Below, in pieces: positions 1 to 64,000 of a stretch of 64,000 nucleotides of DNA. How positions within the stretch are numbered: the stretch's first letter is position 1; each line of letters begins with the position of its first letter. The notes beneath the pieces were generated by a model. It was not told the DNA's origin, did no database searches, and saw only the letters and a program-made list of their open reading frames with translations. The translations under genes were made by a program, and so were the position numbers. Source of the DNA: Roseibacillus sp. (GTDB taxonomy: Bacteria; Verrucomicrobiota; Verrucomicrobiia; Verrucomicrobiales; Akkermansiaceae); assembly GCA_051251855.1 (NCBI GenBank), contig JBPOGI010000002.1, forward strand, positions 128,001-192,000. The letters run 5' to 3'.

Positions 1-16
1 ACAATCTCTTTAAGAC

Positions 17-49
17 AGGCTGGCCTCCATTTCGGATGCCAGCCTTTTT
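17..49 (+). terminator. Intrinsic terminator of a gene upstream of the window
   Basis: AGGCTGGC...GCCAGCCT stem followed by a T run. Confidence 0.7.
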
Positions 50-161
50 CGTGTTTGTTGGAGGGAGGATTCTTGAGTTGGTAGTGCTTTGGGGAAATTG
101 TTCCATGGTAGAATGACCTACCGTGGAGGCGAAGAGGATCACCGAGTGTTTTTTAACTAAC

Positions 162-231
162 GGAGCGCGGATCTTCAGTCCGCCCCACTGCCATCGTTCT
201 ACTGGTGGGGCTGACTAAAGAGCCGCGCTCC
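162..231. repeat. GGAG-type REP inverted pair (REPIN-like)
   Basis: GGAGCGCGGATCTTCAGTCCGCCCCAC (162-188) and inverted copy (205-231) with 3 mismatches. Confidence 0.75.
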
Positions 232-359
232 ATTTCTTGTCCAGTAGCACTATCACTGCCGGGCGAAAACGAATCTCGCTTGGCGTGATGTGGGTGTGCA
301 TTTCCTATCCAGTTAGGATGTTCGGATTGACTCTCACCACCCAGAGGGCTGCGCTGCAA

Positions 360-1268
360 TTAAATCGCAGCAGTCTCGGCGAGGGTGTAGAGGACGGCCT
401 TTTGGGCGTGGAGGCGGTTTTCGGCTTGTTGGAAGATGACGTCGGCGTGCTGTTCGAGGACTTCTTCGGTGATTTCTTTCTCGCGATAGGCGGGGAGGCA
501 GTGGAGGACGATGTGTCCGTCGGCAGCTCCGCTGAGGAGCTGGCTGTTCACTTGGTAGGGGCCGAAGAGGGCTTCCTTTTCGGTTTGTCCTTCTTGGCCC
601 ATGGAGAGCCAGACGTCGGTATTGATGACGTGGGCACCCTTGACCGCTGCTTGCACATCTGTGGAAGCGGTGATGTTAGGGGCGGCAAGTTTTTCCATAA
701 ATTCAGCAGGGGGCAGGTGCTCGGCAGGGCCAGCGACCGCAAGCTCGAATCCGAGGTGCTTGGCAGCCCACATCCAGGAGATGGTCATGTTGGAGAAGCC
801 ATCGCCTACGAAGGCGACTTTTTTCCCTTCCCAGGTGCCGAGGCGCTCACGGATGGTGAGGAGGTCAGCGAGAATTTGGCAGGGATGCTCGTCATCAGTG
901 AGAGCATTGATAGTTGGAATTTTGCCGTAGTCAGCGAACTGGACGACATCGTCTTGGGCAAAGGTCCGGATGATGGCGCCGTGCACCATGCGACCGAGGA
1001 CACGGGCGGTGTCCTTGATGGGTTCGCCGCGGCCGAGTTGAATGTCGTTCTTAGAGAGGAACATGGCAGTGCCACCGAGCTCGCCAATCCCGACTTCGAA
1101 GGAGACGCGGGTTCGGGTGGAAGCTTTCGTGAAAATAAGGGCCCAAGTTTGTCCGGCAAGGGGTTGGAACTCGTGGTTGCCACGGCGCGTCTTCATGTTG
1201 ACGGCGCGATCGACCAGCATATTGAGTTCTTGAGGTGCGAGTTCTTCGATGGACAACAGATGTTTCAT
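360..1268 (-). CDS. argF: Ornithine carbamoyltransferase
   Basis: STRTRVSFE, HPCQ and HCLP motifs; start set at MKHLLSIEEL. Confidence 0.95.
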   Translation of the reverse strand: MKHLLSIEELAPQELNMLVDRAVNMKTRRGNHEFQPLAGQTWALIFTKASTRTRVSFEVGIGELGGTAMFLSKNDIQLGRGEPIKDTARVLGRMVHGAIIRTFAQDDVVQFADYGKIPTINALTDDEHPCQILADLLTIRERLGTWEGKKVAFVGDGFSNMTISWMWAAKHLGFELAVAGPAEHLPPAEFMEKLAAPNITASTDVQAAVKGAHVINTDVWLSMGQEGQTEKEALFGPYQVNSQLLSGAADGHIVLHCLPAYREKEITEEVLEQHADVIFQQAENRLHAQKAVLYTLAETAAI

Positions 1269-1372
1269 GAGGAGAAAAAGGGAAGCGGGGAGCATGGCCG
1301 AGTCGGGAGGAAGAAGCAAGATTTAGCGACAAAGGACTTTTCGGGGCTGATGGAGTCGGGGAGACTGCTGAG

Positions 1373-2200
1373 GTGGTTACACGTTTTGCTCCTTCGCCGA
1401 CAGGCCGGCTTCATCTTGGTCATGCTTATTCGGCGTGGCTGGCTTGGGAGAGGGCGCAGGAGGCGTGTGGGCGATTTTTGCTGAGGTTTGAGGACATTGA
1501 TCACACGCGAGTGCGACCGGAGTTCTATGAGGGGATTGAGGGGGATTTGCGTTGGTTGGGGATGGCCTGGGAGGGGGAGCCGATGCGTCAATTGAACCGT
1601 TTGGGAGCTTATGAAGGGGCGCTGGATTCTTTGCGAGAGATGGGGCTGCTTTATCGTTGTTTTTGCACGCGGAAAGATTTGGCGGCGACGGCTCCTCAGG
1701 AGGGGGATGGGTTATCGGTGTATCAGGGAACTTGTCGTCACTTAGTGAAGGAGGAGGCCGATAGGCGTGAGGGCAAGGGGGTGGGGTATTCTTGGCGACT
1801 GGATATGGTGGCGGCAGCTGAGAGGGTGGGAGAGTTGACTTTTGAAGATGAGAGATCTGGACAGGTGAAGGTTGAGCCGCTGTTGTTGGGAGATCCCGTT
1901 TTGGCACGGAAGGATATCGCGACTTCGTATCATCTAGCGGTGGTGGTGGATGATGCTACGCAAGGAGTGACGGAGGTGACGCGAGGGGAAGATTTATTAG
2001 AGTCAACGCATATTCATCGCGTTTTGCAGGAGTTGTTAGGCTTTCCCGAGCCGAGGTATTTTCATCATCGATTGGTTGCGGACTCGGATGGAAAGCGACT
2101 GGCCAAGCGGCATGATTCACTTGCGATTGCGACGCTGCGTGATGAGGGGTGGAAGCCTGAGCAGGTGATTGCGGAGGCCAAGAAGTTGGGTGATTTGTAG
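1373..2200 (+). CDS. gluQ: Glutamyl-Q tRNA(Asp) synthetase
   Basis: RFAPSPTG.LHLGH, RFEDID, CFCTR, VTRGEDL, KRLAKR; no anticodon-binding domain. Confidence 0.9.
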   Translation: MVTRFAPSPTGRLHLGHAYSAWLAWERAQEACGRFLLRFEDIDHTRVRPEFYEGIEGDLRWLGMAWEGEPMRQLNRLGAYEGALDSLREMGLLYRCFCTRKDLAATAPQEGDGLSVYQGTCRHLVKEEADRREGKGVGYSWRLDMVAAAERVGELTFEDERSGQVKVEPLLLGDPVLARKDIATSYHLAVVVDDATQGVTEVTRGEDLLESTHIHRVLQELLGFPEPRYFHHRLVADSDGKRLAKRHDSLAIATLRDEGWKPEQVIAEAKKLGDL

Positions 2201-2331
2201 CCGCTTTGGTGACAAAGCAGGCAGGGAGCGAGTAGTGAGTTCTCTCCTGTCCGAGTGGTCACCAACTTAGATCCGATAAGGAAAGGGTGGGGTCAGGTCT
2301 GTACCGCCCGAGTTGTTACCAACTCAGCTAC
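2197..2331. repeat. GTAG-type REP cluster between convergent genes
   Basis: GTAG+GCTTTG-GTGA-CAAAGC hairpin at 2197; inverted GTAG+CTGAGTTGGTAACAACTCGG at 2308-2331; degenerate copy at 2251-2270. Confidence 0.7.
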
Positions 2332-2339
2332 GAAAAAGG

Positions 2340-3179
2340 TTAGCGGTCGGAGAAGCGGGCGCGGAGTCCGTGGACGACGAGGGTGGCGAGCTTGCGCGCT
2401 TTGGTGAGCTTGTAGCGGCGGTCGAAGACTCGGAATTGGTCGTCCTCCATCTTTTCTAACAGTCGCTGATAGAGGGACCGCATGATTTCTGCTGCCATGA
2501 GAGGTTGGCGGTCGGAGAGAGGGAGTGCTTCGAGAGCTTCAGAAAAGAGGTGGTTAGCGCGCTCCGCTTGGTATCTCATCATGGCTGTGAAGCGGTCGTC
2601 GTAGATGCGGGCAACCAAGTCTGCCTCGGTGTAGTTGAAGCGGGCGAGATCTTCGAGAGGGAGGTAGATGCGGTTGCCATTATCGAGATCTTCGCCGACA
2701 TCACGTAGAATATTGGTGAGCTGCAGAGCGTGCCCTAATTTTTCGGCGTAGGGTCCGGCATCAGGATGCTTGGCTCCAAAGAGGGGCAGGCAAACGAGCC
2801 CAACGGTGGAGGCGACACGATGGGTGTAGGTTTGGAGTTCTTCCCAAGTTTGAAAGCGCTGGGGCTCCAAGTCCATGCGGCATCCCTCGATGAGGTCGAG
2901 AAAGTGTTGGCTGGAGATATCGTGCTTATCGCGGAGCGCGAGGACGGCGGATTCGAGAGGCGGTGGGTCGCTTATCTTGCCGAGAAAGAGGTTTTCCCAA
3001 TGTTCGAGACCTTGTGATTTTACTTCAGGAGAGGTGTCGAGATCGTCGGCGATGTCGTCAATCACGCGACAGAAGGCATAAAAGATAGTGACGTCGTCCC
3101 GGTTTTCTTTGGGGAGGCTAAGGAGGGCGAAGGCTAAGTTAGACTTCGCTTTGCGTGTGATTTCTTGAGCTTCAGACAA
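2340..3179 (-). CDS. Squalene/phytoene synthase family (HpnD/CrtB-like)
   Basis: YAFCRVIDDIADD, RVASTVG, QLTNILRDVGED, RIYLP. Confidence 0.88.
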   Translation of the reverse strand: MSEAQEITRKAKSNLAFALLSLPKENRDDVTIFYAFCRVIDDIADDLDTSPEVKSQGLEHWENLFLGKISDPPPLESAVLALRDKHDISSQHFLDLIEGCRMDLEPQRFQTWEELQTYTHRVASTVGLVCLPLFGAKHPDAGPYAEKLGHALQLTNILRDVGEDLDNGNRIYLPLEDLARFNYTEADLVARIYDDRFTAMMRYQAERANHLFSEALEALPLSDRQPLMAAEIMRSLYQRLLEKMEDDQFRVFDRRYKLTKARKLATLVVHGLRARFSDR

Positions 3180-3233
3180 AAGGAAACGGAGAATTTGGAG
3201 TTCTAGCTAAACAGGCGGAGAGAAGGAGCTTCG

Positions 3234-4496
3234 TTAGCGAATGAATCCGAAATTTTCGAAGGGCCAGAGAGTGAAGAGGCCCGGGCCGACGAGGAGATAC
3301 TCGTCAATGGTGCCCCAGTATCGGGAGTCGGATGAGTTCGCGGAGTTGTCTCCCATTGCAAAGTAAAGATCGTCACCCAAGGTCAAGGTCTCTCGAGGAT
3401 TACGCAAGAAATTGCCACCACTGGGATGGAAGTAGCCATCGTAGTCTCCTTTTTTGGAAGCCACATTTTTGAATCCCGATTCGACGGCGAGTTTGCCGTT
3501 GTGCCAAAGGAAGGGGGCTTCGAGGCGCAGCTCATCACCTGGCACACCAGCGAGACGCTTGATGTAGTGGGAGCCGGCTTCCTGGTCCCTCATGCGTGCT
3601 TCGGATTGAATCTGCTTAATACCTCTGGTTTCAAAGACGAAGACTTCGCCACGTTTGGGGGTGCGGAAGTGATAGGAGAACTTGTCGACGAGGACGAGGT
3701 CTCCGGTATCAACCCATCCTTGAGCGAGAATCTGGCCTTTTTTGACAGGGAATTTCTTGGGTGCTCGCACGCCTTGCTGCCTGGCTTGGTCGGAGTTCAA
3801 GAACATATAGTGGACTCCGTGCGCTCCTTGGTTGGAGTAGAAGTCGAGGTTTTTTCCAAGACCTAAGCCGTTGACGATGGCGTTTTGAGAGCCGTTGAGG
3901 GTGATCTTGTCCCCGCTCGAGAGGACGATGTCTGTCTTGGTAAAAAACCACATCCAGCGTCGTTCTTGCACCGCGACGATTTCGGCGTCGGCAGGGGCGA
4001 CGGCTTTGACGTAGGTGCGTCCTTGGGTGACTTTCTTAAAGCCTTGGGTGATGATGTTAGGCTTTTTCCACTCTTTATCGAGAGGCTCTTGATGGCCGAC
4101 GATCCCGTTGAGGGTGGGCTGCATGGAGCCAGTGGGAATGCGGAAGGGCTGAATGTAGTAAGCGCGAATACCGAGTGCGACGGCGATGGCGACGAAGAAG
4201 ACTTCCAAGTTGTCAGCGAGGGCGTCAGGTGGGCGATAAGATTTGAGGGAGTGCTCGCAGGTGCCTTGCAGCTGCTTGCATGCTTCTTTAACTCCGCCTT
4301 GGTCGCGCTTGGCGATGACTTCTTTGAGGTCCTTGATGCGAGAGGTAATCTCGTCGACACGGTCGGTCTCGAGGAGATCGCGCTTGTAGTGAAGAAATTT
4401 CTGACCGCCCTTGAGGGTGCCGAGGGCTTCTTTCTTCCACTTGGGTTTCCAGAAAAAATCCGGAATCAGAGTGAGGATATCAACGACATTAATCAC
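3234..4496 (-). CDS. lepB: Signal peptidase I with N-terminal extension
   Basis: PFRIPTGSMQPTL (Ser), YIKRL (Lys), GDNSANSSDSRYWG. Confidence 0.9.
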   Translation of the reverse strand: MINVVDILTLIPDFFWKPKWKKEALGTLKGGQKFLHYKRDLLETDRVDEITSRIKDLKEVIAKRDQGGVKEACKQLQGTCEHSLKSYRPPDALADNLEVFFVAIAVALGIRAYYIQPFRIPTGSMQPTLNGIVGHQEPLDKEWKKPNIITQGFKKVTQGRTYVKAVAPADAEIVAVQERRWMWFFTKTDIVLSSGDKITLNGSQNAIVNGLGLGKNLDFYSNQGAHGVHYMFLNSDQARQQGVRAPKKFPVKKGQILAQGWVDTGDLVLVDKFSYHFRTPKRGEVFVFETRGIKQIQSEARMRDQEAGSHYIKRLAGVPGDELRLEAPFLWHNGKLAVESGFKNVASKKGDYDGYFHPSGGNFLRNPRETLTLGDDLYFAMGDNSANSSDSRYWGTIDEYLLVGPGLFTLWPFENFGFIR

Positions 4497-4579
4497 GGGC
4501 TCTAGTTGAGCGTGAAGGGAGAAAGGAGCAAGGATTTTATGGCGCTGCCTATGTCGTCGAAATTGAGGGGGAAGTCGGC

Positions 4580-5938
4580 TTAACTCCCATAAATTCCGGG
4601 TTCAACTGCACCGCTGTCGTTGAACTCGGCTTGTCCTTTGATATTTACTCCTTTAGCAAAGGTGACTTGACCAGAAATGGCGAGGCTATCGGCTTCAATG
4701 AGAGAGGGTACGGTGCCGAGGAGTTCGAGCGAGTCGACGAGCTTGTATTCGCCGGAAAGCTTGACGACAGGCGGTTTTCCGGCGCGAGAAGGGACGAGGC
4801 CAACACTGCCGTCGGGGCGCTTTTCGTAGGCATCACTGCGGAGGGAAAAGAGGTCGGCGGTGGTTTTGACGGGGGCAAAGCGTGAGCGCGGGACTTCGAC
4901 TGCCATGGCGCCGTCGAAGCACTCGATGGCCGCACCCATCGCGGTTTCGAGTTGCCATACGGGGGTGGATTCCTTGTCGCGAGGGTCGACGGTTTTTGAA
5001 TTCTGAATAACGGGGAGGGGGAGAACGCCTTGGGAGGCATCGAGTGCTTCTTTGAGGGCGGGGAGATTGAGCCAGAGGTTGTTCGTGTTAAAGAACTGAT
5101 GTTGGTCGATGTTTTGGAAGGCATCGAGGTCGGCTTCGGGGCATTGGGCGACTTCGCGGAGGACGAGTCGGTCGTCACTTTTACGGATAGCGAGATGGCC
5201 ACCTTTTTTGTCGGCCTCGGTGCGGCGGGTGACTTCCATGACGAAGGGGGCACCGCTTTTTGCAAACCAGTTGAGGAGGCCGGCATCGAGGGTGGCTCCG
5301 AGATTGTCGCTGTTGGAAACGAAGGCGTATTTAATACCATCGGCTAGAAGACGGTCGAGCCAGCCGCTGCCAGCAAGGGCGGGGTAGAGGTCACCGTGAC
5401 CGGGTGGGCACCATTCATGGTCGGGATCGGATGCCCAAGTGACGGGGGCCATGGTGGCGGCGTCGATTTTGGGGACTTTGTTTTGAAGCATCTCGACATC
5501 TTCGCCATCGAGAGCGCCGCCTGAGAGTGCGGCCAAGGTGTCTTCGCTGGTGGAAAACGAGTTCATCAGGAGGAAGCGCACTTGAGCTCCGGTCTGAGTG
5601 CGCAGGGTGGCGATTTGCTGGGCAATGAGGTCGAGGAAGGTCTCGCCGTCTTTGACTTCGAGGAGACTTTTCGCTTTTTGAAGACCCATCCCAGTACCGA
5701 GTCCTCCGTTGAGTTTTAGGACCACGGTCTCGGCGAGGTGCTGAGCATTCCAGTCGGGGTGTTCACTGGCGACGCTTAAATAGTTGGGAACATTGGTTGC
5801 GGGCTGGAGGGTTTCTTCGTCCATGAGGCCCTTTTCGCCAGCACTGAGAAGGTTGAAGCCGCGTTCGAAGGCTCCAATGGCAGCTTCACCTAGGCCAGCA
5901 GCTTCCATCTTGTTACGAAAAGGAGAAAAGTCGTTCAT
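4580..5938 (-). CDS. UTP--glucose-1-phosphate uridylyltransferase, UDPGP (eukaryote-like) family
   Basis: VLKLNGGLGTGMG, WCPPGHGD, VSNSDNLGA, FNTNNLW, QLETAMG, RFAPVK. Confidence 0.92.
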   Translation of the reverse strand: MNDFSPFRNKMEAAGLGEAAIGAFERGFNLLSAGEKGLMDEETLQPATNVPNYLSVASEHPDWNAQHLAETVVLKLNGGLGTGMGLQKAKSLLEVKDGETFLDLIAQQIATLRTQTGAQVRFLLMNSFSTSEDTLAALSGGALDGEDVEMLQNKVPKIDAATMAPVTWASDPDHEWCPPGHGDLYPALAGSGWLDRLLADGIKYAFVSNSDNLGATLDAGLLNWFAKSGAPFVMEVTRRTEADKKGGHLAIRKSDDRLVLREVAQCPEADLDAFQNIDQHQFFNTNNLWLNLPALKEALDASQGVLPLPVIQNSKTVDPRDKESTPVWQLETAMGAAIECFDGAMAVEVPRSRFAPVKTTADLFSLRSDAYEKRPDGSVGLVPSRAGKPPVVKLSGEYKLVDSLELLGTVPSLIEADSLAISGQVTFAKGVNIKGQAEFNDSGAVEPGIYGS

Positions 5939-6072
5939 CGAGGATGGGAATAACAGTCTGGGACGAGGTTTCAAGGATCCTTAGGTCGGTATTTTTCGGA
6001 AGGGAATGTATTTCATGCGAAGGGTCATTTGGCGTTTGCCAATCGGGTTTTGAAAACAAAGACTGCGGCCCT

Positions 6073-6711
6073 ATGTCAGAGGAAGATAAAGCTCCGAAGA
6101 AGGCTGCTCGTAAGCGTGTGGTTAAGAAAGGAGTGCGTGGTACGCGGGCTCCGCGTAAGAAGACCATCGTCAAGAAGGAGGAGAGCTCTGTGGATACCAC
6201 TGAGATTGAGGGTGATGAGGCTTTCGACGATGAGAATGAGATTACCTATTCCTTGGAGACAGGGGAAGCTGCTGAGGCGGTGAAGGAAATTGAGGTGGTG
6301 AAAGAAGAGGAAGCCCCTCGGAAGAAGAAAGACTCTGAGAAGGGGAAGTCCGAGAAGGGTGAGCGCAAAAAGGACCGTCCACGCAAAGAGAAGTCTTCAG
6401 ACGATTCTAGAGAGGATGATTCTGAGGAAGACTCGGATGATGAGGGCGACGATCGGAAGGATGGCCGTAATCGCCGAGGTGGTCGCAACCGTCGAGGAGG
6501 TAATTCTCGCGAGCGCGAGGATTCGGGTTCGAAGCGGGCTCCCGTGGATAAAGAGGAAGCTGCGGCGAAGGCTTGGGAAATCTATCAAGGCGAGTTGGAA
6601 GAAGAGGGAGTGTCTCTCGTTGATCCACGTCGCGCTCGTGAAGTGGCACGCCGATGCTTGGAACTGGCTACTATTTTCTGCGAAGAGCGCGACCGCTATC
6701 TGGAGCGCTAA
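6073..6711 (+). CDS. Hypothetical highly charged, largely disordered protein
   Basis: ATG start; basic, acidic and RGG blocks followed by a short helical C-terminus. Confidence 0.7.
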   Translation: MSEEDKAPKKAARKRVVKKGVRGTRAPRKKTIVKKEESSVDTTEIEGDEAFDDENEITYSLETGEAAEAVKEIEVVKEEEAPRKKKDSEKGKSEKGERKKDRPRKEKSSDDSREDDSEEDSDDEGDDRKDGRNRRGGRNRRGGNSREREDSGSKRAPVDKEEAAAKAWEIYQGELEEEGVSLVDPRRAREVARRCLELATIFCEERDRYLER

Positions 6712-7195
6712 GCGATTTCCTAGTCTTGTCTCCCATTTCGAAGATTTTGATTTGGGTTGAATCTCTGGCTTCTGGTTTGCTAGTCAGGCTGGCGATTTGT
6801 GCCTTTATATTCGAACGAGGGCAACAGTGACGGCAGCGAAAAAGGCGCGTCTCAGCTTGTTACTGAAAGTTCGAGAGGGTGGAGACATCATGTTGTCTCT
6901 CAGGCCCAGATTTGATGTTTTTTGTAGGGGGCTCCCCTAAGAGCTCATGCAGAGAAGGTTAAGGGGCATTCTGAGTCAAAAATAGAATGACCGGAGGCCG
7001 CTCGACGAGTGGCCAACGCAGAAATACGTTAAAGATTTGAGGCTCTTTCATGGGTTTCTTGGTCTTTTATCATAGCCGAGACGGGAGAAACGCTCTACGA
7101 ATAGGGTCCTCAAAAGATAATTTTGACGCTGTAAAAGGAGGAGCCGACTCTCGTTTTTTCCCTTTGAGGCACTAAAAAACCACTGATAAGAAACC

Positions 7196-10100
7196 ATGAA
7201 AATAAAACCACTATCGCTGATTTGCGCTGCGGGAGGATTCCTCCCGTTTAGCCTATTAGCTCAATATGATGCCGACCTCCTTGGTTACTGGCAGTTCGAG
7301 GGAGACCTTACAGAAGATTCAGGAGCAGGTGTCCATGATGGAACGGCCTTCGGAACCGTCGCCTACGCGGCTGGACCAACGGCTGCCTTTGGACAATCTG
7401 TTTCATTTCCTGCCGCAGATGCAGCTGCCGTACCACCTGTCGATCCCAGTGGAGTGATCGTCGATAATACAAAAAGCAGTGAGCTCGGTTACGTCAATAC
7501 CTTCGATGATGGCATTTCTGATGCCCTTTCCATCTCCTTCTGGGCAAGTGGCCTTCCCGGCAACTGGTCTCCCTTTATTTCGAAAAGAGGAGAGGATAAT
7601 CTGGGCTACCAAGTCCGTAGGCATTCGACCACGCCCAACGCTACTTTTACCCTTAGGGGTACTGACGGGGAGGAAGATCCTCAGGGGTCAATTGACATCT
7701 CGACTGGGCAACCCGTTTGGACACACTACGCCGCTACTTGGAATGGTGTCACCGGCGAGCGCCGTCTTTATGTGAACGGAGTGGAAGATACCGCCGTTTC
7801 TCAGAGCGCAGATTTCATTTCCGGCACCGCTGGCCAAGGTCCTGATCTTGCCACAGACAATTGGCTCACCTTCGGTATGCGTCACCGAGAGCCCACCACT
7901 CCCACTGTTTTTCAAAACTTCTTTGCGGGAGATATGGATGACATTGCGATTTGGAATCGTGAAATCAGTAGTACTGAAGCCTTCCAACTTGCACAGGCTC
8001 CGCTTGACGACATTTTGCTCGAGACGGACGCGGACGGAGACGGCCTCTTCGCTTCTCAGGAGGCGGCCTTTGGTACCTCAGATGATCCAGCTGATGCCAA
8101 TTCCAACGATTTTGATGGCGATGGTGTGAGTGACTACGACGAATTCGTAAAAGGCGGCGATGGCGCCAATGACGATGACTTTGACATGGATGGTCTCACT
8201 AATCTTCAAGAGACTTCTGGCTCAGCCAACCCTTGGACTTCAGGCGTGAGTGGCGCAACACCAGGAGAGACTACTGACTGGTGTGTCGCGGACTCTGATG
8301 GCGATGGCATCGACGATGGTGAAGAGGTTGTTGCGGGTGTTGACGGTTTTGTGACCGATCCCAACAGCAGAGATACCGATGGCGATGGCTTTGCTGACGG
8401 TGCGGAGCTTGCGGAGGGTTCCGACCCCACAGATGCGAACTCTCTCCCTCCCATCACCACTGGACTGGTCGGCTATTGGGAATTTGAAAATGACCTCGTT
8501 GAAACATCAGGCGAGCATGCTCCAGGTACTCATGATGGTGCCACCACGGACGGATTCCCAGCGGAATTCGGCACAGGCCCCACTGTATTGGATGAAGGAG
8601 TCCTCGGCGATTTCGGAAGTTCCTTGAACACAGTCGCGGAGGGCACCAGCTATGGTGTCTACGTTCTTGGGTCCAATGCCCAAGAGACAGCAGGCTACGT
8701 CGATACTTTCGACGCTGGAATTGGCAACGAATTCACGGTGTCTCTCTGGGCGAAAGGCTGGCCTGGGGCTAACTGGGATCCGTTCATCTCCAAACGAGGA
8801 GAAACCAATCAAGGTTTTCAAATCCGGAGACGCGGAAATACCACTAATGCAACCTTCACCTTGCGCCAGACTTTAGGAGAGGATGACCCCAATGTCGGCA
8901 ACAACGCGGGAGGTGGCCAAACAGGCACAACCGGCGTTCCTGTCTGGAAGCACTACCTCGGGACTTGGAATGGCACTACGGGAGAAAGAAAGCTCTATGT
9001 GGATGGAGTTCTCTCCTTCACGATCACGGGTGACTTTGAGACTGGTGCTGGGGTGAGCGCTGCTACCAACTATTGGATGACCTTTGGAAGCCGCCACAAC
9101 AATGCCGACTTCACTCCTACTGAAGGGGACGTAAACGGTATTTTCAGTAACCTCTCATTCGAGGGTGAGCTCGATGACATCGCCTTCTGGCATCGCGAGT
9201 TGAAACCTACTGAGGCCGCTCAATTGAGCACCGCGCCTCTGTCCTTCATTCTCACTCAAACGGATGCGGATGCGGACGGACTCTTTGCTACTCAGGAAGC
9301 CGAGTTCGGCACCTCTGACAATGACTCTGATTCCGATGATGATGGCATTGATGATTTGGCAGAGTTCCTGAAGGGCAGTGACGGTGCCGTCGATGATGAC
9401 CCTGACATGGACGGCCTCCTGAACTCCCAAGAGAGTTCAGGTTCAGCGAACCCGTTTGTCGCTGGTGTCAATGTGGGGCTTCCTGGAACAGAGACCACCG
9501 ACTGGTGTGTTGCTGACTCGGATAACGACGGCATCAACGACGGCGATGAGGTTGGTTCTGTGAATGGCTTTGTGACCGACCCGAACAATGCAGACACTGA
9601 CGGTGACGGCTTCTCGGACGGCGCTGAGCTGGCTGCGACTCCTCCAACGGATCCACTGGATCCCCTGAGCAAAGGAACCGACTGGGAAAAAGGTCTCTGC
9701 GGTTACTGGCAGTTCGACGACGACCTCACTGATAGCGGGGTTCTCGGATTGGACGGTATCATGCAAGGTCTCGACACTACTGAAACCTATGCAACCGGTC
9801 AGTTTGGCAGCGCCATTGACTTCGACAAGCTCAACGAGCAGCGCGTGCAGATCACCGGAAATGAGAACCTCCTCGACGGCACTGGCAGCGACTTCACTGT
9901 TTCTGCTTGGGTTCAAATCGATGCCTTTGACCAGAACTGGCAGGCGATTATCTCCAAAGGAGACGAACCCACCGACTGGCGTCTAGCGAGATATAATAAT
10001 TCCAATGGACCTGCCTTTGTTGGCGGTAACGCAGATGTCCCGGGTAACGGGGATGGCGCGGCTAACACGGCAACTGCCAACCTACATCCCGTTAACGACG

Positions 10101-10645
10101 GCTCTTGGCATCACGTTGTTGGAGTGACGAAAAACGGTGTATCTTCCAGCCTTTGGGTGGATGGTATGTTAGTTGAGACTAAGTTAGGCGATACAACGGT
10201 TATTACTGATTCCGCGAATAGCGTTCTCATCGGAGGAAACCCAGATCATGCTGGAGATGGAGGCGGAGCCTACCGTTCTTGGGGTGGCAACATTGATGAT
10301 GTCGCAGTCTGGAAACGGGCTTTGACGGATAATGAAGTCACGACCCTCTTCTACGATGGTAATGACCTTCAGTATCTCATCGACAACGATGTCACTCCGA
10401 CCGATCCACCGATCCTCGCCGACGTCGCCATTGCTGATTGTTACTTCGATGGAGCCAACTTCAGCGTAGATGTGACCGGACTTGCTCCGACCGTCAACTA
10501 CGTGATGAAGCGGAGCTTGCTGTTGGATGGCACGGATTGGGCAGATGTGGGAACTCAGTTCACTGGGGGAGCCACTAACACCTTCGTTGATCCCGCTCCA
10601 GTAGCTAAGGCCTTCTACCAAATCTTCGAGGTAGCAGCGCCTTAA
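7196..10645 (+). CDS. Secreted protein with three LamG-like jellyroll domains and Asp-rich Ca-binding (TSP3-like) repeats
   Basis: Signal peptide; 3x GYW.F.....G.(I/L/M)DD.A.W.R; DSDGDG/DTDGDG repeats. Confidence 0.88.
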   Translation: MKIKPLSLICAAGGFLPFSLLAQYDADLLGYWQFEGDLTEDSGAGVHDGTAFGTVAYAAGPTAAFGQSVSFPAADAAAVPPVDPSGVIVDNTKSSELGYVNTFDDGISDALSISFWASGLPGNWSPFISKRGEDNLGYQVRRHSTTPNATFTLRGTDGEEDPQGSIDISTGQPVWTHYAATWNGVTGERRLYVNGVEDTAVSQSADFISGTAGQGPDLATDNWLTFGMRHREPTTPTVFQNFFAGDMDDIAIWNREISSTEAFQLAQAPLDDILLETDADGDGLFASQEAAFGTSDDPADANSNDFDGDGVSDYDEFVKGGDGANDDDFDMDGLTNLQETSGSANPWTSGVSGATPGETTDWCVADSDGDGIDDGEEVVAGVDGFVTDPNSRDTDGDGFADGAELAEGSDPTDANSLPPITTGLVGYWEFENDLVETSGEHAPGTHDGATTDGFPAEFGTGPTVLDEGVLGDFGSSLNTVAEGTSYGVYVLGSNAQETAGYVDTFDAGIGNEFTVSLWAKGWPGANWDPFISKRGETNQGFQIRRRGNTTNATFTLRQTLGEDDPNVGNNAGGGQTGTTGVPVWKHYLGTWNGTTGERKLYVDGVLSFTITGDFETGAGVSAATNYWMTFGSRHNNADFTPTEGDVNGIFSNLSFEGELDDIAFWHRELKPTEAAQLSTAPLSFILTQTDADADGLFATQEAEFGTSDNDSDSDDDGIDDLAEFLKGSDGAVDDDPDMDGLLNSQESSGSANPFVAGVNVGLPGTETTDWCVADSDNDGINDGDEVGSVNGFVTDPNNADTDGDGFSDGAELAATPPTDPLDPLSKGTDWEKGLCGYWQFDDDLTDSGVLGLDGIMQGLDTTETYATGQFGSAIDFDKLNEQRVQITGNENLLDGTGSDFTVSAWVQIDAFDQNWQAIISKGDEPTDWRLARYNNSNGPAFVGGNADVPGNGDGAANTATANLHPVNDGSWHHVVGVTKNGVSSSLWVDGMLVETKLGDTTVITDSANSVLIGGNPDHAGDGGGAYRSWGGNIDDVAVWKRALTDNEVTTLFYDGNDLQYLIDNDVTPTDPPILADVAIADCYFDGANFSVDVTGLAPTVNYVMKRSLLLDGTDWADVGTQFTGGATNTFVDPAPVAKAFYQIFEVAAP

Positions 10646-10677
10646 ACGGTTGCGTTAGCAAATTCTTAAACTAACAG

Positions 10678-10709
10678 CGCCGAGGCTTTATGAGCCTCGG
10701 CGTTTTTTT
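10678..10709 (+). terminator. Intrinsic terminator
   Basis: CGCCGAGGCT-TTATG-AGCCTCGGCG followed by T7. Confidence 0.88.
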
Positions 10710-10823
10710 GTGCTCTGATGTCATTTTCCTGAGCAAATGGAATGAGATGCTGGATGCGTTGGAACCCACACAACGGAAGTGGAATGAACCTGTGTTGAGC
10801 AGTTTTCTCGGAGAACTCCCACG

Positions 10824-10951
10824 GTAGGGTCGTTTTGATAAAACGACCGCGAAACGTCTCAGAAAGATCGAGTCATGAGAGATTTGCTTGCACGGTCAAG
10901 CAAAGCGGTCGTCGAGAAACACTCGCAGACCATTTATCAAATGGTCCCTAC
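10824..10951. repeat. GTAG-type REP inverted pair (REPIN)
   Basis: GTAG-GGTCGTTTTGATAAAACGACC (10824-10848) and inverted GTAG-GGACCATTTGATAAATGGTC (10951-10928). Confidence 0.75.
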
Positions 10952-10970
10952 CGATGAAACCTCCTCCTAA

Positions 10971-11262
10971 CACAATGCCATTCTACTGAAGTCGAATGGC
11001 ACTGTGATAGGCGAAAAATCGGGAGCTTACGAAAGCAGTGGCCGCAGGCTTGGGAGAGTGGCTTTTTAAGCCGCTGGGGTGGATCTCGCTAGTAAGAGAG
11101 CCGACGAATCACTACAGGAACAGCGGATTCGGAAACGAACAGGCCTACTCTCAACATTCTTTATTTTAAGGTGGCGGCTTGGAAAGACCACGCTCCCATT
11201 TCCTTGCCCACGACACGACAAGGTGTCTTAGCGCCAAGCCATTCGACTGAAGTCGGCGCTCC
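10971..11262. repeat. REPIN/MITE-like element, left copy
   Basis: Inner inverted GGGAG.GTGG..CTTT..AAGCCGC units (11052, 11197); outer GTCGAATGGC/GCCATTCGAC; homologous to the reverse complement of 12813-13089. Confidence 0.7.
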
Positions 11263-11286
11263 TTTTTATCAAATCAGACGGAGAGC

Positions 11287-12726
11287 TTATTCTTCCGTAG
11301 GGACGAGGCGGATGACGGTGTTGGGTTTGTTGAGGACGACGTAGATGTTGCCGTCGTAGGGATTGGTGGCGACGTCGCGCACACGGCCGATGTCTTTGAG
11401 GATGATTTCGCGCTCGACCACGTTTTCGCCATCAAGCCGGATGCGAGTGATGGATTCGTGTCGGAGCCCACCAGCGAAGGCGTCGTTTTGCCAGTTGGGA
11501 AACTGGTCGCCGGAATAGAAGTCGAACCCGCAGGCGCCGATACTGGGGAGCCAGTAGTAGACGGGGTCGACGATTCCGTCGCGCTGGGTGACGGTGCCCT
11601 TCATGGGGGTTCCGCTGTAGTTCATCCCGTATGAGGTGTCGGACCATCCGTAGTTAAGGCCGGGGAGAATGATGTTGAGCTCATCTCCGCCGCGAGGGCC
11701 GTGCTCGGTGGACCAGACTTTGCCGGTGGCAGGGTGCAGGGCGAATCCTTGTGGGTTGCGATGGCCGATGGTGTAAATGCCTGGCAGAGCGTCGGGGCCG
11801 AAGTCGGGGTTATCGTCTGGAGTGCTGCCGTCGTCTTTGAGCCGGTAGGTTTTTCCGGTGGGTTCAGCGGGGTCTTGGGACTTCATTTTGCCGCCACGTT
11901 CGCCGACGGGGAAGAAAATGTCTCCATCCTTGAAGACGATGCGGGTGCCATAGTGGACGCCTGAAGAAGGGTAGAATTTCTTGTCGGCTTCCCAAATGAT
12001 TTCCTCGTCTACCCACTTGTTCTCCTTGATGCGGCCGCGCACGTAGCGGGTCATGGCATGGTTCTTTTTGCCTTTTTTGAAGCCGTCGGAATAGCCGAGG
12101 TAAATCCAGCCATTCTCTTCGTAATCTGGGTGAGGGGCGACTTCCATCATGCCGCCTTGTCCGTGATGGGTGACTTCGGGCGTGCCTTCGATGACGGTGA
12201 GTTTGCCGCCAGGGCTCATGAGGCGGATAGGACCGGGGCGCTCGGTGATGAGCTTGGAACCATCAGGGAGGAAGGCGATGGCCCAGGGGATATCGAGCTC
12301 GGCGTCTTCGTCGATGACCATTTCGATTTTGTAATCGTGGTGTTGAGTCTTCGATACTTCGCCGAGCTGCGGTTTGGGGAGGTCGATGCCTTCCGCGAGG
12401 GCACGGGCGTTCTTTTCCTGAATGAAGATGACGAGGCTGCGGATTTTTTCGGAGGAAAGAACGTTCTCGAAGGCGACCATGCCGAAGTCGGGATTGCCCT
12501 TGGCGATGTTCTTGGTGATGGCTTCGGTGGTGGAGCCGTGCTTCCACTCGTCATCGAGGAAGGAGGGACCAAGGCCGCCAGAAAGGTCTTCTGCGTGGCA
12601 GGAAGCGCAGAGCGTTTCATAGAGCTTCTCGACTTTGAGGTTATCAAGCTCAGAGGCGTCAAATTCCGCGAGGTCTTGAGCGGAGAGGGGTAGGGGTAAG
12701 AAAAGAGCGGCAAAAAGTGATTTCAC
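11287..12726 (-). CDS. PQQ-dependent sugar dehydrogenase (GSDH-like) with N-terminal cytochrome c
   Basis: Signal peptide; CASCH with distal Met; PWAIAFLPDG, GQGGMM, GHRNPQG, EHGPRGGDELN, GRVRDV. Confidence 0.9.
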   Translation of the reverse strand: MKSLFAALFLPLPLSAQDLAEFDASELDNLKVEKLYETLCASCHAEDLSGGLGPSFLDDEWKHGSTTEAITKNIAKGNPDFGMVAFENVLSSEKIRSLVIFIQEKNARALAEGIDLPKPQLGEVSKTQHHDYKIEMVIDEDAELDIPWAIAFLPDGSKLITERPGPIRLMSPGGKLTVIEGTPEVTHHGQGGMMEVAPHPDYEENGWIYLGYSDGFKKGKKNHAMTRYVRGRIKENKWVDEEIIWEADKKFYPSSGVHYGTRIVFKDGDIFFPVGERGGKMKSQDPAEPTGKTYRLKDDGSTPDDNPDFGPDALPGIYTIGHRNPQGFALHPATGKVWSTEHGPRGGDELNIILPGLNYGWSDTSYGMNYSGTPMKGTVTQRDGIVDPVYYWLPSIGACGFDFYSGDQFPNWQNDAFAGGLRHESITRIRLDGENVVEREIILKDIGRVRDVATNPYDGNIYVVLNKPNTVIRLVPTEE

Positions 12727-12812
12727 AGTTCTTGTGATAACATTGCCCTGCCGGTGGACAAGGGGAGAAGTGTCTAAAGAGTGGGCCTATCTATCGAGAG
12801 CTGAAACCTTCT

Positions 12813-13089
12813 CTAGCGCGAATGGCACGAGTTTAAGCGCATTGGTCGAGACATTGGGGAAGCAATCGGGAGTGTGGTCTTTAAAAGCCGCTACCTCAGA
12901 TCTTGGTCAGTTGAGGGTAGGCCTGCTGACCTTCGAATCCTTGAATGAGTAGCCTTTGAACTAGCCTTTCGAATCGCGATCAACCCCAGCGGCTTACAAA
13001 GCCACTCTCCCGAGCCCGCGGCCCTCACTTTCGATACAAACTCAAGCTTTGGACCAGTAAGTGTCCTAAGCGCGTGCCATTCTCTCTAG
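12813..13089. repeat. REPIN/MITE-like element, right (inverted) copy
   Basis: Core 12868-13011 aligns in reverse to 11052-11197; outer inverted repeat CTAGCGCGAATGGCAC / GTGCCATTCTCTCTAG. Confidence 0.7.
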
Positions 13090-13144
13090 CCCGGATTTCT
13101 CTCGGGACATGAGAAATTCGCCCGCGGGGCCGACTGTGTCGGGG

Positions 13145-14164
13145 CTAGGGATTTTCAGTGATTTGTTGCTGAATGTAGGGCCCAAAGTCAGAGGGAAGCA
13201 AGATGGTGACTTTTTCGAGGCCATCGCCCATCGGTTCGGTCGTTCTATTTTCTTCCAAAGGGGTAAAGGGGAGCAGGTTGATGAGGTCCCCAGTTAGTAA
13301 TTGGTGGGTGATTCCAACGCGATCGGTGGCTTGTTGGTAGGAGTATTGGTAACCGTTGGTGACGGCCTGGAAATCTAACAAGGGCGTGGAGCTTGCTAAG
13401 TCTGGATGAGTTCCTGCGGCGAACTCGATTCCATTGGCCCAACCGTCGTCGTCGGCATCGTCTGCGAAGGCAACTTCGCTACTTGTGCTGAGATTTTCGG
13501 AGACCCAAGCGGCATAATCTGTCCCTGCGGGGGCGGGCTCTGCGACGTTAATGGCAGCCCGGATGAGATTGATGTTGGTGGTTCCCAAAGAGCCTGAAGA
13601 AAGTGGGACGTCGTTGTGTCGAGTCACCAGGTTGGAACCATCGGTTGCATCAACAACGACAATACGTCTCCGATTAGAGGAACCTAGAGAGCCTGGGGGG
13701 CTGCTGGCGGGAAAGCCGCTGAAGAGGCTGAAGCTTTCTCTTGGGAGGGTTCGATCAGCTGCAGCATCCAAGCCCCAGAGGGTGTAGTTATTATTAACGC
13801 TGAGGTTGATGATATTGCGGTCTTCTCCAACGGGTTCCAGCGAGAGGGCGATGTATTCGATCTCGATGCCATTGTCGTTTTTTCCTTGGTTAGCGCCGCG
13901 GCTGGAGCTCTCAAAGAAGTCGATGATGTTGTCTCCCAACTGAGAGACCATGGTTCCTCAGCTGGGTCACCAAGGGGTGAAGTAGACAATGACGGCCACT
14001 TTACCCTCGAGTTGAGAAAGGGAGGTGTCGGTGAGGTTTTGGAGGGTGTTTCCGCTGGTTGAGGAGCTGATGCTAAAGCTTTGGTCGGCGATGGAGTCGC
14101 CCGGATTGGGAACTGCGTTAGCAAAGGTAGTAGAGAGGAGGAGGCTGAGTAAAAGACGGTTCAT
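13145..14164 (-). CDS. Exported TlpA/redoxin-like protein with UxxU motif (putative double selenoprotein, 339 aa)
   Basis: ORFs 13967-14164 and 13145-13951 share one frame, joined by TGG TGA CCC AGC TGA GGA ACC ATG; this gives GKVAVIVYFTPW-U-PS-U at the CxxC position; N-terminal signal peptide. Confidence 0.8.
13935..13966 (-). promoter_or_regulatory. Putative SECIS-like recoding stem-loop
   Basis: CCCAGCUGAG pairs with CUCAGUUGGG (10 bp, one G-U), starting immediately 3' of the first UGA. Confidence 0.55.
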
Positions 14165-14169
14165 GGACT

Positions 14170-15330
14170 CTAGAATTGATGGGAAATCGCAAGGCGGCTG
14201 ACCAAGAAGTGGCGGTCTTGATAGAGACCTGAGAAGAATTCATTGTCGGCGCCGAGGGCTCCGTAGTTGCTATCGAAGAAGCCGAAGGAAAGTCGAACCG
14301 ATGTTTCGGATCCTTTCCAGGCAAGGCTGGCGCTGATTTCAGAGGAGTCGAGTTCGGGAGCAGCAGTATTGAATCCAGCGGTGGTGAACTCGCCGGAGTC
14401 GTGGTAAATACGAGCGCCTAAGCCAGCGTGCCAACCGGAGGCGATTTCGTAGTTGAGATTGAGGCCCCCGTAGTAGGCTTCGAAGTTGGGGTTTTCGTAA
14501 GTGGCTCCGACTTGGCCTCTCAAGGTGAGCTTGTCGGTCATGGCCCATGCCCAATTGTTCTGCAGTTGATAGCGGACTTGACGATCGGTGGTTCCGGTCG
14601 CGCGGAAGATGAGCTGAGTTTTGAGATTTTCGTTAAGCGCTTGTTCCCAATTGAGGGAGCCCGAATAGGTGATGAAATCGCTGCGAGTGGGAACGGGCTC
14701 GGGTCGAAAGGTGATGGGGTTGGGGACCCGGCTCCAAGCGGGAACGATTTCGTCTTGGCCATAACTAAAACTGGCGGTGAGGCGTCCCCCCCGACGATAG
14801 TCCCACACGACTCCTAAGTCGTAGGCCCAGCCATAAGGTTCGGCGGCATCGTAGCCCGCCACGCTCCCTGCTCCGCCAACAAATTGGTCGTAGTATTCTG
14901 CAATCCAAATGGATTGGTAGTCTGCGAAGCCATCATAATAGCGACCTCCTCCGCTGACGGAGAGGGTGTCGGTGGCTTGGTAGGCGAGAGTGAGGCTGGT
15001 GCCCCAGGTGTTTTCTTGTCTCTCGATGGGTAAGGTGGCTCCAACGGGATCGGTGTAGTTGATATATTGCTCGGTGTAGTATCCGTTGACGGTGAGTGTG
15101 ATGTCATCGACCTCGTGCTCAAAGGTTTGGGAAGTTCGGCCAACCCAGATGTCTTCGTTGTAGAGGGCTTCGTATTCGGAGTCGAAGCGCTGGGAGCCGC
15201 TAAAGAGGGAAGTGAGCCAAGATGAGGTTTCTTCGCTACTTTCTGTAGCTTCATCATAGACATCGTTGCTGAGGTCTCCTGCGAAAAGAGATACAGGAGC
15301 AAGGAGGAAAGGAAGGAGTGAAAATTTCAT
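14170..15330 (-). CDS. Outer-membrane beta-barrel protein (DUF3570-like by context)
   Basis: Signal peptide, alternating aromatic beta-strands, C-terminal RLAISHQF beta-signal. Confidence 0.75.
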   Translation of the reverse strand: MKFSLLPFLLAPVSLFAGDLSNDVYDEATESSEETSSWLTSLFSGSQRFDSEYEALYNEDIWVGRTSQTFEHEVDDITLTVNGYYTEQYINYTDPVGATLPIERQENTWGTSLTLAYQATDTLSVSGGGRYYDGFADYQSIWIAEYYDQFVGGAGSVAGYDAAEPYGWAYDLGVVWDYRRGGRLTASFSYGQDEIVPAWSRVPNPITFRPEPVPTRSDFITYSGSLNWEQALNENLKTQLIFRATGTTDRQVRYQLQNNWAWAMTDKLTLRGQVGATYENPNFEAYYGGLNLNYEIASGWHAGLGARIYHDSGEFTTAGFNTAAPELDSSEISASLAWKGSETSVRLSFGFFDSNYGALGADNEFFSGLYQDRHFLVSRLAISHQF

Positions 15331-15350
15331 GGTCGTGAGTCTCAGAAATT

Positions 15351-15560
15351 TTAATGGCAAGAGGCACAGCCGCCGCCTGCGCTCTGGCCATTGGCGGAGC
15401 GGCCCCGCTCTACGAGGCTGACGAGACCACAATCCATGAGATCGGCTCCCTTTTGATTGAAGCTCATCTCAGTTCGACTGAGGCCAATTTCATCAACGAT
15501 CGAGATCGATTGGCAGGAGTTGAAAACGAGCGGAATCGAGAGGAAGAACAGGGTTTTCAT
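15351..15560 (-). CDS. Small lipoprotein, DUF4266-like
   Basis: Lipobox-like FNSC, L...EMSF segment, Gly-rich tail GGGCASCH. Confidence 0.7.
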   Translation of the reverse strand: MKTLFFLSIPLVFNSCQSISIVDEIGLSRTEMSFNQKGADLMDCGLVSLVERGRSANGQSAGGGCASCH

Positions 15561-15683
15561 GGCTGGTGCGTCTAGAGGGACGAATCATCCAAGCATGTAT
15601 TCCCTTCTTTTTTGAGGAAATTGTATGAGATTGGCTTTTTTCGCTCAGATAATGGGATGTTTAGCCGAACGATATGAAGTTCG

Positions 15684-16372
15684 TTATTTCATGTTCTGCC
15701 CGCGAGTTCTTCGTGGCTGGATTGGTCTTTGGCGCCGTTGGCCTCTTTGACGGTCTCGTCTTCGGGGGCTTCTTCGGTTTCGCCAATTGTTGTGAGCTGT
15801 TGCCTCACGAACCTCTTCGCCTTCGGCAACTTCCGCTGATGCTTTATCGGTTGCTGGGGCTTCGAGCCCGTATTTCTCGGGGTCGAGGAGTTGCTGTACT
15901 TCCTCCTGAATGCTCTCGACGTCGGCGAGGGCGATCTGGGGGTCTTTCACGATGAAGACGTCGCCGGTTTTGCGGTTTTCATAGATGCGAAGGAGACCGG
16001 TAGGGAGCTGCTGGGTGTCGGTCTCGCGGATGATTTTTTTGCGCTCCAGCATTGCGGCAAGAATGAAGCGGGCGTTCTCGGTGTGGGCCTCGTCGTCCTC
16101 AATGAGCTTAGCAAAAAGAGTTTGAGGGTCGTGGGGGGTGACTTGAGTCTCTTCTTCTTTAACGGGTGGCTTGTAGTGGGAACGCCAGAAAGAGAAGGGC
16201 TGAGTCTCGTCTTCGCGAGTGTCCCAAGCGGCGACGGAGTAGTCGAGGCGGATATACCCTGAGGCTTCGGTGTCAGGGAAGATGGCGGCGATGAAGGGCT
16301 GGTCTTCTTGGAAGGCTTCGCCGGTGAGGTGGCAGCAGTGGGACCGGGACTTGATGGAGTAGTTTTCGACCA
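15684..16372 (-). CDS. Conserved hypothetical protein
   Basis: Globular core (FSFWRS, ARFILAAMLERKK); tail possibly frameshifted. Confidence 0.7.
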
Positions 16373-16442
16373 TGGGTGAGAGGAGAGAGAAGTGTTTGAT
16401 AGCCCCTTTGAAGCCTGCAATCAAAGAGTATTCTACGCTGCA

Positions 16443-17780
16443 TTAGTTGCCGCAGAGCCTGCGGATGGACTGGAAGATGGGGCGTCCTTTGAGGCGACGC
16501 TGAATGAGGATGAACGAAACGAGTAAAAAGATGCCGTTGGTTGCCCAAGCGGCCGGAATGGCGGGGATTTGGCCGGAGTCGCCGAAGGCGAGAAAGACTT
16601 CTGCGCAAAAGAGCATGAGGGCGGAGAGAATGACGGCGACAGCGACGGTCCCTCCTCGACCACGGCGAGCAAAGCTGATGCCAAGGGGGGCGGCGAGAAG
16701 GACGGTGACGAGGCAGAGGCAAGGTTGTGCCCAGCGATAATGAAGTTGTGTTTCAAAGGCCGGGGCTGCGAAAGAGTCGCGGCCGGGATTATGTTTGAGC
16801 CAGTCGGTGATACCAGGGATTCCTAGGTAGCGGGCGTCGAGGCCTTCTTGGATGAGCTGGGAGGGAGTTTCGGGCCACTCAGGCATGATGAGGGGGTCAG
16901 GGAGGCCTTTTTCGTATTCGGGAGTGGGTTCGCTTTGCACGAGGAGGCGGCTGGGTTTTGCGAAGCTCCAGTTTCCGGTTTCGCGGTTCCAGCTGACGCG
17001 CGGGGACTTCAGGCGGCTCAGGAGAGAGCCATCTGGGCTGATGGTGCTGATTTGGACATCGATGAGAGGGCTTTCTCCGCTGAGGTCGTAAGGAAAGCCG
17101 CCAATGTGCCAGAGCCGTTGGTCGCTCGCATTGTGGTGAATGACGTTAGAGGCCTGCGAGGTCTCGCCCTCACTAGCAGACTTTAGGAGGGCTTCGCGGT
17201 ATCCTCGGGCCCAAGGGGCCAAGTGGAAGTTGAGGAAGAAGGAGATGAGTGAAAGCAGGCAGCCGAGAACAACGAGGGGCCGGAGAAGACGGGAGATGCC
17301 GCGACCTGTCTGGGTGAAAGCGATGATTTCTCGAGAGGCTGAGAGCTGGCCTAGGGAGTAGAGGAGGCCAAGGAGAATGGTGAAGGGAAGCAGGAGGACG
17401 AGGGTTTGGGAAAGAAGGACGGCGTAATAGGTGGGGAGAAATTTGGAGGGGTCTTTGGCGCTGGTGAGGTCATCCATGGAGTCTTGGAAGTCCATGATGA
17501 CGAAGAGGAGGAGAAAGCCGAAGGTGGTGATGAGAAAGGCTGTGAGGGTCTTGCGGAAGAGGTAGCGGTCAAGAATGGAAGCGAAGGTGTACCAAAGGGC
17601 TCCCAGGGCAGGGACGAGGCAGAGAGCCTTGACGGCCCAAGGGCGAAGACCGTGGAGTTCTTCGTCAGCATCGGGGAAGCCAATGAGGTAGTTCCGTACG
17701 GATTCTTCCTCAAAGGGTGCGAGGAACCATCCTGCAGCTAAGCCGAGAATGAGAAGGATGATGAAAGGAAGGAGTCGCAC
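16443..17780 (-). CDS. LptF/LptG family LPS export permease
   Basis: ILDRYL, L...SREIIAF..TG.G..RL..P, periplasmic domain, AAWATN. Confidence 0.85.
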   Translation of the reverse strand: MRLLPFIILLILGLAAGWFLAPFEEESVRNYLIGFPDADEELHGLRPWAVKALCLVPALGALWYTFASILDRYLFRKTLTAFLITTFGFLLLFVIMDFQDSMDDLTSAKDPSKFLPTYYAVLLSQTLVLLLPFTILLGLLYSLGQLSASREIIAFTQTGRGISRLLRPLVVLGCLLSLISFFLNFHLAPWARGYREALLKSASEGETSQASNVIHHNASDQRLWHIGGFPYDLSGESPLIDVQISTISPDGSLLSRLKSPRVSWNRETGNWSFAKPSRLLVQSEPTPEYEKGLPDPLIMPEWPETPSQLIQEGLDARYLGIPGITDWLKHNPGRDSFAAPAFETQLHYRWAQPCLCLVTVLLAAPLGISFARRGRGGTVAVAVILSALMLFCAEVFLAFGDSGQIPAIPAAWATNGIFLLVSFILIQRRLKGRPIFQSIRRLCGN

Positions 17781-17973
17781 AGAGAACGGAAAGGATTTGA
17801 AAGGAGATTGCAGTCCTTGGGAAGAACTGAATTGGGCTGCTTAAATTTGTCAATCCTCTGGAACGCCTCGGGATTTTTGCCGTGGATGAAGCTAAGAGAA
17901 ATTTTAACAACGCACCTACCCATCGCGCTCGACGGTATCATTAGGCTGCTGTCGAGCGCGCTGTGCTGACTCC

Positions 17974-20436
17974 TTAGGCAAGAGTGCCTTCGGTGACGCC
18001 GAGTTTGGAGAGGACGGGGAGAGTTTCGAGGAGTTGGGTAGAGGACTGTTCGCCACGGAGGAAGCTTTGGTATTCGTGGATGAGGTCTTTGGACTCCAGT
18101 TCGTCCTGATCGAGAAGCTCGATGCGGTAGTGGGTGAGGCCGGTGCGGCGGAGCTTGTGGAAGAAGCTGGCTCCGGTTTGGGCGCGTCCGTTGAAGAGGG
18201 TGTTGCGGCAGCCGACGTCGGCGGTGAGACGGTGAAGCTGGCCCACGCGGTCGCGGAGATGGACGGTGTGCTTTTCGCAAGGGTAGCCGCAGTCCTTCTT
18301 GCTGGTTCCTTCGCTGAGGAAGGTGCAAAAGACGCAGTGCTCCATGTGGAAGAGGGGCATGTGTTGGTGCAGGGTGAGTTCGAGCCACTCGGGAGGGGTC
18401 TTTTCTAACAGGTCGAGGACTTGGCTGATATTGAGGTCGTAGGAAACGGTGAGGCGGTCGAGGTTGCCGGCTTCTTTGAGGGTGTGAGCGGTGATGGGGT
18501 TGGAGACGTTGAGGGAGAAGTCGCCGATGCGTAGGAGGTCGTCGCGGTCGCGGAAGAAATCGAGGGCGGCGAGGTTGCGGAGAAGGACGCCGTGGGGATT
18601 CATGCCGGCGATGTGTTTGAGGAAGCCGGTTTCGCCCGCCTTGATGATGCGCGGGGTGGCGAGGATGATTTTGGAGGCGGTGTCGGTGCCGAGGGCGACG
18701 GCGTCTTTGTAGCGACGCGGGTCTTCGAAGTCACAGTAGATGGTGTCGATGTGACAGGCGAGGGCGGCTTCGAGTTGGGGAAGGGTGCGGCAGAGGAGGG
18801 TGAGGGAAGGGGTGGGGCGGTCTTCGGTGCTTTCGTTAGCGAGGCGGAAGTTGGTTTGTGGGGTTGGGACGGGAGTCGAGGGTTGCGTGGTGCTGTTGTT
18901 AGATTGGGCGTCGAGTTGTTCGACGAGGGAGCGGCGCAGGTGGTTGAGTTGAGAGAGGGGGAAGTGGCATTGGCCTTCGAGTTGGTTATCGAGACTGGCG
19001 AGTTCGTAGGCGCTGGTGCCGAGGCGTCCGAGCTTTGCGGTTAGGGTCTCGGTGGTGAGGCCTTGGTTGTTGGCTTCTTCGAGTGGTTGTTCGGATTGGA
19101 CGGAGGCCTTTTCGTGAGAAATGGTGAGTGGGGTGCCGGGGGAACCAGTGACGGTGAGGTGGAGGGGTGACTTTTTCTCGGTGAGCTTTGCCTTTTGCCA
19201 GAACTTGCGAAGGTCGCGTTCGAGGGCAGGGTCGGCGGTTTTGTAGAGGGTGACGCCGGGTCGGATGCGGTCCCAGTTGATGCCGCTGAGTTCACTGTGG
19301 AAGATGATGCGGTCGTCTTGAATGCGCCAAATACTCGCGCCTTGTTCGAGGTCGCGGTTTTCGCCGGCGTCGAAGACGATGCCGTCGCCGGCCTTGAGTG
19401 CAGGGACTTGTTCGGCTGGCGGGGTGTCGAGGCGAATCCAGCCGTTCTGGGCTTCGATGATGGTGCCGAGGAAAGGGCCACGCTTTTTGCCAAAGCGTCC
19501 GTGGGTGAGATAGGGATGGTTGGTGCCGCCGAGCCAGCCGTTGGTGAGGCCGCGTGAGAAGGTCATCTCGAGGGAATACTTATCCTCTGGGGTGACGGCG
19601 GGGAGGGTGCTGATGGGTTCCGCTTGGGCTGCATCGAGGGCTTTGCGATAGACCTTGGTGACGGCGGTGACGTATTCGGGGGACTTGAGCCGGCCTTCGA
19701 TTTTGAAGGATTTGACACCGGCTTTGACGAGGTCGGGGATGAGGTCGACGGCGGCGAGGTCTTGAGGGGAGAGGAGGTAGCGGTGCTCGCCCATTTCCTT
19801 GAGCTCGCCGTCGATGATGAGCTCGTAGGGCATGCGGCAGGCTTGCGCGCATTCGCCACGATTGGCGGAACGCTGGCCAAGGGACTCAGAGGTGAGGCAT
19901 TGACCAGAGTAGGCGACGCATAGGGCCCCGTGGACAAAGACCTCGAGAGGGGTGTGTTCGCTTTTGCCGAACTTTTCGATTTCTTTGACCGAGAGTTCGC
20001 GGGCGAGGACGGCGCGTTCGAGGGGGAGGATGCTTTCGATGAAGCGGAGACCATCGGGAGAGGTGATGGTCATTTGGGTGGAGGCGTGAATCTCGACGTC
20101 GGGGGCGAGTTCGACGGCCATTTTGGCGAGTCCGATGTCTTGAATGATGAAGGCGTCGACCCCGCTTTCTTGTGCGAGGCGGAGCTGGTCGGCAGCGGCT
20201 TCGAGTTCACCAGTGAAGATGAGGGTGTTCATGGTGAGGAAGCCTTTGACCCCGTGCTTGTGGAGAAAGGCCATGAGCTCGGGAAGGTCCTCGTGGGTGA
20301 AGTTGTCAGCGCGCAGGCGGGCATTGAAGGCGGGGAGACCAAAGTAGATGGCGTCCGCACCAGCGGCGATGGCGGCGCGGGCGCAGTCCCAGTTGCCAGC
20401 TGGGGAGAGAAGTTCGGGTGTGAGGTCGGGTTGCAA
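17974..20436 (-). CDS. U32 family protein, long form (RlhA-like)
   Basis: PELLSPAG, GADAIYFG, HASTQM, HGALCVAYSGQC, NRGECAQACR, KIEGR; TTG start. Confidence 0.88.
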   Translation of the reverse strand: MQPDLTPELLSPAGNWDCARAAIAAGADAIYFGLPAFNARLRADNFTHEDLPELMAFLHKHGVKGFLTMNTLIFTGELEAAADQLRLAQESGVDAFIIQDIGLAKMAVELAPDVEIHASTQMTITSPDGLRFIESILPLERAVLARELSVKEIEKFGKSEHTPLEVFVHGALCVAYSGQCLTSESLGQRSANRGECAQACRMPYELIIDGELKEMGEHRYLLSPQDLAAVDLIPDLVKAGVKSFKIEGRLKSPEYVTAVTKVYRKALDAAQAEPISTLPAVTPEDKYSLEMTFSRGLTNGWLGGTNHPYLTHGRFGKKRGPFLGTIIEAQNGWIRLDTPPAEQVPALKAGDGIVFDAGENRDLEQGASIWRIQDDRIIFHSELSGINWDRIRPGVTLYKTADPALERDLRKFWQKAKLTEKKSPLHLTVTGSPGTPLTISHEKASVQSEQPLEEANNQGLTTETLTAKLGRLGTSAYELASLDNQLEGQCHFPLSQLNHLRRSLVEQLDAQSNNSTTQPSTPVPTPQTNFRLANESTEDRPTPSLTLLCRTLPQLEAALACHIDTIYCDFEDPRRYKDAVALGTDTASKIILATPRIIKAGETGFLKHIAGMNPHGVLLRNLAALDFFRDRDDLLRIGDFSLNVSNPITAHTLKEAGNLDRLTVSYDLNISQVLDLLEKTPPEWLELTLHQHMPLFHMEHCVFCTFLSEGTSKKDCGYPCEKHTVHLRDRVGQLHRLTADVGCRNTLFNGRAQTGASFFHKLRRTGLTHYRIELLDQDELESKDLIHEYQSFLRGEQSSTQLLETLPVLSKLGVTEGTLA

Positions 20437-20529
20437 GGTGCGAAACCATAGCCGCGATTGGGGTTTGGGGGAAGACGCGCTGCAAAAAGTTGTCAGAGTG
20501 ATGCAACTTTCGCTGTAGTCTTGGGTTAG

Positions 20530-22020
20530 ATGAGTGTGATGGCGAAGGTTTCTGACAGTTGGACGATTTTCGAGGCAGCGCATTTGCTGAATCGGGCAGG
20601 CTTTGGCGGAAGTCCTGCCGAGATTAAGGAATTTCACGAGCGAGGGCGCCATGGGGCGGTGGATTGGCTATTGGAAGCTCAGGAAAGTGACCCTCCGGCG
20701 AAGCCAGCTTGGGCGGATTCAGAAGAGGGGCCGATGAGGAGGATGATGGGCAATGTGGCTGAGCTGGCAGGTTTGTCGAAAGAGGAGCGAGAGAAGAAGC
20801 GACGTGAGATGCAGCAAGCAATGCAGAAAGAGCGGCGTCAGGATGGCCTCACTTTGATGGCTTGGTGGGTGAATCGCATGAGGACTACGGATGCGCCTTT
20901 GCGGGAAAAGATGACTCTCTTCTGGCACGATCACTTTCCTTCGAGCACGCAGAAGGTGCGATTGCCCAAGTTCATGCTGCAACAGAATGAGTTGTTTCGC
21001 GAAGAGGCTCTGGGGGATTTTGGAAGGCTGACCAAGAAGATTACCAAGGACCCAGCGATGATGATTTATCTCGATTCGGTTCAGTCCAATAAGAGCAAGC
21101 CGAACGAGAACTTCGCGCGTGAGCTGTTAGAATTGTTCACGCTTGGAGAGGGGAATTATACTGAGGACGATGTCAAAGAGGCGGCGCGGGCTTTTACTGG
21201 GCTTCAGTTGAATCGCCGGAATGGAGAGGTGGATTTTGCCCAGCGCAGATGGGATGACGGGGAGAAGGAAATTTTGGGGCAGCGGGGTGCCTTTGATGCG
21301 AAAGGAGTGGTTGATTTGGTGTTGGCGAAGCCTGAGTGCGGCCGTCATGTGGCAGGGAAGATTTGGGAATTTTTTGCCTATGAAAATCCTGAGCCCGAGT
21401 TGGCGGCGCGTTTGGGGAAGGGCTTCTTTAAAGCGGGTTACAAGGTGAAGCCTCTTTTGCGGGAAATCTTTTTGAGTGAGGAGTTCTATTCCTCCCGCGC
21501 GATGCGATCTCAGATTAAGAGCCCGCTCGAGTTTGTGGTGATGATGAATCGTCAATTGGAAGTTGGTCCTTTGCAGGAGCGGGTATTGCTGGCCGTGTTG
21601 CAACAGTTGGGACAAGTGCCTTTTCTACCGCCCAACGTAGCGGGTTGGGATTGGGGGAAGGCGTGGGTGAATACGAATACTTTGCTGACTCGGTATCACT
21701 TTGCCGGTTTGGTGACCGGTGCAGGCGGGGATCCGAAAATGGTTACGGGTGGCAAGGGGGGAGCTTTTCTTGGGAGGAAGCTTCAGGAAGGATTGGCAAA
21801 GCCTGACTTGGAGGTGCTCGTGCCACGGGAGACGAGGGAGGATATTCCGAAGCTGGTTGCGGAGCTTGGCTTCCGGCTTTTTCAAGCGCCTCTCTCGGAG
21901 AAAGACCAAGTGGCTTTCGAGAGTTATGCCAAGGCCAAGAAGGGCGTCGTTTTTACCAATACCGAGGTGGCAGAACTGATGCACCTTATGATGTCGACGC
22001 CCAGTTATCAACTTACCTAA
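20530..22020 (+). CDS. DUF1800 family protein
   Basis: AAHLLNRAGFGG, EKMTLFWHDHF, PNENFARELLELFTLG, PPNVAGW. Confidence 0.9.
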   Translation: MSVMAKVSDSWTIFEAAHLLNRAGFGGSPAEIKEFHERGRHGAVDWLLEAQESDPPAKPAWADSEEGPMRRMMGNVAELAGLSKEEREKKRREMQQAMQKERRQDGLTLMAWWVNRMRTTDAPLREKMTLFWHDHFPSSTQKVRLPKFMLQQNELFREEALGDFGRLTKKITKDPAMMIYLDSVQSNKSKPNENFARELLELFTLGEGNYTEDDVKEAARAFTGLQLNRRNGEVDFAQRRWDDGEKEILGQRGAFDAKGVVDLVLAKPECGRHVAGKIWEFFAYENPEPELAARLGKGFFKAGYKVKPLLREIFLSEEFYSSRAMRSQIKSPLEFVVMMNRQLEVGPLQERVLLAVLQQLGQVPFLPPNVAGWDWGKAWVNTNTLLTRYHFAGLVTGAGGDPKMVTGGKGGAFLGRKLQEGLAKPDLEVLVPRETREDIPKLVAELGFRLFQAPLSEKDQVAFESYAKAKKGVVFTNTEVAELMHLMMSTPSYQLT

Positions 22021-22039
22021 AATCTAGTAGTAAAACAAT

Positions 22040-23356
22040 ATGAGTGACTTTTTCAAAACGCGCCGCGAGTTTCTTCGCACTGGTATCTGGGGGGCTTCAG
22101 CCACCTGGACGATGCCTCTTTTTCTGGAGCGGACCTTTGGTGAAATCGATGCCGCGGCCCGCGACTTGGCGGTGCAAGCAGCGAGCGGTAAGGACGATGA
22201 GATTCTCGTGGTGCTGCAAATGGCAGGGGGAAACGACGGTCTCAATACGGTGGTTCCTTATGCGGATGACGCCTACCAGAAGGCGCGGCCGACTCTAGCC
22301 AAGAAGCCCAAGGACCTAATTAAGTTGAAGGATGGCTTGGGTTTGAATGACAATTTGAAGAGCTTGGGAGGTCTTTATGATGAGGGAGAACTGGCGATTG
22401 TGCAGGGGGTGGGTTATCCCAATCCAAATCGTTCGCACTTTGTGTCCACTTCGGTCTGGGAGACGGCGGACCCGAACAATCGTTCGAACACAGGATGGTT
22501 GGGACGTTACTTTGACAATCAGTGCGAGGGTAGTGACCCTATGGTAGGAGTGAGTCTTCGCAAGACGCAGCCAGAGTCCTTTGGGGCTGAGCGGAACTCG
22601 GGAATTAGTCTTTCGGCACCTGAGTTGTATCGCTGGATTCACGGTGGTGACCAGTTGGCGGAAGCGGAGCAAGTTTTCGCCGGTTTGAATTCACCCGGGA
22701 TGGGGGAGATGAGCGATGTGGCAGCGGGCGACTCGATTAAAGAAGTGGGTGAGATGGGTGGAATCGTAGGAGAAGACAATGCCTCTTATCTCGAGCGAGT
22801 GGCGCTGAGTGCGCAGGTGAGTTCTGATGAGGTGGTGAAGTTGGCGCGCAAGCATAACCCTAAGACCAATTATCCCAGTTCGCAGCTAGGCCAGAGTTTG
22901 AGCTTGGTGGGGCGGATGATTGCGGGTGGGATGCCGACACGGGTTTATTATGTGAATCACGGTGGCTTTGATACTCATCGTCAGCAGGAGGGTCGGCATG
23001 ACCAGTTGCTGTCGCAGATGGATGCGGCTTTGAAGTCTTTCTTTACGGATATGAAGGCGCAGGGAAATTACAAGCGGGTGACGGTGATGACCTTTTCTGA
23101 ATTTGGTCGCCGGGTAGGGCAAAATGCGAGTGGTGGCACGGACCACGGGCAGGGCTCTTGTCTCTTTGTCGCTGGAGGAGGCGTGAAGGGGGGGCTTTAT
23201 GGCGAGTATCCCAGTTTGACGGATTTGAGTCGGGGAGATTTGAAGTTTACGACTGATTTCCGGAAGGTTTATGCGACGCTGTTAGATGATTGGTTGAAAA
23301 CGGATTCGAAGAAGATTCTTGGGAAGCAGTTTGGAGGATTGGGGTTTCTGGGGTAG
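22040..23356 (+). CDS. DUF1501 family protein with Tat signal
   Basis: TRREFL, GGNDGLNTVVP, PNRSHF, GGFDTH, SEFGRR, GTDHG. Confidence 0.9.
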   Translation: MSDFFKTRREFLRTGIWGASATWTMPLFLERTFGEIDAAARDLAVQAASGKDDEILVVLQMAGGNDGLNTVVPYADDAYQKARPTLAKKPKDLIKLKDGLGLNDNLKSLGGLYDEGELAIVQGVGYPNPNRSHFVSTSVWETADPNNRSNTGWLGRYFDNQCEGSDPMVGVSLRKTQPESFGAERNSGISLSAPELYRWIHGGDQLAEAEQVFAGLNSPGMGEMSDVAAGDSIKEVGEMGGIVGEDNASYLERVALSAQVSSDEVVKLARKHNPKTNYPSSQLGQSLSLVGRMIAGGMPTRVYYVNHGGFDTHRQQEGRHDQLLSQMDAALKSFFTDMKAQGNYKRVTVMTFSEFGRRVGQNASGGTDHGQGSCLFVAGGGVKGGLYGEYPSLTDLSRGDLKFTTDFRKVYATLLDDWLKTDSKKILGKQFGGLGFLG

Positions 23357-23420
23357 AGGCCGATAGAGTCATGAGGCTTTGATGTTGGCAGGAGAGCTGA
23401 ATTCGATCAGGCTTCGGGCC

Positions 23421-24425
23421 ATGAAAGTTTTGGAGCTGTCCCAACCTTCGGTGTTGAAGGTTTGTGAGCGAGAAGAGCCTACTCTGGGTGCGGGGGAGAT
23501 TCGTATTTCAGTGCGCGCTTGTGGGATTTGTGGGAGTGACTTGCATGGAATCGATGGCAGCACAGGGCGACGTATTCCGCCGATGGTGATGGGCCATGAG
23601 GCCAGTGGCGTGATTGAGTCGGTGGGTGAAGGGGTAGAGAATTTTGCGGTGGGAGAGCGGGTGACTTTTGATTCTACAGTGTGGTGTGGGGAGTGTGACT
23701 ATTGCCGTGAGGGCCGGGTGAATCTTTGTGATGACAGGCAGGTAGTGGGGGTGTCCTGCGAGGAGTTTCAGCGAGATGGAGCCTTTGCCGAGAAGCTGGT
23801 GGTGCCAGCTCGGATCGTTCATCGCTTGCCGGAGGGGTTGAGTTTTGAGGAGGCCGCTTTTGCGGAGCCTGTAGGGGTCGCGTTGCATGCGGTGTCACGG
23901 GTGAAGGCCGTGAAGGGTAAGAAAGTGGTAGTCGTGGGGGCAGGATTGATTGGTTTGTTAGTGATTCAAGCGTTGAAAAGAGCGGGGGCGGCTCAGGTGG
24001 TAGCAGTGGATTTGTGGGAGGAGCGATTGGCTTTGGCGAAGACTTTGGGGGCTGATGAGGTGGAACTGGCGGGATTTTTTAAGGGTGACGACTTTGATGT
24101 TGCGATGGAAGTGGTGGGAGCGGAGGCGTCGGTGCAGGCTGCGGTTCGTTCGGTGAAAAAAGGGGGGCAGGTAGTCTTGGTGGGGAACTTGTCGCCGGAG
24201 GTTCCGTTTCCGCTGCAAGCTGCGGTGACGCGAGAGTTGGATGTGCTGGGCAGTTGTGCCATTGCGGGCGAGTATCCAGATGCGTTGGAGGCGATTGCGA
24301 GTGGTGAGATTTTGGTGAAGCCGCTCATCTCGGCGAGCTTTCCGCTGGAAGAGGGGGCGCAAGCGTTTGTGGCGGCAGCGGAAAAGGGAGCGCTGAAGGT
24401 GATGGTGAAACCGAATGGAAAGTGA
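23421..24425 (+). CDS. Zinc-dependent sugar-alcohol dehydrogenase
   Basis: CGICGSD, GHE, structural Zn CxxCxxC...C, GAGLIG. Confidence 0.9.
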   Translation: MKVLELSQPSVLKVCEREEPTLGAGEIRISVRACGICGSDLHGIDGSTGRRIPPMVMGHEASGVIESVGEGVENFAVGERVTFDSTVWCGECDYCREGRVNLCDDRQVVGVSCEEFQRDGAFAEKLVVPARIVHRLPEGLSFEEAAFAEPVGVALHAVSRVKAVKGKKVVVVGAGLIGLLVIQALKRAGAAQVVAVDLWEERLALAKTLGADEVELAGFFKGDDFDVAMEVVGAEASVQAAVRSVKKGGQVVLVGNLSPEVPFPLQAAVTRELDVLGSCAIAGEYPDALEAIASGEILVKPLISASFPLEEGAQAFVAAAEKGALKVMVKPNGK

Positions 24426-25211
24426 ATGATGAGTGATTTTAATCTAACTGGAAAAGTGGCTTTGGTCACGGGTGCGAGTCGTGGATTGGGGAAGGGCTTT
24501 GCGTTGGCATTGGCGAGAGCGGGAGCTGATGTGGTGGTGACGAGTCGCGACCTCACCGCTTTGGTAGAGACCGTTGTAGAAGTGGAAGCGCTGGGAAGGA
24601 AGGCGTGGCCGGTAGCGCTGGATGTGCGTGAGCAGGGAAGTATTGAAAAGTGTGTGGCGGAAGCTTGGGAAGTGAGTGGTGGCATTGATATCCTCGTGAA
24701 CAATGCAGGATGTAATGTGAGGAAGCCGGCCTTGGAAGTGACGTGGGAGGATTGGAATCTGATTCTGGAGACAAATTTGCGTGGGGTGTTTTTTGTAGCG
24801 CAGGCTTGTGCGCGACGGATGGTGGAGCGGAAGTATGGGCGTGTGATCAATATTGGTTCGGTGACGTCGGTGAATGGTTATGCCGGGTTGGCTCCGTATG
24901 GGGCGAGCCGTGGGGGGACCAAGCAGTTGACGATGAGTTTGGCTGATGATTGGGGGCCGCATGGCATTACGGTAAATTGTCTCGCGCCGGGTTGGTTTAA
25001 GACGGCGCAGAATGCGGTGATGTATGAAGATGAGGGCTGGGTGGAGTATCTGACGGACCGGATTCCACTGAAGAGACCAGGCGCGCCGGGGGATTTGGAT
25101 GGGGCGCTCGTTTTTCTAGCGAGCGATGCCAGTGCGTATATGACGGGGCAGACTTTATTGATTGATGGCGGGATTTCGGTGGGGGCGGTGAAGGCGGTGC
25201 CGAAGAAATGA
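24426..25211 (+). CDS. SDR oxidoreductase (gluconate 5-dehydrogenase/KduD-like)
   Basis: TGASRGLG, NNAG; YGASR in place of YxxxK. Confidence 0.85.
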   Translation: MMSDFNLTGKVALVTGASRGLGKGFALALARAGADVVVTSRDLTALVETVVEVEALGRKAWPVALDVREQGSIEKCVAEAWEVSGGIDILVNNAGCNVRKPALEVTWEDWNLILETNLRGVFFVAQACARRMVERKYGRVINIGSVTSVNGYAGLAPYGASRGGTKQLTMSLADDWGPHGITVNCLAPGWFKTAQNAVMYEDEGWVEYLTDRIPLKRPGAPGDLDGALVFLASDASAYMTGQTLLIDGGISVGAVKAVPKK

Positions 25212-25227
25212 GCTTTTCGAGTGAGGT

Positions 25228-26742
25228 TTGATGGGACAGCTTAGGTTGATGGATGTTCTTTTGTTGAAAAATGCAGCGCTCGCTGGGGGCGAGGGTTTTG
25301 ATACCCAGTTGTTTTTTATTCTCTTTGGAATCTATATTCTGGGGATGGTGATTCTGGGGTGGTGGGTGTCGCGCGGACAGAAATCGGGGGATGACTTTCT
25401 GTTGAGTGGAAGAAGCGTGCCGCTGTTCTTGGTTTTGGGGACGACGGTGGCGACGATGGTGGGGACGGGGTCGAGCATGGGGGCGGTGGGTAAGGCTTAT
25501 ACCAATGGTTGGGCGGGGGCCTTGTTTGCGATTGGAGCAGGGACGGGGTTGTTGTTTTTAGCGCGGTTCTTTGCGGATGCGCGGAAGTATAACTTTATGA
25601 CCTTCTCGGAAGAGGTGTCGTTTTATTATGGAGGAAATCGGTTGATTAAAGGGATTGTGGGGGTAGCGATTTTCTTGGCTTCGGTGGGTTGGTTAGGTGC
25701 TCATATTATGGGAGGGAGCCTCTATCTGAACTGGATTGCGGGAATCGAGATGACGACTTGTAAAATCATCGTGGCCTCAGCTTTTACGATTTATGTGATT
25801 ATTGGGGGGTATACGGCCGTGATTTGGACCGATACCGTTCAGGCGGTGGTGCTTTTCGTGGGGTTCCTGATCATGGCCTTTGCGTGCTTGGGCCGGATTG
25901 ATGTCATGAACGATTCGAGCGCTTTGTTTGATGGCAAGTATTTTGCCTTTCTGGGCACGGGTGAGCTGATGGCGTCGCTGACGGTGGCGGTGAGCGTGTT
26001 TATCAGCACTGCGACGGTGCCGTCATTTCGGCAGCGGATCTACTCTTCCAAGGATGCGGGGACGGTGCGGAAGAGTTACTATTGGTCGGCAGGTTTGTAT
26101 TTGTTGTTTGCGCTTATTCCGGTGGTGATTGGAATTACCGCTTCGCAGTTGATTCCAGGGTTGGTGAATCAAGATCAGGCGTTTCCGGAGCTGTTGGTTA
26201 TGATTCTGCCGACGGGATTAGCGGTGATTGTTTTGATTGCGGGACTGAGCGCGGTGATTTCGTCAGCGAGCTCGGATGCCATTGCTGGAACCTCGATTCT
26301 TTTGCGGGACGTCTATATTCTCTTCACTGGAAAGATGCCGCCGAAGGAGAGGGTGATGATTTATTCGCGGGTGGGGGCAGCAGTGACTTCGGTGCTGGCG
26401 GTGATGTTCACGATGTTGTCGGACAATATTTTTGGCTATATCAAGAACATGGTGGGCTTGGTGATTAGCGGACTGTTTGTCTGCTGTGTATTAGGCCGTT
26501 TTTGGAAGAGGAGCACTTGGCAGGGTGGAGTGGCGTCGTTGGTGACCGGGACGGCGGTCGCGGTGGTTGTTTTTTTGATGCCGAGTTGGAATGAGTTCTT
26601 TGGGGGGGTCACTATTCCCGCTGTTTTCGCTTCCTTGGTGGCGGGAGTGACCGTGAGCCTGCTGACCCCGCCGTGCAAGATTACGGATGAAGAGGCGCTG
26701 CAGTCTTTAGAGAAAGAGCGGGAAGCCTTTCATGGCAGCTAG
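25228..26742 (+). CDS. Sodium:solute symporter
   Basis: Many TM helices; DFLLSGRS, GGYTAVIWTDTVQ, QRIYSSK. Confidence 0.88.
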   Translation: MMGQLRLMDVLLLKNAALAGGEGFDTQLFFILFGIYILGMVILGWWVSRGQKSGDDFLLSGRSVPLFLVLGTTVATMVGTGSSMGAVGKAYTNGWAGALFAIGAGTGLLFLARFFADARKYNFMTFSEEVSFYYGGNRLIKGIVGVAIFLASVGWLGAHIMGGSLYLNWIAGIEMTTCKIIVASAFTIYVIIGGYTAVIWTDTVQAVVLFVGFLIMAFACLGRIDVMNDSSALFDGKYFAFLGTGELMASLTVAVSVFISTATVPSFRQRIYSSKDAGTVRKSYYWSAGLYLLFALIPVVIGITASQLIPGLVNQDQAFPELLVMILPTGLAVIVLIAGLSAVISSASSDAIAGTSILLRDVYILFTGKMPPKERVMIYSRVGAAVTSVLAVMFTMLSDNIFGYIKNMVGLVISGLFVCCVLGRFWKRSTWQGGVASLVTGTAVAVVVFLMPSWNEFFGGVTIPAVFASLVAGVTVSLLTPPCKITDEEALQSLEKEREAFHGS

Positions 26743-26756
26743 GGGGATAAACGCTC

Positions 26757-27524
26757 TTACTTTTCCAGCGGTTTCAATTCGATGTTTCGAAACCAGACAG
26801 GTTGTCCTTCGGCTTGGAGGGCGATGTGTCCGTGGCTGAGAAGGAGGGGCGCGCCGGCTGCGAGGAGGGCTTTGCTGTCGACGACGCGGCCTTCGGGATC
26901 GAGTTGAGGTTTTTGGTAGCGGAGGACTTCTACACCATTGACGCGGTGGATGACCTCGTCGCTGCCTCGGACTTCGACTTCGATTTGCACCCACTGGTCG
27001 GCGGGGAGGTTCTCGGCGGATGACTTGACGATGTGCTGGGTGGTGAGTTCGCCTTGGTATTCAATGTTGGTGCCGGGGGTGCAGACGTTGCCGGTGGGGC
27101 GGGGGCCTTTGCCTTCGTCGGCGAGGAATTGGAACTCGATGCTGACGGGGAAGCCTTGCTCAAGGGTCATGCTTTGCGGCGGTTGAGAATGAAGCATGAC
27201 GCCGCTGTTGAGGTTCACGTAGTGAGGAGCGTCGGCCATCATCTTGCCTTCGAACTTGTATTCCATGCGCAGGATGTAGTGCGAATAGGCGAGATTGCTG
27301 TAAAGATGGCCGAATTTTTTATCGAAGGAGGGGTATTTGTCGTAGCAGCACTTGAGGATGCCATCTTCGACGCGGAAAGTGTCGTGGGTGTTTTCGCCGA
27401 GGGGGTGTCCGGCGATTTTGGGAGTCCAACCGGTGAGGTCTTTGCCGTTGAAGAGGCTGACCCAGCCTTCTTCGGCGGGAAGGATGGAAGAGAGGCTCAG
27501 AGCGAGAAAGAGGGTGCGAATCAT
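26757..27524 (-). CDS. DUF1080 (3-keto-disaccharide hydrolase-like) protein
   Basis: WVSLFNGKDLTGW, NSGV, GHIALQAEG, FRNIELK. Confidence 0.88.
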   Translation of the reverse strand: MIRTLFLALSLSSILPAEEGWVSLFNGKDLTGWTPKIAGHPLGENTHDTFRVEDGILKCCYDKYPSFDKKFGHLYSNLAYSHYILRMEYKFEGKMMADAPHYVNLNSGVMLHSQPPQSMTLEQGFPVSIEFQFLADEGKGPRPTGNVCTPGTNIEYQGELTTQHIVKSSAENLPADQWVQIEVEVRGSDEVIHRVNGVEVLRYQKPQLDPEGRVVDSKALLAAGAPLLLSHGHIALQAEGQPVWFRNIELKPLEK

Positions 27525-27622
27525 GATTCCTAGATAGATAGCGAAAGCGATGGGAGAGGTAAACCCTTGTAGTTGAGTCGTGACCTTTTGGCTGTTTTCG
27601 CGTATGAGGCCGCTTCCTTTCT

Positions 27623-28969
27623 ATGAAACTCTTTGGAACAGATGGTATTCGAGGCACTGCGAACGAATTTCCGATGACCCCCGAAATCGCGATGCAGGTG
27701 GGTCGCGCGATTGCACGTATTCTTTCGGCGCAAGAACCCGGGAAGCATCGGGTGGTGCTTGGAAAGGATACTCGCGTCTCGGGTCAGATGCTGGAGTCGG
27801 CGCTGACGGCGGGTCTGATGAGTGAAGGGGCGACGGTCTTGGTGGCGGGGGTCTTGCCGACTCCGGCGGTGGCACATTTGACGCAGAGTCTCTCGTGCGA
27901 TGCGGGGATTATGCTGACCGCTTCACACAATCCGTTCCAAGATAACGGGATTAAGATTTTTGGGCCAGATGGTTTCAAGTTGGGTGATGAGCTGGAGGCG
28001 ACCATTGAGTCTCTCATTGAGGGAGAAACTTTGAAGGAGCCCGCTGCCGGAGCTCAGGTGGGTGAGGTGCAGTTAGTGGCGGATGCCGCGACGCAGTATG
28101 TTGATTTTGCGAAGAATGCGCTGGGTTCCACTCGGTTGGATGGAATGAAAGTGGTGGTCGATTGCGCGAATGGAGCAGGTTACGAGGTCGGTCCGCGAAT
28201 TTTTGAAGAGCTCGGGGCAGAGGTGATTGCGGTGGGCGTTGAGCCTGATGGTCGCAATATCAATCATGAGGTTGGTTCGTTACATCCTGAGCTGGCGGCG
28301 GCGAAGGTGAAGGCGTCGGGTGCAGACCTTGGGGTTTGTCTCGATGGTGATGCGGACCGACTGGCGTTGATTGATGCTGCCGGAGCGATTATCGATGGTG
28401 ATTGTTTGCTCTGCCTTTCTGCATTGGCTCTTCAACGGCAAGGGAAGTTGGATGGCGATACTTTGGTGGCGACGGTGATGTCGAATTTGGGATTGAAGGA
28501 GGCTCTCGCAAAGAACGGCATCGGATTGGAGACGACGGCGGTGGGTGACCGTAATGTTTTAGAGCGGATGCGCGAGAAGGGTTACAGCTTGGGAGGTGAA
28601 AATTCGGGGCACGTGATTTTTGCGCATCATGCCACGACGGGGGACGGTATCATGGGGGCGTTGCAAATTCTGGGTGAGATGAATGCGACGGGGAAAGCTT
28701 TGGCTGAGCTGTCCGACTGTATGGAAATTTTTCCGCAGAAGTTGGTGAACCTGATGGTGACTTCGAAGCCGCCTTTGGAGGAGATTGCGGGGCTCAATGA
28801 GCTCATTGCCGAGGCGGAGTCTGGCATGGGTGAGAGTGGTCGAGTTTTGGTGCGCTATTCGGGGACGGAGAAGAAAATTCGAGTGATGGTGGAGGCGCGT
28901 GATGCGGCGGTGATGGAGAAGTGGTGTGGGGAATTGGTCGTGCTGGTCACGAAAGAAATCGGAGCTTAA
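27623..28969 (+). CDS. glmM: Phosphoglucosamine mutase
   Basis: FGTDGIRG, TASHNP, DGDADR, GGENSGH, RYSGTE. Confidence 0.93.
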   Translation: MKLFGTDGIRGTANEFPMTPEIAMQVGRAIARILSAQEPGKHRVVLGKDTRVSGQMLESALTAGLMSEGATVLVAGVLPTPAVAHLTQSLSCDAGIMLTASHNPFQDNGIKIFGPDGFKLGDELEATIESLIEGETLKEPAAGAQVGEVQLVADAATQYVDFAKNALGSTRLDGMKVVVDCANGAGYEVGPRIFEELGAEVIAVGVEPDGRNINHEVGSLHPELAAAKVKASGADLGVCLDGDADRLALIDAAGAIIDGDCLLCLSALALQRQGKLDGDTLVATVMSNLGLKEALAKNGIGLETTAVGDRNVLERMREKGYSLGGENSGHVIFAHHATTGDGIMGALQILGEMNATGKALAELSDCMEIFPQKLVNLMVTSKPPLEEIAGLNELIAEAESGMGESGRVLVRYSGTEKKIRVMVEARDAAVMEKWCGELVVLVTKEIGA

Positions 28970-28980
28970 ATACGAAGAAT

Positions 28981-29655
28981 ATGAATCATTGGCCTCTTAC
29001 AGACGCTGTCGACACGCTGCCTATTGCAGGAAAGACTCTTACCGAGTGGGTGGCTAGTGGTGGCCTCACTCAAGCTGAGGTTGATGCGGTGCAATACCCT
29101 TGGGAGTTCCTCGATTTGCACGAGCGGCTTTTGGAAAGAGTCGCAGAAGAGGGTGTAGGGTACGCGGAGAGCGAGATTGCTCAGTTGGGGGAGGGCGCTC
29201 GTCTTTTGGTGGGAGAGGGAACTAAGGTTCTACCCGGAGTTTATGTGGAGGGACTTGTTATTGTTGGGGAGGGTTGTAAGATTGGGCCGAACCTTTACTT
29301 GAGAGGGCCCATTTCCATTGGCGACAACTGCCACATTGGGCAAGCGGTAGAGTTGAAGAACACGATTGTGGGTAATGGAACCAATGTGGGGCATCTGAGC
29401 TACATTGGTGACAGTGTGTTGGCGAACAAAGTGAATCTCGGTGCAGGCACGATCACGTCAAACTTAAGGCACGATGGGAAGAATCATCGTTCGGCAGTCG
29501 ATGGAGGAGTTATTGATACCGGTCGCCGAAAGTTCGGAACGATTGTGGGTGATGGGGTGCATACAGGTATTCATACGAGCCTCTATCCAGGCAGAAAGCT
29601 TGGGCCAGACACCACCACTTTGCCGGGTGAAGTGGTATCCAAGGACAAGCAGTAA
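28981..29655 (+). CDS. Stand-alone left-handed beta-helix acetyltransferase (GlmU C-terminal-like)
   Basis: YPW, IGPN.YLR, HLSYIGDS, NLGAGTITSN, KFGTIVGD. Confidence 0.8.
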   Translation: MNHWPLTDAVDTLPIAGKTLTEWVASGGLTQAEVDAVQYPWEFLDLHERLLERVAEEGVGYAESEIAQLGEGARLLVGEGTKVLPGVYVEGLVIVGEGCKIGPNLYLRGPISIGDNCHIGQAVELKNTIVGNGTNVGHLSYIGDSVLANKVNLGAGTITSNLRHDGKNHRSAVDGGVIDTGRRKFGTIVGDGVHTGIHTSLYPGRKLGPDTTTLPGEVVSKDKQ

Positions 29656-29961
29656 GGGCCATTGGGGTCGAGAATCCATCAACATGGAAGACTCTCACTT
29701 GCGATGCTGTTCACGAGGCACATTTGAATTTCATGGAGTTTCTCTCCCATGTGATGAGTGTTCCGAAGAACGCAATTCCGAACCAGATTCAGAAGAGGTC
29801 GGCGAAGGAGAAGGTGCGACTGTGAATGAAATCCCGCCTTCCTTTAGCAAAAAAGCTTGAAGGCTCTAACAAAACATACAATTCAACGGCAGCATCAAAG
29901 GGGCTGCTTCAGTTCCTGAGGGGAGATGCTGAATTTTAGGATCAGAAAGCGGCTTTCGGCT

Positions 29962-31311
29962 CTACTTGGCTGCGGTTTTTAATTTGGCGAAGCGTTGGCG
30001 CATTTCGGCGAGGACTTCGGCGTGTTCTGGATCGTCGATGAGGTCTTGCTCTTCGATGGGATCGGTTTTGAGGTGAAAGAGCTGCTCTACTTCTTGCTCG
30101 GGCCAGTAGAAGTATTTGTAGTCTTTTCGAACGAGGGCTTCGGAGGCGGGGATGAATTCGGCATTTCTCAAAGTGGGGTGCTCGTAGAAGAATTCGCTGC
30201 GCCACTCGGGAGATTTTTCTGAGAGGTAGAGGGGGGCGATGTCCTGCCCTTGCATGTTTTGAGGGGCTTCGATTCCAATGGCGGAGAGGATGGTGGGTGC
30301 GAGATCGACGTTGAGGGTGAAGTCATCATTGGTGGAGCCATGCTTCTCCTTGGGCATTCTTGGATCGTTGATGATGAGGGGGACTCGGATGCTTTCTTGA
30401 TGGGGGTACCACTTATCACCGAGTCCGTGCTCGGCGTGGTAGTAGCCGTTGTCGGTGGTGAAGATGACGAGGGTGTTGTCGAGGACGCCTTGTTGCTTGA
30501 GTTCCGCTATCACTTTTCCGCAAACTTCATCCACTTCGGTCGCGAGACGGTAGTAATTTTTCATCATGCGCTGGAATTTTTCGGGGGTGTCAAACCGCCA
30601 TCCCCAACGGTTGCGACCTTCATTCTTTTCGTCGAAGAACTTGGGGAGACGTTCCCAGGATTCTTGAGTGGCATTGACTGGAACGGGCACTTCGACATCC
30701 CGATAGAGTTTCATGCTGTGAGGTTGCGGGAGGAACTGATCGGGGTGGCTGTCCTCGGCGTGGGTGGCAAAGAAGGCGAGGGTGAGGCAAAAGGGTTTGT
30801 CTTCGGGGCGCTCGCTCAGAAACTGCATGGCGTCGTTTTCGTTGCGTTTGGTGACGTGGACTTTCTTGCCATCGACCTCATACCAGTGCTTTCCTGAATA
30901 AGAGCGGCTGAAGTCGTATTCTTTCGCTGGGAGCTTTCCATTGTGCCATTTACCAATATGTCCCACGTGGTAACCGTTAGAACGAAGGAGGCTGGGGTAG
31001 GTCTCGGCGAACGGGGTCTGAAACGCTTTGAAATCGCGGCAGCCGTGGCGGGACATCCATTGTCCGGTGAAGAGGGAAGCGCGGCTGACTCCGCAAATGG
31101 CGGTGGTCACGCAGTTCTCGGTGAAGCGGACTCCGGTGGAGGCGAGTTTGTCGATGTGGGGTGTTTTGACGACAGGGTTTCCAGCCACTCCCAGGGTATC
31201 GTGCCGCCAATCGTCGGCAAAAAGAACGACAATGTTCATGGGCTTCTCTGGTGCTGCGAAGAGACCATGAGTGGTGAAGGCGAGAAGGCTGATGGTGAGG
31301 AGCGTTTTCAT
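29962..31311 (-). CDS. Sulfatase (Cys-type, formylglycine-dependent)
   Basis: Signal peptide; [23 protein letters not shown]. Confidence 0.92.
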
Positions 31312-31348
31312 TAGGAAATGGCTGAGTGGTAATTGCGAAAGTGTCCTT

Positions 31349-32398
31349 CTATTTAGCCGCAGGTCCGATGCTCTCGCGGGCGATGAAATGTGTCGGGAAT
31401 ACAACCTGCCGCGGTCCTGAGGTGGTTTCAGCGGAGTTTTTATCGAGGCGAGAAATCAGCATCTCAATCGCTGTTCGGCAAATTTTCTCATATCGCTGCC
31501 GAACGGAAGAAAGGGAAACATAAGAAAAAGAGGAAAAGGGAACGTCGTCGACCCCGACCACAGAGAGATCTTTAGGAACTTGGAGTCCGGCTTCCACTGC
31601 CGCTCGAATGCTTCCGAATGCCGAGAGGTCGTTCATTGCAATCAAAGCGGTGGGTCTGGGGGAAAGGTCTTTGGAGAGATGTTCCGCGAAAACTTGATGA
31701 GCAGAATCAATACTGGGCCCGCAGTTGAGAATGGTGACGTTCTTATCGGGGATTTCGGATTCAATCAGAAACTCACGTACGAGAGAGGAGCGGTCTCCAT
31801 CGGCAACTCCTTCCGAGATCGCGTGCAGGAAGACAAAGTGTTGATGTCCCAACTTGCGCAATTGTTTGATGGCCTCTTCCAACCCAAAGGAGAAATCGCT
31901 GAAAATGGAGTCCACAGGGAGCGGAAGCGTTGGAATGCCTGAACCGAGAGCGACCACTGGGTGAGCTGTTTGAGAGTGTCGCGTTAGCTCTTCACGGTAT
32001 TTCTCATTGTCGCTTAAGCAAAGAATCGAGCCATCGACTCCAATTTCCTTGAGCTCTTCGAGTAGGCGTTCTTCACGCGGGATCGAAGAGCGGCAGTTCT
32101 GAATCAAGAGGTCGTAATTGTGTTCCTCGGCAACGCGAGAGAGCGTTTCGGTAAGGAAGGCGTAGAATGGATTGGTGAGATCTTGCACCAGAATCCCGAT
32201 AGTCTGGTAAGAGCCGGAACGAAGAGCGCGAGCGGCTTTGTTCGGTCGGTAGTTGAGATCCTTGGCCGCTTGGAAGACTCGTTCTTCGGTTTCTTTGGAG
32301 GCCCAGGAGTTTGGGCGACGGTTGAGGATGGTCGATGCAGTATTGACTGCGACGCCAGCTCTCTCTGCGACGTCCTTGAGACGAATCTTCTTTTTCAT
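31349..32398 (-). CDS. LacI family transcriptional regulator
   Basis: [35 protein letters not shown]. Confidence 0.92.
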
Positions 32399-32408
32399 GA
32401 ATTTCGGG

Positions 32409-32474
32409 CTACATAAGAAGAATGTAGGAAGTTTCTTATGAAATGAAGAAGTAATTCATAAGAGATGATTACTT
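32409..32474. promoter_or_regulatory. Candidate operator palindromes upstream of the LacI gene
   Basis: CTACAT-N7-ATGTAG and TCTTATGAA-N12-TTCATAAGA. Confidence 0.4.
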
Positions 32475-32640
32475 TTGGCCGCTCAGCCGCTGTGGGATTT
32501 GCAATGCGGCTCCAATCCAGATTCTGGTAACTGTCGGATAGAATCGGTGTCACCTCGATTTCTTCTGACCGCTGGCGTTGACCAATTCGGTAATGAGGAT
32601 GGAGAGCCTTTCGATCTTCTCTGGATCTTGTGGGGAAAAG

Positions 32641-32717
32641 TGGTCGGGATGACAGGATTCGAACCTGCGACCTCTTCACCCCCAGCGAAGCGCGCTACCA
32701 AGCTGCGCCACATCCCG
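32641..32717 (-). tRNA. tRNA-Pro(GGG)
   Basis: CGGGATG acceptor stem, anticodon loop CTGGGGG, GGTTCGAATCC T-arm, encoded CCA. Confidence 0.95.
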
Positions 32718-32875
32718 ACTTGCGGCGGCGGTCTTAACCTTTCAAGGGACCCTTTGGCAAGTGATGTTTTGAATTGTTTTTGTAGCGCGAGAAGAACGGA
32801 AATTGGTGCAAACTCTCGACTGACAAACGGTCTGCTCTCTGCCAGCCTTCTTGTCCTTCACGCCCCCTCATCCCT

Positions 32876-33913
32876 ATGAAAACTATCAAAACTGCGGTTC
32901 TCGGTGCTTCTGGTTATACAGGAATCGAGCTACTCCGATTGCTGCTGTCTCATCCAGCGGTGGAACTGACGGCGATTACTTCGCGAGCGAATGCGGGTCA
33001 GTCGCTGTCTTCGGTGTTGCCTCGTTTTGCTAGTCTGGAGAATGCTGAGATTTCTTTTATTGAGCCGGATATGGATGCGGTGGTGGCTTCGGGGGCAGAG
33101 ACCGCCTTTTTGGCGCTGCCTCATGGAATGGCGGCGGAGTATGCGATTCCGCTTTTAGAGAAAGGGTTGCGGGTGATCGATCTTTCGGCGGATTTTCGTC
33201 TGAACGATGCGTCGGTATACGAGGAGTTCTATGGGCAAGCGCATCCGGCTCCGGAGTGGTTGTCGAAGGCGGTGTATGGAATGCCGGAGTTGTATGCGAA
33301 GGAAATCGTGGAGTCGAAACTGATTGCTTCTCCGGGTTGTTATCCAACCTCGATTATTTTGCCGTTGGTGCCGTTGTTGAAAGCGGGCTTGGTGGATCCT
33401 GCGAGTGTGGTGGTTTCTTCCTTGAGTGGAGTTTCGGGGGCGGGGCGGACGGCGTCGCTGCCTATTATTTTTTCGGAGGTGAATGAGTCTTTGCGAGCTT
33501 ATGGTCTGCCGAAGCATCGTCATTTGTCGGAGATTGAGCAGGAGTTGTCGTTGGCGGCGGGGGAGAAGGTAACGATTACCTTTACGCCGCATTTGGTTCC
33601 GGTGACGCGGGGGATTCATTCGACGATTACGGCGACATTGCGTGGTTCCTTTGAGGAGGTGGGTCAGTCATTGGAGGCTGCTTATGGAGAAGAAACGTTC
33701 GTGCGTTTGTTAGGCGAGGGAGTGGCGGCTGATACGGCGCATGTGACGCGAACGAATTTTGTGGATGTGGGATGGCATCATGATGATCGAACGAACCGAT
33801 TGATACTGACCTCGGCAGAAGATAATCTGACTAAGGGCGCTTCTGGCCAAGCGGTTCAGGCATTCAATCTGCTGCACGACTTACCCGCTTCGACGGGACT
33901 GATGAATATTTAG
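32876..33913 (+). CDS. argC: N-acetyl-gamma-glutamyl-phosphate reductase
   Basis: GASGYTG, LALPHG, DLSADFRL, PGCYPT, SGVSGAG, DNLTKGASGQA. Confidence 0.95.
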   Translation: MKTIKTAVLGASGYTGIELLRLLLSHPAVELTAITSRANAGQSLSSVLPRFASLENAEISFIEPDMDAVVASGAETAFLALPHGMAAEYAIPLLEKGLRVIDLSADFRLNDASVYEEFYGQAHPAPEWLSKAVYGMPELYAKEIVESKLIASPGCYPTSIILPLVPLLKAGLVDPASVVVSSLSGVSGAGRTASLPIIFSEVNESLRAYGLPKHRHLSEIEQELSLAAGEKVTITFTPHLVPVTRGIHSTITATLRGSFEEVGQSLEAAYGEETFVRLLGEGVAADTAHVTRTNFVDVGWHHDDRTNRLILTSAEDNLTKGASGQAVQAFNLLHDLPASTGLMNI

Positions 33914-33936
33914 CGAATCTTTGCCGATAAAAACCG

Positions 33937-35187
33937 ATGCCTTATGAAACTGTGAAAGGAGGGGTTTGCGCCCCCAAGGGATTTCTTGCGAGTGCGCTCT
34001 CGGCTGGGATTAAGAATCCGGATGTCGAGCGGTTAGATTTGGCGTTGATCTACTCGGAGGAGCCCTGTGTCTCTTCGGGGACCTTTACCACCAATCGAGT
34101 AAAAGCAGCGCCGGTGAGGGTGTCGCAGTCGAATTTGCGAAATAATGAGATTCGGGCGATTGTGGTGAACTCTGGCAATGCGAATGCATGCACGGGGATT
34201 CGCGGTTTGGAGGATGCTCGGGCGATGGCAGATTGTGTGGCGAAGCCTCTTAAAATTCGTCGCCGTGAAGTGGGAGTGTGTTCGACAGGGGTGATTGGTC
34301 TTCCGATGCCGATGGAGCGCGTTACTCCTCACGGAGAAGCGTTGGTCAAGAAGCTAAAGCCAACGAGTGGCACGAAAGTGGCGAAGGCGATTATGACTTC
34401 GGACACTCGGCATAAGGAGTTGGCGATTACGACTGAGATTGATGGTCAGATGGTGACTATTGGTGCCTGTGTGAAAGGGGCGGGGATGATTTGCCCCTCG
34501 ATGGCGACGATGCTGTGTTTTGTGACCACGGATGCGAATATTTCGAGGGATTGTTTGGAGAAGGCTCTTTTAGAAGCTGTGGAGGCTTCCTTTAATCGCA
34601 TCACGATCGATGGTGATATGTCGACGAACGATACTGTTTTGGCTTTGGCGAATGGAGCAGCAGGTGGCTCTCGAATTAATCGGAATGCGAAGGGGTGTCA
34701 GAAGTTTCGCGATGCTTTGGAGTGGGTTCTTACCAATCTGGCCAAGGATATTGTGCGCGATGGCGAGCGCGTGACTAAATTTGTGACGGTCGATGTGCAG
34801 GGTGCGCGGACTTATTTGGACGCGAAGAAGGTGGCGGAGGCGGTGGCGAAGTCGCAATTGGTGAAGTCGTCGTGGAACGGAAATGACCCGAACTGGGGAC
34901 GGGTGATTCATGCGGTGGGGTATTCACGAGCGCCGATTCGAGAGGAGTTAATTGATATTTACTATGAGGGTTTACCGGCTTGTGTGGGAGGGTTGGTTGC
35001 GGACACGGCTCTCGAGAAGCTACGGGCTATTGCTAAGAGAAATCGTTTCACAATCACGATTGATCTGAATCTGGGGAAGTCGGAATATACGGTTTACACT
35101 TCGGATCTTTCTCCAGAGTACGTGGATTTTAATCGGTCGGAGTATGCCTATTGGAATCAGGCTCGCAAAGAGGGAATGGTTGAGTAG
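33937..35187 (+). CDS. argJ: Glutamate N-acetyltransferase / ornithine acetyltransferase
   Basis: NSGNANAC, STGVIG, KGAGMI.P.MATML, DMSTND, DPNWGR. Confidence 0.95.
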   Translation: MPYETVKGGVCAPKGFLASALSAGIKNPDVERLDLALIYSEEPCVSSGTFTTNRVKAAPVRVSQSNLRNNEIRAIVVNSGNANACTGIRGLEDARAMADCVAKPLKIRRREVGVCSTGVIGLPMPMERVTPHGEALVKKLKPTSGTKVAKAIMTSDTRHKELAITTEIDGQMVTIGACVKGAGMICPSMATMLCFVTTDANISRDCLEKALLEAVEASFNRITIDGDMSTNDTVLALANGAAGGSRINRNAKGCQKFRDALEWVLTNLAKDIVRDGERVTKFVTVDVQGARTYLDAKKVAEAVAKSQLVKSSWNGNDPNWGRVIHAVGYSRAPIREELIDIYYEGLPACVGGLVADTALEKLRAIAKRNRFTITIDLNLGKSEYTVYTSDLSPEYVDFNRSEYAYWNQARKEGMVE

Positions 35188-35229
35188 GAAAGGTCTAGGG
35201 CGTAGTTTCTAGGGCTTCGAAGAGGTGTT

Positions 35230-35547
35230 TTAAGAGCGACTTTTGGTCCTCACTCGAGCAAGAAGATTGGAGATGGTCCAAGCGAGTAGGGCGGTGAGTG
35301 CGAGAATAGATAGCAATATGCTAACCCAGCCTAAAGACCATACCGCAAGAGATGCTGTTTTCCCTCCAGACCAGTCTCCATATCCGAGTGAAAACATTGC
35401 TAAGAAAGAGGTGGTTAGTCTCTCTGCGATGTTCCCTGAGGTATTAAAAATTCCAGTGACACATCCCGCAATGAGGCACCCCGCGAGCACGCTGATAGTC
35501 TTTAGAAAGGCTCTTTGAAAGAGAGGTGTTGTCGTGGTTGCGCCCAT
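35230..35547 (-). CDS. Small hypothetical membrane protein
   Basis: 2-3 hydrophobic segments; co-oriented with the KamA gene. Confidence 0.55.
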   Translation of the reverse strand: MGATTTTPLFQRAFLKTISVLAGCLIAGCVTGIFNTSGNIAERLTTSFLAMFSLGYGDWSGGKTASLAVWSLGWVSILLSILALTALLAWTISNLLARVRTKSRS

Positions 35548-35576
35548 TTTCAAATAGTGGGAACGAGGGTGGAGTT

Positions 35577-36740
35577 TTAGCGAGGGACGAGGCTCTCGCT
35601 GACTTCGGGGTAGATGAATTTCTTACCTTCGTAGTTTCGCAGGACGACTTCTTTTTCGGTGCGGGAGACGACGTAGTTGGGATTGAGGGGGATTTTTCCA
35701 CCACCGCCAGGAGCATCGAGAACGTATTGCGGGAGGGCGTAGCCAGTGGTGTGTCCGCGGAGGCCTTCGATGAGGTCGAGCCCCGTTTGAACGGAGGTTC
35801 GAAGGTGTGAGGAGCCTTCGATGAGGTCGCACTGATAGAGGTAGTAGGGCTTGACGCGGCACATGAGGAGTTTGTGCAGGAGGGCGGCGTGTATCGGTAG
35901 GTTGTCATTAACTCCACGTAGGAGAACGGACTGGTTCCCGAGTTGAATGCCTGCCTTGGCGAGGCGGGTGAGGCCGTCGCGAACTTCGGTGGTGAGCTCG
36001 CGGGGGTGATTGGTGTGGATGGAGATGAAGAGGGGGTGATGCTTCTCTAGCATTTCGCAAAGCTCGGGGGTGATGCGCTGGGGGAGGAAGACCGGGATGC
36101 GGGAGCCGATGCGCACGAACTGAATGTGAGGGATTTTGCGCAAGCGAGTGAGAATTTTATCGAGTCGGTTGTCGGAGAGGAGGAGGGGGTCGCCACCGGA
36201 GAGGAGGACGTCACGGACGCTGGGAGTTTTCTCGAGGTATTCGAAAGCGGCTTCCCATTGGGTCTCGAGCTTTTGGTCGGAGACTCCAGAGACCACGCGG
36301 GAGCGGGTGCAGTAGCGACAGTAGGAAGCGCAGCGGTCGGTGACGAGAAAGAGGACGCGGTCAGGGTAGCGATGGACGAGTCCAGGCACGGGCATGTGGG
36401 AGTCTTCGCCGCAGGGGTCGGACATCTCGGTGGGGTCGGTGAGAGACTCTTCGATACGCGGGAGGACTTGACGACGAATGGGATCGTCGGGATCGGTGGC
36501 GTGAACGAGATTGAAGAAGTGGGGGGTGATGGCGGTGGCGAGCTTAGTGCCGGTGAGGAGAAGGCCCGCACGTTCTTCTTCGGAGAGGGTGAGGTGTTCT
36601 TCGAGTTGAGGAAGGGTTTTGAGAGAGTTTTTGAGCTGCCAAGTGTGCGAATTCCAGTCCGAGGGTGAAACCTCGGGGAAACGTCCAGGGTAGGAGCTAC
36701 GGAATTGGATTTCCCTTTGGTAGATGGGGTCGTGGGTCAT
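35577..36740 (-). CDS. KamA family radical SAM protein (lysine 2,3-aminomutase-like)
   Basis: HRYPDR, CASYCRYC, SGGDPL, NQSVLL, PYYL, PGGGGK. Confidence 0.9.
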   Translation of the reverse strand: MTHDPIYQREIQFRSSYPGRFPEVSPSDWNSHTWQLKNSLKTLPQLEEHLTLSEEERAGLLLTGTKLATAITPHFFNLVHATDPDDPIRRQVLPRIEESLTDPTEMSDPCGEDSHMPVPGLVHRYPDRVLFLVTDRCASYCRYCTRSRVVSGVSDQKLETQWEAAFEYLEKTPSVRDVLLSGGDPLLLSDNRLDKILTRLRKIPHIQFVRIGSRIPVFLPQRITPELCEMLEKHHPLFISIHTNHPRELTTEVRDGLTRLAKAGIQLGNQSVLLRGVNDNLPIHAALLHKLLMCRVKPYYLYQCDLIEGSSHLRTSVQTGLDLIEGLRGHTTGYALPQYVLDAPGGGGKIPLNPNYVVSRTEKEVVLRNYEGKKFIYPEVSESLVPR

Positions 36741-36847
36741 GCTTTGAGTATGGGTAGTTTAGGGCTTAGCGCCATTATGTCAAAGAGCGGGATTTGGAAT
36801 GACCTTTTCGTGTTCTAGGTAACTAGTTGTCCACAAGGATGTTTAGA

Positions 36848-37504
36848 ATGTTTTCACAAGCTTTACGTGATATTGCGCGGCCTTCTCAGGCAGAAATTTT
36901 GGAGGCTCTTAAGAAGTCGGAAGGGATGCCGATTTCTGACTTAGCGCGAGCAATTGGAATGAGTTACATGGGGGTGAAGCAGCATTGCGTGACCTTGGAA
37001 AAGAAGGGTTACTTGGAATGCTGGCGAGTGCCTCGGTCGGAAGTGGGAGTGGGAAGGCCGGAGAAGCTCTACCGTTTGACGGAGAAGACGGATCCTCTTT
37101 TTCCGCAGGCGGGGGTGGAGTTGACCTTGGAGTTTATGGCTGCAGTGGCTGAGCAGTTTGGGGATACGGCACCCGAGAAGTTGCTATTTCGATTTTATCA
37201 GAAGCGGCGTGAGGAGTGGCAAAAGCGGGTGCTCGTGGGGCGCTCTTTGGTGGAGCGTTGCACGCGCTATGTCGATATTTGGGAAAAGCACGGTGCGTCG
37301 GCTCGGGTGCATCACGAGTCAGGTGAGGGGCTACGGTTGGAGGAGTTCCACAACCCGATGGGACCGATTTTCGAAGCTTATCCATCGGCACGTCGGTTTG
37401 AGGTTCACATGATGGAGCAGCTGCTGGCGACGAAGGTGACGATCGAGGAGCGCAAGGTTTCGAAGTCGGGAGAGAGACTGTTGTATTTGTTGGGGAGCTT
37501 GTAG
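36848..37504 (+). CDS. Winged-HTH transcriptional regulator (ArsR/SufR-like)
   Basis: N-terminal HTH, GRPEKLYRLT...FP. Confidence 0.8.
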   Translation: MFSQALRDIARPSQAEILEALKKSEGMPISDLARAIGMSYMGVKQHCVTLEKKGYLECWRVPRSEVGVGRPEKLYRLTEKTDPLFPQAGVELTLEFMAAVAEQFGDTAPEKLLFRFYQKRREEWQKRVLVGRSLVERCTRYVDIWEKHGASARVHHESGEGLRLEEFHNPMGPIFEAYPSARRFEVHMMEQLLATKVTIEERKVSKSGERLLYLLGSL

Positions 37505-37533
37505 CGGTTGAGCCGCCGACGCCCGGACGTTTT

Positions 37534-39306
37534 TTAACGAATAACAATAGGGCCGGTGAGGAGGGCGGTGGATTCTTTCCAACTGAGGGAAGGGAGGCTG
37601 TCGATGAAGGGGCCTTCGTTAGCGAGGGCGATGAAGTGACCGGGGCGGTCGGTGACGAGTCCGAGGCGCTTTTTGCTACCGGTGTTGAGTTCGGTGAAGC
37701 GCTTGTTGAGCCATTGGTCGAAGTCGGCTTCGGGGCACGGGCTGAGTTGAGTTTTGCGCCCGCTGGCAAGAGGGCCCGAGCTTTGCCAGATGCTGCCGCT
37801 ACTATCGAGGTAGTAGATTTTCTGGAGGGGGAAGTCAAAGGTGGAGGTGATGGTGGGTGGGCCGTTGGGGGAGAGGAGTTCGAGGCGACCGCGGGTGGCT
37901 TGAATAGAGGTGGCTAGGTGGCCGTATTCGGAGCGGGACTTATACCAGTCGCCAGAAAGCTCGTGGGTGTTCTTGTCGCCAAAGCCGATGCGGTAGCGCG
38001 ATTCTCCGCCGTTATTGCGGGGGGTGATTCGGGCCCAACGGGATTCGTCGAGGACGACGGGAGAGATGACTTCGTTGGCTTTGGTTTTGAAGGAAGTTTT
38101 GAGGAGGACGCCGGTGCGGGCGATTTGTTGCTGATGAATGTAGGCCGTGTTCTCTTCGGGTTGGATTTCGATAAGGGCGAGGCGGTGGCCTTTTCCTCCG
38201 AAGCCGTCTTGGAAGACGATGATGAGTAGGAGAAGGGCGGAGGCGGTGAGGGAGATGATGGGGGTGGTGATGAAGAGGCGGTGGCGTTGGCCGGATTTGG
38301 CAAAGACGAACAAGTTTACAGGACCTACGATGATGCCGAAGGCGATGAGGATGAGGATGAAGAATACGGGGTTGAAGGAGCGTTCGCCGAAGGTGTATTG
38401 GAGGGGCCAGCTAGAAACGAGTTCTTTGCCGAAGACGGATGCGCGGGAGGGGGTTTCCCCTTTTTGAACGAGAGTGACGGTGCTGGGGGCGTCGAGGAGT
38501 GAGGAGGCGGGGAGGGGGAGGAGTTCGACCGTTCCCCAGCTTCGAAGGAGGTAGTCGGGTGATTCGGGTTTGTCTTGGAAGCCAAGGGAGGGCAGGGAGA
38601 CGGAGGGATTGGCCCCATAGATGATGAGGCGACCGCCGAGACGATTCCATTTCAGGAGGGCGGTTTTGGTACCGGGAGTGAGCGTTTTCCAGTCGGCGCT
38701 GGTGAGCATGAGAATGTCGAAGCCGACGAAGGCGCGCCAGTCTTCACTGAGATTGGTGGGGAGGAAACTGCCGGCAAAGTCGATGTTACCATAGCGTGAG
38801 CCTCCGGTGGCAGCGGAGTCGAGGGTGCCGGAGTTGGGTGTGTCGAGCGCTTCGCTCATGAGGATGCACGGCCAGTCGTGGGAGTGGTCGTTTTGCATCT
38901 CGCCATTGCCTCGGAGGACGGGTGGGGTGCCGGAGATGCGAAGCTCAAGTACAAGAGGGCTGTCGGATTGGACGGCGGTGACAAGGGGGACGAGGAATTC
39001 GACATTCTTCTGCTTCTTCGCCGAACAAGTGAGAGTGAAAGAGGAAGTGAGGTTGTTGCTCTGGTCGTAGGAGTGGTCTTTGGAGGTGAAGTCGAATGTC
39101 CAAGTGACAGGGATTTTTTCGCCATTGATGGCGTTGACTTTGACCGCGATAAATCCCGAAGAAGGGAGGGTGCTGCTCATCGGGGTGACGGTAAGAGCGG
39201 TGCCTGTCTTGGGATTGTAGGTATTCCCGTAGAGCTTTTCTTGAGCAAGTAACGATTGCCCTAGTAGCCAGCTGAAGAGGAGGGTGAGGACCAGACGAAG
39301 GTTCAT
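37534..39306 (-). CDS. Hypothetical exported/membrane protein
   Basis: Signal peptide, central TM hairpin (IVGPVN...TTPIIS); directly downstream of MoxR. Confidence 0.75.
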   Translation of the reverse strand: MNLRLVLTLLFSWLLGQSLLAQEKLYGNTYNPKTGTALTVTPMSSTLPSSGFIAVKVNAINGEKIPVTWTFDFTSKDHSYDQSNNLTSSFTLTCSAKKQKNVEFLVPLVTAVQSDSPLVLELRISGTPPVLRGNGEMQNDHSHDWPCILMSEALDTPNSGTLDSAATGGSRYGNIDFAGSFLPTNLSEDWRAFVGFDILMLTSADWKTLTPGTKTALLKWNRLGGRLIIYGANPSVSLPSLGFQDKPESPDYLLRSWGTVELLPLPASSLLDAPSTVTLVQKGETPSRASVFGKELVSSWPLQYTFGERSFNPVFFILILIAFGIIVGPVNLFVFAKSGQRHRLFITTPIISLTASALLLLIIVFQDGFGGKGHRLALIEIQPEENTAYIHQQQIARTGVLLKTSFKTKANEVISPVVLDESRWARITPRNNGGESRYRIGFGDKNTHELSGDWYKSRSEYGHLATSIQATRGRLELLSPNGPPTITSTFDFPLQKIYYLDSSGSIWQSSGPLASGRKTQLSPCPEADFDQWLNKRFTELNTGSKKRLGLVTDRPGHFIALANEGPFIDSLPSLSWKESTALLTGPIVIR

Positions 39307-39313
39307 GATGTCG

Positions 39314-40321
39314 TTAGTTGCTTTGGAGAGTCTTGGGCAAGGCGTCGGCTTGAGTGGGGACTTCGGCGAGAATACTTTGAACGAGGTCATTGTTGGTGAG
39401 GCCTTCAACGCGTGCGTTGTATTCGAGCTGAATACGGTGGCGAAGTACGGAGGGAGCGATGAAGCGGACGTCTTCGAATGAGGCGTGGGTGCGCTCGTTG
39501 AGCAGGGCGCGGGCGCGGGCTCCGGAGGCGAGGGAAAGGGCAGCACGGGGAGAGGCTCCGTATTTGATGTTAGTGGCTGCCTCGGACTGTCCGGGGTGGG
39601 TGGCGTCGACGAGGCGGGCGATATAGTTGGCGACGACGTCGGGGAGATAGATGCGACGGACGAGGGCGAGGGTTTCCTCGAGGGCGGCGGCGTCGAGAAT
39701 GGGGTGGACGTCGGGCTCTTGGCCGAGGTCGCGAGCGGTGATGATTCTCTGCAAGGTGTCGACGTCATTGCGGGTGACTTCGAGTTTGAAGAGGAAGCGG
39801 TCAAGCTGGGCTTCAGGGAGGGGGTAGGTGCCTTCCAGTTCGATGGGGTTCTGGGTGGCGAGGACGAAAAAGGGGGCGGGCAGGTCGTGTGTTTTTCCAA
39901 GGACAGTCACGCGGCGTTCCTGCATGGCCTCGAGGAGGGCGGATTGCGTCTTGGGGGAGGCGCGGTTGATTTCGTCGGCGAGACAGAGGTTGGTGAAGAT
40001 GGGGCCTTCTTGGAAAACGAACTCGCGACGGCCGTCGACTTCTTGCAGCACGGGATTGCCGGTGATGTCGCCGGGGAGAAGGTCGGGGGTGAACTGGACG
40101 CGCTTAGTATCGAGGGAGAGGAGCTTGGAAAGGGTTTTGACCAGTTCGGTTTTTCCCAGACCAGGAAGACCTTCCAGTAAGATGTGACCACGGGCGAGCA
40201 GGCCGGTGACCACGAGTTCGACGAGTTCTTCTTGGCCAAAGATGACGTTGTTGAGTCCCGTGGTGAGGGAGCGAACGTGCTTGCTGGCGCTGGCAATTTC
40301 GGATTCGGAAGCGTGATCCAT
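39314..40321 (-). CDS. MoxR family AAA+ ATPase
   Basis: GLPGLGKT, RVQFTPDLLPGD, DEINRA, ATQNPIE, AQLDRF. Confidence 0.93.
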   Translation of the reverse strand: MDHASESEIASASKHVRSLTTGLNNVIFGQEELVELVVTGLLARGHILLEGLPGLGKTELVKTLSKLLSLDTKRVQFTPDLLPGDITGNPVLQEVDGRREFVFQEGPIFTNLCLADEINRASPKTQSALLEAMQERRVTVLGKTHDLPAPFFVLATQNPIELEGTYPLPEAQLDRFLFKLEVTRNDVDTLQRIITARDLGQEPDVHPILDAAALEETLALVRRIYLPDVVANYIARLVDATHPGQSEAATNIKYGASPRAALSLASGARARALLNERTHASFEDVRFIAPSVLRHRIQLEYNARVEGLTNNDLVQSILAEVPTQADALPKTLQSN

Positions 40322-40494
40322 TGCGAAGAGCATGCGAGTTCTGGTCTCGCAGGTCAATGTCGGCTTGGGAATCTTGGTGGGAAATCGAGAGGGCAGTATC
40401 AGGCTTTGCCGGTTACTTTGACATTGAGGCGGGAGCTTCGTGCTCCTTTGGCTTGGCCTCAGGGGGAAGATGTGCCATTGAGCGGGGAGTAAAT

Positions 40495-41175
40495 ATGACT
40501 TTCTACTGGGCAGCCTCTGTAATTGAAGCAACGAAGCAGGTGGCGGATTTTTTATTGAATGGTGGTCCCTTCATGGTGGCCATCGTTTTGTGCTCGGTGG
40601 TGGCGCTGGCGGTGACGGTGATGAAGTTGATGACTTTGCGAAAGGATCGCATCATTCCTGATAAGTTGACGGGAGACGTGGAGCGCTTTGATGAGTATTT
40701 GGAAAATGATAATCTCGGCGAGCTGGAGAAAGAGTTTCGGTCGGGAAATAGTGTTCTCTCGCGTCTTTGTACGGTGGCGATTCGCAATGCGGGGCGAAGT
40801 CAGATTGAGGTCCAAGAAGCGGTGCAATCGAGTGCGCGGGAAGAGATTGTGAAGCTGAATGGTGGACTGCCGGTGTTGGAAGTGGTGATTACGATTGCGC
40901 CTTTGCTGGGGCTCTTGGGAACGGCGAGTGGCTTGACGATTGTATTCCGAGATTTTGGTGCGGATGCGGATTATTCGCAGTTGTCCAAGGGGATTGCAAT
41001 GGCGCTAAGCACGACCATCGCTGGACTCGCGGTGGCGGTTCCTTCAGTCATTGCGCATAGTTATTTTGCGCGGCAAATCGAGACGATGGCGGCTCGCTTG
41101 GAGGTGGTGTTGAGCAAGGTGGTGTCGGCTTGCCATCAGCATGTCTTTTTCAAACGTTCGGGAGGGCAGGGGTAG
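40495..41175 (+). CDS. MotA/TolQ/ExbB proton channel protein
   Basis: APLLGLLGT, GIAMALSTT.AGL.VA.P. Confidence 0.9.
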   Translation: MTFYWAASVIEATKQVADFLLNGGPFMVAIVLCSVVALAVTVMKLMTLRKDRIIPDKLTGDVERFDEYLENDNLGELEKEFRSGNSVLSRLCTVAIRNAGRSQIEVQEAVQSSAREEIVKLNGGLPVLEVVITIAPLLGLLGTASGLTIVFRDFGADADYSQLSKGIAMALSTTIAGLAVAVPSVIAHSYFARQIETMAARLEVVLSKVVSACHQHVFFKRSGGQG

Positions 41176-41601
41176 ATGGAGCTCTATCGTCCTAAGCGTA
41201 AGGCCTACAATGTGCCGATTGTCCCGCTGATCGATATTTTGGCGATTTTGCTAATTTTCGTGATTGTGACTTCGACGCGCAAAAAGACGCGACCGGTGGT
41301 TCCTATTGACTTACCGACGGTGAAGGAGGTTGCGACCACGGAGCTCAGTGTGGAGCGGTCGATTTTGGCCATCACGAAGGAGGGGGAGATTTTGTTAGAG
41401 GGCGTAGGAGTTCCCGATGGCGAGTTGGCAGATTATTTGAAGGCTTTCCAGACAGTGAATCCGGACCGGAAGTTGGAGTTGGAAGCCGATGAAGGCTCTT
41501 CCCTTGGACAGCTTTTCACGGTATGGGAAGCGCTGAGCGAGGTCGGGATTGAATTGAAGGAAGTGCCGGCTCGGATTCAAATGGCAACAGAAGGAAATTA
41601 A
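41176..41601 (+). CDS. ExbD/TolR family protein
   Basis: IVPLIDIL..LLIF, IDLP, LEAD. Confidence 0.88.
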   Translation: MELYRPKRKAYNVPIVPLIDILAILLIFVIVTSTRKKTRPVVPIDLPTVKEVATTELSVERSILAITKEGEILLEGVGVPDGELADYLKAFQTVNPDRKLELEADEGSSLGQLFTVWEALSEVGIELKEVPARIQMATEGN

Positions 41602-41603
41602 CG

Positions 41604-42155
41604 ATGGTTTTGGAGATCAAACAGTACGGCGATCCCGTGCTTCGCAAAAAGTGCCGCAAGGTGACCGAGGTGACGGATGAAATCCGCACCTTGAGTGAGA
41701 ATATGATTGAGACCATGATCGATGCTAATGGCGTGGGTTTAGCGGCTCCTCAGGTGGGAATTGATCTTCGGCTAGCGGTGGTGGATGTGGCGCATGATCC
41801 GGAGTCGATAACTTATCTGAAAGTCGATGGTAAGGTGACCCCGCTGGAGGAGGTGATGCCGCTGGTGTTTGTGAATCCTGAATTGGAGTTCGGTTCTGAG
41901 AAGGAAATGGGTCGGGAAGGGTGCCTCAGTATTCAAGGAATCCTGTCGGAAGTGAAGCGGCCGATAGATGTCATTGCTACTCTGGAGCTTCTCGATGGCA
42001 GTGTCATTAAACTGGAGACGGATGGTCTCTTGGCGAGGGCGATTCAGCACGAGACGGATCATCTCAATGGCGTGCTTTTTACGGACCGAGTGCCGCCAGC
42101 TACCAAGCTGTCCTTAAAGAGAAAGCTCAAGAAGCTTCAAGAAGAAGGTGGCTAG
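41604..42155 (+). CDS. def: Peptide deformylase
   Basis: GVGLAAPQ, EGCLS, QHETDHLNG. Confidence 0.95.
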   Translation: MVLEIKQYGDPVLRKKCRKVTEVTDEIRTLSENMIETMIDANGVGLAAPQVGIDLRLAVVDVAHDPESITYLKVDGKVTPLEEVMPLVFVNPELEFGSEKEMGREGCLSIQGILSEVKRPIDVIATLELLDGSVIKLETDGLLARAIQHETDHLNGVLFTDRVPPATKLSLKRKLKKLQEEGG

Positions 42156-42266
42156 GACAGCTGCCTCTTGCCGAGGTTTAGAAAAGGGTTGAGACACATT
42201 CCGCGAGGATAGCTCTTGGTGGCACGCTTTCCATGTGCTAGATACAAGCTTAATCCACTAATCAAG

Positions 42267-43244
42267 ATGTCTCAAGGAAACAGCATTTTCTCCAGCCCCA
42301 ATGGTTCCAATGGGGAAGCGCCCGCCAACCCTTTCGCTAGCCTCGCCGCTGGCACGCAGAAGGCTGCAGCGGCTAGTCCTTTCGCAGCAGTTACGCCTGC
42401 TGAGCCCGAGTCTCCCTTCGGTTTTGCGGCCGAGGAAGCTGCACCCGAGCGTCCTCAGGCAAAGTTGCCCGAAAAGCGCACCCAGACTCCGATGCCTCCG
42501 GCAGAGGATAATCCTTTTCTTTCTGCAGCTTCAGCTCCCCAAGCTGAGGCGGCACCAAGCGCGCCGGCTCCTGCCGCATCTCCTTTCACTTCTGAGAGTT
42601 CATTCGAGGCTCCAGCAAAGCCTGCTCCTGCGCCTCAACAAGAGAGCCAAGGGTTTGGGGCGGCGGAGAACCCGCTCTCTGCTCCTGCTCCAACTCCGGC
42701 AAGAGCTCCTGAGCCTGAGCTCGCACCAGTAAGGCTTGAGCAACCGGTGGCAGCTCCTGCTCCCGCACCTCAACCGGCCCAAGCCGCTCCGCAAAGCAGC
42801 CCAGAATTCGCTTCACAGGCTGCCCAAGCAGCTCCAGTTCAAGCGGCTCCAGCTCAAGCGGCTCCGGTTCAGCAGGTTGCGGCTCTTAGCCAAGCTCCAT
42901 CGGGTGGGCAGTCTACCCGCCAACTGGAACTCCGGGCGATCTTTGGTTCGGAGGGTGAAATGAGCCGTGATGAAATTTTGACGCGAGCAAAGGGTCTTCC
43001 TGGCATTCGGGAAGTAACTGTCGTTGGCCCAGGAGAGACCTCAGCAGTCCAGACGATTGGCGATGTCATGGCGCGCTTTGGCTTCGGAGGTACCGGTTCT
43101 TGGCAGATGACTTGCTCTGGAGGAGTGGTTGATTTTGTTTCTTCTGAGAATACCACTTTGGCGGTTCTGCGCGAAGGTCGTTACTCGGCGGGTGTCTGGG
43201 AAACTTTGATGATTGTCGCTCGGGAGCTTGGAAAGTTGTCCTAG
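42267..43244 (+). CDS. Pro/Ala-rich protein with C-terminal roadblock/LC7 (MglB-like) domain
   Basis: SPF/NPF repeats in a disordered N-terminus; C-terminal helix-LPGIREVTVV-helix-beta strands-helix pattern. Confidence 0.6.
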   Translation: MSQGNSIFSSPNGSNGEAPANPFASLAAGTQKAAAASPFAAVTPAEPESPFGFAAEEAAPERPQAKLPEKRTQTPMPPAEDNPFLSAASAPQAEAAPSAPAPAASPFTSESSFEAPAKPAPAPQQESQGFGAAENPLSAPAPTPARAPEPELAPVRLEQPVAAPAPAPQPAQAAPQSSPEFASQAAQAAPVQAAPAQAAPVQQVAALSQAPSGGQSTRQLELRAIFGSEGEMSRDEILTRAKGLPGIREVTVVGPGETSAVQTIGDVMARFGFGGTGSWQMTCSGGVVDFVSSENTTLAVLREGRYSAGVWETLMIVARELGKLS

Positions 43245-43261
43245 TTCTTTCTTACGAAACG

Positions 43262-43810
43262 ATGGCTCAGTCTCTCAAGTTTGTTATCTTGGGGACGACC
43301 ATGCTCGAAGTGAAAGAGTTGTTGGGACTGCTCGCTCAATCGATGAAGGGGTCTGAGATTTCTCATGGAGAGGTCGCTGGTTCACGAGTTTGTCGATTTT
43401 CGGGTGTGGAAAAATTGGAAAAAGGATTGGAACGAGAGTTCACGGTTTACGGTGCTTCGATGGAGTTCGACTTTCGCGGGGTGCTTAACCTGCTTGTTGG
43501 AAATGCGGATGGGCTGATTGGTTTGATACCGGCAGATCTGACACGTGTTGGTGAAAGCCGAAAGGTTCTCACCTCTCTTCATCGAGTGTTAGAAGCCTAT
43601 CGAGCAGAAGAGAAGGAGCTTCCGATCGCGATTCAATATCACTGGGCGCTCCAGCAAACGGGGTTGAGTCCAGAGGAACTTGACCAGAACTTGGGAGTCA
43701 ATCCTCAGGTTGTTGCAAGGGTCCTATCCCACGCCGGTGACGATAATATTCGAACGGGAATTCTTGCTCTTTTCGAAGGTCTTCAAAGGCTGAAGTCGTC
43801 GCCTAAGTAA
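43262..43810 (+). CDS. MglA-like small-GTPase-fold protein lacking GTP-binding motifs
   Basis: Colinear by eye with MglA (LKFVILG; LLVGNADGLI; LPIAIQY) but no GKT or NKxD. Confidence 0.55.
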   Translation: MAQSLKFVILGTTMLEVKELLGLLAQSMKGSEISHGEVAGSRVCRFSGVEKLEKGLEREFTVYGASMEFDFRGVLNLLVGNADGLIGLIPADLTRVGESRKVLTSLHRVLEAYRAEEKELPIAIQYHWALQQTGLSPEELDQNLGVNPQVVARVLSHAGDDNIRTGILALFEGLQRLKSSPK

Positions 43811-44541
43811 TACTTTCGGGCTTCTGGATCGTTGGCAATGGTCTCCGCCGATCCTTCTAGAATGACGCGGCCATCGACGAGTAGATAGGTGCGGTCGGTG
43901 ATGTGAAGTGTTTCGCGGACATTGTGGTCGGTTATCAGGAGCGCGAGTCCATCTTCGGCTCGCAGTTGGGTGATGATTTTTTGGATATCTGAAACCGCAC
44001 GTGGATCGACACCAGAGAAGGGCTCGTCGAGAAGAAGGATAGTGGGGTCTGTGCAAAGGGCGCGGGCGATAGTGAGGCGGCGCTTCTCGCCGCCGGAAAG
44101 GGTGATGGCAAGGGATTTGCGAATATTGGTGATGCCGAAGCGTTCCATGAGACCTTCCGCTTTCGCTTTGCGATCTTTTCTGTTGATTCCTTTTTGGGCT
44201 TCTAGAACTGCGAGAAGGTTTTGTTCGACGGTGAGCTTGCGGAAGATTGATTCTTCCTGAGGTAGGTAGCCAAGACCTGAGCGTGCGCGTCTGTGAATGG
44301 CGTGTCGGGTCACGTCCTTCCCGTTGAGATGAACCTTGCCTTTGTCAGGAGGGACGAGGCCGGCGACCATGTAAAAGGTGGTCGTTTTTCCAGCTCCGTT
44401 TGGCCCAAGGAGACCAACTATCTCGCCTGGTTTTACATGGAGGGCAACGTTCTCAACGACCGGGCGCTTGCCGTAGCATTTACGCAGTCCGGTGACTTCG
44501 AGAATATGCTCGGAAGGTGCTTCTTTCTTCTTGGGTGCCAT
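43783..44541 (-). CDS. lptB: LPS export ABC transporter ATPase
   Basis: GPNGAGKTT, YLPQEESIF, LSGGE, LLDEPF, ITDHNVRE. Confidence 0.93.
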   Translation of the reverse strand: MAPKKKEAPSEHILEVTGLRKCYGKRPVVENVALHVKPGEIVGLLGPNGAGKTTTFYMVAGLVPPDKGKVHLNGKDVTRHAIHRRARSGLGYLPQEESIFRKLTVEQNLLAVLEAQKGINRKDRKAKAEGLMERFGITNIRKSLAITLSGGEKRRLTIARALCTDPTILLLDEPFSGVDPRAVSDIQKIITQLRAEDGLALLITDHNVRETLHITDRTYLLVDGRVILEGSAETIANDPEARKYYLGDDFSL

Positions 44542-44544
44542 TGC

Positions 44545-45837
44545 CTAGTTCTTCTTGAGGGGCAGATTCTTGGCTCCAAAGTTCCATGCGCCAGCCGAAG
44601 TGTGGGCGCTCATGGATTTCCCTGCGAGCTCGATTGTCACCGAAGCATTTTTGTCGGCAGCACGAAGATGCATTTCGCCTTTTCCTTTCTTAGTCCAGAA
44701 GGTGGGGTTGCCGTCTTTTAGGATGAGTACTTTGTCTTGGTCGTTATAGAAGGCGGTGGCTGCGGTGGCTTCCACTGGGTTCCCTTCTTTGTCGATTCCG
44801 CTGAAGTGGACTCCCCCTGTGGCGACGAGGTTTTTCACGTCGGTGATGTTGAGTTTGGCTCCTTGGTCCTTATCACCTTCCTTGTCGTTGTCCTTTTTAT
44901 CCTCTTCAGCCGCAGCATTGAAGAAGACTTTGATTTCTTCTTGGGCCTTTAAGGTGAAGCGTGCTTCCTTGACTACGACATTGCGCAGGAGGACGAGGAG
45001 GTTCTCGTTGCCATCGAAGAAGCAACCGCCGTCGCAGTGAATCGTGAACTCTGGGTCCTTCAAAGGGGGGTTGCCTCCGACGGCGGCGTTGGGGGCGGGA
45101 GGATTCTGGATGAGAAGATTGAGGGACTTGGACTCGACGTCTTCTGCGAATTGCATGAGTCGTTGATCGGCTAGCTTGGACTCCGCTTGGTTCTCGCTGG
45201 TTGTCTGCTCGATCTGTTGCTGGCTGGCTTGGATTTCTGAACGAGAGGATTTCGCCAAGCGCTCGACTTCGAGAAGGGCTTCTGCGCTGGGTGGTTTATG
45301 ACCGGAGTTAGCGACGAGCAAGCTTGTCGAGGCGAGAAGGGCGTGAAATGGGTGGAGCATGGTGGGATGGTGGGCTGTTTGTTTTGAGAAGATGTCGCAG
45401 TCGAGAGGGCCAAAGATAAAGCCGCGGCGACTATCGAGATGGAAGACGCCACCGTTTCCCGTGATATGGAAGCGAGGGCTGCGAGCGGTGATGGTTTCCT
45501 GCACGGTGAGGACGCCTGGGGTGATGCGGTAGCGGGCATGTTTCATGTCTACCGAGACGTCACCGTCCACCGCTTCGTAGGCCATACGCAGCTGGATGCC
45601 GGTGCAGTCAACCATGATGGGTTGCCGGCCTTCAACTGGCTTGCCATCCGCGAGAATCTCCATGAGGTCGGCTTTGAGATAGGCAACGCGATTCTGGTTC
45701 TCGTCATAGCGAGGGATGGTGACATCACTGAGGGTGCTATTGAGGGGCAGGACCTCGAGACTAGGGGACAGCTCAGAGGAGTAGAGCAGAGTTGCTCCGA
45801 GTGCTATTCCCAATGAAACTGACGTGCCGACGGTCAA
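44545..45837 (-). CDS. LptC/LptA-like beta-jellyroll protein
   Basis: Lies between kdsA and lptB; two beta-rich modules (ATGGV, A.A.Y....L.L..GNP). Confidence 0.6.
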   Translation of the reverse strand: MTVGTSVSLGIALGATLLYSSELSPSLEVLPLNSTLSDVTIPRYDENQNRVAYLKADLMEILADGKPVEGRQPIMVDCTGIQLRMAYEAVDGDVSVDMKHARYRITPGVLTVQETITARSPRFHITGNGGVFHLDSRRGFIFGPLDCDIFSKQTAHHPTMLHPFHALLASTSLLVANSGHKPPSAEALLEVERLAKSSRSEIQASQQQIEQTTSENQAESKLADQRLMQFAEDVESKSLNLLIQNPPAPNAAVGGNPPLKDPEFTIHCDGGCFFDGNENLLVLLRNVVVKEARFTLKAQEEIKVFFNAAAEEDKKDNDKEGDKDQGAKLNITDVKNLVATGGVHFSGIDKEGNPVEATAATAFYNDQDKVLILKDGNPTFWTKKGKGEMHLRAADKNASVTIELAGKSMSAHTSAGAWNFGAKNLPLKKN

Positions 45838-46649
45838 ATCTTAAGCGCATTTTGAATGGCGAGAAGAGAAGTTAGCACGGTTTCGAGCTGGGCCAAGGGG
45901 ACTTGGTTGGGGCCATCAGAAAAGGCATTCGGTGGGTCGGCGTGCGTTTCCATGAAGACGCCATCGACTCCGGTAGCGACTGCGGCGCGAGCAAGGACGG
46001 GGGCGAGCTCTCCGTCACCTCCGGTGGTTTTTCCATCGCCTCCCGGACGCTGTACCGAGTGGGTGGCGTCGAAGATGACTGGGACGCCTTCCTGACGCAT
46101 CCAGTAGAGGGAGCGCATGTCGGTGACGAGGTTGTTGTAGCCAAAGGTGGTGCCGCGCTCGGTGAGGGTGAATTTCTCGCAACCGAAGTGGCGCATCTTT
46201 TGCACGATGTTCTTACAATCCCATGGAGCTAAGAACTGGCCTTTCTTAATGTTGACGCCGCGACCGGTTTTGGCGGCGGCTTCGAGGAGATCAGTCTGGC
46301 GGCAGAGGAAGGCAGGGATTTGTAGGAAGTCGACGTGCTCGGCTGCGATTTCGGCATCCTGAGGAGTGTGCACGTCTGTGGTGACAGGCACGCCCAGTTC
46401 TTTACCGATGGCACCGAGAAGGGCGCAACCTTCTTTGGGGCCGGGGCCGCGATAGGAGTCGGCAGCGGTGCGGTTGGCCTTGTCGTAGGAGGCTTTAAAA
46501 AAGAAGGGAATCCCGAGGCGGTCGGCGATGACTTTGATGTCCCGCGCCATTTGCCAGGTGAATTCTTCCGATTCGATGGCGCAGGGGCCAAGAATGAAGA
46601 AGAGGTCGTCTCCTCCGAGGGTGATGTTTTGGATGTTAAATGTATTCAT
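45834..46649 (-). CDS. kdsA: KDO-8-phosphate synthase
   Basis: GPCAIES, KASYDKANRT, QIPAFLCRQT, KKGQF, DATHSVQ, SDG. Confidence 0.95.
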   Translation of the reverse strand: MNTFNIQNITLGGDDLFFILGPCAIESEEFTWQMARDIKVIADRLGIPFFFKASYDKANRTAADSYRGPGPKEGCALLGAIGKELGVPVTTDVHTPQDAEIAAEHVDFLQIPAFLCRQTDLLEAAAKTGRGVNIKKGQFLAPWDCKNIVQKMRHFGCEKFTLTERGTTFGYNNLVTDMRSLYWMRQEGVPVIFDATHSVQRPGGDGKTTGGDGELAPVLARAAVATGVDGVFMETHADPPNAFSDGPNQVPLAQLETVLTSLLAIQNALKI

Positions 46650-46927
46650 TCTTCTTCGTCGTTTCCGAGTTCGCCTTTTTCTGCTGCTGCCAACAAGTTT
46701 TCGATATTGGAGACGGCCTTATCGAGGAAGGCTCGTTCCTCGTCAACGAGGTTGCCCTTGGTCTTTTCTTGCAGCATTTCCAAGGAATCGAGCACGCTCT
46801 GAGCAGCGCGAATGTTGATGGCAGTTTGACCGGTGGCGGGATTAGGAATTTTCCCCAGAAAGAGGCCCGCATTCTGTGCTTGGAAGAGCACAAAATCCAT
46901 AAATCGTTTGTCGAGAGTTTCAGACAT
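46646..46927 (-). CDS. DUF1844-like protein
   Basis: LGKIPNP.TG, A...D.L.ML.EKTKGNL..EE. Confidence 0.75.
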   Translation of the reverse strand: MSETLDKRFMDFVLFQAQNAGLFLGKIPNPATGQTAINIRAAQSVLDSLEMLQEKTKGNLVDEERAFLDKAVSNIENLLAAAEKGELGNDEEE

Positions 46928-46987
46928 TCTTGAGAGAAACGATGGCCGCTCCTCTATGCGCTGTCGAGTCGTGATTGTCTTTCCGAT

Positions 46988-47992
46988 TTAGAGGCCGGGG
47001 AGTTGGGACTTGGAGAGTTCTTCTTCGATGATGGCTTCGCAGAGTCGGATTTGTTCTTGGCGGCGTTGGCGGGCTTCGGCGGCGAGGACTTGAAGGCCGT
47101 CGACATCGTAGAGGTAGACCTCGTCGATCTCGCCGACTTTGGGGTCGATGTCGCGGGGGACGGCGATGTCGACCATGAGGAGGGGGCGGTATTTGCGTTT
47201 GCGGCGCACGTTTTCGATGTGCTCGGGCTTGATGACGTGGTGGGGAGCGCCGGTAGAGGAGATGATGATGTCGACTTTCTTGAGGGACTCCTCCCAGTCG
47301 TCGAAGCGGATGGCGCTGCCACCCATCTCTTCGGCGAGGAGGACGGCTTTGTCGTAGGAGCGGTTGGTAACGAACATGCTTTGGGCGCCGCGCGAGAGGA
47401 GGGATTGCGCGGTGGTACGGGACATTTCGCCGGCGCCGATGACCATGACTTGGGAATCCTTGAGGTGGCCGAAGATTTTCTCGGCGAGGTCGACGGCGAC
47501 GCTGCCGACAGAGGTTTGGCCTTCTTGGATGCCGGTGGAGTTGCGGACTTTCTTGCCGACGGTGAAGGCGCGCTGAAAGAGGCGGTTGAGGACGCCACCA
47601 GTGACGCCAGCTTCGAGAGCGGCGGCGTAGCCCTTCTTGACTTGGCCAAAGATTTCGGTTTCGCCGAGGACCATGGAGTTGAGCCCGCTGACGACGCGGC
47701 AGAGGTGGACGGCGGCTTCGCGAGCGTGCTTTTCGTAAAAGTGCTCGTCGGTGGTGACTCCGAAGCGTTCTTGCAGGTGATTGGCAAGGGAGGTGGCTGC
47801 TTCTTCGAGGGAGTCGGCGGCGAGATAGAACTCGGTGCGGTTGCAGGTGGAGATGACGACGCCTTCAGCGATGGAGTCGCCGTTGACGAGGGCGGTGGAT
47901 TCTTCACCGAGGTGGGTGTTGGCAATGGAGACCTTTTCACGCAGCTCGACGGGTGCGGTTTCGTGGTTGAGGCCGAGGCAGAAGAGTTTCAT
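46988..47992 (-). CDS. hemA: Glutamyl-tRNA reductase (short form)
   Basis: H.TAPVELRE, STCNRTE, GETEIFGQ, GAGEM, DIAVPRD. Confidence 0.93.
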   Translation of the reverse strand: MKLFCLGLNHETAPVELREKVSIANTHLGEESTALVNGDSIAEGVVISTCNRTEFYLAADSLEEAATSLANHLQERFGVTTDEHFYEKHAREAAVHLCRVVSGLNSMVLGETEIFGQVKKGYAAALEAGVTGGVLNRLFQRAFTVGKKVRNSTGIQEGQTSVGSVAVDLAEKIFGHLKDSQVMVIGAGEMSRTTAQSLLSRGAQSMFVTNRSYDKAVLLAEEMGGSAIRFDDWEESLKKVDIIISSTGAPHHVIKPEHIENVRRKRKYRPLLMVDIAVPRDIDPKVGEIDEVYLYDVDGLQVLAAEARQRRQEQIRLCEAIIEEELSKSQLPGL

Positions 47993-48001
47993 CGTGGGTG
48001 A

Positions 48002-48769
48002 TTAGATGAGGCCAAAGGCGAGCAGGGAGGCGATGAAGAGGAAGAGGGAGGAGAAGGCGAGTTTACGTGGCGGGAGGCCGCGGATGTAGGCAATGCCGAC
48101 GAGGATGGCGTAGGCAATCCAGACGAGTGAGGCGATGATGAGGTGTTGGTTGACCTCGACATTAGGGGCGAGGAAACCACCGATGATACCGATGGTGAGG
48201 ATGGCGAGGCCAATGAGGAGGAGGCGCTTGGTTGAGTCGATGAGGTTGTGGACGGAGGGGAGGTTGTTGAAGAGGCCACCTGTGAGCTTTTTCTCTTTGA
48301 GAAGATTGTCGAGAATGACGAACATGATGCCGGAGACGGCAGCAAGGGTGAGGGCTCCAAATGATAGAACGGAAAGGGCGGCATGGGATTCGCGCCAAGC
48401 ATTGGTATTGGCGACGTGCTCGGGGTTTTGGGTCATGAGCTCGGGGATGAGCGCGATCAGCTGGAGAACGACAACGACGGGGGCGGTGAAGAGGCCAAGG
48501 AGGGAGAGGCGGTAGGTGGGGCCGACGACGAGGTAAAAGAGGACGAGTGACCACGAGAGGAAGGCGAGGATTTCGCCGGGGTCGGAGAGGGGGCAGGCTC
48601 CGCGCATTTCGCCGCGGAGGCCGAGAGCCATGAGCTGGATGACGAAAGTGAGACCGAGAAGGGGCAAGGTGAGACGACTGCGATGGCCGCTGGTGAGCGA
48701 CTTCCACGCATTGTAGGCCGCGAAGGCGGCGAAGGCGGTTGCGAGGGCTAGGAGCCAGCGTTCAGTCAT
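48002..48769 (-). CDS. Cytochrome c assembly protein family (CcsA/HemX-like) membrane protein
   Basis: About 8 TM helices with a conserved His, directly upstream of hemA. Confidence 0.7.
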   Translation of the reverse strand: MTERWLLALATAFAAFAAYNAWKSLTSGHRSRLTLPLLGLTFVIQLMALGLRGEMRGACPLSDPGEILAFLSWSLVLFYLVVGPTYRLSLLGLFTAPVVVVLQLIALIPELMTQNPEHVANTNAWRESHAALSVLSFGALTLAAVSGIMFVILDNLLKEKKLTGGLFNNLPSVHNLIDSTKRLLLIGLAILTIGIIGGFLAPNVEVNQHLIIASLVWIAYAILVGIAYIRGLPPRKLAFSSLFLFIASLLAFGLI

Positions 48770-48797
48770 AGGGGTGGAGGTTTATTGAAGTGCTGGC

Positions 48798-49016
48798 TTA
48801 ATCACCGGTGCGATGACCTACAGAATCATAGAAGGCGTGTCGACTTGCTTCGCGGGGAGATTTGCCGTCCCGTTCATATTGTTTGGCCCGTCGTTCTCGC
48901 TGTCGATCCTCTCTAGAACCAAAGAGATCGTCGGAAATCATCTCAATCATCACTCCGCAGCTTGAGAGGGTGAGGGTTATGATAGAAATGCTGGCGAAGG
49001 AGAGGACTTTTTTCAT
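48798..49016 (-). CDS. Small lipoprotein
   Basis: MKK...LSSC lipobox. Confidence 0.7.
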   Translation of the reverse strand: MKKVLSFASISIITLTLSSCGVMIEMISDDLFGSREDRQRERRAKQYERDGKSPREASRHAFYDSVGHRTGD

Positions 49017-49114
49017 TCGAACGACTGGGTGGAAGCTACCATGGATGAAAGGAGGTCGCAACTGCCTCGAAGTTGGGAGAAATTGGAGTTTGGTTTCAGA
49101 ATTAACGGTTCAAA

Positions 49115-49309
49115 TTATTGTAGGGTGGGTTTTCCTTCGGTGCGATAATAGGAGCGGCGCTCTTGTTTTTCGCGGGATTCTGGGTAGCTCGTTTCGTCGT
49201 CGTCATCGCCGGAAAAAATGCCGCCGATGATGGATTCGGCGATAGCGCCGCAGCTGGTAAGTGAAGCTGTCAAGACGAGGAGGCTGGCGAGGAGAGAGAG
49301 CTTTTTCAT
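49115..49309 (-). CDS. Small lipoprotein
   Basis: MKK...LTSC lipobox. Confidence 0.75.
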   Translation of the reverse strand: MKKLSLLASLLVLTASLTSCGAIAESIIGGIFSGDDDDETSYPESREKQERRSYYRTEGKPTLQ

Positions 49310-49375
49310 CGATTTTCGGTGAGGAGGCTAGCAAGAGCGATGGTTGAGTGCAATAAGACCTTGTGGGGTCTGCTG

Positions 49376-50263
49376 TTAGGAAGAGGCCACGGTTATCTTA
49401 CTTGCTAGGGTGTGGCTAGCTCCGGGGGCGAGAATGCGGGTGTCGTGGCGCGCGTTCGTGGCCTCAACGCAGACGAAGTCGCGAAAGGCCTCGTTGGGAA
49501 GGTCGGAGAGGGCGGAAGCTTTTTCGAGCCAAGGATTCCAGATGACGGTGGAGAGGGAGCCTTCTTTGCTAACGGTGATGATGCGGTTCCAAGAGGGGTC
49601 GTGAAGGATGACGGGGTTGGGGGTGTCGTAGTAAATACGGTCGACCTCGTTGGTAATGGTGAGGGCGTCTTCGTCTTGGGTCGTGGTCGTTTCTGGCGAG
49701 GTGGTGGTGTCGAGGAAGGGAGTGTGCTGAAGGCCTGCGAGGGTGATGTTGTCGATGTTTGAGAGGGCAAGGTAGGTGTGAAGTGCTCCTCCGACGGGGA
49801 TGTCCTCCTGCGACAGATTGGTGGTTTCGAGGGAGACGGTGGCGCATTTCCCCAAGGTGAAAATGGCTTTGAGTAAAAAGGGAAAAGGAACGTGCTCGGC
49901 GACGGCTAAAGACGGGGGAAGGGTGAGGATGATTTCGGCGACGTCGTCTTCAACGAGGGCGGATTCGAGGGTCCAAAAGCGATTGCGTGCCACGCCGTGT
50001 GAAGGATGTTGGTCGGGGGCTGAGGGATGAGCATTGAACCAAGGCCAGCAGAGAGGGATTCCCCCTCGGATAGCTTTGCCCTCGCGGTAAACCGCAGTGG
50101 GTGATGTGTAGAGAACAGGTTGCGTGGTGTGGCTGGGCTGCCAGTGGGTGAGGTGGGCTCCGTGGAGGGCTAGGGTGGCAGAACAGTGAACGGTTTCGAC
50201 TTCGAGGGCGGGGTAGCCGTCGGAGAGTTCGATGTGTCTAATTCCAACGGGCAGAGGGCTCAT
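49376..50263 (-). CDS. D-hexose-6-phosphate mutarotase (YeaD-like)
   Basis: AIRGGIPLCWPWF, HG.AR, ALHTY, EVDRIY, WNPW, FVCVE. Confidence 0.9.
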   Translation of the reverse strand: MSPLPVGIRHIELSDGYPALEVETVHCSATLALHGAHLTHWQPSHTTQPVLYTSPTAVYREGKAIRGGIPLCWPWFNAHPSAPDQHPSHGVARNRFWTLESALVEDDVAEIILTLPPSLAVAEHVPFPFLLKAIFTLGKCATVSLETTNLSQEDIPVGGALHTYLALSNIDNITLAGLQHTPFLDTTTSPETTTTQDEDALTITNEVDRIYYDTPNPVILHDPSWNRIITVSKEGSLSTVIWNPWLEKASALSDLPNEAFRDFVCVEATNARHDTRILAPGASHTLASKITVASS

Positions 50264-50532
50264 CCTCGTTAGAATAACGCCCATCCCCCAATATTCAATA
50301 GCAGAGGGTTGAGTGGAGAGCGGATTGATTATCAATGGTTTTCGGGATTCCGGAGGTTCCGGTTACCATTCTCTTGGCATTGCATCCCTTTAAAATATTG
50401 TTAATAACGAGTGAAAAATACCCTTTTAGGCTTGCGGAGTGGTCTCCAAGAAAACTAACGTTTTCCCGATTCCCTAACCCTGATTACATTAAATTGCATT
50501 TCCAGGCCCGGGAGAACGCATTTTAAAAGTAT

Positions 50533-51171
50533 ATGAAAACTTCGCTCAAATTCAGTCAGTTATCGATTAGTATTGTCTTGCTCGTTGCCGCTTCGAGTGG
50601 CGCATCTGCAGCCGTGATGGAGCTGGGAACCAATGGGGATTTTGAAACAGGAACCACTACGGGCTGGTCCGACTTCACCTTTGGCACTCAGACCTTTGGG
50701 GTGGTGTCCGATTCCTTTGCAGGAACTTCTGCAGGTAAAGTTGAGAACGGGGACTCAGCGACTCCAGGGATCATCAAGCAGGCGAATTTGGGAATTGGAG
50801 TGGTCAATCCGGGGGACACCATCACGATTTCATTCTATGCCAAAGGGGAAGGCCTCAATGGAGGGGTCCAATTCGCTGAGTTTTTCTCCGAGACTGCTGG
50901 AGGAGGGGTCTCAAAATCTGAAATCCTTGGAGGAGCCCCTCTCTTCGCTAATGGCACTTATGCCCTGTATGAGTTCACAACCACGGCGGGAGCAGACGTG
51001 TCTGGCGGGGTAACCTTACAATTTGGCGCTACGACCGGTGCGGCAGCAGGGAGTTTCGCAAGCCTTACCGTAGATAATGTTTCGGTTTCGGTGGATGTCA
51101 TTCCGGAACCCAGTTCAACGATGTTGTTGGCTTTGCCTCTTCTTGGCTTCGTCGCGCGTCGCCGGAGATAG
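50533..51171 (+). CDS. PEP-CTERM protein with CBM-like domain
   Basis: Signal peptide, NGDFETG, C-terminal VIPEPSS-TM-RRRR. Confidence 0.92.
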   Translation: MKTSLKFSQLSISIVLLVAASSGASAAVMELGTNGDFETGTTTGWSDFTFGTQTFGVVSDSFAGTSAGKVENGDSATPGIIKQANLGIGVVNPGDTITISFYAKGEGLNGGVQFAEFFSETAGGGVSKSEILGGAPLFANGTYALYEFTTTAGADVSGGVTLQFGATTGAAAGSFASLTVDNVSVSVDVIPEPSSTMLLALPLLGFVARRRR

Positions 51172-51202
51172 TTTCTTTCGGTAGCTCAATGCTAATTTTT
51201 AG

Positions 51203-51236
51203 AGGCCGCAGATTCGAAAGAATCTGTGGCCTTTTT
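51203..51236 (+). terminator. Intrinsic terminator
   Basis: AGGCCGCAGATTC-GAAA-GAATCTGTGGCCT followed by Ts. Confidence 0.85.
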
Positions 51237-51327
51237 GCTTGAGGGTGCTTGGTATGAGCTGGACCGTAACCTTGAGATGAGTAAAATTTTGGTGCCCAAT
51301 TGGGATGGGATGTGTTCTCTTCGCGGT

Positions 51328-51852
51328 ATGGCCGATTTGAACCAGATAGCTGCAGCAGTGCGCGATGTGCCCGACTTTCCGAAGCCCGGAATTCTCTTTA
51401 AGGATATCACGCCCGTGTTGGCTGACCCTGCTTTATTCCAAGGCTGTATGTCTCTTCTTGCTGAGACGGCGGGTGGGCAGAAGATTGACAAGGTGGTGGG
51501 CATTGACGCTCGGGGATTTATTTTCGCGGCGGGGGTAGCTCAGAACTTGGATGCGGGTTTTGTGCCGGTTCGGAAGGCCGGTAAGTTGCCTTGGACTACG
51601 CATAAGATGGCTTATACCCTCGAGTATGGCGAAAGTGTGGTCGAAATTCACCAAGATGCCGTAAAGGCAGGTGAGAAGATTCTTCTTGTTGACGACTTGC
51701 TCGCTACAGGTGGGACAGCGGCGGCGGCAATCAAGCTTCTTCGTGCCTTAGAGGCCGATATTGTGGCGGTCGCTTTCCTGATTGAGTTAGAAGGCCTTAA
51801 GGGCCGCGATAAACTCGGTTCAGTTCCCATTCATTCACTTCTCAAATATTAA
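51328..51852 (+). CDS. apt: Adenine phosphoribosyltransferase
   Basis: PDFPKPGILFKDI, RKAGKLP, VDDLLATGGT. Confidence 0.95.
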   Translation: MADLNQIAAAVRDVPDFPKPGILFKDITPVLADPALFQGCMSLLAETAGGQKIDKVVGIDARGFIFAAGVAQNLDAGFVPVRKAGKLPWTTHKMAYTLEYGESVVEIHQDAVKAGEKILLVDDLLATGGTAAAAIKLLRALEADIVAVAFLIELEGLKGRDKLGSVPIHSLLKY

Positions 51853-51858
51853 AAAACG

Positions 51859-53403
51859 ATGTCTTTCGAAAACTATAGTCAGAGCCTCCTTCGTTATCCT
51901 GAACTTGGATTTACTCTTGATTTGTCCCGAATGGATATCGGGTCAGGATTCCGCGACGAAATGAGCGCGAAGGTCTCAAAAGCTTTTGCTGATATGAAAG
52001 CGCTGGAGGCCGGCGAAATTGCGAATCCAGATGAGGGCCGTATGGTCGGCCACTACTGGTTGCGTAATCCTGCTCTTGCTCCTAATGAACAACTGCGTAA
52101 AGAGATCGTGGAGCCGATTGCAGATTTGAAGGCGTTCGCTGCCAAAGTTCACGAGGGCGAGGTGAAGGCTCCAGGAGGGTCTCACTTTCAGAATATTCTC
52201 ATTATTGGAATCGGTGGTTCGGCCTTGGGTCCTCAATTCATCGAAGCGGCCTTGGGAGCGGCGTCACCAGTGAAGACCTTCTTCTTCGATAACACGGATC
52301 CCGCAGGGATGGATCAGACTTTGGAAGAGATTGGGACGGACCTCGATAAGACACTTTCTTTAGTGATTTCGAAATCGGGAGGAACTCCTGAGACGCGAAA
52401 CGGGATGCTGGAGGCAAAGGCAGCGTACGAGAGCCATGGTCTTAAGTTTGCGGAGCATGCGGTCGCGATTACGGGAGAAGGTTCCAAGCTTTTCAACTTT
52501 GCTCAGAGCGAGGGCTTCGTGGAAATTTTTCCAATGGAAGACTGGGTAGGTGGCAGAACTTCGGTGATGTCGACTGTGGGTCTAGTGCCGATGGCGCTGC
52601 AGGGAATCGATATCGATGACTTGTTAGAGGGGGCTGCGGCAATGGATGCGCTGACACGTCAAGAGTCTGACAACGCGGCGATGGAGCTCGCTTTGGCTTG
52701 GTATCATGAGGGGGACGGTAAGGGTGAAAAAGACATGGTCGTTCTGCCTTACAAGGACTCGTTGATGCTGATGTCAAAATACCTCCAACAGCTAGTGATG
52801 GAGTCTTTGGGTAAGGAGTTGGACCTGGATGGAAATGTCGTTCACCAAGGTATCGCGGTTTATGGCAACAAGGGATCCACCGACCAGCACGCCTACGTGC
52901 AACAATTGCGCGATGGAGTGCATAACTTTTTCGCGACCTTCATTGAGGTGCGTAAACCTCGTGAAGGTGAGTCTATCGAGGTGGAAGAAGGAGTGACTTC
53001 TGGTGATTTTTTGCAGGGTTTCCTGCGGGGAACACGGAGTGCGCTCTATGATAATGGGCGTCGGTCGGTAACGATTTCGATTCCTGAGGTCTCTCCGCAC
53101 ACAGTGGGGCAGTTGATTGGACTCTTCGAGCGTGCGGTCAGCTTCTATGCCTCGCTGGTGAACATCAATGCCTACCACCAACCGGGAGTGGAAGCAGGTA
53201 AGGCTGCGGCAGGGGTCTTTTTGGACCTTTTGAAAAAGGTAAGTGCTGCTCTAGCTGATGAACCTGCGACCGCTGGTGATATCGCCGCTGCGACAGGAGG
53301 AGATCCAGAGGCGGTCTATCATTGTCTCACTCATCTGGCAGCGAGTGGAAAAGCGCGTCAGGTGATGGGGGCGCAGGCTCACCTCGATCAGTTTGCGAAG
53401 TAG
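51859..53403 (+). CDS. pgi: Glucose-6-phosphate isomerase
   Basis: [41 protein letters not shown]. Confidence 0.95.
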
Positions 53404-53415
53404 AGCGTTCTTAAG

Positions 53416-53868
53416 ATGAAGACGAGTTTAGCCTTTCTTCTATTAGGTTTTTTGCTGTGTTCGTGTGGGTCGATGGAGCGCGCGGGTTTGGTGATGCCAA
53501 AGCCGCAGACGACGGAGCATATGGAGGTGGTAGATGCGGGTTTCGTTCTCAAGCCTAGTTCGCGAATCGTGGTGCTTTCTGTCGAGGTGGAAGTGAAAGA
53601 GCCACCGAGCGAAGCGAACTATTTGCGAGTGAGCTTTCCCGATACGACGACGAGGTTTTTTCGCGAAACGAAGACGATTGCCTTAGGTGAGAGCCCACAT
53701 CGGGTTCGCTCTTCTGCGCTGAAAGACCTCGAGTATCTCGATGCCTATCCGGTTCGGGTTCAGCTTTGCCAAGATCGGGCGGGAAAGACGGTGATTGAGG
53801 AGTTGATCCAAAACGTGCGCTTTGAGGTGCCTCCCTCTGCCTTGGAGAAAATGGGAGTTAGTCTCTGA
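53416..53868 (+). CDS. Hypothetical lipoprotein
   Basis: LCSC lipobox. Confidence 0.65.
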   Translation: MKTSLAFLLLGFLLCSCGSMERAGLVMPKPQTTEHMEVVDAGFVLKPSSRIVVLSVEVEVKEPPSEANYLRVSFPDTTTRFFRETKTIALGESPHRVRSSALKDLEYLDAYPVRVQLCQDRAGKTVIEELIQNVRFEVPPSALEKMGVSL

Positions 53869-54607
53869 GCTTTGGCTCGTCTCTTTTTCTCTTGGGCTTG
53901 TCTTGCCTGTCTTCTTTCCGAAGATGACCTTTTTGGCGTTCTTCTGAAGAGATAAAGCCATCGCTATCCTGGTCCATCGCTTCAAAGCGGTCTTCAACTT
54001 CGTCTTCGGAGACCCCTTTGTGGAAAGGAGCGTTTTGGAACTCGGAGAATGAAATTTTGCCATCTTCATCGGAATCAAGATCGGCATGGGGAGGAGGGCC
54101 TTGAGGTCTTCTCTCGGGTCGCGGTCCTTTTCCGCGAGGGATATCGGCTTCGCTGAGGATTCCGTCACTGTTTTGATCAAGACGGTCGAAGAGCTTTCGG
54201 CGCATTTCTTCATTGAGTCGTTGAACTCGCGGTTGTTGACTGAATTGTTCAAAATTGACAGGTCCCTTCTGAAGCCAACCAGGCTTTTCGCCAGGTCTCA
54301 TTCCTTTGGGTGGCTTCAGTTCTTCAGGCTTGATTGAGCCGTCGCCGTCTTTATCCAAGCGCTCGAAAAGGATGACTTGCTGTTCCGGAGTCGCGCGTTC
54401 GAGTCGAGGATTCGCGGCAAATTCCTCCTGGCTGACGGCTCCATCTTCGTTCGTATCGAGCCGCGAAAAAAACTGGGCCGCAAACTCACTGCCACGGAAC
54501 CCCTTATCTCGGCCCTTTTTCTTGTCTTTCTCAGGCTCCGCGGCCGCTCCTGCAGCAAAAAGGAGAGTCAGAGCTGAGCCGGTCAAAATACGTTTCATCA
54601 CGGCCAT
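53858..54607 (-). CDS. Secreted EF-hand protein
   Basis: Signal peptide; five DxNxDG/DxDxDG...E loops. Confidence 0.85.
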   Translation of the reverse strand: MAVMKRILTGSALTLLFAAGAAAEPEKDKKKGRDKGFRGSEFAAQFFSRLDTNEDGAVSQEEFAANPRLERATPEQQVILFERLDKDGDGSIKPEELKPPKGMRPGEKPGWLQKGPVNFEQFSQQPRVQRLNEEMRRKLFDRLDQNSDGILSEADIPRGKGPRPERRPQGPPPHADLDSDEDGKISFSEFQNAPFHKGVSEDEVEDRFEAMDQDSDGFISSEERQKGHLRKEDRQDKPKRKRDEPKLRD

Positions 54608-54684
54608 GGAACCCGTGTTGGGCTAAAAAGTCGCGTTTTTTCTTATCGGTTGTTTTTTAGGGCTATTTAAGGGAAACTCTGGCT

Positions 54685-55563
54685 GTGCATATTCGTAATT
54701 TGCTGGCGACAAACCAGCCCTCTATCTCTTTCGAATTTTTTCCGCCGAAGACGCCCAAAGGGGCAGAGGCTCTATTTGAGGTTATTCAAGAGCTGGCGGG
54801 TATGAATCCGTCATTTGTCAGCGTTACTTATGGCGCTGGAGGAACGACGCGGGACCTGACGCATGAACTTGTGGTCAAAATTCTGAGTGAGACTTCCATT
54901 CCTGCAGTTCCTCATTTGACCTGCGTTCTGCACACTCGTGCTGAAATTCAGGATATTCTCGAGCGATACGCCGCAGCGGGGGTCGGTAATATTTTGGCTT
55001 TGAGAGGAGACCCACCCCAGAACCAGCCAGACTATTGCCGTTCAAAAGATGATTTCCCCTACGCGGGAGACTTGGTTCGCTTTATCGCTGAATTTAATCA
55101 GCAATCTGTGTCTCCGGACTTTGGAATTGGGATCGCGGGATTTCCCGAAGGACATCCCGAGACGCCCAACCGTCTCAAGGAGATGGATTATTTTAAAGCG
55201 AAGGTGGACGAGGGCGCGGATTACATTTGTACCCAGCTGTTTTTCGATAATCATGACCTTTTGGATTTTCGAGATCGGTGTTCTTTGGCGGGGATTGATA
55301 TACCCATCATCGCGGGAGTCATGCCGGTGACTTCGCGGAAGGGTATGGTCAGAATGGCTGAACTGGCGGCCGGGGCACGCTTCCCAGCTAAGTTACAGTC
55401 GCTCCTTGGGACTGAAGGTGATGATAATATCACCGAACTAGGAATCGATTTTGCTGCGGAGCAGTGCAAGGAATTACTAAAGGAAGGTATCCCGGGAATT
55501 CACTTCTATACCTTGAACAAGAGTCAGGCGACCCGCGAGGTTGTGAAGCGCCTTGAGCTTTGA
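54685..55563 (+). CDS. metF: Methylenetetrahydrofolate reductase
   Basis: SFEFFPPK, SVTYGAGG, HLTC, ALRGD, TQLFFD, HFYTLN. Confidence 0.95.
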   Translation: MHIRNLLATNQPSISFEFFPPKTPKGAEALFEVIQELAGMNPSFVSVTYGAGGTTRDLTHELVVKILSETSIPAVPHLTCVLHTRAEIQDILERYAAAGVGNILALRGDPPQNQPDYCRSKDDFPYAGDLVRFIAEFNQQSVSPDFGIGIAGFPEGHPETPNRLKEMDYFKAKVDEGADYICTQLFFDNHDLLDFRDRCSLAGIDIPIIAGVMPVTSRKGMVRMAELAAGARFPAKLQSLLGTEGDDNITELGIDFAAEQCKELLKEGIPGIHFYTLNKSQATREVVKRLEL

Positions 55564-55595
55564 TGCTAAGGCTACTTGTCGACTCGCAAGTGACG

Positions 55596-57281
55596 TTATT
55601 CGTCTTCGGCAGCTTCGTTCAAAGTTTGTTCCCACTGACCGCTCAGTCGTTTTGTGGTCTCTTGGACAAGGTCACGCAGGTTAATCTTGATCCACTGGAG
55701 GTCGGTATTGTCTTCGTGCGGCGAGACGCTTGGTAGTGGGGGCGCTTCTTTGAAAGCTGTCGTGGGAACTGCCAATTCTAATCCGCCTTCTACGACATAT
55801 GGAAAACGGAATATCCGGCGCGGGGTGAGATCGAGCCTCTTTTTGAGAAGCTCGTCGCCTTTTGAGTCTTTGGTGAAGTAGTAGAGTTCTTGCGGAGGAT
55901 TGGCAAATTGAAGGGTTTGATACTTGCGAAGAATACTTGTCGCGTAGATCGCTTGGTCTTCGAGACTCATCTGGGAGCTCGTGGGAGCACCAATGGTTTC
56001 GGAGGTGTTCTGGGAGTCTTCATCGAGACTATAGGTTTTTTCTTCCAGTTCTTCCTTGGTGGTCGGTCGGGCTTCAAAGCTTCCTCGCAAGCGAGCCACC
56101 GTTTGGGCTGTTTCGGCATCTTGAGAAGAGAGTTCGACCTTCGAAAAGCTAAGAGTGTTTCCTTGGGTGTTGAGTTCGAAGGAACCTTCATTGAACAGGA
56201 CTTTGCGATAAGAGCGTTGGGGATCTAGGTGACTTAACATTCTTAGGAGAACCAGTTCTTTGGTAAGAATGATTCCTTCTTTTCCGTGGGGTTGCCCTGA
56301 AATTTGGTAGCAGATGCCATCGGAGTCGTTGGTGGAACCTGAGGCGGATGCCTTTCCTGAAATCGTGCCGTTAACAAAAGAGAGGAGGCCACGAGGCAGA
56401 AAAGCGGAGAGCGGTATCGCAGTGAAGTGACCGTTGACTTGGAAGATGGGACGGGCACCGCCTGTGACCATCTCGCCGCTCCATTGAAAGGTTCCTTCGT
56501 CAATGGTCAGGGTAGCATCAGTGATTTTTAGACCACCATCCTTTTTTAATTCGACCGACATGGACTCAATCTCGAAGTCTCTGAAAATGCCTTGGGAGAA
56601 GGTCCCGCCGCGGAACTTGAGCTCCCAGCCTTCGGAAGAGCGGAGGGCCGTCAGCGAGGAGTCCTTGATGGCACCCCAAGTTGCGGGGCTACTGTAGCCC
56701 CAAGTGAGGTTGGTCTTAGTGACGACGAGCTTAGAAAAGGTGAAGTTCGGGCTGTCAAAGAAGAGGGAGTTCCAAGAGTTTTGCGCCCGTTCGTCACTCG
56801 CTTCGCCTGCTTTGAGGGCGATTTTCAATTCCACGATATTGATGCTTTTTGCATCCCAAGCTCCGAAGAGTCCGCTAGCGGGTTCCATTGGAAGCTGAAT
56901 GCCACGAGCTTCCAGGTGGTTGTAGAAAGTGTTGTCGCCTCCTATGACCATAATCTGTTTGTAGTTACCAGAGGCGAGATCCCGTTCGAAACCTACCGCA
57001 GTCAATTCTTCAGCCCCGAGGGTTTTTGAGAGGCTTTTCTCCAATTGCTTGGGTAAGTCGTCGCCGGTGACTTTCCAGAGAAGAAATCCTCCGTAACAGA
57101 TTAGGGATAAAAGGGACAAGAGCAGAACTGAAATGGTGAATCGAACGATAGACCCGATGATAGGAGGCTTTCCGCCTAGACCGGTTCCACCATGGGTGAG
57201 CTGGAAGATAAGCCCCTGTTTGGAGATCCAGTCGTTCATGCGGCTGTTAAATTCAGCCAGTCTTTCTTCGGATAATTTCAT
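55596..57281 (-). CDS. Hypothetical membrane-anchored beta-rich (AsmA-like) protein
   Basis: Single N-terminal TM helix followed by a long beta-strand-rich region. Confidence 0.6.
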   Translation of the reverse strand: MKLSEERLAEFNSRMNDWISKQGLIFQLTHGGTGLGGKPPIIGSIVRFTISVLLLSLLSLICYGGFLLWKVTGDDLPKQLEKSLSKTLGAEELTAVGFERDLASGNYKQIMVIGGDNTFYNHLEARGIQLPMEPASGLFGAWDAKSINIVELKIALKAGEASDERAQNSWNSLFFDSPNFTFSKLVVTKTNLTWGYSSPATWGAIKDSSLTALRSSEGWELKFRGGTFSQGIFRDFEIESMSVELKKDGGLKITDATLTIDEGTFQWSGEMVTGGARPIFQVNGHFTAIPLSAFLPRGLLSFVNGTISGKASASGSTNDSDGICYQISGQPHGKEGIILTKELVLLRMLSHLDPQRSYRKVLFNEGSFELNTQGNTLSFSKVELSSQDAETAQTVARLRGSFEARPTTKEELEEKTYSLDEDSQNTSETIGAPTSSQMSLEDQAIYATSILRKYQTLQFANPPQELYYFTKDSKGDELLKKRLDLTPRRIFRFPYVVEGGLELAVPTTAFKEAPPLPSVSPHEDNTDLQWIKINLRDLVQETTKRLSGQWEQTLNEAAEDE

Positions 57282-57398
57282 GCGCTCCTCGCGCCTGAGG
57301 CGATAGCCTCCAATCGGCTGATTGCCAACAAACAAATTATCCTCTCTTTGCGGAGAATTTCCCTCGCACCCTGGCCCTGCCTCCCTTAACAAAGCGCA

Positions 57399-58133
57399 GT
57401 GGAAGAGACCGAATATAAGGTCAAGCTGGACATTTTCGAGGGTCCGCTGGACCTCCTGCTGTATTTAATCAAGCGGGAAGAGTTGGATATTACCGAGGTT
57501 TCCATCGAGAAAATTACTCGGCAGTATTTGGACTACATCGAGACCTTTCGGATGTTGAATATCGATTTGGCATCAGAGTTCATTGTGATGGCTGCCAATC
57601 TGATTTATCTGAAGAGTCGCACTCTGCTTCCTAAGCAAGAGCGTCCGCCCGAGGAAGATATTGATGAGGATGATCCGCGGTGGGAGCTCATTCGTCAGCT
57701 CATCGAGTATAAGAAATTCAAGGATGCCGCCGGCTACCTTTCGAAGCGGGAGGAGGAGCAGGAAGATTATTTCCCTCACAGCCCAGAGAAACCGGAGCTA
57801 CCGCCTGTGGACAACGATCCCGTGGGAGAGCTTTCGATTTTCGATTTGATTCAGGCTTTCCAAAAAGTCTTGAAGCGATTCGAGGCGGTTCATGATTTTG
57901 GACAAATCGTGGACGACCGATTCACGGTCTCGGATAAGGTGGAGTATCTCCTTGCCGAGATGAGGCCGGGGCAGAGTCGGCGTTTTTTGACGCTTTTTGA
58001 GAATGCGACCACCAAGTCAGAGGTGATTGTCACCTTCCTCGCTGTTCTAGAATTGATGAAGATGAATCAGTTTTGCGTGCGGCAAGACCTCCTGCTGGGA
58101 GATATCGAGATTGAACGCCGTGGGGGAGTCTGA
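57399..58133 (+). CDS. scpA: Segregation and condensation protein A
   Basis: FEGPLDLLLYLI, KSR.LLP, TFLA.LEL. Confidence 0.92.
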   Translation: MEETEYKVKLDIFEGPLDLLLYLIKREELDITEVSIEKITRQYLDYIETFRMLNIDLASEFIVMAANLIYLKSRTLLPKQERPPEEDIDEDDPRWELIRQLIEYKKFKDAAGYLSKREEEQEDYFPHSPEKPELPPVDNDPVGELSIFDLIQAFQKVLKRFEAVHDFGQIVDDRFTVSDKVEYLLAEMRPGQSRRFLTLFENATTKSEVIVTFLAVLELMKMNQFCVRQDLLLGDIEIERRGGV

Positions 58134-58725
58134 ACAGAAAGAGCGCATTGCGTTGTTTGGGGGGACCTTCGATCCAGTACACGAGGGTCACATTGAGGTC
58201 GCTCGCAATGCGGTGGAAACTTTGGGGCTGAGCCGGGTGGTGTTCCTTCCTTGCCGTCAGTCGCCTCACAAGGCAGTCGCTGCGGGAGCCTCCGAAGAGG
58301 AGCGCCTTGAGATGCTCAAGTTAGCCACCAAAGACCTCGCGTGGGCAGAGGTGAGCGATTGGGAGTATCACCAGCCCGTGCCCTCATTCTCTTGGCGCAC
58401 GGCGGAGGCCTTTCAGGAGCGATTTATTCACTCACAGCTGTATTGGCTCATGGGTTGGGATCAGTGGAAGGTCCTACCCTCATGGAATCGTTCCGACTAT
58501 CTGGGCGAACTCGTGGACTTCATTGTTCACGCGCGCGACGGGGACGGCAATGGAGAGGAACTATTGAAGCACCCAGGCACACGGGTTGATTTCGTTACTG
58601 GTGACCATCCGGCTTCATCAAGTGAGATTCGTCGTTGCCTGAGTAAGGGAGAAGGGATTCCGGAGCTCTGGTTGCACCCAGAGGTGGAAAAATTGCTGTG
58701 TCGAAGCGGCCTTTACCTGCAATGA
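58111..58725 (+). CDS. nadD: Nicotinate-nucleotide adenylyltransferase
   Basis: GGTFDPVHEGH, SPHK, SSSEIR. Confidence 0.9.
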   Translation: MNAVGESEQKERIALFGGTFDPVHEGHIEVARNAVETLGLSRVVFLPCRQSPHKAVAAGASEEERLEMLKLATKDLAWAEVSDWEYHQPVPSFSWRTAEAFQERFIHSQLYWLMGWDQWKVLPSWNRSDYLGELVDFIVHARDGDGNGEELLKHPGTRVDFVTGDHPASSSEIRRCLSKGEGIPELWLHPEVEKLLCRSGLYLQ

Positions 58726-58765
58726 GAGCTTGCCAGATAGGGTCTAAGGTTTCATTAATCTTTGT

Positions 58766-59569
58766 ATGAACATGACCCGAAAATTTCTTTTGAGTGGCGC
58801 ATTATTTGGTCTTTCGATGGCGGCTTCGTTTTCTCAAGAAGTGAGTAGGCTCGAAGGCGCGGGTGAGGCGCCGGCCTATGTTGCCCGGTTCACAAACTTG
58901 CCGGAGGAAAAGCGGATGGCTTACGGTGAGCATAAAATGAAGGGGGAAACTTTCTTCCGCCAGAAACGCACTTTTGAGAGCTTGGAGCAAATTCATCTCG
59001 CGCTGAAAATTTTTGACGAGGATCCTTCAATGTGGAATCTGAAAGGTTCCTGCCATGTCGAGTTTCGCTCGTTTGAAAAGGCTCGCGAAGCGTTCAAGCG
59101 TGCTCTAGCTATCGATGGAGATAATACTGGGGTTTTGTTCAATCTTGCAGAGATGGATTTTGTGACCAAGGAGTGGAAAGGTTGCTCCGAAAAAATGACG
59201 ACTTTGATGGAGAAGTTGGAAGAGGGTTCGAATGGAGAGATGTCGGAGCCCACTCTGAACCTCCATCACCTTGCTCTATTTAAGAAGATGCTTTCGCAGT
59301 TGAAGCTGGGTCAGGAAGAAGAAGCTCGTCAACTGGCCAAGGATAATTGGGAAGATTGGGACGACACCCCCTTCACTTATTATTCAAAGGCAGCCTTATC
59401 CTATTTTGAAGAGGACGAGGAAGAAGCCAACCGATGGATTATGTCGGCCGTGCGTGTATTTGGAGGCTTGGATGCGGTGGCAAACTGGCAGGATACCCTC
59501 ATTGAGTTTGGCTATGTGAAGAGCTTCTACGGGGGAGAGGAAGGCGAGATCGATGTTTCGGACGACTAA
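58766..59569 (+). CDS. Exported TPR protein
   Basis: Signal peptide, TPR-like helices (WNLKG...A...F..AL). Confidence 0.75.
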   Translation: MNMTRKFLLSGALFGLSMAASFSQEVSRLEGAGEAPAYVARFTNLPEEKRMAYGEHKMKGETFFRQKRTFESLEQIHLALKIFDEDPSMWNLKGSCHVEFRSFEKAREAFKRALAIDGDNTGVLFNLAEMDFVTKEWKGCSEKMTTLMEKLEEGSNGEMSEPTLNLHHLALFKKMLSQLKLGQEEEARQLAKDNWEDWDDTPFTYYSKAALSYFEEDEEEANRWIMSAVRVFGGLDAVANWQDTLIEFGYVKSFYGGEEGEIDVSDD

Positions 59570-59619
59570 GAACGCTCGCTTCTTTACTCGTTCGCGTCAG
59601 CAGCCATAACTTGCGCACG

Positions 59620-60366
59620 ATGAGCTTACTCCTTGGTGTCAATGTGGACCACGTCGCGACCCTCCGTCAGGCGCGCTATGCCCTTTTGCCGGACTCTCCC
59701 AATGCGGAGCCGAGCCCTTATGCAGCCTGTGAAGAGGCAGAAAAGGGAGGGGCGGATTCGATTACGATTCATGTGCGCGGAGATCGGCGGCATATGCAGG
59801 AGAAGGACGCTTTCGAGATTCGTTCGAAGTGTTCTTTGCCCTTGAATTTAGAGATGGGGAACACACCCGAGATGTTAGCTTTGGCGCTGAAGTTGAAGCC
59901 AGACTTCGTTTGTCTGGTTCCTGAGACGCGGGAAGAGGTGACTACTGAGGGAGGTCTTGATGTGGTTTCCAATTTTGAAGGGACTAAGGAGACAGTCTCG
60001 GTTTTGCAACAAGCGGGGATTAAGGTGAGCCTCTTTATCGACCCAGATGCTCCTCAAGTGGAGGCTGCTGGCAAGATTGGCTCAGAGATGATTGAGTTGC
60101 ACACGGGAGCTTTTGCAAATGCGACCGGCGAGGCGGAAGCGGCGGAGTTGGTGCGCTTGAGCAATGCAGCCGAGCAAGGGCATGGACTGGGATTACAAGT
60201 CAATGCGGGGCATGGCTTGAATCGCGAAAACTTAGGGAGATTTTTGACGGTGCCGCATCTCACCGAGCTCAATATCGGTCATAGCATCGTGGCGCGCTCA
60301 GTCTTTGTGGGATTTACAGAGGCAGTGAGGGAGATCAAAGCTTTGATGGAGAACTACTCTGCCTAA
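59620..60366 (+). CDS. pdxJ: Pyridoxine 5'-phosphate synthase
   Basis: LGVNVDHVATLRQAR, DRRH, TTEGG, ELHTG, AGHGL, ELNIGH. Confidence 0.95.
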   Translation: MSLLLGVNVDHVATLRQARYALLPDSPNAEPSPYAACEEAEKGGADSITIHVRGDRRHMQEKDAFEIRSKCSLPLNLEMGNTPEMLALALKLKPDFVCLVPETREEVTTEGGLDVVSNFEGTKETVSVLQQAGIKVSLFIDPDAPQVEAAGKIGSEMIELHTGAFANATGEAEAAELVRLSNAAEQGHGLGLQVNAGHGLNRENLGRFLTVPHLTELNIGHSIVARSVFVGFTEAVREIKALMENYSA

Positions 60367-60761
60367 TGCAGCTCTTTGGTATTGGTATCGACGTGGTCGA
60401 AGTTTCCCGCATTGAGGAATCGATTGCGGAGTTTGGGCAGAAATTTCTGGACCGGATTTTCACCGCTCGTGAGCAGGAGTATTGTGAGAAGCAAAAGCGG
60501 TGCGCGATTCACTATGCAGCGCGCTTTGCGGCGAAGGAGGCCGTGTCCAAGGCCTTTGGCACCGGGATTGGTAAGGATGTGAGCTGGTTAGACCTCGAGG
60601 TAGTGCGCAAGGCTTCCGGTGAGCCGGAGGTTGTTCTCGGTGGTCGTGCCAAGGAGTTCGCGGACGAAAACCAAGTGGGTGCGATTAAGATCAGCCTGAC
60701 CCACGCCCAGCACTATGCGGCTGCCAATGCGGTAGTGCTGTCGCTGGATGAGAGGGGCTAG
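60366..60761 (+). CDS. acpS: Holo-ACP synthase
   Basis: GIGIDVVE, RFAAKEA..KA.GTG, SLTH. Confidence 0.93.
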   Translation: MQLFGIGIDVVEVSRIEESIAEFGQKFLDRIFTAREQEYCEKQKRCAIHYAARFAAKEAVSKAFGTGIGKDVSWLDLEVVRKASGEPEVVLGGRAKEFADENQVGAIKISLTHAQHYAAANAVVLSLDERG

Positions 60762-60798
60762 GGCCCAAGGAACTTAAAGCGCTGGGCAGGAGAGTTTC

Positions 60799-63700
60799 CT
60801 AATCTTGTCTTAACCGGGTGACTTTGATGTATCCGTCTCCGTAGTGGGCAACGATGGGGGTGCCATCGGGCATCATGATGATGGAGTTTTCCAGCCCATC
60901 GGTGTAAAGGCCACTGCTAGAGACCCCTCCGATGAATTGATGGCTGATGGTCTCTTCTGAAAATTCCGTTCCGTTAAAGGTGGCGAGATTGAGGTCTATA
61001 CGGGTGAAGTAGCGGTTATGGCTTGAGAGGACGGGACTTCCTGCAGAGTCAAAGGCGAGGTCAGTCGAGATATCTCGGGAGCCGCCAGAAGGGGCTCCTA
61101 ATCGTTCCCACAATCCTCCCGCGAGCTGACGGCTATAGTAGGCGCGGTTGTTGGTGATGTAGAGGGCCACGGCCTGACCGCTTGGGGTGTATGCGTGTCG
61201 AATGTTCTTAATGGTATTCGTTGCACTTGAGTCGACGGTGCTCACTTGCCAATTGGTGCCGTCGAACTCGGTGAGTCTGAGCTGTCTGTCTTCGTAGACG
61301 ATGGAGGGATGCCCGGATGAAGAGAATGCGAGGGAGGAATCGACAACGTTGCCTGGGTCAGCTGGGTCATCAGCCGCTTGACTGGTCCAGCTCGTTCCGT
61401 TGTAGGTTGCGTAGAAGAGCCTCGACCCATTGGTGTAAGAGACAGCGGGTTGACCGGTCGGAGTAAAGGCCAGAGAGAAGGCTTCGCTGCTGGCCGCGGA
61501 GACATCGGAAATGTTCCAAGTCGCGCCGTTTAATTGAGCCACTCTCAGCATGGTGCCTCCGCCGACATCACCTCGAAAAGCAATAGTCGCTTGGTCGGTG
61601 GGGGAGTAGGAGAAGCTCAGAGCGCTAGTTCCGTCATAGAGGCTGGTGTTGATCGTCTGAAGGTTCCACCCAGTTCCGTCCAGGGTAGAGTAGACAATGT
61701 TGCTTGTGGACTGGTCGTAGTAGACGAGCCCGAGGTCACCAGTGGAGGTGGCATCAATATCGGTATTGATGATGTCTGTAGAATCGGTCACCGATGTTGG
61801 GGCAACGAGGCTGGTTTGCCACTGTCGGATACTGGGCCGGACTCGATAGAAGGCTTTGGGTGCTGTGGTTGAGTCCATGACGCTGAGGCTTGTGGGTTCG
61901 AGGAGGTGGCTAATGGTCTCGCCTTCGATCGTTTCTCCTGTAGCGGGAAGGTAGGAAAAGATTTTGTCAAAGGTCTGCAGATCAAAGGAGCGTTCGACGT
62001 CGATGCTAAAGCCCTCGGCCACGTCCGCATCGTAGCTCTCGCTGACCCCAAAGCGAATGCCGCGCGTTGCTGGGTCGGAGAGGGCGGTAGGGAGCGCGAG
62101 GTTCTGCGCCACAGGCTCATCTCCCAACGGGTTGGTCCCGAGAGCGAGTTCAAGCATGGTGGAAAGTCCGTCGCCATCGAGGTCCACGGGAAAGAGTCCG
62201 TCAGGCTGCAGTTCGACAGCACCGAGGTCTACCTCGCCCGTGGGCGAGAGGGTAGAGTTCGATGGGTTGTGTCGGGGGAGGCCACGCTGGTCGGTGAGGG
62301 TGCTGCTGCCGACTGTGGGCAATCCAAGGCGTCCCGCATTGACGGCGGGGGCGTGAGGGATGGGAGGGCAGGTGCGCGTGGGGCCGCCATAGTCGCCTAA
62401 AGGGGCGAATCCTGAGGCGGTGTATCTTACGAAGTTCTTAGAGCTAAGGAGTAGAAGTTGCCCGGTTCCTATTGAGAGAGGCGCAAAGCCGATGATGCTT
62501 GGTCCGTCAAAGGAGATGCCATTGGCGGAGATGATATCTAAGTCGGTTCGGGATTCGGTGAAATCGGAGTTGCCAACGATGGCACAGTGACGAATGAGGA
62601 TGTCGCCAACGTCGCTGCTGGGTCTGCTGATTCCGCTTCCCGAGTTCGCAGTGATGGTGCAATGGATGAGGGTGAGGGGAGCGGCATCGCCGCCATCATC
62701 CTTGTAGATGCCTCCGCCGTCACTCTGGCTAACGTTGTTGGCAATGGTGACGTTTTCCAAGAGAGTTTCTCCAGTGGTGTAAATTCCGGCTCCGTCTGCA
62801 AATTGAGAGGAGAGGCTGTTCTCGGTGATTTCGGAATTTTTAACTACCAGCTTGTGGTCGTCGTTATAGATCCCGCTATCATTGCCACGAATAGCTGAGG
62901 TGAGAATGGTGACCGTGGCGGTGGACGGGTTGTTATTTTCGATCTGAATTCCAGTAGAGGTGTTGTCTCTGATCGAGCAGTCCTCGATGAGGGTCTCACC
63001 CGAGTGGAGAAGAAGACCGCAGTTGTTATTGCCTACTACGAGACAGTTTTTCAAAGTGAGTGGCTTATCTTGCGCTTTGCTGAGTCCAATATAGCCATTC
63101 TGGAGCACGAACGAGTCCATGGTGAGTGCTTCGTTGGCGACAAGAATCGTTGATGATGAGGTGAACGTACCATCTAGAATGAGGGGGTCGGTTAAGTCCG
63201 ATGCGTCAAGGGTGAGGGGAGCGGAGGTTTCCAGTGAGCCGTTGCTTTCAGCGAGAAAAATGGTTTGTCCGCTCAGGGAACTGTCCAAAGAAATGGTTCC
63301 ATTAGCCTCCTGAAGACTGAGCCCGTCGCGCAGGGTTCCTGTCAGCCCGGCATCATCAAGGTGGGAGCTGACAAGATAGTTTCGATTGCCCTCGGCGGCT
63401 CCATGATCGGGGGTGGAGTCCCTCGCGATGCCTCGCTGGTCTGTGGCTTGGTAGGTTCCGGCGATTTCATCGACGGCAAGAGAACCGAATTGGGGGGGGC
63501 GTGTCTGGGTTGTGCCTCCATAGTAGCCGAGTGGAAGCAGCGCGTCGATTTGAGCGCTGGTGAGCATCAAGGTTTCCGTCGAATTGAAGGTGCCTGAGAT
63601 CGTGGTGCCAGCGTGCGGCTCGGCGAAGAGGGAGGCGTTGATGTTTGGAGTGGTTGCCCCGCTCACGATGCGGATGGCGTTTCCGGTTCCACCGAGATTG

Positions 63701-64000
63701 GAGGTGAAGGTGCAATGGATGACTTCGCTCAGTGAGGTGGTCGATCCAATATTAACGGCGCCTCCATTGGCGTTGGCTTCATTGTCGTGGAAGGTGCAAT
63801 TGATGAGGGTGGTCGATCCATTGTTGTTATGAATGGCTCCACCGTCGAAGTTGGCAAAGTTGTCGGCAAAGGTGCAGCCATTGGCGTTGAGCGTTGCAGA
63901 CTCCACGAAGACGGCCCCGCCTCCTGCACTGGTCTCGCAGTCGACAAACTCGCAGTTGGTGAGGTTTAGGGCCCCTCCACTTCGCAGCACGATGGCTCCT
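60799..64000 (-). CDS. Large extracellular beta-helix protein (GGA repeats, choice-of-anchor-Q-like motifs) with C-terminal propeller-like region; 5' end lies beyond the window
   Basis: Repeated NCTF..N.A..GGA; two LG.YGG.T.T...S/P...DQRG..R...D.GA motifs; repeated SLAF..G.P units. Confidence 0.8.
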   Translation of the reverse strand, partial: GAIVLRSGGALNLTNCEFVDCETSAGGGAVFVESATLNANGCTFADNFANFDGGAIHNNNGSTTLINCTFHDNEANANGGAVNIGSTTSLSEVIHCTFTSNLGGTGNAIRIVSGATTPNINASLFAEPHAGTTISGTFNSTETLMLTSAQIDALLPLGYYGGTTQTRPPQFGSLAVDEIAGTYQATDQRGIARDSTPDHGAAEGNRNYLVSSHLDDAGLTGTLRDGLSLQEANGTISLDSSLSGQTIFLAESNGSLETSAPLTLDASDLTDPLILDGTFTSSSTILVANEALTMDSFVLQNGYIGLSKAQDKPLTLKNCLVVGNNNCGLLLHSGETLIEDCSIRDNTSTGIQIENNNPSTATVTILTSAIRGNDSGIYNDDHKLVVKNSEITENSLSSQFADGAGIYTTGETLLENVTIANNVSQSDGGGIYKDDGGDAAPLTLIHCTITANSGSGISRPSSDVGDILIRHCAIVGNSDFTESRTDLDIISANGISFDGPSIIGFAPLSIGTGQLLLLSSKNFVRYTASGFAPLGDYGGPTRTCPPIPHAPAVNAGRLGLPTVGSSTLTDQRGLPRHNPSNSTLSPTGEVDLGAVELQPDGLFPVDLDGDGLSTMLELALGTNPLGDEPVAQNLALPTALSDPATRGIRFGVSESYDADVAEGFSIDVERSFDLQTFDKIFSYLPATGETIEGETISHLLEPTSLSVMDSTTAPKAFYRVRPSIRQWQTSLVAPTSVTDSTDIINTDIDATSTGDLGLVYYDQSTSNIVYSTLDGTGWNLQTINTSLYDGTSALSFSYSPTDQATIAFRGDVGGGTMLRVAQLNGATWNISDVSAASSEAFSLAFTPTGQPAVSYTNGSRLFYATYNGTSWTSQAADDPADPGNVVDSSLAFSSSGHPSIVYEDRQLRLTEFDGTNWQVSTVDSSATNTIKNIRHAYTPSGQAVALYITNNRAYYSRQLAGGLWERLGAPSGGSRDISTDLAFDSAGSPVLSSHNRYFTRIDLNLATFNGTEFSEETISHQFIGGVSSSGLYTDGLENSIIMMPDGTPIVAHYGDGYIKVTRLRQD

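Follow-up and report, generated by a model that had tools for sequence, protein, structure and literature searches.

Organisation and conservation of the locus

Thiol reduction outside the Gram-negative outer membrane is poorly known, and the DUF4266/DUF3570 gene clusters are without a mechanism. A stretch of 64 kb (here, the window) from Roseibacillus sp., contig JBPOGI010000002.1, raises the question of what an outer-membrane barrel, a small lipoprotein and a redoxin interrupted by two in-frame TGA codons might do together. The three genes lie on the minus strand with intergenic gaps of only 20 nt and 5 nt. Their features, in positions of the window, are as follows.

15351..15560, minus strand: small lipoprotein, 69 aa, DUF4266-like layout (alignment, tail comparison)
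15354..15368, minus strand: lipopeptide tail C65-A-S-C68-H69 (tail survey of relatives)
14170..15330, minus strand: outer-membrane beta-barrel predicted to have 16 strands, 386 aa, a family of its own (AlphaFold2, fold and family searches)
13145..14164, minus strand: redoxin gene, probably exported and TlpA/ResA-like, with UxxU and a C-terminal module, 339 aa with TGA read through (translation, fold and profile searches)
13967..13969, minus strand: first in-frame TGA (U66), aligning with Cys of CxxC relatives
13958..13960, minus strand: second in-frame TGA (U69), aligning with Cys of CxxC relatives
13931..13948, minus strand: SECIS-type hairpin, 7-bp stem, AGUU loop (position, shuffles, family comparison)
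13935..13966, minus strand: competing hairpin of 11 bp, in which the second UGA would be buried; strong only in the window copy
13145..13522, minus strand: C-terminal module, DxDxDG repeat plus beta-rich domain, candidate surface-sorting signal (genome profile search)

Gene order, gaps and motifs are all as in the first-pass annotation, which had described three tightly packed, co-oriented genes with export signals on every product. The signals were judged by eye, and all 28 aligned peptides have the lipobox Cys. That annotation had set synteny across relatives as a test, and the unit is kept: with the window counted in, the peptide gene lies upstream in 57 of 59 barrel loci (the remaining two are cut off by contig edges) and the redoxin gene downstream in 52 of 59, more than chance, the counts coming from related genomes that are not independent, so that significance is overstated. 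At least three loci (L033, L125 and L126) have flanking sequence and lack the downstream redoxin.

The three-gene unit is kept by a group of Verrucomicrobiota, most of them uncultured; this range, Verrucomicrobiota only, is taken from at least 38 titled loci and from searches confined to that phylum, and leaves out 236 distant barrel representatives. The unit is patchy, being present in 36 of 251 genomes of the family and in 4 of 401 of the phylum. When the neighbourhoods of 39 loci were clustered, neither dsbD nor any other common partner gene was found adjoining the unit. The same clustering gave no common transporter or metal regulator beyond housekeeping neighbours and two small, 3-locus transporter clusters. 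A promoter and terminator scan gave chance level only. In the open-access literature, supplements excluded (those of PMC8238504 could list such clusters), we found no description of the three-gene unit.

Two UGA codons in the redoxin gene

Translation table 11 splits the redoxin gene into ORFs of 65 aa and 268 aa, of which the latter has an ATG of its own (13951), as would be expected if both TGAs ended translation and the third gene were split or a pseudogene. We find this hardly credible: the internal Met is not conserved, and TGA occurs in 33 of the 52 downstream redoxins only at the two catalytic Cys positions, the other 19 having CxxC. Further, selA is present in 34 of 34 genomes with UGA-bearing copies versus 3 of 24 with cysteine-only copies, totals that combine two sets (21/21 and 13/13 versus 2/17 and 1/7), and the hairpin behind the codons appears to be selected. 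The reading of UGA as Trp is rejected, since TGA is a normal stop elsewhere in the window genome (222 of 1013 long ORFs) and here aligns with Cys.

The hairpin fits the bacterial SECIS model in PMC13188914. It has a G in the first two loop positions, and the loop begins 26 nt past the first UGA and 17 nt past the second, within the 16–37 nt required. Against synonymous shuffles the window gene alone gives p = 0.028, and the summed stem reaches 144 bp versus a shuffle mean of 35.7 and a maximum of 68 in 2000. Under a strict rule, a G-loop hairpin stands at one fixed position in 16 of 21 Sec-type and 0 of 14 Cys-type redoxin genes. The window genome carries selA, selB, selD and tRNA-Sec (selC), the last being the single match above the cut-off in the tRNA-Sec scan; Cys delivered by tRNA-ReC would be the alternative to selenium in the product. 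With the sel genes, the hairpin that beats its shuffles, the co-occurrence of selA and the alignment with Cys, the selenocysteine recoding proposed earlier is supported, and both UGA codons of the motif W-U-P-S-U (U66 and U69) are very likely selenocysteine.

A single SECIS-type hairpin likely serves both UGAs, an arrangement also proposed for UxxU hydrogenases (PMC13582414). The idea that each UGA has a SECIS element of its own, the two overlapping, was rejected: the competing 11-bp hairpin, for which p = 0.002 in the window, does not stand out as selected when summed over 16 UxxU genes (p = 0.054), and UxxC genes retain the hairpin at the same place.

The description of the system as selenium-dependent has to be dropped, as the CxxC redoxins come mostly from genomes in which selA was not found. 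Selenium is a lineage overlay on the catalytic residues and is not required.

The redoxin and its C-terminal module

Residues 15–212 of the redoxin model match 2ls5 (Z 14.4, rmsd 3.7, 152 aligned), followed by DsbE 3gl3 (Z 13.9) and ResA (Z 13.1). The model has the thioredoxin fold, the N-terminal hairpin and a motif at the CxxC position that mark the TlpA/ResA/DsbE group. In scans with Pfam and NCBIfam models the sequence passes no cut-off, including those of AhpC-TSA and Redoxin.

A profile of the C-terminal module finds 81 ORFs in the window genome, 55 of the matches ending within 16 aa of the C-terminus; without the DxDxDG repeat it finds only 5. The carriers include dozens of large, probably secreted proteins. 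Apart from a weak match over the DxDxDG repeat, the module has no named Pfam or NCBIfam family. Two other lineage-specific terminal modules occur in relatives (75 and 8 genome matches), and redoxins of 7 of 11 relatives scanned have Ig-like stalks, one of them below the cut-off. The surface-sorting domain suggested earlier is thus upheld as a module common to the C-termini of many large proteins, and it would probably sort the redoxin to the cell surface.

The barrel and its lipopeptide

The middle gene had been called a beta-barrel, and the AlphaFold2 model (mean pLDDT 86, pTM 0.81) predicts one, with 16 antiparallel strands, long loops on one side and an aromatic C-terminal residue, Phe386. 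The protein has no Cys.

The lipopeptide has a mature part of 54 aa from the lipobox Cys16, with a Gly-rich linker and a tail that reads GGGCASCH; the CASCH end is as first reported. Mature length is nearly fixed across relatives. Among 39 Cys tails, 36 have a spacing of 49 residues between the lipobox Cys and the first tail Cys, and 12 of 13 Sec tails have one of 49–51. Tails in relatives read CxxC-R/Q/K/N, UxxC, CU or UxU. Of the 57 tails, 13 contain Sec, with three different spacings (UxxC, CU and, in 3 of the 57, UxU), and a stem of at least 6 bp stands behind the stop codon in 11 of 13 Sec tails versus 1 of 39 Cys tails. Because Sec occurs in these tails with a SECIS-type hairpin behind the stop, we take the tail to be likely a redox centre rather than a haem site.

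That the peptide plugs the barrel had been suggested, and multimer prediction for the pair agrees, giving an ipSAE of 0.82 where the best of three controls reached 0.01. A mark of 0.82 was attained for 116 of 157 solved complexes, and among 215 mismatched pairs 2 came up to it. Contacts shared between runs are at least 69% and partner pLDDT is at least 59. In the model the peptide lines the lumen along strands 8–16 and 1–2, where the more polar face takes 50 of the 56 strand contacts, and the invariant barrel residue Y309 contacts the conserved peptide residue E51. There are no peptide contacts on the side of strands 3–7, where a channel is left. The lipopeptide is thus predicted to plug the lumen with its tail toward the outside. 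Mature residues 42–54, the tail, are not confidently placed, so that its reach to either side of the membrane is our inference.

Relation to DUF3570, DUF4266 and ApbE

The names DUF3570 and DUF4266, given to the barrel and peptide in the first-pass annotation, did not hold at HMM cut-offs. PF12094 (DUF3570), a model that finds 22 of 301 genomes of the phylum, has no match in the barrel, in 33 aligned relatives or in the window genome. HHalign gives a probability of 5.6% for the barrel against DUF3570 (reversed control 11%) and 19.3% with a deeper profile (control 0.45%). By HMM, the barrel is a family of its own and not DUF3570. PF14086 (DUF4266) has no match in the window peptide and weak ones in 3 of 28 relatives (best E 0.0021). 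The HHalign value against DUF4266 is 95.6% with the signal peptide included, and 5.8% (local) or 13.3% (global) for the mature part, with reversed controls of 0.33% and 0.04%. The C-terminal CxC of DUF4266 is replaced by CxxCH in the window copy, and the lipopeptide is at best a remote DUF4266 relative.

Clusters of ApbE, DUF3570, DUF4266 and thioredoxin-like genes, often with DsbD, are described by Meheust et al. 2021 (PMC8238504). In the available part of that paper the clusters resemble our unit in having a small exported peptide that ends in a pair of Cys, a large partner of ~400 aa and a TlpA-type redoxin. The mature peptides are nearly equal in length (53 aa in DUF4266, 54 aa here), and three relatives of the unit share the CxC spacing, as UxU. 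Unlike those clusters, on the same part of the paper, the unit lacks apbE, dsbD and a conserved flavinylation motif, and has CxxC rather than CxC; it has in addition a surface-type redoxin module, frequent fusion of redoxin and barrel, and Sec in both redoxin and tail. The word 'barrel' does not occur in the paper, and no plug is proposed in that part of it.

A possible relay across the outer membrane

We hold, with somewhat better than even confidence, that the unit is a flavin- and haem-free thiol/selenol relay, analogous to the DUF4266/DUF3570 clusters, which would move electrons out of the periplasm, across the outer membrane and on to the cell surface. The peptide, lipid-anchored on the periplasmic side, would thread up the barrel lumen, so that its Gly-rich linker and the CxxC tail are left loose at the outer opening. 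A periplasmic TlpA-type redoxin, recharged by DsbD, would presumably reduce the tail. In about 50 relatives this redoxin would be the one fused to the N-terminus of the barrel: of 183 proteins, 52 are barrels with an N-terminal extension, and WCxxC is found in 50 of these. For the window copy, within which no periplasmic redoxin is encoded, it would act in trans; DsbD is encoded in the window genome. The tail would swing through the open part of the lumen and might then exchange with the UxxU redoxin displayed on the surface by its C-terminal module. Through the surface redoxin, surface proteins would be kept reduced or properly disulfide-bonded, or oxidants discharged. Diselenides are reduced less readily than disulfides, so that flow from the CxxC tail to UxxU could be uphill. 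The electron direction may be reversed, or the redoxin may be an isomerase.

Two alternatives would supply the relay with a cofactor. If the CxxCH tail were a haem c site, the unit would be a minimal porin-cytochrome conduit; the window copy is among 24 of 57 tails with CxxCH, and cytochrome c assembly genes are present in its genome. A c-type cytochrome would conserve the motif, but His is missing from 33 of the 57 tails, it is swapped for R between the sister sequences L024 and L028, and all 13 Sec tails break CxxCH, which makes a haem site very unlikely. A diverged DUF3570 system flavinylated in trans by an unlinked ApbE seems very unlikely too. It would draw on the V-G-A-T of barrel loop 2, which falls on the DUF3570 motif loop in one HHalign register, and on apbE being found somewhere in the genomes of 37 of 38 relatives and, in three copies, in that of the window. 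Within the 64-kb window there is none, in agreement with the lack of an adjacent apbE first described, and apbE adjoins 0 of 39 unit loci (some with short flanks) versus 22 of 22 DUF3570 loci. GA[S/T] occurs in loop 2 of 4 of 59 loci versus 18 of 18 for DUF3570. The strict form [S/T]GA[S/T] stands there in 1 of the 59 loci, compared with 11 of 18 for DUF3570, and among 159 representatives 1 has it; we rejected flavinylation at VGAT, as the motif is not conserved.

The remaining alternatives keep the parts and change the purpose, and we regard both as rather improbable. In one, the unit captures a soft metal or metalloid (Cu, Hg, As, Se) at the surface for import or detoxification, with the barrel as a gated channel. 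Soft metals go well with dithiol and selenol motifs and a terminal His; the tail (CxxCH) and the redoxin site (UxxU) would bind them, and the channel beside strands 3–7 would pass them. Among DUF3570 clusters, 25 include a VIT1 iron transporter (PMC8238504). Against this, barrel positions conserved at 80% or more hold no Cys, His or Met, the tails without His are in the majority, and the clustered loci share no transporter or metal regulator, save the two small transporter clusters. Of the two functions first proposed, the relay stays as the best reading, in flavin-free form, and little speaks for metal uptake. In the other, an assembly or quality-control platform would oxidatively fold or release module-bearing secreted proteins, the redoxin being a disulfide isomerase with no net electron export. 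The redoxin does share its terminal module with dozens of large proteins, and the barrel comes closest in fold to export channels of 16 strands (PgaA, Z 19.9, rmsd 3.7, 252 aligned; PelB; CdiB; BcsC), matches that at 6–14% identity reflect strand number only. An Atlas search with the barrel matched only hypothetical or generic barrel clusters, among them a weak likeness to one with SlipAM in 32% of members. Against this stand the patchy distribution, which is unlike that of a general secretion factor, and a lumen that is partly filled in the prediction.

We also put forward tentatively, with confidence short of even, that the relay is a conduit across the outer membrane of a third kind. In it, a lipopeptide without cofactor would work as a swinging arm within its own barrel, taking electrons from periplasmic redoxins and handing them, through Cys/Sec exchange, to a surface diselenide redoxin. 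Marine Akkermansiaceae would have upgraded both ends to selenium several times, the extreme being a U-x-U tail with SECIS behind the stop codon. If true, the same plug mechanism would explain the DUF4266/DUF3570 systems.

Comparison with other systems

In LptDE, a lipoprotein is held in the lumen of a beta-barrel. RcsF-OMP complexes (the available part of PMC4942254) likewise have a lipoprotein in a beta-barrel lumen spanning the outer membrane. From that account, RcsF differs in that the sequences are unrelated and that RcsF, which signals stress, has its lipidated end outside, while here the Cys/Sec C-terminal tail is predicted outside. The unit offers a minimal testable model (peptide plug, barrel and redoxin), and its natural all-cysteine versions should be expressible in a laboratory host.

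For the UxxU redoxin, SelL is a further near known system. Prx-like thiol:disulfide oxidoreductase selenoproteins with UxxC/UxxU (PF00578 entry, PMC13188914) resemble it in their thioredoxin fold and two Sec three codons apart. Unlike these, as that entry describes them, the redoxin of the unit would be exported, would carry a surface-type module by fusion and would belong with a barrel and a lipopeptide. Neither Sec-tailed lipopeptides nor exported UxxU redoxins were found in the first two-thirds of the 119-family section of PMC13188914. The unit adds a family of both, which table-11 gene calling cuts short, and points to an unusually selenoprotein-rich Verrucomicrobiota group. SaoC Cys-Sec-COOH lipoproteins (available part of Haft and Gwadz, bioRxiv 10.1101/2022.07.06.499078) likewise have a C-terminal Sec with SECIS behind the stop; they differ in being 158 aa long, in lying in an ABC-transport operon and in occurring mostly in bacteria without an outer membrane.

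The three-gene unit and its distribution

Three minus-strand genes lie where the first-pass annotation had placed them, separated by the gaps of 20 and 5 nt that it had given. Signal peptides of the three proteins were judged by eye.

15351–15560, minus strand: lipoprotein (the peptide), 69 residues, C-terminal end GGGCASCH
14170–15330, minus strand: middle protein (the barrel), 386 residues, last residue Phe
13145–14164, minus strand: third protein (the redoxin), 339 residues, open only with read-through of two TGA codons in W-U-P-S-U

The genome is that of Roseibacillus sp. (4.96 Mb, 95% complete), and its closest named homologues place it among Akkermansiaceae. The sequencing runs containing the whole stretch are seawater metagenomes from one study, from which the genome may derive. 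A scan of genome collections gave at least 38 loci, every one titled Verrucomicrobiota; the barrel occurs in 36 of 251 genomes of the family sample and 4 of 401 of the phylum sample, and its distribution is therefore patchy. Merging of duplicates left 59 loci including the window's copy (a 40-nt key distinguishes 56 of them, and the other three are near-identical copies in different genomes). The synteny on which the earlier proposal depended is found in these relatives: the peptide gene is upstream of the barrel in 57 of 59 (52 found by pattern, 5 by eye; the other two are contig ends) and the redoxin gene downstream in 52, with the motif UxxU in 21, UxxC in 12 and CxxC in 19 (U, selenocysteine; six labels assigned by hand). 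The remaining seven are two contig edges, two truncated barrel matches and three apparently true absences. Flanking genes are common to only subsets of the first 39 loci, in a housekeeping-type context, and the three genes thus form a unit.

In one relative (L038:5001–6400) the barrel gene ends after ~ 140 residues and unrelated sequence follows; in another (L033:2207–3600) peptide and barrel are kept, with a different gene at the redoxin's place. The unit's neighbours in the window are a 1149-residue exported laminin-G/TSP3-repeat protein (7196–10645, plus strand) and a cytochrome c fused to a glucose/sorbosone dehydrogenase domain (11287–12726, minus strand), neither of them common to related loci in the flanks compared.

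The barrel and its predicted complex with the peptide

The middle protein had been described as a beta-barrel, and the AlphaFold2 model agrees, predicting 16 strands (mean pLDDT 86), the connections being long loops at one end of the barrel and short turns at the other. Fold searches returned generic barrels, the best being 16-stranded export channels at 6–14% identity, and a profile search gathered 236 representatives (E up to 0.001), for which no named Pfam or NCBIfam family passed and matches were to generic barrels and weak. Assignment to DUF3570 (PF12094) or DUF4266 (PF14086) found no support from HMMs: the barrel has no DUF3570 match by HMM search, and HHalign gave it a probability of 5.6% (reversed control 11%), or 19.3% (control 0.45%) with a deeper profile; the peptide falls below thresholds for DUF4266, to which its layout and length make a relationship plausible. 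The loop 2 motif GA[S/T] (VGAT in the window's copy) occurs in 4 of 59 barrel loci versus 18 of 18 DUF3570 proteins, and the flavin transferase gene apbE, already noted as missing beside the window's genes, is adjacent in 0 of 39 unit loci versus 22 of 22 DUF3570 loci. One genome (G251; loci L047 and L124) carries both a classical DUF3570/ApbE/DUF4266 cluster and the flavin-free unit; the two are therefore not mutually exclusive.

The model of barrel plus peptide scored an ipSAE of 0.82, against 0.01 for the best of three controls; among reference pairs, 116 of 157 solved complexes attain the former mark, as do 2 of 215 mismatched pairs, counts that are approximate for the alignments used here. 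Runs have at least 69% of contacts in common, with partner pLDDT of at least 59. The prediction supports binding of the peptide to the barrel, and with it the plug proposed earlier. Mature peptide residues 12–41 contact strands 8–16 and 1–2, 50 of the 56 strand contacts falling on the barrel's more polar face, and the invariant barrel Y309 contacts the peptide's conserved E51. By strand direction, peptide residues 19–25 lie near the periplasmic end and 29–36 near the outer end; the last 13 residues, which have no placement in the model, would emerge at the outer mouth. No similar complex was among the fold-search results. An N-terminal extension is present in 52 of 183 barrel proteins, 50 of these with a WCxxC redoxin motif, and from the barrel topology this fused domain should be periplasmic.

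Probable selenocysteine in the redoxin and the peptide tail

The genome has selA, selB, selD and one tRNA-Sec, and TGA terminates 222 of its 1013 long ORFs. In the redoxin gene a 7-bp hairpin has an AGUU loop starting 26 nt past the first UGA and 17 nt past the second, both inside the 16–37 nt of the bacterial SECIS model (PMC13188914). A stem of at least 4 bp with a G loop occurs at the equivalent position in 16 of 21 Sec-type versus 0 of 14 Cys-type redoxin genes; in the other five Sec-type genes stems are short or bulged. The summed stem is 144 bp, against a synonymous-shuffle mean of 35.7 and maximum of 68. Since the hairpin of UxxC genes has the same position as in UxxU genes, a single SECIS-type element likely serves both UGA codons, as is also proposed for UxxU hydrogenases (PMC13582414). 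Among near-identical redoxin genes the stem is present in L016 and L018 (UxxC) and broken in L026 (CxxC). Where the copy contains UGA, selA was found in 34 of 34 genomes (in one as a partial gene cut by the end of its contig), and where copies are Cys-only, in 3 of 24, the genomes being related to each other and many incomplete. The CxxC redoxins of L026 and L114, nested among Sec-type relatives in selA-positive genomes, are apparent reversions to Cys.

Thirty Cys-tailed mature peptides, selected by pattern and in five cases with the start set at the lipobox Cys by eye, align over 54 residues with zero gaps at identities as low as 19%. Of the 39 Cys tails of all loci, 36 lie at a distance of 49 from the lipobox. 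The 57 tails comprise CxxCH (24), other CxxC (20), UxxC (8), UxU (3) and CU (2). Sec replacing a catalytic Cys is an established pattern, which makes the tail a likely redox centre. Folding places a hairpin directly 3' of the stop codon in 13 of 13 Sec tails, with differing stems and AGUU, GGUC or CGUGU loops; by a strict rule (stem of at least 6 bp) the counts are 11 of 13 Sec versus 1 of 39 Cys tails. A SECIS beyond the stop codon has a precedent in SaoC (bioRxiv 10.1101/2022.07.06.499078), which these peptides resemble in this respect. In the barrel tree (56 rows; L038, L039 and L123 excluded as too short) the CU tails group in a single clade, and a second clade with weak support has the UxxC/UxU tails together with a Cys tail; this separation suggests at least two gains of Sec. 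Three loci of the window's genus (L118, L119 and L120 in genomes G375, G393 and G418) have U-T-U tails, whose two Sec are separated by two codon positions, and behind the stop codon a GGUC-loop hairpin that co-varies.

The C-terminal module of the redoxin

Redoxin residues 15–212 are modelled as a TlpA/ResA-type thioredoxin. A search with residues 215–339 (13145–13522) hit 81 ORFs in this genome, and in 55 of them the match sits right at the C-terminus. Most of these proteins are large and, judged by eye, have signal-like N-termini. The matches depend on the DxDxDG repeat, a search with just the last 76 residues having hit 5 ORFs. Ig-like stalks occur in 7 of 11 relatives' redoxins scanned and choice-of-anchor D in one; others have different terminal modules in its place, which are likewise multi-copy, with 75 matches in one genome of the Opitutaceae and 8 in one of the Puniceicoccaceae. 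The overall pattern would fit a sorting signal for surface proteins. The three lineage-specific modules (window 13145–13522, L031:7151–7618 and L034:2600–2854), each on many large proteins of its own genome, have the look of Verrucomicrobiota sorting signals that are as yet undescribed.

A possible electron relay and its rivals

We lean, by a small margin over even odds, towards an electron relay. DsbD, present in the genome, would charge a periplasmic redoxin (barrel-fused in many relatives, in trans here), which would reduce the peptide tail, and from the tail electrons would travel by way of the barrel to the redoxin at the surface. The relay builds on observed genes, motifs, hairpins and co-occurrence and on predicted folds and a predicted plug; we infer its locations, partners, direction and substrate. 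The main objection to the relay is one of chemistry: a dithiol does not readily reduce a diselenide.

Metal capture, the other half of the original suggestion, and a folding or assembly platform are equally unlikely. A haem conduit is less probable again, the tail His being dispensable, which argues against haem. Flavinylation of the barrel in trans, by virtue of an apbE lying elsewhere in 37 of 38 genomes, is slightly less credible still, and a pseudogene origin of the third gene we regard as very improbable. The relay would work like the DsbD-type ApbE/DUF3570/DUF4266/thioredoxin clusters (PMC8238504), but the unit fails those clusters' defining tests. DUF4266, DUF3570 and TlpA are also named as neighbours in bioRxiv 10.1101/2023.06.07.544157, and no description of the three-gene unit was found in the open-access literature searched. 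It is a real, flavin-free, partly selenium-based and apparently unpublished variant of a known yet unexplained kind.

Further selenoprotein candidates

The genome (contigs denoted C) has at least 12 further candidates, namely SelD and, from a set of 14 chosen by hand, the 11 that match redox families, and selenium use is therefore lineage-wide.

Candidates with an in-frame TGA at the catalytic position
SelD: C7:93121
Others: C1:1403243, C9:35000, C6:461829, C8:303832, C1:1584111, C11:42440, C11:99365, C10:234380, C9:31937, C1:1812084, C1:1177446

Besides SelD these are a formate-dehydrogenase-type molybdopterin protein, SelW/Rdx, MsrA, a peroxiredoxin and seven thioredoxin-like UxxC proteins, most of the last with signal-like N-termini; one candidate lies directly behind selA. 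An exported two-domain HMA-like protein (L137:141–737; C6:711917 and 712145) contains two in-frame TGAs with a separate G-loop hairpin behind each, and is a candidate double selenoprotein, its HMA match being weak. An FG-GAP/ASPIC-UnbV protein with an in-frame TGA and a 7-bp G-loop hairpin (L140; C6:417091) and an unclassified exported UxxC protein (L139; C10:209784) are possible additional families. Ten tRNA genes are arrayed within 1.5 kb at C10:114076–115599, an arrangement typical of mobile elements.
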